From positions 1-36,094 of the forward strand of contig CAJWMA010000003.1 in NCBI GenBank assembly GCA_913042995.1: 36,094 nt of DNA. Reading direction: 5' to 3'. Shown piece after piece: positions 1 to 36,094 of the stretch. The DNA comes from an uncultured bacterium (GTDB lineage: Bacteria; Planctomycetota; UBA8108). Below the pieces are notes generated by a model, which was not told where the DNA came from, made no database searches, and saw only the letters and a program-made list of their open reading frames with translations. Within the stretch, counting starts at the first letter, position 1, and each line of letters starts with the position of its first letter. The translations under genes were made by a program, and so were the position numbers.

Positions 1-359
1 GCCAGGGTGATCTCTTCGAGAGCCATGTTGCGTCCGGCCTTGCCCTTCATGTCTCCCTGCATCCAGGTGTTGACCCCTGAACGCTGGGGGTGGCGGCCGG
101 TTAGAAGAGCGGCCCGCGAGGGGCAGCAGACGGTGTGCGCGTAGGCCTGGGTAAACCGCACCCCGGTCTTCGCCAGCTTGTCGATGTTCGGTGTCCGGAG
201 GTCCCGCGAGCCGAAACACCTGGCATCCAGCGTACCCTGGTCGTCGGTGAAGAGAATCACCACGTTGGGGCGGCGGCCCTTCTTCCCGTCTGTGGCGGGG
301 GTTCCGGCCGCATTGGTTGATGCCAGCCCAAGACAGGCGGCCAGGTAGAGCCATTTCAT
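1..359 (-). CDS. Sulfatase (formylglycine-dependent, family S1), N-terminal part; runs off the window
   Basis: Not in the ORF track. Manual translation from ATG at 359 gives MKWLYLAACLGLASTNAAG...RPNVVILFTDDQG...TPNIDKLAKTGVRFTQAYAHTVCCPSRAALLTGRHP. This has a signal peptide, the PNxxxIxxDD motif and the CxPSR...LTG sulfatase signature. The start overlaps the upstream stop (TGATG). Confidence 0.93.
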   Translation of the reverse strand, partial: MKWLYLAACLGLASTNAAGTPATDGKKGRRPNVVILFTDDQGTLDARCFGSRDLRTPNIDKLAKTGVRFTQAYAHTVCCPSRAALLTGRHPQRSGVNTWMQGDMKGKAGRNMALEEITL

Positions 360-1375
360 CAGGAACCTTCGAGGCTGGCGATGTAGGCGAGGCAGAGTTC
401 GATCGTTGCTTCGATGCCCTTGACGTGGGTCCTCTCAACTCCATGGGAGGCGGCAACGCCCGGGCCGATGAGGCCGACCCGGAAGTCGTTTCCCGCCCTC
501 AGGGCGGCGGATCCATCGGAGCCGTAGTAGGGGTAAACGTCGACGGAGTGGGGGATGGAGTTTCCATCCGCCAGGTCGACGAGCTTCTTTCGCATGGCGT
601 AGTCGTAGGGGCCGCTGGTGTCCTTGGCGCAGATCGAGCAGCGCGCTTCGCTTCCCTCGCAGGGGTCCCCGAGCACTCCCATGTCGATGACGAGCAGCTC
701 CTCGATGGTGTCGGAGTAGCCGCAGGTTCCGCCGTGTCCGACCTCCTCGTAGTTTGAGAAGAAGAGCTCTACCGGGAGTCCCTCGTTCGTAGGCGGCAGC
801 CGCCGCGCGATTTCGAAGAGGACGAAGCAGCCGGCCTTGTTGTCCATGAAGCGGCCCTTCACGTAGCCGGATGGCAGCTCCTGGTAGCGCGGGTCGAAGC
901 AGACGATGTCGCCGGGTCGGATCCCCAGCTTCCTGGTGTCGGCCTCCGTATAGACCTCCTCGTCGAGGCGAATGTGCATATTCGAGATGTCGCGCCGGGT
1001 CTTGTTCAACTCCCGGTTGGCGTGCGAGGAGGGATTGTCGAGCAGGAAGGTACCGGTGATGATCTTCCCCTCCATGGTGTAGACCTTCACGTACTCACCC
1101 TCCGCCATGTTCAGCGACAGTCCGCCGATGGAGGAGATGGCGAGGCTTCCGTTGGAATTGATGCCGCTGACCATTGCTCCCAGGGTGTCGGTGTGCGCGG
1201 CGATCGCGAGCTTCGGAGCCGGTCCAAGCGAGCAGCGTACGGCGCCCTTATTGCTCAGCTCCGGCGAGTAGCCGTAGCCTTCGAGAACCTCGGCCGCGTA
1301 TTTACAGGCCTGCTCGGTAAAGCCGGTGGGGGAGTCAATCTCTACAAGCTTTTTCAGGGTCTCGAGTGAGCTCAT
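359..1375 (-). CDS. M42 family metallopeptidase (TET/YhfE-like aminopeptidase)
   Basis: Motifs IDSPTG, AHTDTLG, DNKAG, YEEVGHG, IDMG, YGSDG and SHGVER supply the binuclear metal ligands of M42 peptidases. Confidence 0.9.
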   Translation of the reverse strand: MSSLETLKKLVEIDSPTGFTEQACKYAAEVLEGYGYSPELSNKGAVRCSLGPAPKLAIAAHTDTLGAMVSGINSNGSLAISSIGGLSLNMAEGEYVKVYTMEGKIITGTFLLDNPSSHANRELNKTRRDISNMHIRLDEEVYTEADTRKLGIRPGDIVCFDPRYQELPSGYVKGRFMDNKAGCFVLFEIARRLPPTNEGLPVELFFSNYEEVGHGGTCGYSDTIEELLVIDMGVLGDPCEGSEARCSICAKDTSGPYDYAMRKKLVDLADGNSIPHSVDVYPYYGSDGSAALRAGNDFRVGLIGPGVAASHGVERTHVKGIEATIELCLAYIASLEGS

Positions 1376-1499
1376 CGCGTCGACATCCTCTCTTGTTTGC
1401 CATGTTCTCCCCCTGGAGGGGCCAAGCGAAGGATAGAAGGCTCCTCGAGTCCTGTCAATACGGGCATTTCATTCACGGGCGCCGGAGCGAACCCGCAAC

Positions 1500-1531
1500 A
1501 AAAAAAAGCGGCGACCGGTGAGGTCGCCGCT
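1500..1531 (-). terminator. Rho-independent terminator downstream of xerC (possibly bidirectional)
   Basis: 10-bp stem AGCGGCGACC (1507-1516) / GGTCGCCGCT (1522-1531) with a 5-nt loop. The A-run at 1500-1507 is a U-tract on the minus strand. Confidence 0.85.
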
Positions 1532-1559
1532 CTTTCTCTTCGGTCTCTTTTCCAAGAGC

Positions 1560-2699
1560 TTATGGACGCTGGTGGGCGTCCGCGTAACTTTCCTTGATCT
1601 TCTCCTTGGCGACCTGGGCGTAGATCTGGGTCGTCGAGAGGTGCTTGTGTCCCAGGAGTTCCTGGACCATTCTCAAGTTGGCTCCGCGGTCAAGAAGATG
1701 GGTCGCGAAGCTGTGACGCAGCGTATGCGGTGAGGTCTTCTTGTTGAGCCCGGTGACCTTGATGTACTTGTCGAGAATCTTCCGAATGCTCCGGCTGGAG
1801 AGCCGCTTGCCGAAGCGATTGAGGAAGAGAGCGTCAGGATCGTTCTCGTCAGGCGTGTGGGTCTGTTCACGGGAGTGGACATACCGCTTGATCGCCTGGA
1901 GGGCGAAACTTCCAACCGGCACGACCCGCTCCTTGGAGCCCTTGCCGCGCGCCTTGATCACCTCGGCGCTGAAGTCGAGGGAGGCCACGTTGAGAGCGGT
2001 CAGCTCGCTGACCCGCAGGCCTGTCGAGTAGAGGGTCTCGAGGATCGCCCTGTCGCGGGCAGGCTGGAAGGCGGTGCCCTGGGGAGCGCTCAGGAGCTTC
2101 TCTACCTCGTCGACGCTGAGGGAGAGGGGGAGCTTCTTCTCGACCTTCGGAGTCTCGATCGTGGTCAGCGGGTTGGTCGTGATGTGCCTCTTGCGCATCA
2201 GGAACTTGTAGAAGCTGCGTATGGTCGCCAGCTTTCGAACGATCGTCGTGGGCTTGTAGTTGCGTTCTTTCAACTCGGCCAGGAATTCACGCACCTGCAT
2301 GGTGGTGATACTGGCGGGATGAGGAATTTCAGGCGTCTCCTTGCAGAAGAAACGCATGAACTGGTGGAGATCCTTTTCGTAGGCGCGGATCGTCTCAGGA
2401 GACATGTTTCGCTCGTAGCGGAGGTACTTCACGAATTCCTGTTCGTAATCGATGTCGGCTCCGCCCGGGGCGGGACTGCCGGCCTCGGCAGGCTCCGCAG
2501 CCGCAGGGGCGTTTGTCTCGGCGGCGAGATTGTCGTCACTGGCGGGAGCGGCCGGCGGCACCACGGGGGGCTGCATCGCTGGCGGCGGCGTCGCGGCTGG
2601 CATATCCATCGGCGTGGAACCGGTATCTCCCTGGGACTGTTCCGGCATTGGGCCCGGCTCAGGCTGAGTCGGCTGATAGGTTTGAGTGTTGTCTTCCAT
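1560..2699 (-). CDS. xerC: Tyrosine recombinase XerC/XerD family with a low-complexity N-terminal extension
   Basis: Phage-integrase N-terminal SAM-like domain (YLRYERNMSPETIRAYEKDL) and the catalytic set STGLRVSEL, GKGSKER, HTLRHSFATH, LLGH, TTQIY. An AGGA RBS lies upstream of the ATG. XerC versus XerD is not certain. Confidence 0.88.
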   Translation of the reverse strand: MEDNTQTYQPTQPEPGPMPEQSQGDTGSTPMDMPAATPPPAMQPPVVPPAAPASDDNLAAETNAPAAAEPAEAGSPAPGGADIDYEQEFVKYLRYERNMSPETIRAYEKDLHQFMRFFCKETPEIPHPASITTMQVREFLAELKERNYKPTTIVRKLATIRSFYKFLMRKRHITTNPLTTIETPKVEKKLPLSLSVDEVEKLLSAPQGTAFQPARDRAILETLYSTGLRVSELTALNVASLDFSAEVIKARGKGSKERVVPVGSFALQAIKRYVHSREQTHTPDENDPDALFLNRFGKRLSSRSIRKILDKYIKVTGLNKKTSPHTLRHSFATHLLDRGANLRMVQELLGHKHLSTTQIYAQVAKEKIKESYADAHQRP

Positions 2700-2770
2700 T
2701 TCCTTTGTTCCTTCTCCCGGCCCTTGGTGACCGATAAAAGCTCCTTAGCTGTGATTCTTCGCGCCCAGGT

Positions 2771-2968
2771 TCAAATCGACCTGAGCCGCTCTGGAATCAT
2801 CCCTTCCATGATTTCGTATGCCTCCCCGCGCGTCAGTCCCGAACTCTTTTCCCCCGCTTGCTCCATGAGCGCGCGGAAGATCTCGAATGGATCCTCGTCG
2901 TTGGAGAGGAAGCAGTACTCCTGCCCCTCTTTGATTACGAAGGTCGTTTTGCTGACGCTCTCAGACAT
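2771..2968 (-). CDS. Small hypothetical protein (65 aa), probably co-transcribed with xerC
   Basis: ATG preceded by CAGGGAA, protein-like composition, and it fills the gap directly upstream of xerC on the same strand. Confidence 0.65.
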   Translation of the reverse strand: MSESVSKTTFVIKEGQEYCFLSNDEDPFEIFRALMEQAGEKSSGLTRGEAYEIMEGMIPERLRSI

Positions 2969-3226
2969 TTCCCTGAACAGTTCCTTCCTGGTTATTCTGT
3001 TCCCGAAACCCGTCCTGAGAATTCGCCGGGGGCCACGAAACGGCCGCCAGAGATTCCGTAAATATCACTTTGTGAATATCGGCAGTTCGACCGCTATTTC
3101 CTTGATGAATATTTTCGGACGCCAAGAAATGGGGTATTCATGCGAAAAGGGGGCACAAATAGTGGCGCAACAGGGGGTTCAGTTCAGGCCTGTTATGTGC
3201 CGATAAAATACCCGGGGTCCGCTTTT

Positions 3227-4810
3227 TCAGAACCTCAACCAGGCGAAGAGCTCGCCGATCTCAGTCGGTCTCGAGAGGACCGTGCGGGAGAGAAGAAACG
3301 CTCCGAGGGCCAGGATGGCCAGGGCCGAGACGAGAGAGAAGGCGCGAGAAAACCCGGGCAGGTTCCGGCGCAGTGGAGCGAGCCTGCGATGGGTCGCCAG
3401 CAGCTGCTTGCCGCTGATTGTGAGAATCCCGATCAGCACCAGGACGAAGCCCACCCCCATGCTGAAGGAGAAAAGCAGGAGGATGGAGAAGAAGAGCTTG
3501 CCGGGTTGGTGCAGGCCAATGAGGATCACCATGATGCCCGGAGTGCAGGGCAGGAGCCCGCTGGAGATCCCAAGGCCGAGCAGCTCCCTGAGGCGATTTC
3601 TCCGCTTGTCGGAGTCAGTGGAATGATCGCGGGACTCTTCGTTTCGGTCATTCGTCTCCCCCCTGGCCCGCTTGAGAAAGATCGCCAGGCCCATGATGGT
3701 AAGGAGGATGCTCGACAGCAGCATACAGACGGTGATGAGCCGCTCCTGGAGAACCCCCATTGCCAGGTTGCTGATGATGGCCAGGAGGGCCGCGCCGACG
3801 ATGATAAAGGTAAGGGTGTGGGTGAAGGTTGTGGTGACCCCCAGCAGGATGGCATCGCGGTAGCGGCATCTCGAGCCAGCCAGGTAGGCTGCGACCATGG
3901 TCTTGCCGTGGCCGGGGGCCAGGGAGTGGCCGGCTCCGAGTGTGAAGGCCAGCAGGAGGAAGCCCAGGATCCAGGTTGTGTCTTTCTCCGAGAGATCCTG
4001 GTCGAGAAGCGAGGAGAAGAAAGAGTTTTCTTTTTCTTCCCGTGACCGGGGGAGGCTTTCGGCCTCACCTGAAGGCTGGGAGGCCTGCAGGTTGACCTCC
4101 ACATCGAAGGGAGGGGGGGCGGAGGCCGCCCCGGACCTCGGAGGTTCGATGCTGAGCTCGGCCGCAAGCTTCCTGTTCTCGATGAGAATTCGATGCCCCT
4201 GGGCGTCGATGATCTGCTCCTCTGGCCCCGGCACCACCAGGCGATGCCGGAGGTTCGCCTTCGAGGGGTCCAGGCCATGGCCCGAGAAGGGGACCAGGAA
4301 GATGGGCAGGCCGGGAACAGCGCCTTCCAGGATCCGGTTGGTGATTTCAACCTTGTGGGTGCTTCCGGTTTTCATGGGGGTTTTCCCCAGGCGGGCGATA
4401 ACGGTGAAGTAGAGGCTGAAGGGAGTCGGCGCGACCTGGCCGACGAGACCTTCATGCAGCGACTTGACGAGCTCCAACTCGATCTTCTTTCCATCCACCC
4501 GGCAGGTGATGGCGGGGTCTTCCTCCCCTGTTTTTCGCCGCAGGATTCTATTTTTCCAGCCCTGCGCGAGGTAGGCATCGGCCTCGGTCTTGTTGACCAC
4601 CGAGTTCCTGTCGGAGTCCGCCTCGAGCATCTCCGCCTGCGCCCAGGATCCCCTGTAGCCCAGGTCGATCGAGATTTCAACCCGATCTTCAAAGAAGAGG
4701 ACCCGGCACTGGCTGCCGGCGAGGTGTCGGGGGACGTGGGCGCGGGCACCAGAAGCCGACAATATTCCCGCTAAGGTAAGAAAAAGGAAGACCGGGATTC
4801 TGCTGGTCAT
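3227..4810 (-). CDS. NicO/RcnA-like Ni/Co transporter with a large N-terminal exported domain
   Basis: Signal peptide ending ARA-H. The C-terminal multi-TM region has GAGHSLAPGHGKT, TTFTHT and GLLPC motifs typical of the RcnA/HoxN (NicO) family. Confidence 0.8.
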   Translation of the reverse strand: MTSRIPVFLFLTLAGILSASGARAHVPRHLAGSQCRVLFFEDRVEISIDLGYRGSWAQAEMLEADSDRNSVVNKTEADAYLAQGWKNRILRRKTGEEDPAITCRVDGKKIELELVKSLHEGLVGQVAPTPFSLYFTVIARLGKTPMKTGSTHKVEITNRILEGAVPGLPIFLVPFSGHGLDPSKANLRHRLVVPGPEEQIIDAQGHRILIENRKLAAELSIEPPRSGAASAPPPFDVEVNLQASQPSGEAESLPRSREEKENSFFSSLLDQDLSEKDTTWILGFLLLAFTLGAGHSLAPGHGKTMVAAYLAGSRCRYRDAILLGVTTTFTHTLTFIIVGAALLAIISNLAMGVLQERLITVCMLLSSILLTIMGLAIFLKRARGETNDRNEESRDHSTDSDKRRNRLRELLGLGISSGLLPCTPGIMVILIGLHQPGKLFFSILLLFSFSMGVGFVLVLIGILTISGKQLLATHRRLAPLRRNLPGFSRAFSLVSALAILALGAFLLSRTVLSRPTEIGELFAWLRF

Positions 4811-4874
4811 GGCGATCTAACCTGAGGAGGGTTTGGCAGGCAGTGAAAGGTGCTAACGGCAGTTTTCTCGGGAG

Positions 4875-5603
4875 CTACTGTCTCAAAGAGTATTCGATCA
4901 TTGCATCTATGGAGTCACCAAGGTCATTGCAGAACATGGCAACACACTCGGTCTCCTTCAGGTGGAGAAGCAGTAAATTGTCGACACTGGCATCGAATGA
5001 TTTTTCAAACAGGCGCTTGTACAGGGAAAGCTGGAGATTGTAGTGGACGAAATTACAGTCCATTAATTGAGCGGATGGAGGACTGGTTCCGCACTTCTCC
5101 CTGTAGGAAGTACGCTCAATTTTCCTGGAGGTTTTCCAGTCGAGAAGTACTGCTGTTTTTTCGGCTTCGTTGAAGGCGACGAGATCGATCATCCCCATGA
5201 GCCGGGAGTCGGTATCGTAGACGATAAATTCACTGAGGTAAGTCCAGCCCGGTCCTTGCTGTTCCCGGTAATTTTCGAACCAGGCTACTGCGTGTTTGGC
5301 TTTTCTAAGAGCAGGGCTTTCCTCGTTCTCGATATACGCCTGTATTTCCGAATGGGCGGCTGTGCCCGCGTCTCTTCGAGCATGCCATTCAGCTATCAGG
5401 GATTCGACGGTGTAGTCCCTGTACTTGAAGTGATTGTTTACCAGGTTCGTAGCGATTTTCACCTCATCGAAAGGTTCGAAAAAAGACCCGAGGAATGTAG
5501 TGCAGCTGTTGAATTCGATTCCGGGGTCACTCTTCAACGTATAGGTGTGATCATCTTCGTTAAACTCAATTTCAAGTTGCGACCTGTTTAAGTCTTCGAG
5601 CAT
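4875..5603 (-). CDS. PD-(D/E)XK nuclease (RecB/Cas4-like fold, phage-exonuclease-like)
   Basis: Motifs GTAAHSEI, E...GMIDLV, LLDWKT and YNLQLSLY (RecB-type QxxxY). It starts 15 bp after the helicase stop. Confidence 0.85.
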   Translation of the reverse strand: MLEDLNRSQLEIEFNEDDHTYTLKSDPGIEFNSCTTFLGSFFEPFDEVKIATNLVNNHFKYRDYTVESLIAEWHARRDAGTAAHSEIQAYIENEESPALRKAKHAVAWFENYREQQGPGWTYLSEFIVYDTDSRLMGMIDLVAFNEAEKTAVLLDWKTSRKIERTSYREKCGTSPPSAQLMDCNFVHYNLQLSLYKRLFEKSFDASVDNLLLLHLKETECVAMFCNDLGDSIDAMIEYSLRQ

Positions 5604-5618
5604 GACGCCTCCTTGATC

Positions 5619-7877
5619 TCAGCAACCTGAGGAATCTCCAATGATCCGGAGGTTGACATGGGATATGACGAATTGCAATTCTCCTGCATCCTTGAAGCAG
5701 ATGGTGACTCTGCGCCGCTCTCCAAAGCCGTTGGTCCTGACGATTTCTCCTTCACCGTATTCTCCATGTTCCACGAGGGTTCCGACCTTGTAAGGATCCT
5801 CAGTTTCATCGAAGAAATCTCCAAAGGGATCTTCATTTGAGAATGGGTCGATGTCGCCGGGGAAATCCTCCTCGGGGGCGCGTCCGAAGCCGGGTCGTCT
5901 TATTCCCTGGCCCTGCAGGCTCGCCCGGGTCTCGGCATCGAGCTCGAGATGGTCGGTGTTCTCGTCCTTCGGCCGAGTGAGCTCGCCGAGGAATCGGGAG
6001 GGGATGGATGAGTGTATCTGTCCGAAGCGCTGCCTGCTGTTGGTGTGCGTCATGTAGAGCAGCTTCTCGGCGCGAGTGATTCCGACGAAGAGCAGCCGCC
6101 TCTCTTCTTCGATGTCAGGTTCATCATCATCTGCTCGCAGCAGGGGCAGCACTCCGTCCTCGATCCCGGCGATGATCACCACTGGAAATTCCAGACCCTT
6201 GGCCGAGTGCAGCGTCATCATGCAGACCCGGTCTTCCTTCTGGTCCCAGCGGTCGACGTCTCCCAGGATCGCCGTCAGTTCCAGGAAGTCGGTCAACGAG
6301 CCCTCAGGATGCTTTCGGTCGTATTCAACCGCGGCTCCAAGCAGTTCGCCGATGTTCGCCTTGCGCTCCTGCGCTTCTTCGTAGCCCGTTCGCTCGAGCA
6401 TGCCTTCGTAGCCGGTCTCCCGCAGTATGGAGCGAAGGACGTTCTCGACAGATTCCTCCCGCGCCTCGTTGAGCTTTCGGTAGATCTTTCGGAAGCTGTC
6501 GAGGGCCTTGCGCTGACGGGTGGTGAAGAGGTCGTTGAGCTCTTCTGAGAGGACGACGTCGAGAAGTCCCCTGCCAAGCTCACTCGCAACGCTCTCTAGG
6601 CGGGCGATCGTTCCCTTGCCCATGCCTCTCGGCGGCACGTTGATGATTCGTTTGAGGCTTTCGCTGTCCCTGGGATTGTCAAGGATCCGCAGAAAGCTGA
6701 GCAGGTCCTTGACCTCTTTGCGCAGGAAGAACTCGACGCCGCCGACGATGGTATAGGGGATATTGGAGTAGATCAGCTCCTGTTCGAGCGTCCTTGAGAA
6801 CGAGTTCAGGCGGTAGAAGATCGCTATGTCTCCACAGGGTGTTCCCGCGTCGATGAGCCCCCTGATGAGAGTGGAGATTTCTCGCGCTTCCTCCAGTTCG
6901 TTCAGGAACCTGTAGACGCGCACCGGTTCTCCTCCGGGGTTCTCGGTCCAGAGGTCCTTGGGCTTGCGCTCGAGGTTCCTGGAGATCAGCGCATTGGCCG
7001 TGGCGAGAACGTTTCCTGTCGAGCGGTAGTTCTGTTCCAGCAGGATGACCTGCGCTCCGGGGTAGTCCTTCTCGAAGTTCAGGATGTTGTTGATGTCCGC
7101 GCCGCGCCAGTGATAGATCGACTGGTCGGGGTCGCCGGTGATGCACAGGTTCCCATGGCTCTGCGCCAGCAGCGAGCCGATCTTGTACTGTACAGAGTTG
7201 GTGTCCTGGTATTCGTCGATGAGAATGTACTGGAACTGCTCGCGGTAGCGTTCGAGCAGATCCTCGTTCTCCTCCAGCAGTTGCACCGAGAGCAGCAGGA
7301 GATCATCGAAGTCGAGCAGGTTGCGCTCCCGCATCGCATCTGTGTAGCGGTTGTAGAGGTCCCGGAGCACCTGGCCATGTTTATAGTCCGAGCCGAGCGA
7401 GGCGTCGTCTCCATGGTCGACGTTCTTGAGCTTGCTGATCGAGGACAGCAGGCTGTTTGGATCCCAGAGCTGCGAGTCGATATTCTGTTCCTTGAGGATC
7501 GTCTTGACGAGCGCCTTGCAGTCGGCCCGGTCGCAGATCGTGAAGGAAGAATCGTAGGGCTCGATGCGGTAGGCGTGGCGGCGAAGCAGCTTCGCGGAGA
7601 AGCTGTGGAAGGTTGAAACCCAGGGACTGCTCGAACCGCAGAGCTGTTCTGTTCGCGCCTTCATTTCGCTGGCGGCCTTGTTGGTAAAGGTGATGGCGAG
7701 AACATTGTCATGCGGGATTCCCGCGCGCAGGAGGTGGGCTATGCGATGGGTGATGACACGGGTCTTGCCGCTGCCGGGTCCGGCAAGAACCATCAGCGCT
7801 CCATCGACGTGGGTTACCGCTTTTCGTTGGGCCGGATTGAGCTCGGCCAGAAGGTCGTCGAATCGTGTTTTTTCCAT
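5619..7877 (-). CDS. pcrA: SF1A ATP-dependent DNA helicase PcrA/UvrD
   Basis: LNPAQ, AGPGSGKT (Walker A), TFTNKAA, DEYQDTN, GDPDQSIY, QNYRS, TLHSAKGLEF, EERRLLFVGITRA, and a C-terminal Tudor-like domain (VEHGEYGEG). Confidence 0.95.
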   Translation of the reverse strand: MEKTRFDDLLAELNPAQRKAVTHVDGALMVLAGPGSGKTRVITHRIAHLLRAGIPHDNVLAITFTNKAASEMKARTEQLCGSSSPWVSTFHSFSAKLLRRHAYRIEPYDSSFTICDRADCKALVKTILKEQNIDSQLWDPNSLLSSISKLKNVDHGDDASLGSDYKHGQVLRDLYNRYTDAMRERNLLDFDDLLLLSVQLLEENEDLLERYREQFQYILIDEYQDTNSVQYKIGSLLAQSHGNLCITGDPDQSIYHWRGADINNILNFEKDYPGAQVILLEQNYRSTGNVLATANALISRNLERKPKDLWTENPGGEPVRVYRFLNELEEAREISTLIRGLIDAGTPCGDIAIFYRLNSFSRTLEQELIYSNIPYTIVGGVEFFLRKEVKDLLSFLRILDNPRDSESLKRIINVPPRGMGKGTIARLESVASELGRGLLDVVLSEELNDLFTTRQRKALDSFRKIYRKLNEAREESVENVLRSILRETGYEGMLERTGYEEAQERKANIGELLGAAVEYDRKHPEGSLTDFLELTAILGDVDRWDQKEDRVCMMTLHSAKGLEFPVVIIAGIEDGVLPLLRADDDEPDIEEERRLLFVGITRAEKLLYMTHTNSRQRFGQIHSSIPSRFLGELTRPKDENTDHLELDAETRASLQGQGIRRPGFGRAPEEDFPGDIDPFSNEDPFGDFFDETEDPYKVGTLVEHGEYGEGEIVRTNGFGERRRVTICFKDAGELQFVISHVNLRIIGDSSGC

Positions 7878-8081
7878 CGTTTTCCGTCAGATCACCGGAG
7901 TGTACGGGTCACACCTAACCTGCTTAAGATAACTTTGTTGCAGTGGAGCGGTAAGCAGAAACCTCAAAGAGACCGTCCCCGGGCTGACAGCCCCAGCAGA
8001 ACGCATTATCGGCATCTCTGCCCCGGGGAAAACCCATTGGTGGAAAAAATCTCGAGATGGCCATCTGAATTCCCTCAGGTA

Positions 8082-8110
8082 TTGACAAAACAGTATCTTG
8101 GGACTAATTT
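8082..8110 (+). promoter_or_regulatory. sigma70-type promoter for the TPR-alphaCTD/ruvA unit
   Basis: Perfect TTGACA (8082-8087), 17-bp spacer, TAATTT (8105-8110). Confidence 0.65.
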
Positions 8111-8115
8111 AGTCC
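8101..8115. promoter_or_regulatory. Perfect palindrome overlapping the -10 box; candidate repressor operator
   Basis: GGACTAA-T-TTAGTCC: 7-bp perfect inverted arms around one central base. Confidence 0.5.
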
Positions 8116-8191
8116 GTTTAACAAAGGTCGCCGACAGGGGTTTCGGAGCCTTCTTTTTTTTCTCCCGTTTAAGCGACACGGAGAGGATCTC

Positions 8192-9565
8192 TTGGAAAAT
8201 ATAGTTTCAGACCAGACAAGTGACCAACCGGATCAGGATCTCGGCGCCATCGTCGGTGAGATCGCCGCGGAGGGTCTTCAGAAGCAGTCTTTTCACCGTC
8301 TCTCCTACGAGGCCTATTCCACGGCTAACGGGTCCGACCAACTCCGGTCTCTCGTTTCCGATTGGGGTGTCGTAGCCGGGTCAATTCCTTCGACCGCTGA
8401 TGCGGGCGCCATTCTCGGGTATTTTCAGATGATTCTTGGTGATCTGGATGCGGCCCAGGCCACCCTCGAGTCGAACGGTGGTTCGGACTGGGGTTCCTAC
8501 TGGCTCTGCCGGGTTCTCCTGGAGAAGAAGATGCCCGCAGAAGCCCTGGCGATCGCGAAGAAGTTCCAGGGAGGATCTCCCGCTTCGGTAGACTTTGCCT
8601 ACCTGGCTGTTGAGGCGTTTCTTCAGAGCGGCAACATTGACGAGGCTCGTTCGATTCTCGATTCGCTGAAGACGGGCCAGAGCGAATCCAGCCAGTTTGC
8701 CTATGCCAGCGGACTCTGCAGTGAGAAAGACGGCGATTACAGGGAGGCGATCGATTCTTACCGTCGAGCCATTTCGCTTGACGAAGAAAATTACGATGCC
8801 TATTTCCGTCTGGGCTACCTGCTGGGCTTCCATGCTACCGAAGAAGAGGAGCAGAGCGGCCTCGCCCTCGAATACTATGAGAAATGTCTCGATGCTCGCC
8901 CCATCAATACCAACGTGGTGATGAACCTCGGCATCCTCTATGAGGATTGTGAGCGATATCACGATGCCATCCAGTGCTTCCAGGCCGTCCTGAAGCATCA
9001 TCCGAACCACGCCAGGGCCAGGCTTTTTCTCGATGACGCCGTCGCCTCTACCACCATGTTCTACGATAAAGAGCAGGAGAAGAAGGCGGATCGTCAATCC
9101 CAGGTACTCAGGATCCCGGTCAGTGATTTCGAGCTCTCGGTCAGAAGCCGCAACTGTCTGCAGAAGATGAACATTGACACTCTTGGTGACCTCATCATGC
9201 GGACGGAGCAGGAATTGCTCTCCTACAAGAATTTCGGAGAGACCTCTCTTACCGAGATCAAGGAGATGCTGGTGCAGAAGAAGCTGCGTCTCGGGCAGGG
9301 ACTTGACGATCTGGATAGTGAGCCGCTCTCGCCCAGGAATCCGCTTGAGGCTTCCGCCGATCCGCAGGTACTCGATACCCCGATCGATTCACTGAACCTT
9401 TCTGTTCGCAGCCGGCGTTGCATGGAGCGTTTGAACGTTCGGTTGGTGAGAGATCTCATCAACAAGACCGAGGTCGAGCTCATGTCGGCCAAGAACTTTG
9501 GTATGACCTCTCTTACTGAGATCAAGCAGCAGCTCAGCGAGCAAGGCTTGTCGTTGCGCGGTTGA
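8192..9565 (+). CDS. TPR-repeat protein with two tandem RNA polymerase alpha-subunit C-terminal domains
   Basis: TTG start after GGAGAGGA, followed by TPR-like helices. Two alphaCTD copies: ELSVRSRNCL...LGDL...ELLSYKNFGETSLTEIK and NLSVRSRRCM...ELMSAKNFGMTSLTEIKQQL. There is no alpha-NTD, so this is not rpoA. Confidence 0.88.
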   Translation: MENIVSDQTSDQPDQDLGAIVGEIAAEGLQKQSFHRLSYEAYSTANGSDQLRSLVSDWGVVAGSIPSTADAGAILGYFQMILGDLDAAQATLESNGGSDWGSYWLCRVLLEKKMPAEALAIAKKFQGGSPASVDFAYLAVEAFLQSGNIDEARSILDSLKTGQSESSQFAYASGLCSEKDGDYREAIDSYRRAISLDEENYDAYFRLGYLLGFHATEEEEQSGLALEYYEKCLDARPINTNVVMNLGILYEDCERYHDAIQCFQAVLKHHPNHARARLFLDDAVASTTMFYDKEQEKKADRQSQVLRIPVSDFELSVRSRNCLQKMNIDTLGDLIMRTEQELLSYKNFGETSLTEIKEMLVQKKLRLGQGLDDLDSEPLSPRNPLEASADPQVLDTPIDSLNLSVRSRRCMERLNVRLVRDLINKTEVELMSAKNFGMTSLTEIKQQLSEQGLSLRG

Positions 9566-9599
9566 TTTTCAGGTAGATCCTGAAAGTTCGAGGTGTCTT

Positions 9600-10232
9600 T
9601 TGTATCACCATCTTAGGGGTAGGCTGATCGAACTGGGCTCCCTGAGCGCCGTCGTGGAAACCTCCGGTGTCGGTTGGCATGTCGAGATCCCTCTCTCGAC
9701 CAGGTCGTTGATCGGCGATCGTCTCGGGGAAGAGGTGCTGCTCTATACCCATCTCCTCGTCAGGGAAGATGTGCTCAAGCTCTTCGGTTTTTCCACCCTG
9801 GAGGAGCGGGAACTTTTCAGGCTTCTTCTCTCGGTTTCGGGAACAGGACCCAAGATCGCGTTGCAGGCGCTCTCGGCTTTTTCGGTCAAGGAGCTCATAC
9901 GCGATCTCGGATCCAGTGATGTTGATTCGCTCAAACGCATCAAGGGTGTGGGGAAGAAGCTTGCCGAGCGGATGGTGCTGGAGCTTCGGGACAAGGCAGG
10001 AGTCCTGCAATTGGGCGAGCCTGGCGGCGGGGCTGAGCAGCTACCGGAAGGCGGAGGAGGTCGGGTAGCCGAAATCGCGATTACCGTGCTGGTGGAACAG
10101 CTCGGCTTTTCGCTTAAGGATGCCCGCAAACGGGTTGAGGCGGCCTGCCAGAAGCTGTCAGGGCCCGATTCCCCGGCGAGTGCCCCAGGTGAGGCTGAAG
10201 AGATCATCCGGGTCGTTCTCGAGAACTCCTGA
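9600..10232 (+). CDS. ruvA: Holliday junction branch migration protein RuvA
   Basis: YHHLRG, GVGWHV, YTHLLVRED...LFGF...ERELF, and HhH motifs VSGTGPK and IKGVGKKLAERMVLELRDK. Confidence 0.95.
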   Translation: MYHHLRGRLIELGSLSAVVETSGVGWHVEIPLSTRSLIGDRLGEEVLLYTHLLVREDVLKLFGFSTLEERELFRLLLSVSGTGPKIALQALSAFSVKELIRDLGSSDVDSLKRIKGVGKKLAERMVLELRDKAGVLQLGEPGGGAEQLPEGGGGRVAEIAITVLVEQLGFSLKDARKRVEAACQKLSGPDSPASAPGEAEEIIRVVLENS

Positions 10233-10340
10233 TCCTGGCCGCGGTTCGGTTAACAGGTTGGGGTTTACGGCGGTTTTTTGCTGTGAGGGGGCTTTGAAGG
10301 TTTCGTAAGTCGCTTCAGATAAAGAACCTTCGCTCCCGGC

Positions 10341-10368
10341 TTGAAAGCGCCCATCTCCCTATTATAGT
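10341..10368 (+). promoter_or_regulatory. Putative sigma70 promoter
   Basis: TTGAAA, 16 bp, TATAGT in the intergenic region upstream of the 10636 gene. Confidence 0.45.
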
Positions 10369-10435
10369 TGCCTTTAGAGGAAAAGATCAGAGTCTCTACT
10401 TTTCTCTCTCAGGACTGCTTCCGGCTGTGATTGAA

Positions 10436-10463
10436 CGGTTCCTGTAGCGGTTCCTGTAGCGGT
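10436..10463. repeat. 12-bp tandem direct repeat (2.3 copies)
   Basis: CGGTTCCTGTAG CGGTTCCTGTAG CGGT. Confidence 0.8.
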
Positions 10464-10635
10464 CTGTGTGTGACTTGCAGCTTGTTTGTGGGTTTTCTTT
10501 GTCCTGCTGGCAGGCCTTCCGGGAGTGGGTCCCGGGAAATGTCGGATTTGAAGAAGTGTGAAGGTAATTCGGCCGACCGGCTTTCTTTTTGAGCGGTTTC
10601 GCGGAGGTTTCCGGGCAGCCGAGAGAGGGGAACAA

Positions 10636-11772
10636 ATGAATCTGGGCAGTTGTAGCCAGGGTCCTGAACGCTGCGGTCGAGTTGGAAAGACAGCGGCTGG
10701 CGTGTTCCTTGCCCTGATAGCGGCGATGGCGCTTGGGGCTCTGCTGATGGGGTCTTCCCTTTCAGCCCAGGAGTCGGTGGCTGTTTCAGATGTGGCGGGC
10801 AGCGGTCCCGGCGCCGCAGTTTTCGCTGCGCGGCTCGAGCTTGAGCGCGGCAATCGGAGTGCCGCGGTTTCGCCGGTTCCGGAGGCGAGGAAAATAAGGC
10901 GCGCAGTCCGGCGCGGTTCGCGGGCGGGCCAGCGCGGAGAAAGAGCTCCCTGGGTCGCCATCAGAACACTCAAGCCTCCGACTTTCGAACAGGATGGTTT
11001 TTTCAGCGAATCCCGCGGGCTCGAGAAATTTACAGCCAGGAGCCTGGAGAATGATTTCGACAGGCCTGTTTTTGATGAGCCGCCGGTCTACGTCAACTAT
11101 GATCCCGACCCCATGTTCAGACTCAAGCCTCCTGTCGAGACCCGGTTTGCCAGGGCTGCCAGGAGACTGGCCGAGAAAAAATTCTATGTTGAGCTCAGGC
11201 GTAACCTGAAGAGGGAGTGGCAGAAGAACTACGAGAACAGCTCGGGGCTGGCCTATGATAAGTACCAGGAGCAGATGCTGCGCATCAATGAGATCGGCAG
11301 GGAGGCTCATGAGTACAACCTGCTGGTTGGAGATTACTATTCAAGCCAGCTCAAGGGAGCGCTTTTCGAGGAAGGCTACGAAGGCGGCGAGAGAGATATC
11401 CAGCTCCTGGGCTGGGGGCCTTTCACGATCATGGACTCGGGGTCCATGAAGGTTCATTTCGAGAAGCTTTTCAATACGGAAGATCCCCTCCCTCGGCTGG
11501 GGGAGCCCGAGACCAAGAACCCGGGCCGTGAAGGCTTCCTTGTGTCCGAACATTATCGCGTGGACACCAACCTGAGATTACGTTTTGATCTCGGCCAGCT
11601 TATTGAAGAAGGAGATGTGGTTGGCCTGCTCGAGAGCTACGGCGTGTCGGTCAGCATCGACTGGCTGTCAAAGATTCTCGGGCGTGAGATGCTGACCGCT
11701 GAGCTCGAGGCGGAGGTGAACAGGCAGGGCGATTACGCCATTGCCTTGAACTTTGTTCTCATCGGGAGGTGA
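10636..11772 (+). CDS. Hypothetical exported or membrane-anchored protein
   Basis: Long ORF (track start 10558). ATG 10636 is preferred because it follows GAGAGGGG. Hydrophobic signal-like segment ending LSA-Q, and a C-terminus rich in amphipathic beta-strands. Confidence 0.65.
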   Translation: MNLGSCSQGPERCGRVGKTAAGVFLALIAAMALGALLMGSSLSAQESVAVSDVAGSGPGAAVFAARLELERGNRSAAVSPVPEARKIRRAVRRGSRAGQRGERAPWVAIRTLKPPTFEQDGFFSESRGLEKFTARSLENDFDRPVFDEPPVYVNYDPDPMFRLKPPVETRFARAARRLAEKKFYVELRRNLKREWQKNYENSSGLAYDKYQEQMLRINEIGREAHEYNLLVGDYYSSQLKGALFEEGYEGGERDIQLLGWGPFTIMDSGSMKVHFEKLFNTEDPLPRLGEPETKNPGREGFLVSEHYRVDTNLRLRFDLGQLIEEGDVVGLLESYGVSVSIDWLSKILGREMLTAELEAEVNRQGDYAIALNFVLIGR

Positions 11773-12010
11773 GGCCCGGGGGGTGGGGAGATCTGGTCCC
11801 GCAAACTTCTCCGGGACGGGTTCTGAGCGCCTTGCTTATACTGAAATCTGCTGATAATATACCGGCGCTGATTCGGCCCCAGGCTCGTGGTGGAGTTTCC
11901 CGGGTCAGTCCTCTCTTTTCCTTAGTGTCGGTCTTACTTTTAGAACTGAAGTCGGCTTCGTGCTGGAATTTAGCTTTGTCGCCGCAGAGAAGAAGTGAAA
12001 TGGTGGGCTC

Positions 12011-13201
12011 ATGATACAGAAGATTTCTGATCAATGGGATGGTGTGGAGAAGGACGTCGATCGGGTTGGCAGTCCTGAGGGACAGCAACTGGAGGCGGTG
12101 GCTCAAAAGGTGAAGGACGTTCGTACAGCCCTTCAGACGATGTGCCAGGCCTCGGTTACCAGGGCAACCCTCAAGGAGGCGGTGAGGGAGGTCGTCGTGT
12201 CTCTTATCGAGGAAAGAGGCGACGAGCTCTTCCCTGAACTCAAGGATTTGCGGGGCAGGGTGGCGCAGGCGGATGCAGGGCAGGATTCAACTCCGGCTCT
12301 GTCTGGCGGTGTCGCCGGGATGAGAGAGTCCGTGGATGAGCTCCGCGCCCGGCTCGATTCAATCGAGGCAAGGGCGGGCGAGCTGGGCACCTCGCTTGAC
12401 GATGGTCTTGGAGCTCTGCAGCTCGATGTCAACGAGGTGCGGGCGGAGGCCGCCGGCACTGGCCGGCAGGTCAACGATGAGCTCGAGGTCGTCAGTGAAA
12501 TGGTTATGGATATCGAGGAAGGACTCGTGCAGCTCAAGCAGTCCATTCCGGAAACGGCAAAGACCGTGATGGGTGAGCTGGAAGTTCGCCTGGGTAAGGA
12601 GATCTCTGAGATGATGGAACAATTGACCGCGCAAATCGGTGAGCTGAAGGAAATGCTGGGTCGTGTAGAGGAATCGGTTCCCTCCAGGGGAATGGTAGAG
12701 AGCCTCGGAGAAGAGGTTGGTCAGCGTCTCGGCCGTATCGAGGAGACCTTCTCGAAGGTCTCCGGGCAGGTTGAGCATATCGACTCTACCACTCCCGAGA
12801 TCGAGAGCATGGGAGCGCGCTTCAAAGAATTGCGTGAGCAGACAGCCGCGGCCCAGGAAGAGCTGGGCCGCAACAGCGAGGGGGTCGAAGAAATCAGGAG
12901 CACCCTTGGCGGGCGTCTCGACGAACTCGGGCTGGCCCTGAAGGATGTTGTCTCCAGGTGGGAGAGCGACCAGTCGGCGATGGCAGAGAGGCTGGGCCGG
13001 CTCCGCGACTCGCTCAGGGACCAACTGCATGATTTCAATCTCCAGGTTGAAGGTGAGCAGAAGGGACTGTGGAACAAGCTCCGGGGGAACAAGGACCCCG
13101 GCCTGAAGCTCTCCGCGGAAGAATTTGACAACCTGTCCGGGAAGCTCGAGGGAATCATCTCGGGCCTCGAGACGGTCATTTCAAAGAAGGACGAGTCCTG
13201 A
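12011..13201 (+). CDS. Hypothetical acidic coiled-coil protein (396 aa)
   Basis: Continuous L/V/E/Q-rich heptad-like pattern with no signal peptide or TM segment. Confidence 0.75.
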   Translation: MIQKISDQWDGVEKDVDRVGSPEGQQLEAVAQKVKDVRTALQTMCQASVTRATLKEAVREVVVSLIEERGDELFPELKDLRGRVAQADAGQDSTPALSGGVAGMRESVDELRARLDSIEARAGELGTSLDDGLGALQLDVNEVRAEAAGTGRQVNDELEVVSEMVMDIEEGLVQLKQSIPETAKTVMGELEVRLGKEISEMMEQLTAQIGELKEMLGRVEESVPSRGMVESLGEEVGQRLGRIEETFSKVSGQVEHIDSTTPEIESMGARFKELREQTAAAQEELGRNSEGVEEIRSTLGGRLDELGLALKDVVSRWESDQSAMAERLGRLRDSLRDQLHDFNLQVEGEQKGLWNKLRGNKDPGLKLSAEEFDNLSGKLEGIISGLETVISKKDES

Positions 13202-13250
13202 TTCGAGCGCTCCAGCTCTTCCGGCCGCTCTCCCTCGCGAGGGTTAGTGC

Positions 13251-13278
13251 TTGAAATAAACCCCCGGGTTCGTAAACT
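13251..13278 (+). promoter_or_regulatory. Putative promoter of tRNA-His
   Basis: TTGAAA, 16 bp, TAAACT, about 60 bp upstream of the tRNA. Confidence 0.5.
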
Positions 13279-13336
13279 CGTGTTTCGATTTTCAGGAAGC
13301 TTTCCAGTGGGAGGCTCCCCAGGAAGGATCCATTGT

Positions 13337-13414
13337 GGTGAGCGTAGCTCAGGTGGCTAGAGCGCTTGGTTGTGGTCCAGGAGGTCGGGGGTTCAAGTCC
13401 CCTCGCTCACCCCA
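13337..13414 (+). tRNA. tRNA-His (GTG)
   Basis: Encoded G-1; acceptor stem GTGAGCG/CGCTCAC; D-arm GCTC...GAGC; anticodon arm CTTGG-TTGTGGT-CCAGG (GTG at 13372-13374); T-arm GGGGG-TTCAAGT-CCCCT; C73 discriminator and encoded CCA. Confidence 0.97.
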
Positions 13415-13459
13415 TTTTTACCTTCCCATCATCGAGTAGACGCGCGTTCGCGGGTTTGC

Positions 13460-13777
13460 TCAGTCTTTTGCTTCCATGGTGGAGTAGGCCCTGGAGGTGA
13501 AACGGTCGAGGGCGTCGCAGGTCCTCTTTCCCAGCTCCGCGCCTGTCTTCAGCTCATCTCCGAGCTCCAGGTACGAGGACTCTTTCGAATCGTATTCCGG
13601 CCAGGCGGGTAACCCCTTGGCGTTGGGATTGCCCGTTTCGGAAAATCGCACCCAGTATTTCATGAGCTTCCGGGCAAGGCTCCGGCCGCCTTCCCCGGCG
13701 CGGCCGGCCTTGAGTGTGTTGAAGACATAGGCGAGCTCGATCGCATGGGGGGCGCCAAGGGCCGGGTAGCTCCAGCC
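13460..13777 (-). pseudogene. C-terminal remnant (~105 aa) of a type-B carboxylesterase
   Basis: LGAPHAIELAYVF (catalytic His motif) ... LMKYWVRFSETGNPNAKGLPAWPEY ... YLELG matches the COesterase C-terminus. The N-terminal part with the GxSxG motif is absent; the opposite-strand FHA gene occupies that space. Confidence 0.8.
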
Positions 13778-13838
13778 TTTGCCGTCGGCAAGCTCCGGAA
13801 ATTTATTCCCCAGGTCATTTGCGGAGTATAATTTCTCT

Positions 13839-16415
13839 GTGCCAAAGCAAGTAAGCGGACCCCATTTTCTGCTCGCGATTGCCGGTGAAGATTCCCAGCC
13901 GCGCCTGGTGATTCTTCCCGAGGGGGAGACCCTGCTCGGCCGCTCGCGGAAAAACGATATCATTCTCAAGGATTCGGCCGTCTCGCGTGAGCATGGCCGG
14001 GTGCTGCGCCAGGGAGCGGTGGTTCGCTACGAGGATCTTGGAGACAGGAACATTACCCTCATTGGTTCCAGTCCCGCTCATGGCAGGGAGCTGCGGGATG
14101 GCGATATTTTGAAAATGGGCCATTCGCGCCTGGAGTTTCATTCCGGCGCCGTCCTGGCGGCGCGGCCGTCGGCAAAGGCTGGAGGCATCGCCCCGCGCAG
14201 GCGTGTTTCTGATTCCTACAAGGCTAAAACCAGGTCAGCCGGTCTGCCCATGATGGTCGCGACGGTCGCGCTGATGGGCATCATCCTGGCGATCGTTCTT
14301 TTCAGGAATCCTCCTTCGCAACAGCCGTCCGCCGGTACGAATACGAACCTTCTCGTCCGGCGGAGTCAGCCATCCCGGAAGGAGAGCAGCTCGAAGTATC
14401 CCAAGGTACCAGAGGTCACCAGGCCGAAGCGGGCCGTGGTGAGCCCTGCCGCGAAGCCGCCTCCGGCTGAAGCGAAGCCCAAGCCGTCGGACGGCGGACG
14501 GGGCGCCGTTGCCGTAGAGACCCCGGTTCCCGCGGCAAAGAAAGAAAAACCGCCGGTTCCGAAGCCCGTTATCGTGAGACCGGTGGTTCCGAAGAATGCT
14601 GAGGAGGCCTACTTCGAGGCCCACGTAGTTCCCTTTCTTTCAAAATACTGCAACTCATGTCACAACCAGGAGAAGAAGAAGGGTGAGCTGGCGCTCAATG
14701 GTTATCTTGTCGCTTCCGAGGCGGTTAAGGACAAGCAGGCATGGGAGGCTGTGGCCAAGAAGATCAAGGCGGCCGAGATGCCTCCGAAGAGAAGCCGGAA
14801 GCCCACAGAAGATGAGGTCTCCAAGGTCGTCGCCTGGATTGACGCGGCAGTCTTCGGACTCAACGAGGGCAATGGGAACGATCCTGGCCGGGTTACCATG
14901 AGGAGGCTCAACAAGGTCGAGTACAACTATACGGTCCATGATCTTGTTGGCGTTGATCTCGACCTGGCCGATGCTTTTCCCGCCGATGAAATTGGCTATG
15001 GATTCGATAACATCAGCGATCTGCTCTCGATACCGCCGCTGTTGATGGAGAAATATCTCAAGGCGGGCGAGAAGATCGTGGAGGCGGCCTGGTCTAAAGA
15101 TGAATCCCGCGAGCGGATCCTGATCTGCTCGCCGAAAAAGAAGAGCGAGATGAAGACCTGCGCCAGGAAAATCATCAAGGCCTTCGGACTCAGGGCTTTT
15201 CGGCGTCCCCTGACCTCCAGCGAGACCGCGGCCCTGGTCAGCCTTGTCGAGCTTGCGGTGAAGAATGACGATGGGTTTGATAAAGGTATCCAGCTCGCGG
15301 TCCAGGCCATGTTGGTGTCTCCCCATTTTCTCTTCCGGGTAGAGATCGACCCAAAGCCTGATGATCCCGAGGCGGTACGCGCCCTCAACGACTACGAACT
15401 CGCCTCACGGCTGTCCTATTTTCTCTGGAGCAGCATGCCGGACGATGAATTGTTCGAGCTCGCCCGCACGAGAAGCCTTCGAAGGCGCAGCGTGCTTGAA
15501 AAACAGGTCGAGCGGATGCTTGCGGATAAGAGATCGCAGGCCCTGGTTCAAACCTTCGCCGCCCACTGGCTTGGCATCCGGACGATGAAGCTGGTCACTC
15601 CCGATGAGGAAACCTTCCCCGATTTTGATCAGCAGCTTCGGGATGCCATGTGCAGGGAGACCGAGCTCTTCTTCGAGGAGATCATGAAGAAGGATCTCAG
15701 CGTTCTCCTCTTTATTGATTCGGACTTCACCTTTCTCAACCAGCGTCTTGCCGAGCACTACGGTATTCGCGGAGTGAGCGGCGCGAAGCATCAACGTGTA
15801 GCCCTGGAGGACGGGCGCCGCGGCGGAGTCCTCACCCAGGGTACTGTTCTGACGATCACCTCCGATCCCACCCGGACCTCTCCGGTGAAGCGGGGGAAAT
15901 GGATTCTCGAACAGATTCTCGGAAGCCCTCCTCCCCCTCCTCCTCCGGGCGCGGATAATTTTGTCGGCAAGGCTACCGAGGAGGGGTTGACCCTCCGCGA
16001 GCGTATGAAGCTGCACCGGCAGAATCCCGAATGCGCGGTCTGCCACGAAAAGATGGACACCATCGGGCTGGGATTCGAAAGATTTGACGGGATTGGCACC
16101 TTTCGGGAAACCCAGTCCGGAGCGCCGATTATTGTCAACGGCACCTTGCCGAGCGGCCAGAGCTTCAAGAATGTGACCGAATTGAAGAGCCTTCTGCTGC
16201 GGCATAAGGCTGATTTCTGCCGCTGCCTGACCGAGAAAATGATGATCTTTGCCCTCGGCCGGGGGCTGGAGTATACTGATACTTCACTGGTAGATGAGAT
16301 CTCGAAAGAGCTCGCTCTGAGCGGCTACCGATTTTCGACGTTAGTGAAACAGATCGTCCTGTCTGAGAAGTTCAGGAAACGCAGAGGGGAAAAACCGCTG
16401 ACCGCGGTGAAATAG
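13839..16415 (+). CDS. FHA domain + TM + Pro/Lys linker + planctomycete cytochrome c + DUF1587/1595/1592/1588/1585 protein
   Basis: FHA (LLGRSRKNDIILKDSAVSREH...LRDGDILKMG), one TM helix, CNSCH...MPP, RRLNKVEYNYTVHDL, AFRRPL, LVSPHFLF, ELASRLSYFLWSSMPD, TSPVKRGKWI, CAVCH, FALGR. GTG 13839 is preferred over the track start 13779. Confidence 0.9.
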   Translation: MPKQVSGPHFLLAIAGEDSQPRLVILPEGETLLGRSRKNDIILKDSAVSREHGRVLRQGAVVRYEDLGDRNITLIGSSPAHGRELRDGDILKMGHSRLEFHSGAVLAARPSAKAGGIAPRRRVSDSYKAKTRSAGLPMMVATVALMGIILAIVLFRNPPSQQPSAGTNTNLLVRRSQPSRKESSSKYPKVPEVTRPKRAVVSPAAKPPPAEAKPKPSDGGRGAVAVETPVPAAKKEKPPVPKPVIVRPVVPKNAEEAYFEAHVVPFLSKYCNSCHNQEKKKGELALNGYLVASEAVKDKQAWEAVAKKIKAAEMPPKRSRKPTEDEVSKVVAWIDAAVFGLNEGNGNDPGRVTMRRLNKVEYNYTVHDLVGVDLDLADAFPADEIGYGFDNISDLLSIPPLLMEKYLKAGEKIVEAAWSKDESRERILICSPKKKSEMKTCARKIIKAFGLRAFRRPLTSSETAALVSLVELAVKNDDGFDKGIQLAVQAMLVSPHFLFRVEIDPKPDDPEAVRALNDYELASRLSYFLWSSMPDDELFELARTRSLRRRSVLEKQVERMLADKRSQALVQTFAAHWLGIRTMKLVTPDEETFPDFDQQLRDAMCRETELFFEEIMKKDLSVLLFIDSDFTFLNQRLAEHYGIRGVSGAKHQRVALEDGRRGGVLTQGTVLTITSDPTRTSPVKRGKWILEQILGSPPPPPPPGADNFVGKATEEGLTLRERMKLHRQNPECAVCHEKMDTIGLGFERFDGIGTFRETQSGAPIIVNGTLPSGQSFKNVTELKSLLLRHKADFCRCLTEKMMIFALGRGLEYTDTSLVDEISKELALSGYRFSTLVKQIVLSEKFRKRRGEKPLTAVK

Positions 16416-16458
16416 GGCAGAACAAACGGCTGCAGCGATACCGGAGCTAAATGCTGAC

Positions 16459-17844
16459 ATGAACACTGGAAGTCCGTTAGCCAGAAGAACGTTTCTCAGG
16501 GGTGTAGGGACAGCCATGGCGCTGCCCTTCCTTGATGCCATGCTTCCCTCGGATCTCCTGGTCAGGGCCCACGCCGCCGGAAAGAAATTTCCCCGTCGTA
16601 TGGCCTTCTTCTATGTGCCCAACGGGGCGCATATGCCGACGTGGACTCCCGAGAAGACCGGCGCGCTCAGACAGCTTCCAGAGACGCTCGCGCCGCTCAA
16701 GGATCTGCGCAGCCATATGCTCGTTCTCAGCGGGTTGACCCAGGACAAGGCGCGTGCCAACGGCGATGGCCCCGGCGACCACGCCAGGTCAGCCGCCGCC
16801 TTTCTTACCGGGGCGCAGCCCAAGAAAACCAATGGAAAAGATATCAAGGTGGGGGTCTCGGTCGACCAGTACGCCGCTGCCCGCATAGGAAAAGAGACCT
16901 CTTTTCCCTCGCTTGAGATCGGTTGTGATAAAGGTAAACAGACCGGAAGCTGTGATTCGGGATATAGCTGCGCCTATTCGCACAATCTCTCCTGGAAGAA
17001 CGCCTCGATGCCGATGGCCAAGGAGACCAGTCCCCGCCAGCTCTTCGATCGTCTCTTTCCGAATATTTCGGAACAGAAGACCCAGGTCAATGAGCGCTAT
17101 CGCAAGAGCATCCTCGATTTTGTTCTTGGTGATGCCAGGAAACTCAGCAGGAAGCTGGGCTCGAGCGACAGCCGCAAGCTTGACGAATACCTGACCGCGG
17201 TCCGTGAAATAGAGGGCCGCCTCTCCCGGGCCCAGGCCGACAAGGAAAAGGACGGAACCCTTCGCAAGCTTCCGAAGGATGCGGAGAAGGTCGGCCAGAG
17301 CCTCCCGGGTGGAAGGCCCGGTGATTACGGCGAGCACATCAGGCTCCTCGGTGACATCATGATTCTCGCTTTCCAGGCCGACCTGACCCGGGTGGCGACC
17401 TTCATGTTTGCCAACGAGGGCAGCAATAAGAGCTACAAGAACGTTGGTGTTCCCGAGGGCCATCATTCTCTGTCCCATCACGGCAACGACAAGGGTAAGC
17501 AGGCGAAGATCAGGAAGATCAACAAATTCCATATGGACCAGTTTGTCTACCTCATGAAGAAACTGAAGGCTTCAACCGAGGGGTCCTACAGTCTTCTCGA
17601 CAACTCGATGATCCTCTACGGCAGTGGTATCGGCGATGGGAACCGTCACAATCATCATGAGCTTCCGATCATCCTGATGGGCAAGGGCGGCGGCACCCTC
17701 AAGCCGGGGCGCCATGTGCGCTATCCGAAGAATACACCGCTCAACAATCTCTACCTCGCCATGCTTGAGCGCATGGGGGCGCCCTGCAAGAAACTCGGTG
17801 ACTCCACTGCTCGACTGAACAACCTCTACTCTTCGAAGTACTGA
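16459..17844 (+). CDS. DUF1552 (HXXSHH domain) protein, Tat-exported
   Basis: Twin-arginine signal ARRTFLRG...ALPFLDAM; YVPNG, SVDQ, CDSGYSCAY, LDEYL..VREIE, HHSLSHH, LLDNSMILYGS, NRHNH. This is the usual partner of DUF1592 proteins. Confidence 0.92.
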   Translation: MNTGSPLARRTFLRGVGTAMALPFLDAMLPSDLLVRAHAAGKKFPRRMAFFYVPNGAHMPTWTPEKTGALRQLPETLAPLKDLRSHMLVLSGLTQDKARANGDGPGDHARSAAAFLTGAQPKKTNGKDIKVGVSVDQYAAARIGKETSFPSLEIGCDKGKQTGSCDSGYSCAYSHNLSWKNASMPMAKETSPRQLFDRLFPNISEQKTQVNERYRKSILDFVLGDARKLSRKLGSSDSRKLDEYLTAVREIEGRLSRAQADKEKDGTLRKLPKDAEKVGQSLPGGRPGDYGEHIRLLGDIMILAFQADLTRVATFMFANEGSNKSYKNVGVPEGHHSLSHHGNDKGKQAKIRKINKFHMDQFVYLMKKLKASTEGSYSLLDNSMILYGSGIGDGNRHNHHELPIILMGKGGGTLKPGRHVRYPKNTPLNNLYLAMLERMGAPCKKLGDSTARLNNLYSSKY

Positions 17845-17880
17845 TTCCGCCTTCGACAGTTCGCCGCCTCTAGAGGTTTT

Positions 17881-19515
17881 TCAGCGCGGTCTCTTCTCGG
17901 CCTTTCCGTTCAGCTCCCAATGCCACGGGTAATCCAGGTACCGAACCGTGATTTTTCTGCCGCTACGGGCGGCCTGATGAAGGGCCGCGTGGTAGTGGGC
18001 GGCGTGGGCCTGGACCGAACCGGAGATGGCCTCGAAGTCAGTGTAATACCATTCGTAGATCGGGCTGAGCTCGAGAAGCCCTTCCCGGAGATCGAAGCGC
18101 AGCCAGGTCTCCTTTGAATGCACGAGCCGCGCCTGTTCTTCAAGCTGGCTCTCGAGCTTCGCTCCCGTGTAGGCCTCCGAGCGAAGGGGAGGACAGCCGG
18201 CGGCCGCGCAGACCAGCGCGAAGTGGATTCGCGCTTCGCGGAAATGGTTCCTGATCTGGTCGTGTTCGATTTCGTCCAGGCTCAGGCTCTTACCGCCGAT
18301 CTTCCAGCGCGGGTCTTCCCAGCGTATCTCCTCGGGGATATCGAGGATCGAGTCGATGCGGCCATGGTGGTCCAGCACCAGGCGAAGGGTGAAGGCGTTG
18401 TAGGCGTTGATGAGCAGGGCCAGTCGTTCGTCTCTTCCCAGGCGGTCGAGATCCTGGCCGCCAAGGCTCTCAATATAGCGGTCAAGATCTTCGGAGTTGG
18501 CGGCAAGGGCCGGGTAGTCAACCCAGCCCTCCGGGTCGACATGCGTTCTGAGGACCGAGTTCAGGAGAGAGTGGTCAACCACGGATTCTCCTCTGTTGGC
18601 CGAGTAGCTCTCGGTCAGCTCGGCGCGCGGCGGGCCAAGAAGATCGACCAGCGCCTCACGCAGGAGGTTTGGCTGGAACCGGCTGAGGAGGCCGCAGGCC
18701 AGGATGAGCGCTCCGGCCGCGGCGAGCAGGATGGTCTTGAGATCGATGCTCCGGGCCGGGGGAGACGGCTTGTCAAATTTACCAAGTGAGGCAAGCTGGC
18801 CGCGGGCCAGCCGGGTGACGTAGATTGTCGCGGCCACCGTGGCGAGCAGCCCGGCTCCCTGGAGGATCCACCTCGCTGTCTGCAGCGGCTCCTCTCCCGT
18901 TGCCGCGCCGGCCGCTTCGCGAGAGATATAGCCAAGGTAGACGTAGAGGAAGGTGCCCGGGAGCATCGCGATCCAGCTCGCGAGAGTGTAGGTGAGAAAA
19001 CGAACAGGGGTCAGTCCCCAGAGATAGTTCTGTAGATTGAATGGGATAGCCGGAGAGAGCCGCATGAGGGCGACCGTCTTCCAGCCGCCCTCCTCGAGCG
19101 CCTTGTCGATGGCCGTGAGGTAGGGGCGCTGTTCCAGCAGGCGCGAGACCCGGTTCCTGGCCAGGCGCCGGGCGGCCAGAAACGACAGGGCGGCTCCCGC
19201 GGTGGAGGCGATCGAGACAGTCAGGGTGCCGACTCCCAGGCCGAAGGAGACCCCGGCAAAGAAGGTCAGGATGGAGCCCGGCACCATCGCCACGGTGGCG
19301 ATGGCGTAGGTGACCCCATAGAGGATGGGACCCCAGGGACCCGCGTCATCGATCAATGATGAGAGCCGCCTGAGCGATGATTCAAGCGGCAGGGAGCCTG
19401 CGCAAAGCAGCAGGCCGGTGATGAGCATCAGCGCCGAGATCCAGCGAAGGGCGCTTCCCAGGCCTTTCAGGCCTCTTTCCCGCGACAATTCAGGGGCTGG
19501 GGGATCGGTCTTCAT
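17881..19515 (-). CDS. DedA/VTT (TVP38/TMEM64) membrane domain fused to DUF547
   Basis: PGSILTFFAG..FG, RLSPAIPFNLQNY and WIAMLPGT (SNARE_assoc/VTT), followed by VDYPAL, LALLINAYNA, IHFALVCAAAGCPPLR and SPIYEWY (DUF547). Confidence 0.88.
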   Translation of the reverse strand: MKTDPPAPELSRERGLKGLGSALRWISALMLITGLLLCAGSLPLESSLRRLSSLIDDAGPWGPILYGVTYAIATVAMVPGSILTFFAGVSFGLGVGTLTVSIASTAGAALSFLAARRLARNRVSRLLEQRPYLTAIDKALEEGGWKTVALMRLSPAIPFNLQNYLWGLTPVRFLTYTLASWIAMLPGTFLYVYLGYISREAAGAATGEEPLQTARWILQGAGLLATVAATIYVTRLARGQLASLGKFDKPSPPARSIDLKTILLAAAGALILACGLLSRFQPNLLREALVDLLGPPRAELTESYSANRGESVVDHSLLNSVLRTHVDPEGWVDYPALAANSEDLDRYIESLGGQDLDRLGRDERLALLINAYNAFTLRLVLDHHGRIDSILDIPEEIRWEDPRWKIGGKSLSLDEIEHDQIRNHFREARIHFALVCAAAGCPPLRSEAYTGAKLESQLEEQARLVHSKETWLRFDLREGLLELSPIYEWYYTDFEAISGSVQAHAAHYHAALHQAARSGRKITVRYLDYPWHWELNGKAEKRPR

Positions 19516-19696
19516 TTACTTCTCAGGCGTTGGTTCGGCTTGTTCCGGCCGTTTGGGGCTCTGTGGGTCTTTTACGGCAGGTCCCTGGGTTTTGAAAGGG
19601 CATCTTAATGGTACACTAGATGGTAAGTAAGTCACTGGCTGGAGTTAGAGTGGGAAGTGGGCTGAATGAGTTTTCATCTGGAAGGGGCGCTTACCC

Positions 19697-21988
19697 GTGA
19701 ATAGAGGTTCTCTCGTGTACTCCAGGTCCGTAATTTCCACATACCTGTGCGTCATGCTCCTCTTGCCTGGCACCGCTGCCGTTCTGCAGGCTGCTCCGGA
19801 GAATGATGATTACGCAGATGCCGCTGCTCTCGAAGGTCTCTCAGGCCACTGGACCGGCGACAATCGCGGAGCGAGCCGGGAGCTCGGTGAGGAGCTCCAC
19901 GCTGACAATGCAGGGGGCGCTTCGGTCTGGTTTCGCTGGACCGCGGTTTTTACTGGCAGGCTTACCGTCTATACCTTCGGCAGCGATTTCGATACCCTGC
20001 TCGCCTCCTATACTGGAGAGACCGTCGGCAATACGGTTTTTCTCGAATCCAACGATGATTCCTGGGATGATTTTCAAAGCAGGATCGTCTTTCCCGTCAC
20101 CCAGGGGCGGGAGTATCGCATTGTCGTTGATGGCTGGAATGGCAATGTCGGGAACATCCTGCTGACCTGGCACCTCTCGCGCTCCGGCGGAGCGCCCGCC
20201 AATGACGCGTTCTCCGCGGCCTGGGAGCTTGACGGGCCGGCGGGGATGGAGATCGGCAGCAATACCGGCTCTTCCCGGGAAGAAGAGGAGCCCTATCATC
20301 TTGGCCAGATCCCGGGCCGCTCGGTCTGGTACACCTGGACTCCCGCCAATGATGGAGAGGCATCTTTCAGCACGGATGGAAGCGGCTTCGATACCCTGCT
20401 GGCGGTCTACACAGGTGATTCAATAGATGCCCTGGAGCGTATCACCCAGAACGATGATGTGGACGAGGTAGGTACCCCCGGTTTCAGCCGGGTGCGGTTT
20501 CGAGTCTCCGCGGGAGTTCCTTATCATCTGGTCGTCGATGGTCAGAACGAGGATATTGGTGTTTTCATTCTGCGCTGGGTTTTTTCGATCCCCTGCGATT
20601 CCCCTCCCCGTCCGGAGGCGCCGGTGCCGGGCGATGCATCGGTTGAGGTGGGTCGCCGGCTGACCCTGCAATGGAACCAGGCACGGCAGGTAGCTGCCCG
20701 GATTGTCTATGGCGAAGATGACCGGATGGAGGCCTACGCGGTCATCCAGGAGGATCGGCGCGAAGCTCTCGAGTCCATCGCCATGGTAGTAGACCGCGCC
20801 GAGCTGACCGAGAATCCCGACGGGACGTTCAGCCTCCCGGCGCGGACCCTTGGAGAGACGGCCTCCTTCTGCGAAACGGAGAGATTTGTCGACCAGCCGA
20901 ATCCGGGGATCTGCTCGGCTTTCCTGGTTGGCCCCGATCTCCTCGCCACCAGCGGACAGTGCCTGTCAGATGACTCCGACTGCGGCCGGTTTGCCTTTGT
21001 CTTTGGCTGCAGGATGGAGAGGCCTGGAGTTCCCATCCTGGACTTCGATGCTTCCCAGGTCTATTTCTGCGAGGGCATTCTCCAGAACCGGGTTGAAGGG
21101 CAGGGCGCCGATTGGGCGGTTGTCCGGGTTGACCGGGAGGTTGATGGCCGGGAGCCCTTCGCGGTTCGGCGTGAAGGGCAGGTTGAGGAGGGTCAGGAGC
21201 TGCTGGCGATGGGCCATCCATTCGGGCTCCCTCTCAAGGTCTCGGATGGAGCCGTGGTTCGGGACGCCCGCCAGCCTGAAATATTCGTAGCCAGTATCGA
21301 CGCGGCCTACGGAGGCCCCGGGCGCGGAAGCTCGGGCTCGCCTGTTCTCGACGCGCGAACCCTGCTGGTCGAGGGCATCCTGGTGCGTGGGGAGGAAGAT
21401 GTCATTGAAGAGAACGGCTGCTTTGTGAGCCTTCGCTGCGGGGATGAGGTCTGTCGCGGGGAGGACGTGACGCGCGCAGCGGAATTCCAGCACCTCGTTC
21501 CGCCGAATCTTGACAATGTCATCTACGAGGTCTGGATGGGATCCTGCGGAGGACTGGTCAAGATTGGCGAGACAAGCTCGACCAGTTGGGAGATCGAGGA
21601 GAGATTAGACAGGGCCACTCCCTATTGCTGGCGCATCGTGGCGCGCAATGAATGCGGACGGGTCTTCGGTCCAAGCTGGAGCTTTATCACCACGGCGGCG
21701 CTCGATCCGGTCTTTCGCCGGGGCGATGTCAACCAGGACGAGCTGGCCAATCTCAGCGATGCCATCGGCATTCTCAACTACCTGTTCCTCGAGGGAGATA
21801 CGCCGGGCTGTCTCAACACCGCCGACGTCGATGACTCCGGACAGGTGGATATTACCGATGGAGTCTATCTCTTGAACTATCTCTTCATCGGCGGCGCTCC
21901 TCCGGCCGAGCCCCTGGCGGCCTGCGACATCGATGTCACTCCGGATGTCGGCCTGGGCTGCGAGTTCTACACCCCCTGCGGTTTCTGA
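19697..21988 (+). CDS. Secreted multidomain protein: two PPC-like beta-sandwich repeats, trypsin-like domain (His to Gln), FN3-like segment, dockerin-like C-terminus
   Basis: Signal peptide; two repeats ND(D/A)(Y/F)...SVW(F/Y)xWT...FDTLLAxYTG...NDD; IVYGEDDR, CSAFLVGPDLLATSGQC, DWAVVRVDR, GHPFGLPLK, GSSGSPV; FRRGDVN..NLSDAI..LNYLF..DVDDSG.VDITD. The exact start is uncertain. Confidence 0.85.
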   Translation: MNRGSLVYSRSVISTYLCVMLLLPGTAAVLQAAPENDDYADAAALEGLSGHWTGDNRGASRELGEELHADNAGGASVWFRWTAVFTGRLTVYTFGSDFDTLLASYTGETVGNTVFLESNDDSWDDFQSRIVFPVTQGREYRIVVDGWNGNVGNILLTWHLSRSGGAPANDAFSAAWELDGPAGMEIGSNTGSSREEEEPYHLGQIPGRSVWYTWTPANDGEASFSTDGSGFDTLLAVYTGDSIDALERITQNDDVDEVGTPGFSRVRFRVSAGVPYHLVVDGQNEDIGVFILRWVFSIPCDSPPRPEAPVPGDASVEVGRRLTLQWNQARQVAARIVYGEDDRMEAYAVIQEDRREALESIAMVVDRAELTENPDGTFSLPARTLGETASFCETERFVDQPNPGICSAFLVGPDLLATSGQCLSDDSDCGRFAFVFGCRMERPGVPILDFDASQVYFCEGILQNRVEGQGADWAVVRVDREVDGREPFAVRREGQVEEGQELLAMGHPFGLPLKVSDGAVVRDARQPEIFVASIDAAYGGPGRGSSGSPVLDARTLLVEGILVRGEEDVIEENGCFVSLRCGDEVCRGEDVTRAAEFQHLVPPNLDNVIYEVWMGSCGGLVKIGETSSTSWEIEERLDRATPYCWRIVARNECGRVFGPSWSFITTAALDPVFRRGDVNQDELANLSDAIGILNYLFLEGDTPGCLNTADVDDSGQVDITDGVYLLNYLFIGGAPPAEPLAACDIDVTPDVGLGCEFYTPCGF

Positions 21989-22007
21989 GGGAGGCCGGGG
22001 CTGCGAA

Positions 22008-22787
<780 letters not shown>

Positions 22788-22910
22788 GGGTCTTTCCTGG
22801 AAAAAAGGGTGAAATTCGAGGCAAATATATTCGGTCGTTCGAAGAAACGGCCTGAGCGTGCGTCAGGGCCGGAATTGTGATAGATTTGAACTGGCTGGGC
22901 AAGATTTTCT

Positions 22911-22940
22911 TTGCCGATGGGCTCATCTGAGGGCTATATT
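22911..22940 (+). promoter_or_regulatory. Putative promoter of the arg leader/operon
   Basis: TTGCCG (22911-22916), 18 bp, TATATT (22935-22940), about 80 bp upstream of the leader ATG. Confidence 0.4.
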
Positions 22941-23021
22941 CGGCAGTTAAGCGTTGTCGTGCGGCAACGGTGCCAGTCACGGCTAAAACCCGGTTGAATA
23001 GCATATTTGGGGTTCGCAAAG

Positions 23022-23114
23022 ATGAATACTCTTCGTTCTAGACCTAGATCAACCCGCAGACGCTCCAGAGCGTCCTGCGCCCGTTGTCGGCTGGCTCGAA
23101 GATCCCGCATCTGA
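23022..23114 (+). CDS. Arginine-rich leader peptide (30 aa) of the arg operon
   Basis: ATG...TGA reads MNTLRSRPRSTRRRSRASCARCRLARRSRI, with 12 of 30 residues Arg (AGA x5, CGC x3, CGT x2, CGG, CGA). It lies directly upstream of an antiterminator/terminator pair and argB. It is below the ORF-track size cutoff. Confidence 0.8.
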   Translation: MNTLRSRPRSTRRRSRASCARCRLARRSRI

Positions 23115-23188
23115 GAAAACGCCAGGGGGCCGAGAGGAATTCCCGGACCCCGGCGAAGCGGAAACAACCAGATCTTTGAAGGCCAGCC
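23089..23188 (+). promoter_or_regulatory. Antiterminator helix of the arg attenuator
   Basis: GGCTGGCTCGAAGATC (23089-23104) pairs with GATCTTTGAAGGCCAGCC (23171-23188): 16 bp with one G-U and a 2-nt bulge. It encloses a GC-rich hairpin at 23120-23155 and overlaps the 5' arm of the terminator. Confidence 0.75.
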
Positions 23189-23223
23189 CACTCCGGAATC
23201 AGTCACTGGAGTCGGGTTTTTTT
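23185..23223 (+). terminator. Intrinsic (attenuator) terminator upstream of argB
   Basis: AGCCC-ACTCCGG / 9-nt loop / CTGGAGT-C-GGG followed by T7 (23217-23223) and CGTTT. It ends 46 bp before the argB GTG, and no plus-strand gene other than the leader precedes it. Confidence 0.85.
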
Positions 23224-23269
23224 CGTTTCACGCCCCCATTTACCAGCTAATACCAGGATTTAAAGTCTC

Positions 23270-24181
23270 GTGGAAAACATAGAAGTACTCAAACACGCGC
23301 TCCCCTACATCAGGCAGTACCGCGATTCGACCTTTATCATCAAGGTCGGCGGCGAGCTGTTGCAGGCCGATGGTTTTCTTGATCGTCTCAGCCACGATGT
23401 CGCCCTGCTCTACCAGCTGAATATTCGCGTGGTCATTATCCACGGCGGCGGTCCCCAGCTCTCTGAGATGGCGGAGAAGATCGGGATTGAGAGCGTCAAG
23501 GTCAACGGGCGCAGGATCACCGACGACCGCATGATCGAGGTGGCCAATATGGTCTTCAGCGGCGCCTCCACCGACATCCTGGGGGCTCTGCGCAGTCACG
23601 GGACGCCCGCGGTCGGTCTCTCCGGAGTCGATGGCGACCTGGTCCAGGCGACGAGGCGGCCGCCCGTGAAGCTGGTTGACAGGGAGACGGGAGAGGAGAA
23701 GGAGGTCGACTTCCAGAACGTCGGCGACATCGATGTGGTGGATTCCAAGGTTCTGAATGTCCTTCTCGATAATCGGTTTGTTCCCGTGGTCGCGCCGCTG
23801 GGAGCCGATAGCGCCGGCAACGTGCTCAACATCAACGCCGACACCATCGCCTCCATGGTCTCCGCGGCCATGCCAGCCGAGAAGCTCTTCCTGCTGACGA
23901 ATGTGGGTGGAGTTCTCGAAGATATAGATGATCCTTCGAGCCGTATCAGCTATCTCACAGAGTCAAGCGCCGAGAGCCTGCTCGCCGACGGGGGCGTCTC
24001 GGGCGGCATGATGCCGAAGCTGCAGTCGGCTGTCGACGCCGTGCGCGCGGGAGTGAAGCGGGCGCATATTATTGATGGCCTGGCGGATAACTCGCTCCTC
24101 TTCGAGGTCTTCACCAAGAAGGGGACCGGCACGATGGTCATCAGCGATAGCGCCGAGTCCGAATACCTGGAGCAGGGATGA
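23270..24181 (+). CDS. argB: N-acetylglutamate kinase
   Basis: ALPYI, IIKVGG, HGGGPQ, GRRITD, GLSGVDG, NINADTIA, GGMMPKL, LLFEVFTKKGTGT. Confidence 0.95.
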   Translation: MENIEVLKHALPYIRQYRDSTFIIKVGGELLQADGFLDRLSHDVALLYQLNIRVVIIHGGGPQLSEMAEKIGIESVKVNGRRITDDRMIEVANMVFSGASTDILGALRSHGTPAVGLSGVDGDLVQATRRPPVKLVDRETGEEKEVDFQNVGDIDVVDSKVLNVLLDNRFVPVVAPLGADSAGNVLNINADTIASMVSAAMPAEKLFLLTNVGGVLEDIDDPSSRISYLTESSAESLLADGGVSGGMMPKLQSAVDAVRAGVKRAHIIDGLADNSLLFEVFTKKGTGTMVISDSAESEYLEQG

Positions 24182-25545
24182 TGCGAAGCGGACGATTCGA
24201 AAAAGGCATGGCCGACAATATGCGGAGCCTCAACGCCTCCATCAGCTTCGATAAGCGGTTCTACCGCGAGGATATCGAGGCCAGCAAGGCCTGGGCGCGC
24301 GGTCTGTCGGGGCTTGGCTTTCTCTCCGAGGATGAGCTGGGCCAGATCTGCTCAGGGCTGGACCAGGTCGCCGGCGAGATCGAGTCGGGAAGCTTCACCT
24401 TCAGTGAAGAGCTTGAGGACATCCACATGAACGTCGAGGCCCGGTTGAGCGAGCTCATCGGGGAGGCCGGGGCGAAGCTGCATACCGGCAGGAGCCGCAA
24501 TGACCAGGTGGCGACGGACTTCCGTCTCTATGTGAAGCGAGCCGCTGAAGAAGCAGCCGATGCCATCGGGGCACTGATGAAGGCGGTCGTCGAGAGCGCT
24601 GAGGCGTGCCAGGATGTCGTTATTCCCGCCTACACTCACCTGCAGCGCGCCCAGCCGGTGCTCTTTTCCCATCACCTGCTGGCCTATGTAGAGATGCTCG
24701 AGCGCGACAGGCGCCGGTTCCTCTGGGCCGCGGAGCAGGCCGACTCCTGCCCACTGGGCTCGGGAGCCTGTGTCGGTAACCAGTTTGGCATCGACAGGGA
24801 GAAGCTGCAGGAGGATCTGGGCTTCAGCTCGTTGACCTCTAATTCGCTCGATGGAGTGAGCGACCGGGATTTTGCCTGCGATTTTCTCTACGCCGCCTCC
24901 ATGCTGATGGTTCACCTCTCGCGTTTCAGCGAGGACATCATCCTCTGGATGACCAGCGAATTCGGCTTCGTGCGCCTGGATGATTCGGTTACCTCCGGCA
25001 GCTCGATGCTTCCACAGAAGAAGAACCCCGATGCCTGCGAGCTGGCCCGCGGTAAGACTGGCCGGGTTGTGGGTCATCTCATCGGGCTGCTGACCTGCCT
25101 GAAGGGATTGCCGCTGTCCTACAATAAGGATCTGCAGGAGGACAAGGAGGGGGTCTTTGATACTCATGATACCCTGCTTGGCATTCTTGGGGTGTTTACG
25201 ACGATGGTCGAGACCATGCAGGTTGACCGGGAGCGTACAGCCGGAAGCCTCGAGGGCGGGTATCTCGAGGCGCTTGGAGTCGCGGACTACCTGACCCGAA
25301 AGGGAATGCCCTTTCGGGAGGCCCATGGCCTTGCAGGGAGCTGTGTACGGAGAGCCGAGGAGCTGGGGGTTTCGCTTCCTTCTCTCGACCTCGAGGAGTA
25401 CCGCTCCATCCACGAGGCCTTCGAGGAGGATCTCTTCGAGGCGATCTCGGTCGAGGGCTCGCTCGCCGACAAGGATGTGCCCGGGGGTACCGCCCCGAGC
25501 CAGGTCGCCGCGCAGCTCGAGCGCTGGAGGGAGGCGCTCAAATGA
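24178..25545 (+). CDS. argH: Argininosuccinate lyase
   Basis: [58 protein letters not shown]. Confidence 0.97.
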
Positions 25546-25644
25546 TCATGGGCCAGGTAAAGAAACAGAACCAGGAGACCGGCGCGGTTGCCGGTCGGAT
25601 TAACGCGCTCCAGGCGCGATTCCAGAAGGACCACGGATAACCAA

Positions 25645-26865
25645 ATGAACCAGGCCAGGAAAATCGTTCTAGCTTATTCCGGAGGACTTGACACCTCCTA
25701 TTGCATTCCCTACCTGCTCGAGCAGAAGGGCTTTGAGGTCGTGACCGTCACGGTTGACACCGGTGGATTCGATGCCGCCGAGCTCGCCGAGATCGAGGAA
25801 CGCTCGAGCTCCCTGGGAGCCATCGAGCACTACACCATCGACGCTCGCCAGGAGGTCTTCGACCGCTGGGTGAGCTACCTGGTGAAGGGCAATGTGCTCC
25901 GCGGCCAGGTCTATCCACTGGCGGTGGCGGCCGAACGCGTGGTGCAGGCCGAGGTCATCGCCCGCAAGGTGAAGGAGACGGGAGCGGATGCCGTCGCGCA
26001 TGGCTCCACGGGAGCCGGCAATGACCAGGTTCGCTTCGATACCGCCTTTCATGTGCTGATTCCGGGAATCGAGATTGTCACTCCCACCAGGGATGAGAAA
26101 CTCAGCAGGGAGGAGGAGTACGACTTCCTGAAGGAGCGGGGCGTCGATATTGACCCGAGCGTTCGCGAATACTCGATCAATTCAGGGCTCTGGGGCTCGA
26201 CGATCGGCGGTGGTGTGACACACGATTCCGGCAGCGAGATTCCGCGTGATGTCTTTGAGCAGGCGGTGGCTACCGATGAGGTGGAAGGTGGCGAGCTGCT
26301 CGAGATCGGCTTCGAGAAGGGAGTACCGGTCGCGCTTGGCGGTGAGGCGCTCAATGGCGTCGACCTGGTAAATAAGCTGGGTGAGCTCTGCCGGGGCTAC
26401 AGGGTCGGACTCGGAGTTCATATCGGGGATACGGTCCTTGGCATCAAGGGGCGGATCGCGTTCGAGGCCGGGGCGGCGATAGTGCTCATCCACGCGCACC
26501 GTGAGCTCGAGAAGATAACCCTGACAGACTGGCAGCGTTTCTGGAAGGACCACATGGCCTCCTTCTATGGAAAGCTGCTGCATGAGGGGCAGGCCTTCGA
26601 GCCCGTGCTCAGGGACATAGAGGCCATGATCGATTCTTCCCAGGAGCGCGTGACTGGAACGGCCGGGGTGCGCTTCGGCCCCGGGACCTTCAGCGTTGTC
26701 ACGACCGCGAGCCCCTGCACCATGGCGGGCGCGGAGGCCGGCGTCTACGGTGAGATGCCCAAGCTCTGGGAAGGCAACGACGTTCGGGGATATTCGACGA
26801 TTTCAGCGATTCCTTCACGGCTCTACAGGAGCGCCGGGGAGAATGACCAGGCGAAGGACGAGTGA
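25645..26865 (+). CDS. argG: Argininosuccinate synthase
   Basis: IVLAYSGGLDTS, YPL, HGSTGAGNDQVRF, GIKGRIAFEA. ATG 25645 is preferred to the track start 25588. Confidence 0.96.
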   Translation: MNQARKIVLAYSGGLDTSYCIPYLLEQKGFEVVTVTVDTGGFDAAELAEIEERSSSLGAIEHYTIDARQEVFDRWVSYLVKGNVLRGQVYPLAVAAERVVQAEVIARKVKETGADAVAHGSTGAGNDQVRFDTAFHVLIPGIEIVTPTRDEKLSREEEYDFLKERGVDIDPSVREYSINSGLWGSTIGGGVTHDSGSEIPRDVFEQAVATDEVEGGELLEIGFEKGVPVALGGEALNGVDLVNKLGELCRGYRVGLGVHIGDTVLGIKGRIAFEAGAAIVLIHAHRELEKITLTDWQRFWKDHMASFYGKLLHEGQAFEPVLRDIEAMIDSSQERVTGTAGVRFGPGTFSVVTTASPCTMAGAEAGVYGEMPKLWEGNDVRGYSTISAIPSRLYRSAGENDQAKDE

Positions 26866-26883
26866 AGCTTCAGAGAGGGTGAG

Positions 26884-27930
26884 ATGACCAATTCGGCAAA
26901 CGACCAGCTGAGGGTGGGTGTTTTCGGGGGCTCCGGTTATATCGGCGCCGAGCTGCTGCGCTATCTCAGCGCTCATCCCGCCGTGTCTCTTTCCTGGGTG
27001 ACCGCGCATTCCAACGTCGGGCAGGAGGTGGGCGCTGTCCTGCCGAATCTCAAGGCCGCGGTGCCCGGAGCCTTCATCTCCCAGGCGGAGGGGGAAGAGA
27101 GGGTCTCCGAGGTCGATGTCGCCTTCGCGGCCCTTCCTCACAACGAGTCTCAGAACCTGGTTCCGAGGCTTGCCGAGGCCAGTCCTGAGATACGTTTTAT
27201 CGACATGGCCGGCGACTTCCGGACCAATGACGCCCAGGGCTATGAGAAATACTACGGCTGCGAGCATGGCGCCGCTGACTGGCTGCCGCGTTTTACCTAC
27301 GGCTTCACCGAGTTCCAGCGCGACAAGGTGCGTGAGGCCCGCCTGGTGGCGAATCCGGGTTGTTTCGCCACCGGCATGCTGCTCGCCCTGGCGCCGCTGG
27401 CCGCCGCCGGGCGGCTCTCGGGAGATGTCTGCCTCCTGGGCCTGACGGGGTCCTCGGGTTCCGGAAACAAGCCGAGCTCGACAACGCATCATCCCGAGCG
27501 TTTCAGCAATGTACGCTCCTACAAGCCGCTGGCTCACCAGCACATGCTGGAGGTCGAGGCGTTTCTCGGTGGGCTGGGCGAATCCGACTTCAGCCTGCAG
27601 TTTGTGCCCCAGTCGGGTCCCTTCGTAAGAGGCATCTTCACGACCATCTTTACCCCGGGAGTGGGAGCTGACGATCTTCACGCGATCTATGCCGACACCT
27701 ACGGCGGGGAGAGCCTTGTGGAGGTGATGGAGGGCTCTCCCGATCTTCGCTGGGTCCAGGGCTCACCGCGGTCCTGGGTAGGAGTCGGCGGCGAGGGAGA
27801 TAATGGCGTGGTGTTTACCGTGATCGACAACCTCGGCAAGGGAGCCGCTAGCCAGGGTGTGCAGAACATGAACCTGATGTGCGGCCTGGATGAGACCGAG
27901 GGTCTTCGCGCGCCGGGTGGATTTGTTTGA
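26884..27930 (+). CDS. argC: N-acetyl-gamma-glutamyl-phosphate reductase
   Basis: GGSGYIGAELLR, ALPH, DMAGDFR, ANPGCFAT (catalytic Cys), HQH, RGI, DNLGKGAASQGVQNMN. Confidence 0.95.
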   Translation: MTNSANDQLRVGVFGGSGYIGAELLRYLSAHPAVSLSWVTAHSNVGQEVGAVLPNLKAAVPGAFISQAEGEERVSEVDVAFAALPHNESQNLVPRLAEASPEIRFIDMAGDFRTNDAQGYEKYYGCEHGAADWLPRFTYGFTEFQRDKVREARLVANPGCFATGMLLALAPLAAAGRLSGDVCLLGLTGSSGSGNKPSSTTHHPERFSNVRSYKPLAHQHMLEVEAFLGGLGESDFSLQFVPQSGPFVRGIFTTIFTPGVGADDLHAIYADTYGGESLVEVMEGSPDLRWVQGSPRSWVGVGGEGDNGVVFTVIDNLGKGAASQGVQNMNLMCGLDETEGLRAPGGFV

Positions 27931-27976
27931 CGGCCGCGGACATGCCCGGTTGGAAGCAACAGGAGAATCAAGCAGG

Positions 27977-29143
27977 ATGAATTCAAAAGAAACCGAGGAT
28001 CGCTACATCCTTCCGACCTACAACAATATTCGTTTTCCCCTGAGCTTCGTCCGAGCTGAAGGAAGCTATGTTGAAGATGATTCGGGCGGCCGCTACCTCG
28101 ATCTCTATGGAGGGCACGCCGTCTGCGTGCTGGGTCACTGCCATCCGAAGTGGGTTGAGGCGATCGCGGAGCAGGCGGGTACTTTCGATTTCTATTCGAA
28201 CCTCTGTTATTGCCCTGTTCGGGCGGAGGCCGCCAAGCTCATGGTCGAGCGGTGCTATTCCATGCACCAGGCGTTCTTCTGCAATTCCGGAGCCGAGGCG
28301 AATGAGACCGCCCTGAAGATCGCCCGCAAGGCGACCGGTAGAGAATACGTTGTTTCCATGGAGGAGGACTTCCATGGCCGGACGATCGGCGCGCTCAGCG
28401 TGACGGGCTTCGAGAAGTCGCGCGCCCTCTTCCCACAGAACATCTCCCGGTGGACGCGTTTTCTTCGTCTTGGCGACCTGGAGGCTTTTGATTCCCTTGA
28501 TCCGGAAGAGATCGCGGGCGTCATCCTCGAGCCTCTCCAGAGCGTCGTCGGCGTCAAGATGGCCGAGCCGGAGTACTACCGGGGGCTGCGGGACTGGTGT
28601 GATCGTACCGGCGCCGTGCTGATCTTCGACGAAGTGCAGACCGGAAACGGCCGAACCGGAAAATGGTTTGTCGGTGAGCACTGGGGGGTAGAACCGGACC
28701 TCGTGACCACGGCCAAGGGTCTGGGCGGGGGCTATCCTGTCGGCGCCGTTCTCGCGAATGAGAAGATCTCGGCCACGGTGGAAGCCGGAGACCAGGCCAC
28801 CACCTTCGGGGGAGGCCCGATGGCGGCCGCGGCGGTGGCCGCGACCTATCGCATCATCGAGGAGGAGGGTCTCGTCGAGCAGGTGGCACGGCTGTCCAGC
28901 GGCGTTATCGAGCGCCTCGGAGGATATGTCGGCCGGGGAATCGAGGAGGTTCGGGGTCTTGGCTATCTTCTCGGCGTGCGTTGCGAGAAGCCGGCGAAGG
29001 AGATCCAGGCGGCTCTTCTCGATCGCGGCATCCTGGTTGGTACCTCCGGAGATCCCCAGACCTTCAGGCTCCTGCCTCCACTGACGGTAAGCGAGGAGGA
29101 GTGGGGAGTCTTCTTCGCGGCGCTGGATGATATCTTCGCCTGA
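27977..29143 (+). CDS. argD: Acetylornithine aminotransferase (class III PLP)
   Basis: YLDLYGG, NSGAEANETALK, FHGRT, LIFDEVQTG.GRTG, AKGLGGG, TTFGG, RLLPPL, plus operon context. ATG 27977 follows AGGAG. Confidence 0.92.
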   Translation: MNSKETEDRYILPTYNNIRFPLSFVRAEGSYVEDDSGGRYLDLYGGHAVCVLGHCHPKWVEAIAEQAGTFDFYSNLCYCPVRAEAAKLMVERCYSMHQAFFCNSGAEANETALKIARKATGREYVVSMEEDFHGRTIGALSVTGFEKSRALFPQNISRWTRFLRLGDLEAFDSLDPEEIAGVILEPLQSVVGVKMAEPEYYRGLRDWCDRTGAVLIFDEVQTGNGRTGKWFVGEHWGVEPDLVTTAKGLGGGYPVGAVLANEKISATVEAGDQATTFGGGPMAAAAVAATYRIIEEEGLVEQVARLSSGVIERLGGYVGRGIEEVRGLGYLLGVRCEKPAKEIQAALLDRGILVGTSGDPQTFRLLPPLTVSEEEWGVFFAALDDIFA

Positions 29144-29160
29144 GCCGATTTTCGCGCGCC

Positions 29161-29166
29161 TATAAT
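29161..29166 (+). promoter_or_regulatory. Perfect -10 hexamer upstream of argF'; possible internal promoter
   Basis: TATAAT in the 87-bp argD-argF' gap; no convincing -35. Confidence 0.35.
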
Positions 29167-29230
29167 GGCTTGCACATCCCCGGCTAAAGTGGGACATTCA
29201 ACGCCTTCAAAATACTGGTGGAGTCGTTAG

Positions 29231-30223
29231 ATGCGGCATTTCTACAGCTTGAACGAGTTCTCCTCTGAACAGATAGGGGAGTTTGTTAACAGGGCTCTCG
29301 CCTTCAAGGAGAACCCCTATTCGGAGGTTCTTGACCATCGCCAGATAGCCCTCCTCTTTCTGAACCAGTCCCTGCGTACTCGCTGTTCCTTCGAGGTAGC
29401 GACGAGGGAGCTGGGAGGAGATGTAAGCACTCTCGATGCCGAGACGCTCTTCGCCCTGGAGACCGAGTTCGGCAAACGCATGGACGGCGCCTCAGCCGAG
29501 CATGTGAAGGAGGCCATCGGCGTCTTCTCGCGTTACTTCTCGGCCCTGGGCCTGCGCTCCTTCGCGCGCGGCGAGGACCAGCAGGAGGATCTCCTGGACA
29601 AGACCTTTACCACGTTTCTCGAGCACGCGAAGATCCCGGTCTTCAATATGGAGTCGGCACTGTACCACCCCTGCCAGGCGCTCGCCGATCTCGTGACCAT
29701 CAAGGAGCTCTTTCAGGATTTCCAGGGACGCAAGGTCACCATTACCTGGGCGAACCATCCGCGCGCCCTTCCGATGGCTGTTGCCAACTCGGCCCTGCTG
29801 GCCATGACGAAGATGGGGATGCACGTCACCCTCGCTCATCCGGAGAAATTCGAGCTGCAGGAGGGAATCATGAATATGGCTGGCGACTTTGCCGGCGAAT
29901 CAGGCGGCAGTGTAGAGGTTGTCCATGATCGTCTCGAGGCGGCCGCCGATGCCGATGTGATCTATGCCAAGTCCTGGGGATCCCTGCTGCGTTACGATGA
30001 CCCTGCCGCTGAGCAGGATCTTCGCGACAGCCTGAAGGATTGGGTGGTGGACAGCGAGATGATGAGCCGTACGCGCAGAGCCTATTTCATGCATTGCCTG
30101 CCGGTGCGCAGGAATGTCGTGGTCAACGATGACGTTATCGACAGCAACCGGTCCGTTGTTCTGCAGGAGGCGGAGAACCGTCTCCATGCCCAGAAGGCGA
30201 TTCTTGAATGGATTTTTTCCTGA
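29231..30223 (+). CDS. argF': N-acyl (succinyl/acetyl)-ornithine carbamoyltransferase (ArgF', SOTCase/AOTCase type)
   Basis: NQSLRT in place of the STRT of canonical OTC, an extended 80s loop (ETEFGKRMDGASAEH), HPCQALAD, a proline-rich loop TWANHPRALPMAVANS, KSW, and HCLPVRRN. Confidence 0.9.
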   Translation: MRHFYSLNEFSSEQIGEFVNRALAFKENPYSEVLDHRQIALLFLNQSLRTRCSFEVATRELGGDVSTLDAETLFALETEFGKRMDGASAEHVKEAIGVFSRYFSALGLRSFARGEDQQEDLLDKTFTTFLEHAKIPVFNMESALYHPCQALADLVTIKELFQDFQGRKVTITWANHPRALPMAVANSALLAMTKMGMHVTLAHPEKFELQEGIMNMAGDFAGESGGSVEVVHDRLEAAADADVIYAKSWGSLLRYDDPAAEQDLRDSLKDWVVDSEMMSRTRRAYFMHCLPVRRNVVVNDDVIDSNRSVVLQEAENRLHAQKAILEWIFS

Positions 30224-32013
30224 GCGACTCACGCCGCGTCTCCAGCCCCGCCTCGCGGCGGCCGGCAAGCCTTCCGCTTGTCGGGTGCTTGTTGGCCGCG
30301 TTGATCCTGGGGCAGGGCCTCTGGTCCGGGCGGACCCTGGCGGGGCCCCTCGAGGCCGGAATCCCGCCGGAGTCCGTCCTCTTCCTGCACTGGCAGAACG
30401 CGAAAGATTCGGGCTTCGCCTCCACCTATCTCGGTCATTTGCAGGAGAAGATCGCGAGCTCAGGGTTCCTTGACACGTTTTTCCGCCACCTGGGAGAAAC
30501 GTTTCCTCCCGCTTCGAGAAAGGCCTTCACATCTCACCTCAAGCGCTGGCGAGGCATCGTTTCCAACCTGCCGTGGTGGCACCTCGCCTCATCCGAGGTG
30601 GCGATCGGCGGACGGGTGGGAGCCCGGGGAACCTTTGAGTTTATTCTCCTCTTTCGTAGAGAGAAAGAGAAGATCGCCGCGGAGCTGTTGGGGTTGCGGG
30701 ACCTGCTCTACGCCTATTCCAGCCTGGGTGAAGAATATGAACTCGAGGTCGGTATTCGAAACGGCGCGGCGACCACGGTTCTTCAGAATGGTCTCGACCT
30801 GCTTGACCAGATAGCGGTTAGCGCCCAGGGGGACGTGATCGGGATTTCGACCTCAGCCGCCCTTCTTCGCCGAAGCTTTCAGCTGCTCTCCGGCGAGACT
30901 CTCTCTCCGGGCTTTACCCGGACACCCGGCTACGAGCAATTGCAGAGTAAGATGAAGAAGCGCATTGGCAGGAAACCTCCCGCCGGGAAGGAGACCGCGC
31001 GTTTCGAGTTTATTTTTCAACCTCGCGGAGTTCTGAAGGATGTGGTGATCCTTGACGTGATTGAGGAGTACCACTATCTCGCGAGCTTTACGCCCGCTGG
31101 CGCGGAATCGAGCTCGCGTACTGTCCTCAGCGAGGCCATCGGCAACCCGCTGATAAAGGCGGTTGCCGGTCAGCCCTCGGTTGAGGGACTCGCCGCCGGA
31201 ATCTCAGCTGACGCGGTCTCCTACAGCGCCACCTCGGGGACGGATCCGGCCGGAGTCTATGAGTTCTGCATGGAGCTGCTTGTCAACATTACAGGGAATG
31301 CGGAATCAGCCGAGAGGTTTGAGCGTGAGCAGGCCAGGCTTGGTATTCGCCTGCGGCGCGAGATTCTCCAGAGCCTTACCGGGCGGCGGGTGACCGCGGT
31401 CTTTCCTCCCTCGCCGGGCGCTCGACCTTCACGCGCGTTTCTTCTCGAGGTCAAGGATGCTGACAGGGCCTCCAGCGCGATCGCTGGAGCTGTCGAGGCT
31501 CTTGCCGGGCCGCTGAGGGAGTGGAACCTGGAGCTTGGCAGCAAGACTGAAGAGGGAGCCAGGGAAGGCTTTCATGTTTTCAGCTCGGGCTTGCTGGGAT
31601 TCGATATCGCCTTTGGAGTGCGCGGGAACTTCCTGGTCCTGGCCACATCGAGAGAGGCTTTCAGGAAGGTTGCCGCCACCCTCGAGGGCAAGTCAGCCTC
31701 CCTGGCTGATGCCGGGGGTCTCAAATGGCTGCCGAAATCGGATCTTGCGGTCGACAGCTTCTACAAGGGCGTGGGCTCGGGGCTCTCCGACCCCGGCGAC
31801 TGGCTGCTGAAGATCGGCGGCTTGCTGGGTACTCTGCTTCCGGATCCCAGGGAGCCGGCTATTTTAAAGCCGTTCCTGATCTCCCTGCCCCGCCTGGAGG
31901 GCGCGCTGCGTTCCCTGGATGTCTTCAGCGACAGCTCTGGGTATTCTCTGCGTGATGGGCGTGTTTTTTTCAGCACAGCCTCCAGCAAATTGCGCCCTGT
32001 CGCCGGATTTTAA
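30208..32013 (+). CDS. Hypothetical exported protein (601 aa)
   Basis: Long ORF overlapping the argF' stop, with a signal-peptide-like N-terminus. No motif recognised with confidence. Confidence 0.7.
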   Translation: MDFFLSDSRRVSSPASRRPASLPLVGCLLAALILGQGLWSGRTLAGPLEAGIPPESVLFLHWQNAKDSGFASTYLGHLQEKIASSGFLDTFFRHLGETFPPASRKAFTSHLKRWRGIVSNLPWWHLASSEVAIGGRVGARGTFEFILLFRREKEKIAAELLGLRDLLYAYSSLGEEYELEVGIRNGAATTVLQNGLDLLDQIAVSAQGDVIGISTSAALLRRSFQLLSGETLSPGFTRTPGYEQLQSKMKKRIGRKPPAGKETARFEFIFQPRGVLKDVVILDVIEEYHYLASFTPAGAESSSRTVLSEAIGNPLIKAVAGQPSVEGLAAGISADAVSYSATSGTDPAGVYEFCMELLVNITGNAESAERFEREQARLGIRLRREILQSLTGRRVTAVFPPSPGARPSRAFLLEVKDADRASSAIAGAVEALAGPLREWNLELGSKTEEGAREGFHVFSSGLLGFDIAFGVRGNFLVLATSREAFRKVAATLEGKSASLADAGGLKWLPKSDLAVDSFYKGVGSGLSDPGDWLLKIGGLLGTLLPDPREPAILKPFLISLPRLEGALRSLDVFSDSSGYSLRDGRVFFSTASSKLRPVAGF

Positions 32014-32156
32014 GCCTTCTCTGCCGGTATAAATCTCCCGACGTTCTTGAGCCATTGGGGAGCGTCCTGCATACTGGTTGCAGTGACCAGCGGCTTGGAA
32101 TGAGCGGCTGGTAGGTTCACAGACGCGCCCGGTCTTCGGGGGGAGCTCTTCAGGTC

Positions 32157-34154
32157 ATGTTACAGTGCCAGACTTGTAAAAGCTGGAACGAGGATGGAGC
32201 GTCCTTTTGTACCCAGTGCGGCCAGCCGGTCGGTGGAGGCAAGAGACGCTGGGGGTTGCGTCACACGCTGGTTCTCATCGCAGGGCTGGCGGGAATCCAG
32301 GCGGCCGTTTTCTTTTATTTTTTCGAGCAGCCTGTCGAGCCTGGTGTGCCGCAGGGGCAGGGACAGCCGCGCTCCGTCGCCGTGATGAAGCCGGCGGTTG
32401 AGGGAGAGACTCCCGCGCCGCCGCCTGCCAGGGCGGGGAAGCCGCTCTCGAGCCGGAAGAAGCCCGGACCTGCCTCGAAGGCTTCCTCCAGCCCGCCCAC
32501 GGTTCGCAGAGTCAAGGTCGATTCGGCGCTGGCCATTCTCGAGCTCTTTGACAAGAGCGGTCAGTTCGCGCGGATTGCACAGGCGGTGGTTGTCCATCCC
32601 GATGGGGTGGTGCTGACACGCTACAGCCCTCTTCTTGGAGCTTACAAGGTGAGATGCCGCCGTGAGGGCGTAGCCGGGAGCATCCCGGTCACAGGTATCA
32701 TTCGCTACAACCAGCCCTCAGACCTGGCCCTGTTGCGCCTTGCGAGGTCGGGGCAGAAGCTGGCCGCTCTGGAAATCATCACTCGCTCTACAGCAGATGG
32801 GCTGGCCAATGAGGATGAGATCAACATCTTCGACGGCCCCGGAGGCCGACCGGCAAGGATCGCCGAGGCTTTCTTTTCCACCGCGGATGGGCATTTGGGG
32901 ATCCTGCTGGCTGATTCGCCGGGAATTGATGAAGAGTCCTTCCTGGCCGTCTCAAAGGCGGGGGAGGTCATCGGGTTGTGCCGCCCGATGGTGGACAATG
33001 TTGTGGGGCTTCCCCGCAGGACGATTCCCGCCAGGCCCCAGGGCTTGAGGGTGTTCATCGACCCTGCCAGCGTTTTCCTGCGGGAGTTCCTGGTCGAGCC
33101 CGTCAGCTCTACCGTGGCTGATAATACGATGAGAATTTACGAAGGCACCTTTGATGACCTCGAGGCCCGGGCGCGTGAGAGCTACCGGACGAAGCGCTGG
33201 GGAGAGGCCATCGAGCTTTTGCGGAAGGCGATCGAGCGCGGGAATGTTGAGAATGTCGAGGTGGTGCGGCTTGACAGGTTGTTCGATTTTTTGCGGGAGA
33301 GCTACCTGGGAGAGATCGGCCGTCTGCAGGACAGGCGCCGCTTCGAGGAGGCCGCCGAGATGGCTCGTCGGGGACTCGAGTTCTTCGCCAGGGATGGGAT
33401 TCTATGGTTCAAGCTGGCTGAGATCTGCGCCGAGCTGGAGCTGACTCGCGAGGTGATTGACGCTCTTCTGCAGGTCCGGGCGCTCGAGAGTTCACGGCGG
33501 ATCGCTCCCATGCTGGAAGGAGCCTATCATCAGCTGGCACGGGATGCGCTCAAGGAGAACGACGGGCGCCGGGCGGAGCTGGCTTATGTCGAAGGGATCG
33601 AGCAGATTCCCGATTCAGCCATACTCAGGCTGCATCTCGGACAGCTTTACCAGGAATGGGCGATCTACCAGGATGCGATCAGGCTGCTGGAAGAGGCGAA
33701 ACAGCTCGATTCCGCCCTGGCCCAGCAATCGGACGTCCTGCTGGGTAGAATTGATGACATCCTTTCGAGCAGGGAGGCGGTTGTCATTCCCATACCTGAA
33801 GGGGCTCCATCGATCAGCGCCAAGATGCTGCTGGATGGAAGGATGGAAGAGACCTTTGTGATTGATACGGGCGCCACCTATACGGCTATTTCGGAGACCC
33901 TGGCGCGTCGGCTCGGTTACGCGTTTGAGCGCGGAGAGCGGATCAACGTGACCACGGCGGCCGGGAGGATGCAGGTTCGCAGGATTCGCCTGGTTTCCGT
34001 TTCACTGCAGGGATACGCGGTGCACAATCTGCCCGTCATCGTTTTGCCTGACAGCAAGGGGAGGAGCCTCAATCTTCTTGGGCTCAATTTCCTCAATTAC
34101 TTCAAATACAGTGTCGATTCGACCCGCGGGGAGTTCCGCCTCGAGCGCCCCTGA
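32157..34154 (+). CDS. Zinc-ribbon + TM + degenerate trypsin-like domain + TPR + retropepsin-like (clan AA) aspartic protease
   Basis: CQTC...FCTQCG, one TM helix, Pro-rich linker, TPR helices, and C-terminal FVIDTGATYTAIS...TAAG...LLGLNFL. Confidence 0.85.
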   Translation: MLQCQTCKSWNEDGASFCTQCGQPVGGGKRRWGLRHTLVLIAGLAGIQAAVFFYFFEQPVEPGVPQGQGQPRSVAVMKPAVEGETPAPPPARAGKPLSSRKKPGPASKASSSPPTVRRVKVDSALAILELFDKSGQFARIAQAVVVHPDGVVLTRYSPLLGAYKVRCRREGVAGSIPVTGIIRYNQPSDLALLRLARSGQKLAALEIITRSTADGLANEDEINIFDGPGGRPARIAEAFFSTADGHLGILLADSPGIDEESFLAVSKAGEVIGLCRPMVDNVVGLPRRTIPARPQGLRVFIDPASVFLREFLVEPVSSTVADNTMRIYEGTFDDLEARARESYRTKRWGEAIELLRKAIERGNVENVEVVRLDRLFDFLRESYLGEIGRLQDRRRFEEAAEMARRGLEFFARDGILWFKLAEICAELELTREVIDALLQVRALESSRRIAPMLEGAYHQLARDALKENDGRRAELAYVEGIEQIPDSAILRLHLGQLYQEWAIYQDAIRLLEEAKQLDSALAQQSDVLLGRIDDILSSREAVVIPIPEGAPSISAKMLLDGRMEETFVIDTGATYTAISETLARRLGYAFERGERINVTTAAGRMQVRRIRLVSVSLQGYAVHNLPVIVLPDSKGRSLNLLGLNFLNYFKYSVDSTRGEFRLERP

Positions 34155-34198
34155 GAGGTCCGCCGGCCGCCAGCCGTTTGGGTAGAATCTCCGGCATC

Positions 34199-34228
34199 AA
34201 AAAAAGGAGCCGGAATCCATCCGGCTCC
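34199..34228 (-). terminator. Rho-independent terminator between convergent genes
   Basis: 9-bp stem GGAGCCGGA/TCCGGCTCC with a 5-nt loop. The A7 at 34199-34205 is a U-tract on the minus strand. Confidence 0.85.
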
Positions 34229-34264
34229 CTTCATTATTAAGCTGGTTGTTCGGCTTCGTGACGC

Positions 34265-35548
34265 CTACTTGGGCTTTCCGCCTCCAGCTGGAGGAACGGG
34301 GCCGAAGACCTTCGGCTTCGCCGGCTGAGGCTTCGAGCTGAGAGGGCGCGATGTGCCGCCGGTGAATTTGTTGGTCGAACTTTTGCGGGTGATGGATGAC
34401 CCCATGGAGGCCGTGGCGTTGATCTTGATCTCCTTCAGGGTTGGATCATCCGTGGCGACCAGGATCTTTTCCACGACTCTTCTCGTTCCGGCCTTGGGCT
34501 TCTTGAAGAGCTCTACGGAGAGCGCGTATTCTTTACCGGGGGTGATTGTCGACAGCTTGGTCTTGAAGTGCTCCCCCTGGAGACGGACTCCCGTGATGTT
34601 GAAGGTGTGGTTGGAGTCGAGGCTCTTGATGCGCAGCTCCTTGGTCGGAAGAGGGCCGCCGGCCTTGTCGAGTTTCTCGGTTTCTCTGCGGCTGAAGTAG
34701 ACCGAGGGAGGACTCGCTTCAATGCGGTCTTTGACAGTGATCGATACACGCACAGGCAGGTCGAAGCTCTTGTTCTTGACCGTGACATTGGCGTCAATTT
34801 CCGCATAGTGATATTTGCGAGTGTCTTCCGGAAGTTTCGGGGTGACCAGCAGCTCGTAGGAGCTGTTCGCTTCAATTTCCTTCATCTCAATGCTGACGAC
34901 CTCGCTTTTGCTCGAGGCCTTGTTGAGCTTGAAGGAGTTTTTAGAGGACTTCTTAAGGCTGATGGTGAGCGGCTTGATCGGCACTCCCCGTACGACGGTA
35001 ATCCTGGGCAGCTTGGGTTCGATCAACACGGCGGTCTCGATTTTCCCCGTCATGGTGAGGGTCTGGGTCGTCTTGCTCGCATTGGTGCTGATCTGGGCTG
35101 TTTTACGGATGGTTCCTGAAAATTTCTTGGTGTCGACCTTCAGGGTAATCTTGCCGGTGGCCCCGGGCGCGATGACCTGGCCTTCTCCGCCGACCGTGGT
35201 GCAACCGCAGGAGGGTTTGATCTTTTCAATTCGCAGGGGAGCTCCACCGCTGTTCGTGACGACGAAGTCATGGATCACCACCTCGCCTTGCAGCACCGAA
35301 CCCCAATCGAAGACATCCTCGGCCACCTTAGACAGGGGCGGCGAGAAGTTCTTCGGCGGCGGCTTCAGGAGGTAGCGTTTTTTCTTGGCGCTGCCAGTCT
35401 TGGCCGGGGCGACCTTTCCGGCCTGGGGAGTCTTGGCGGTCTTCTCGTCCTGGGATGAGATCTGTCCCGTGGAGAGCAATCCGAACACAAATGCCAGGGC
35501 TACAACCAGACCCTGACGATGGATCATTTTCTTAGAAAAGGTCAGCAT
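34265..35548 (-). CDS. DUF1573 domain-containing exported protein with tandem Ig-like domains
   Basis: Signal peptide; FDWG.V..G....HDFVVTNSG..PLRI..IKPSCGCT...IAPG is the DUF1573 signature, followed by two more beta-sandwich repeats. Confidence 0.85.
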   Translation of the reverse strand: MLTFSKKMIHRQGLVVALAFVFGLLSTGQISSQDEKTAKTPQAGKVAPAKTGSAKKKRYLLKPPPKNFSPPLSKVAEDVFDWGSVLQGEVVIHDFVVTNSGGAPLRIEKIKPSCGCTTVGGEGQVIAPGATGKITLKVDTKKFSGTIRKTAQISTNASKTTQTLTMTGKIETAVLIEPKLPRITVVRGVPIKPLTISLKKSSKNSFKLNKASSKSEVVSIEMKEIEANSSYELLVTPKLPEDTRKYHYAEIDANVTVKNKSFDLPVRVSITVKDRIEASPPSVYFSRRETEKLDKAGGPLPTKELRIKSLDSNHTFNITGVRLQGEHFKTKLSTITPGKEYALSVELFKKPKAGTRRVVEKILVATDDPTLKEIKINATASMGSSITRKSSTNKFTGGTSRPLSSKPQPAKPKVFGPVPPAGGGKPK

Positions 35549-35622
35549 GACGTTACTTTAACTCCAAAACGAAATAATGGTGAATTGCCTGTCCCGGTCG
35601 GCCTTACTTGCCGGTTAACTGG

Positions 35623-36057
35623 TTAATTGGAGCCTCCCGCGGCGGCAGGGGCGGGGTTATTTTTTGGCCTGGCTTTGCGGAGCAAAATGGCTTGGATTTT
35701 GAACTCCTGCAGGTTCGGGTCATCATCGTCGGTGTCGACGAGAATGGTCTCTACGATTTTCCTGGCTGTGGTGGCATTGGGCTTTTTGGCAAGTTCAATG
35801 GCCAGTTTATATTCTTTACCGGGTGCTACGGTTTCGAGGCGGGTCTTGATGTGTTCGCCTTGGATTCGAATTCCGGCAATGTTAAAGCTGTGTGCCGGGT
35901 GGAGGCTTTTGATTATTATTTCCCTGGTTGCGGGGGTAGTGCCGGGGTTGTCGAGTCTCTCGATATCCTTGCTACCGAAGTAGACCGAACTCGGGCTCAC
36001 ATCGATTCGCTTTTTTCGCTCGGATTTGGGTAGAGCAACAGCAAAAGGTTTTTTCAA
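35623..36057 (-). CDS. Single-domain paralog of the C-terminal Ig-like domain of the downstream DUF1573 protein
   Basis: RIDVSPSSVYF...IKSLHPAHSFNIAGIRIQGEHIKTRLETVAPGKEY aligns with RIEASPPSVYF...IKSLDSNHTFNITGVRLQGEHFKTKLSTITPGKEY. An in-frame TAA at 36063-36061 bounds the ORF. Confidence 0.7.
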   Translation of the reverse strand: MKKPFAVALPKSERKKRIDVSPSSVYFGSKDIERLDNPGTTPATREIIIKSLHPAHSFNIAGIRIQGEHIKTRLETVAPGKEYKLAIELAKKPNATTARKIVETILVDTDDDDPNLQEFKIQAILLRKARPKNNPAPAAAGGSN

Positions 36058-36094
36058 GTCTTAGAAGAAGAATTTGAATCTGTTTTATTTGTCC

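Follow-up and report, generated by a model that had tools for sequence, protein, structure and literature searches.

The window analyzed here, 36,094 nucleotides of DNA from a marine planctomycete (genome 60% GC, 90.9% complete), carries a run of arginine biosynthesis genes on its forward strand (Table 1). The sequence-only reading had named this operon argBHGCD. The NCBIfam matches support those arg genes, but the list was incomplete, as a gene for N-acetylornithine carbamoyltransferase follows argD, and the putative controlled operon, argB–argH–argG–argC–argD plus the carbamoyltransferase gene, spans 23270–30223 (+). The upstream neighbor, fabI, lies on the other strand, and a plus-strand terminator ahead of argB thus cannot be the end of the upstream gene. 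A promoter scan of 22700–23400 found a single promoter-like site on the plus strand (shuffle mean 0.3), and the same promoter boxes can be seen by eye upstream of argB in relatives. Between this site and argB, within the 5' leader of the biosynthesis operon, lies a short upstream open reading frame (uORF) rich in arginine codons.

Table 1. Features of the arg leader and its surroundings (positions in the window)
Feature	Start	End	Strand	Details and basis
fabI, divergent	22008	22787	-	FabI models, best E 1.1e-105, and ORF table
Promoter-like site	22911	22940	+	-35 at 22911-22916, 18-nt spacer, -10 at 22935-22940; predicted start ~22947
Leader ORF	23022	23114	+	ATG 23022, TGA 23112-23114, 30 sense codons; read from sequence
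Region 1	23030	23053	+	MFE: pairs with region 2 (23083-23102) when ribosome-free
Regulatory Arg codons 5, 7, 9, 12, 13, 14, 16 (predicted)	23034	23069	+	Ribosome-mask folding
Hairpin over Arg codons 12-16, inside region 1:2 helix	23055	23079	+	Arms 23055-23064 with 23069-23079; MFE of 23000-23235
Region 2, antiterminator 5' strand	23089	23108	+	Covers last leader codons, ends 4 nt before stop
Middle hairpin, stop codon to region 3	23120	23155	+	Folding and genus alignment
Region 3, antiterminator 3' strand	23158	23188	+	Overlaps the terminator stem base with its last four bases, 23185-23188
Intrinsic terminator (predicted)	23185	23223	+	Stem 23187-23216, then U7 23217-23223
argB	23270	24181	+	GTG start 23270; NCBIfam TIGR00761
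argH	24178	25545	+	NCBIfam TIGR00838
argG	25588	26865	+	NCBIfam TIGR00032
argC	26884	27930	+	NCBIfam TIGR01850
argD	27890	29143	+	NCBIfam TIGR00707, 373 bits, below 410 cut-off
N-acetylornithine carbamoyltransferase	29231	30223	+	NCBIfam NF003384

Twelve of the 30 leader codons specify arginine (positions 5, 7, 9, 12, 13, 14, 16, 21, 23, 26, 27 and 29; 5 AGA, 3 CGC, 2 CGT, 1 CGG and 1 CGA). Seven of these fall in codons 5–16, a density of seven in 12 codons that shuffles seldom reach (p = 0.004). Arginine richness alone is weak evidence, however, because equally Arg-dense small ORFs (at least 7 Arg in 12 codons) are common in a genome of this composition, where they number 165 among 25,978 small ATG ORFs. 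The choice of codon has to be read with similar care. AGA accounts for 6.7% of Arg codons in the genome's long ORFs versus 5 of 12 in the leader (binomial p = 7e-4), one gene for tRNA-Arg(UCU) was found in the genome, and the AGA enrichment is strong against argB coding usage (32/157 versus 3/452). Against flanking non-coding triplets, though, it is only 1.7-fold (13%, p = 0.025), and given that comparison AGA enrichment is not strong evidence. The Shine-Dalgarno-like stretch before the leader ATG appears weak by eye. A comparison of in-frame with off-frame Arg counts (Wilcoxon) was discarded as evidence because the ORFs had been picked for Arg content, which biases it.

The leader RNA can adopt two mutually exclusive folds that are near-isoenergetic. 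In one, which is the MFE of 23000–23235, regions 1 and 2 pair and the terminator stands as a stem of 23187–23196 with 23206–23216 (one bulged C, a 9-nt loop, −13.3 kcal/mol). In the other, the MFE of 23022–23223, region 2 pairs instead with region 3 as an antiterminator, consisting of a core of 16 pairs interrupted by a 2-nt internal loop (23089–23104 with 23171–23188) and a 4-bp extension (23105–23108 with 23158–23161). The middle hairpin (23120–23155) may serve as a spacer or timer. The 236-nt fold of 23000–23235 has a z-score of −2.63, a stability matched by 1 of 200 shuffles. A simple consensus terminator scan did not list the terminator at 23187–23223, because its 9-nt loop and bulge lie outside the rules of the scan.

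Which fold prevails depends, in masked MFE folding, on the position of the ribosome. Placing the A site on Arg 5, 7, 9, 12, 13, 14 or 16 left none of the three closing terminator pairs, and the antiterminator formed. When it was placed on Arg 21, 23, 26, 27 or 29, or on the stop codon, all three pairs were kept and the full terminator formed; stalling at the five further Arg codons, which lie inside region 2, favors termination. The sequence-only reading had proposed a 30-codon ORF with 12 Arg, a hairpin over its RRR run that might act as a pause site, a 16-bp helix between the 3' end of the leader and a downstream segment, an intrinsic terminator 46 nt before argB whose 5' arm that helix invades, and a change from antiterminator to terminator as the ribosome moves on. 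The ORF was recovered by direct reading and the helices and the switch by folding, with the antiterminator covering the stem base at 23185–23188 and the change of fold following the logic of a classical attenuator; a pausing role for the hairpin is conjecture.

The terminator/antiterminator element with its arginine uORF is real: computation shows its anatomy, two folds that exclude each other, a choice between them that depends on where the ribosome stands, and conservation. From these we infer that the uORF is translated, that ribosomes stall in it, that transcription terminates and that the outcome responds to arginine, and we consider the element to be probably a leader-peptide (ribosome-mediated) transcription attenuator that reads arginine codons and acts on the arg operon. 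According to this model, transcription would start at the promoter-like site and the leader ORF would be translated while RNA polymerase advances. When charged tRNA-Arg is scarce, the ribosome would stall on the Arg codons among positions 5–16, four of which are the rare AGA, and would thereby occupy region 1 and leave region 2 free. Region 2 would then pair with region 3, removing the base of the terminator stem, and the resulting antiterminator would let polymerase read through into argB and the five genes behind it. When arginine is plentiful, the ribosome would reach the stop codon and mask region 2, so that the terminator forms and transcripts end at about 23223. Without translation, pairing of regions 1 and 2 would likewise allow the terminator to form, with the same predicted end.

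Conservation within the genus matches this anatomy. Compared between the window and four more distant genus members, the leader from ATG to U tract is 89–90% identical, versus 69–79% for the 5' UTR and 58–65% for argB third codon positions. Across 14 distinct sequences of the genus, all 12 Arg codons remain Arg in every sequence (two vary from AGA to AGG), whereas the residue changes in 6 of 17 other codons (Fisher p = 0.028). The pairings are kept as well. All 16 pairs of the core antiterminator are paired in 14/14 sequences, with three one-sided changes, all wobble-compatible, and its 4-bp extension is 85.7% paired. Of 18 pairs in the region 1:2 helix, 17 are invariant and 96.8% of cells are paired; the hairpin at 23055–23079 has 10 pairs, one of them changed on both sides, with 99.3% of cells paired; and the middle hairpin has 13 pairs, one of them compensatory (GC 9, AU 3, GU 2).

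The sequence-only reading had also suggested looking in related Planctomycetota for Arg-rich uORFs and conserved helices, and Arg-containing uORFs with the stop codon on the antiterminator strand were indeed found. Among 30 dereplicated argB loci of the order, a homologous hairpin and U tract precede argB in 22; the other eight have no terminator by the thresholds used, and some of these have Arg-rich uORFs. Antiterminator bases 5' of an invariant CCCAC differ between lineages, yet the pairing is kept. A blind test compared the strongest partner of the terminator 5' arm with the upstream ORF densest in Arg: for 18 of 22 lineages the partner ended between −20 and +15 nt of that ORF's stop codon, versus 3.3 expected from shuffles; no simulation among 200,000 reached 18. 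One of the 18, L014, scores only via an ORF upstream of its promoter. Duplex energies in the 22 lineages are also stronger than in shuffles (Fisher combined p 2.4e-7, or 1.2e-6 without the window's own locus), as is Arg density (combined p 1.2e-4, or 1.0e-3 without it), although these combined values overstate independence because the lineages are related, and the per-locus Arg density reaches p < 0.05 in only 5 of 22. Folding is more variable. When the transcript is cut before the 3' arm, 9 of 22 lineages pass the switch thresholds, and among ten loci chosen by eye the switch is seen in L001, L006, L009, L012 and L013, partially in L011 and L015, and not in L010, L016 or L042.

Three other explanations of these data deserve consideration. 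First, the uORF could belong to a genuine switch whose signal is not charged tRNA-Arg but arrest of the nascent peptide at an early Arg-x-Arg(-Pro), possibly dependent on a small molecule as in SpeFL, TnaC and the fungal arginine attenuator peptide, or else general translation speed. Such arrest would suit the several uORFs of other lineages that have only 3–4 Arg codons, and also an Arg-x-Arg unit, often with Pro after or within it and AGA as the second Arg codon, that recurs by eye in many otherwise unalignable leaders. The bases of that unit, however, lie in region 1, the pairing partner of region 2, so that RNA pairing may explain its conservation. In the genus, the amino acids neighboring the Arg codons are free to vary, and the likeness of leader C termini between lineages falls, by eye, in different reading frames, which marks it as an RNA-level feature. 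Moreover, arrest induced by arginine would have the wrong sign, turning the operon on at high arginine, because arrest at Arg-x-Arg frees region 2 and leads to read-through in masked folding. We regard this explanation as unlikely.

Second, the folds could be set by a factor acting in trans, such as an RNA-binding protein, tRNA or metabolite, with the uORF being incidental. Arg-rich ORFs arise easily at this G+C content, region 2 contains a conserved G-rich block that could be a binding site, and four lineages (L014, L017, L183 and L188) keep the hairpin, directly after the promoter, with no uORF. But an RNA-only switch does not predict that the stop codon should sit at the antiterminator strand, as the blind test found, and no sequence block other than regions 1–4 is shared between genera. 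Nor did Rfam covariance models, T-box and leader families included, give any match at E up to 10 in 22500–23600, from which it also follows that the element is no homologue of a described leader family. This explanation seems to us quite unlikely. Third, that there is no regulation at all, the hairpin being a constitutive leaky terminator or a stabilizing 5' structure and the Arg-rich ORF and alternative helix mere by-products of high G+C content, is highly improbable: although Arg-dense ORFs are common in the genome, full-length MFE folds show the switch in only 10 of 22 lineages and metatranscriptome contigs bridge the terminator, the leader is far better conserved than argB synonymous sites, the duplex and position tests both hold against shuffles, and the Arg codons are invariant while neighboring codons vary.

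The metatranscriptome data themselves should be read with caution. Contigs of four runs cover the leader, and runs X2 and X3 each have one contig that crosses the terminator into argB, but this support is weak because contigs give neither strand nor ends and DNA carry-over is possible. In X1, one contig ends at 23211 and the next begins at 23218; the assembly may have broken at the variable T run, and the gap does not count as evidence of a 3' end. Contigs that start upstream of the predicted start site may derive from the divergent fabI transcript.

Within the genome, the arg leader stands apart from other candidates. There are 22 ORFs with at least 6 Arg in 12 codons and a terminator no more than 200 nt downstream, and only the argB leader precedes an arg gene. 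Of the others, the five that were checked are followed by genes for a BamB-like repeat protein, MgtE and three proteins without a family; each of the remainder is either embedded in a long ORF or has no gene downstream. When a second Arg leader was sought, carA was found close behind another gene and without a leader. A crude genome scan for other 5'-leader terminators gave 23 candidates, none with an amino acid-biased uORF ahead of a biosynthesis gene; three seemingly possible cases were rejected, and one was an artefact opposite apt.

Control of arginine biosynthesis in bacteria is normally the province of ArgR, or of T-boxes in some Firmicutes. The sequence-only reading had asked whether the genome has argR. 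Neither ArgR domain (PF01316, PF02863) was found in the window's own genome, at its 90.9% completeness, and a search for PF02863 gave no hit in any of 21 genomes of the order and hits in 3 of 59 genomes of the class. Since an Arg uORF and switch are kept across an order in which ArgR was not found, the order probably senses arginine supply by ribosome stalling. The proposed control has in common with ArgR/AhrC and ARG boxes, and with Arg T-boxes, the feedback control of arg genes by arginine supply, and an Arg T-box also senses tRNA charging and also works through a terminator and antiterminator. It differs in that the sensor would be the translating ribosome, and no T-box match was found at the locus. 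A more far-reaching proposal is that the order swapped ArgR repression for a ribosome-sensed switch whose minimal sensor is a single conserved unit of two codons, CGN-NNN-AGA, partly read by the single-copy tRNA-Arg(UCU), that the long Arg runs of some genera are elaborations, and that the loci with an Arg-rich uORF and no terminator (family f2) have another output, e.g. Rho or translation. We offer this as a conjecture and think it doubtful in its entirety.

Classical leader-peptide attenuators are those of enterobacterial operons, trpL, hisL, leuL, thrL, ilvL/ivbL and pheL, represented in Rfam by His_leader, Leu_leader, Thr_leader and Trp_leader. The arg leader has in common with them a short ORF, presumably translated, that is rich in codons for the amino acid made by the operon; four segments that can pair as 1:2, 2:3 and 3:4 helices, with an intrinsic terminator ahead of the first structural gene; and a stop codon whose position lets a ribosome terminating there cover region 2. 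It is unlike them in its amino acid, arginine, and its planctomycete host, in resembling none of the Rfam leader families by sequence or model, and in its 75-nt 5' UTR, its extra hairpin between stop codon and region 3, and the five additional Arg codons in region 2 at which stalling would lead to termination. In the available portion of one survey (Seliverstov et al. 2005, PMC1262725), his, thr and phe are listed with attenuators and arg with T-boxes. The sequence-only reading knew of no Arg-codon terminator/antiterminator on an arg operon, and neither Rfam nor the literature searched showed one, although two surveys of attenuators that lay outside the search (Vitreschak 2004; Lopatovskaya 2010) could hold such a prediction.

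Several other leaders respond to amino acid supply in related ways. In the Salmonella speF leader, low-arginine pausing at Arg codons of orf34 refolds the downstream mRNA (PMC6386406), much as Arg-codon pausing in a short uORF is proposed to do here. As described in the accessible part of that paper, however, orf34 has two consecutive Arg codons, the output involves Rho-dependent termination, ribosome-binding-site sequestration and RNase G decay, the authors found no Rho-independent terminator, and the target is polyamine synthesis rather than arginine biosynthesis. The leader peptide rbfL of Staphylococcus aureus senses arginine limitation via rare AGA/AGG codons and scarce tRNA-Arg(UCU) (PMC13009471). 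The arg leader shares with it the rare AGA codons and, by our model, arginine sensing; the target of rbfL is a biofilm regulator and, in the text available to us, its mechanism has no terminator/antiterminator pair. Mycobacterial polycysteine short ORFs provide a recent case of a new amino acid specificity for uORF attenuation outside Proteobacteria, but, as the accessible text has it, with cysteine codons and leaderless mRNAs (bioRxiv 10.1101/834739).

Relative to known leader-peptide attenuation, what is new here is the arginine specificity and the occurrence in Planctomycetota. If the model is correct, arginine, missing so far, would join the classical attenuation set of trp, his, leu, ilv, thr and phe, and the segment of about 280 nt from promoter to U tract would offer a compact, testable part. 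Leader-peptide attenuation would also be shown in Planctomycetota, a phylum with almost no characterized gene regulation, and the switch would explain how arginine synthesis is controlled in an order without ArgR.

The short leader ORF before argB has 12 arginine codons among its 30 sense codons (positions 5, 7, 9, 12, 13, 14, 16, 21, 23, 26, 27 and 29), just as the sequence-only reading had stated; start, stop and codons were read directly. Arginine richness by itself, however, is weak evidence for an attenuator. Among 25,978 small ATG ORFs genome-wide, 165 hold at least seven arginines per 12-codon window and 754 at least six. A terminator lies within 200 nt of 22 of the 754; most of these 22 are inside long ORFs, and the other five that are followed by a gene all stand before non-arg genes. 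The leader ORF's arginine density has p = 0.004 against dinucleotide-shuffled versions of the leader. AGA, the rarest arginine codon in the genome's long ORFs (6.7% of arginine codons), supplies five of the 12 (binomial p = 7e-4; four within codons 5–16). Measured against non-coding background, AGA enrichment is modest. The draft genome has one gene for tRNA-Arg(UCU).

Features of the argB leader and its surroundings (window coordinates)
Feature	Position	Strand	Remark
tRNA-His (GUG) gene	13338–13414		sole tRNA gene in the window
fabI	22008–22787	minus	
Apparent back-to-back promoters	22870–22945		fabI and arg leader
Promoter-like site	hexamers 22911 and 22935	plus	18-nt spacer
Leader ORF	ATG 23022, TGA 23112–23114	plus	read from sequence
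Region 1:2 helix	23030–23053 with 23083–23102	plus	MFE fold of 23000–23235
Hairpin	23055–23079	plus	MFE fold of 23000–23235; enclosed by region 1:2 helix
Antiterminator	23089–23108 with 23158–23188	plus	fold of 23022–23223 alone
Intrinsic terminator	stem 23187–23196 with 23206–23216; seven U 23217–23223	plus	MFE fold of 23000–23235
argB	23270–24181	plus	first gene after a 482-nt gap from fabI
argH, argG, argC, argD		plus	downstream of argB, in that order
N-acetylornithine carbamoyltransferase gene	29231–30223	plus	last of the arg series
601-residue ORF	30208–32013		no Pfam match

The minimum free energy (MFE) fold of 23000–23235 (−89.4 kcal/mol, z = −2.63, equaled by 1 of 200 shuffles) contains the proposed hairpin and the proposed terminator with its full stem and U tract. 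When 23022–23223 is folded alone, the claimed antiterminator helix forms and abolishes the terminator's three closing pairs. To represent a ribosome, all nucleotides from the 5′ end through 12 nt beyond the A-site codon were then masked. With the A site at Arg 5, 7, 9, 12, 13, 14 or 16, the fold contains the antiterminator and has lost all three closing pairs; with the A site at Arg 21, 23, 26, 27, 29 or the stop codon, it retains all three. The anticipated switch from antiterminator to terminator is thus obtained and is set by ribosome position; the classical trp and his attenuators work on the same logic. Of the arginine codons, the five distal ones fall in region 2, where the sequence is also constrained by two alternative pairings.

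The source is a 3.9-Mb draft genome of an uncultured marine planctomycete (464 contigs, 60.1% G+C, 90.9% complete). The divergent orientation of fabI means that no plus-strand terminator within the gap could mark the end of an upstream gene. The promoter-like site is the only one on the plus strand in 22700–23400. Back-to-back promoters apparently serve fabI and the leader; their two −35 boxes, 8 bp apart, form an imperfect palindrome, and this block, kept before argB order-wide, may also be an operator. The carbamoyltransferase gene closing the operon belongs to the acetylcitrulline route; a search of the genome for ArgJ gave no match. The 601-residue ORF overlaps the end of that gene by 16 nt and may be part of the operon.

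Within the genus, we aligned 14 distinct leaders (nine genomes and five metagenome contigs, eight identical copies removed). In the four more distant members, identity to the window is 89–90% from ATG to U tract, 69–79% in the 5′ UTR, and 81–83% across argB (58–65% at third codon positions). All 16 core antiterminator pairs are kept in all 14 sequences, with three substitutions, each G-C to G-U or the reverse, and 17 of 18 pairs in the region 1:2 helix are invariant. All 12 arginine codons remain arginine (two with AGA to AGG), whereas residues change in 6 of the 17 other sense codons (p = 0.028). Thus, the arginine codons and RNA helices are conserved, and the peptide as a protein is not.

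Across the order, argB upstream regions from 21 species genomes, public genome contigs and metagenome contigs were reduced by eye to 30 diverged lineages, the window's genus being one; loci from other orders, below ~59% argB identity, were excluded, and those inspected have no leader. A hairpin with a U tract lies within 170 nt of argB in 22 of the 30. Leaders of different genera cannot be aligned. These 22 were compared in three blind tests, whose p values are optimistic because the lineages are related. First, the arginine density of the best upstream ORF gives p below 0.05 against shuffles in 5 of 22 and below 0.1 in 9 (Fisher combined p = 1.2e-4, or 1.0e-3 excluding the window's locus). 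Second, the energy of the best duplex between the 200-nt leader and the terminator 5′ arm extended by 14 nt gives p below 0.05 against shuffles in 8 of 22 (combined p = 2.4e-7). Third, the duplex ends within −20 to +15 nt of the stop of the most arginine-dense ORF in 18 of 22, against 3.3 expected, a count of 18 being reached in 0 of 200,000 simulations; L014, which is among the 18, is a doubtful case, its ORF being upstream of its promoter. In these helices, a G-rich block by the stop codon pairs with the terminator arm's invariant CCCAC, and flanking paired bases vary between lineages with complementarity retained. Because the block is read in different frames per lineage, the likeness of peptide C termini is an RNA feature.

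As expected, most lineages have a short arginine-containing upstream ORF (uORF), often with an Arg-x-Arg unit and AGA as second arginine codon, but several have only 3–4 arginine codons, and four (L014, L017, L183, L188) have a conserved hairpin almost directly 3′ of the −10 box, with no room for a uORF and none present. Full-length MFE folds show the switch in only 10 of 22 lineages; with the RNA cut ahead of the 3′ arm, 9 of 22 meet thresholds. One family (L019, L021, L134–L136) has short, very arginine-rich uORFs and no canonical terminator found within 170 nt of argB, which suggests the same sensor with a different output. L136/L137 group with this family, and the peptide cores of L019 and L136 resemble each other. 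A crude scan of the window's own genome found no other attenuators.

The usual regulator was also sought. Searches for the two ArgR domains found neither in this genome, and the C-terminal one in none of 21 genomes of the order (nine at least 90% complete); across the class it was detected in 3 of 59 genomes, the same search being positive in 8 of 14 controls. In one of the three (G037), an ArgR match lies ~6 kb from the arg cluster on contig C177 (L025/L026 region), and argB there is preceded by another arg-type gene instead of a leader.

Part of the stretch is present in 16 RNA-labelled public runs; contigs of four cover the leader, and in two a single contig bridges it into argB. These show only the region's presence in RNA libraries; the contigs carry no strand or end information and may include DNA.

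The feature is real, and computation, as far as it reaches, supports the attenuator interpretation. We consider it probable that the leader senses Arg-tRNA; peptide- or ligand-dependent arrest, a factor-dependent RNA switch, or no regulation jointly share the smaller remainder. No Rfam family matches, and no arginine-codon terminator/antiterminator on an arg operon was found in full-text searches of openly accessible literature, in keeping with the novelty first supposed. Of the closest published cases, Salmonella orf34-speF has two arginine codons and acts via Rho and RNase G (PMC6386406), and S. aureus rbfL uses rare AGA/AGG codons and ribosome-binding site occlusion (PMC13009471). In the relevant passages, Seliverstov et al. 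2005 assign RNA-level control of arginine genes to T-boxes, with no arginine attenuator in their list (PMC1262725), and Korolev et al. 2016 give counts of Planctomycetes leader genes with arginine unmentioned (PMC4833913). With an architecture like that of classical leader-peptide attenuators, the arg leader is another version of this established mode of control rather than a new class of system.
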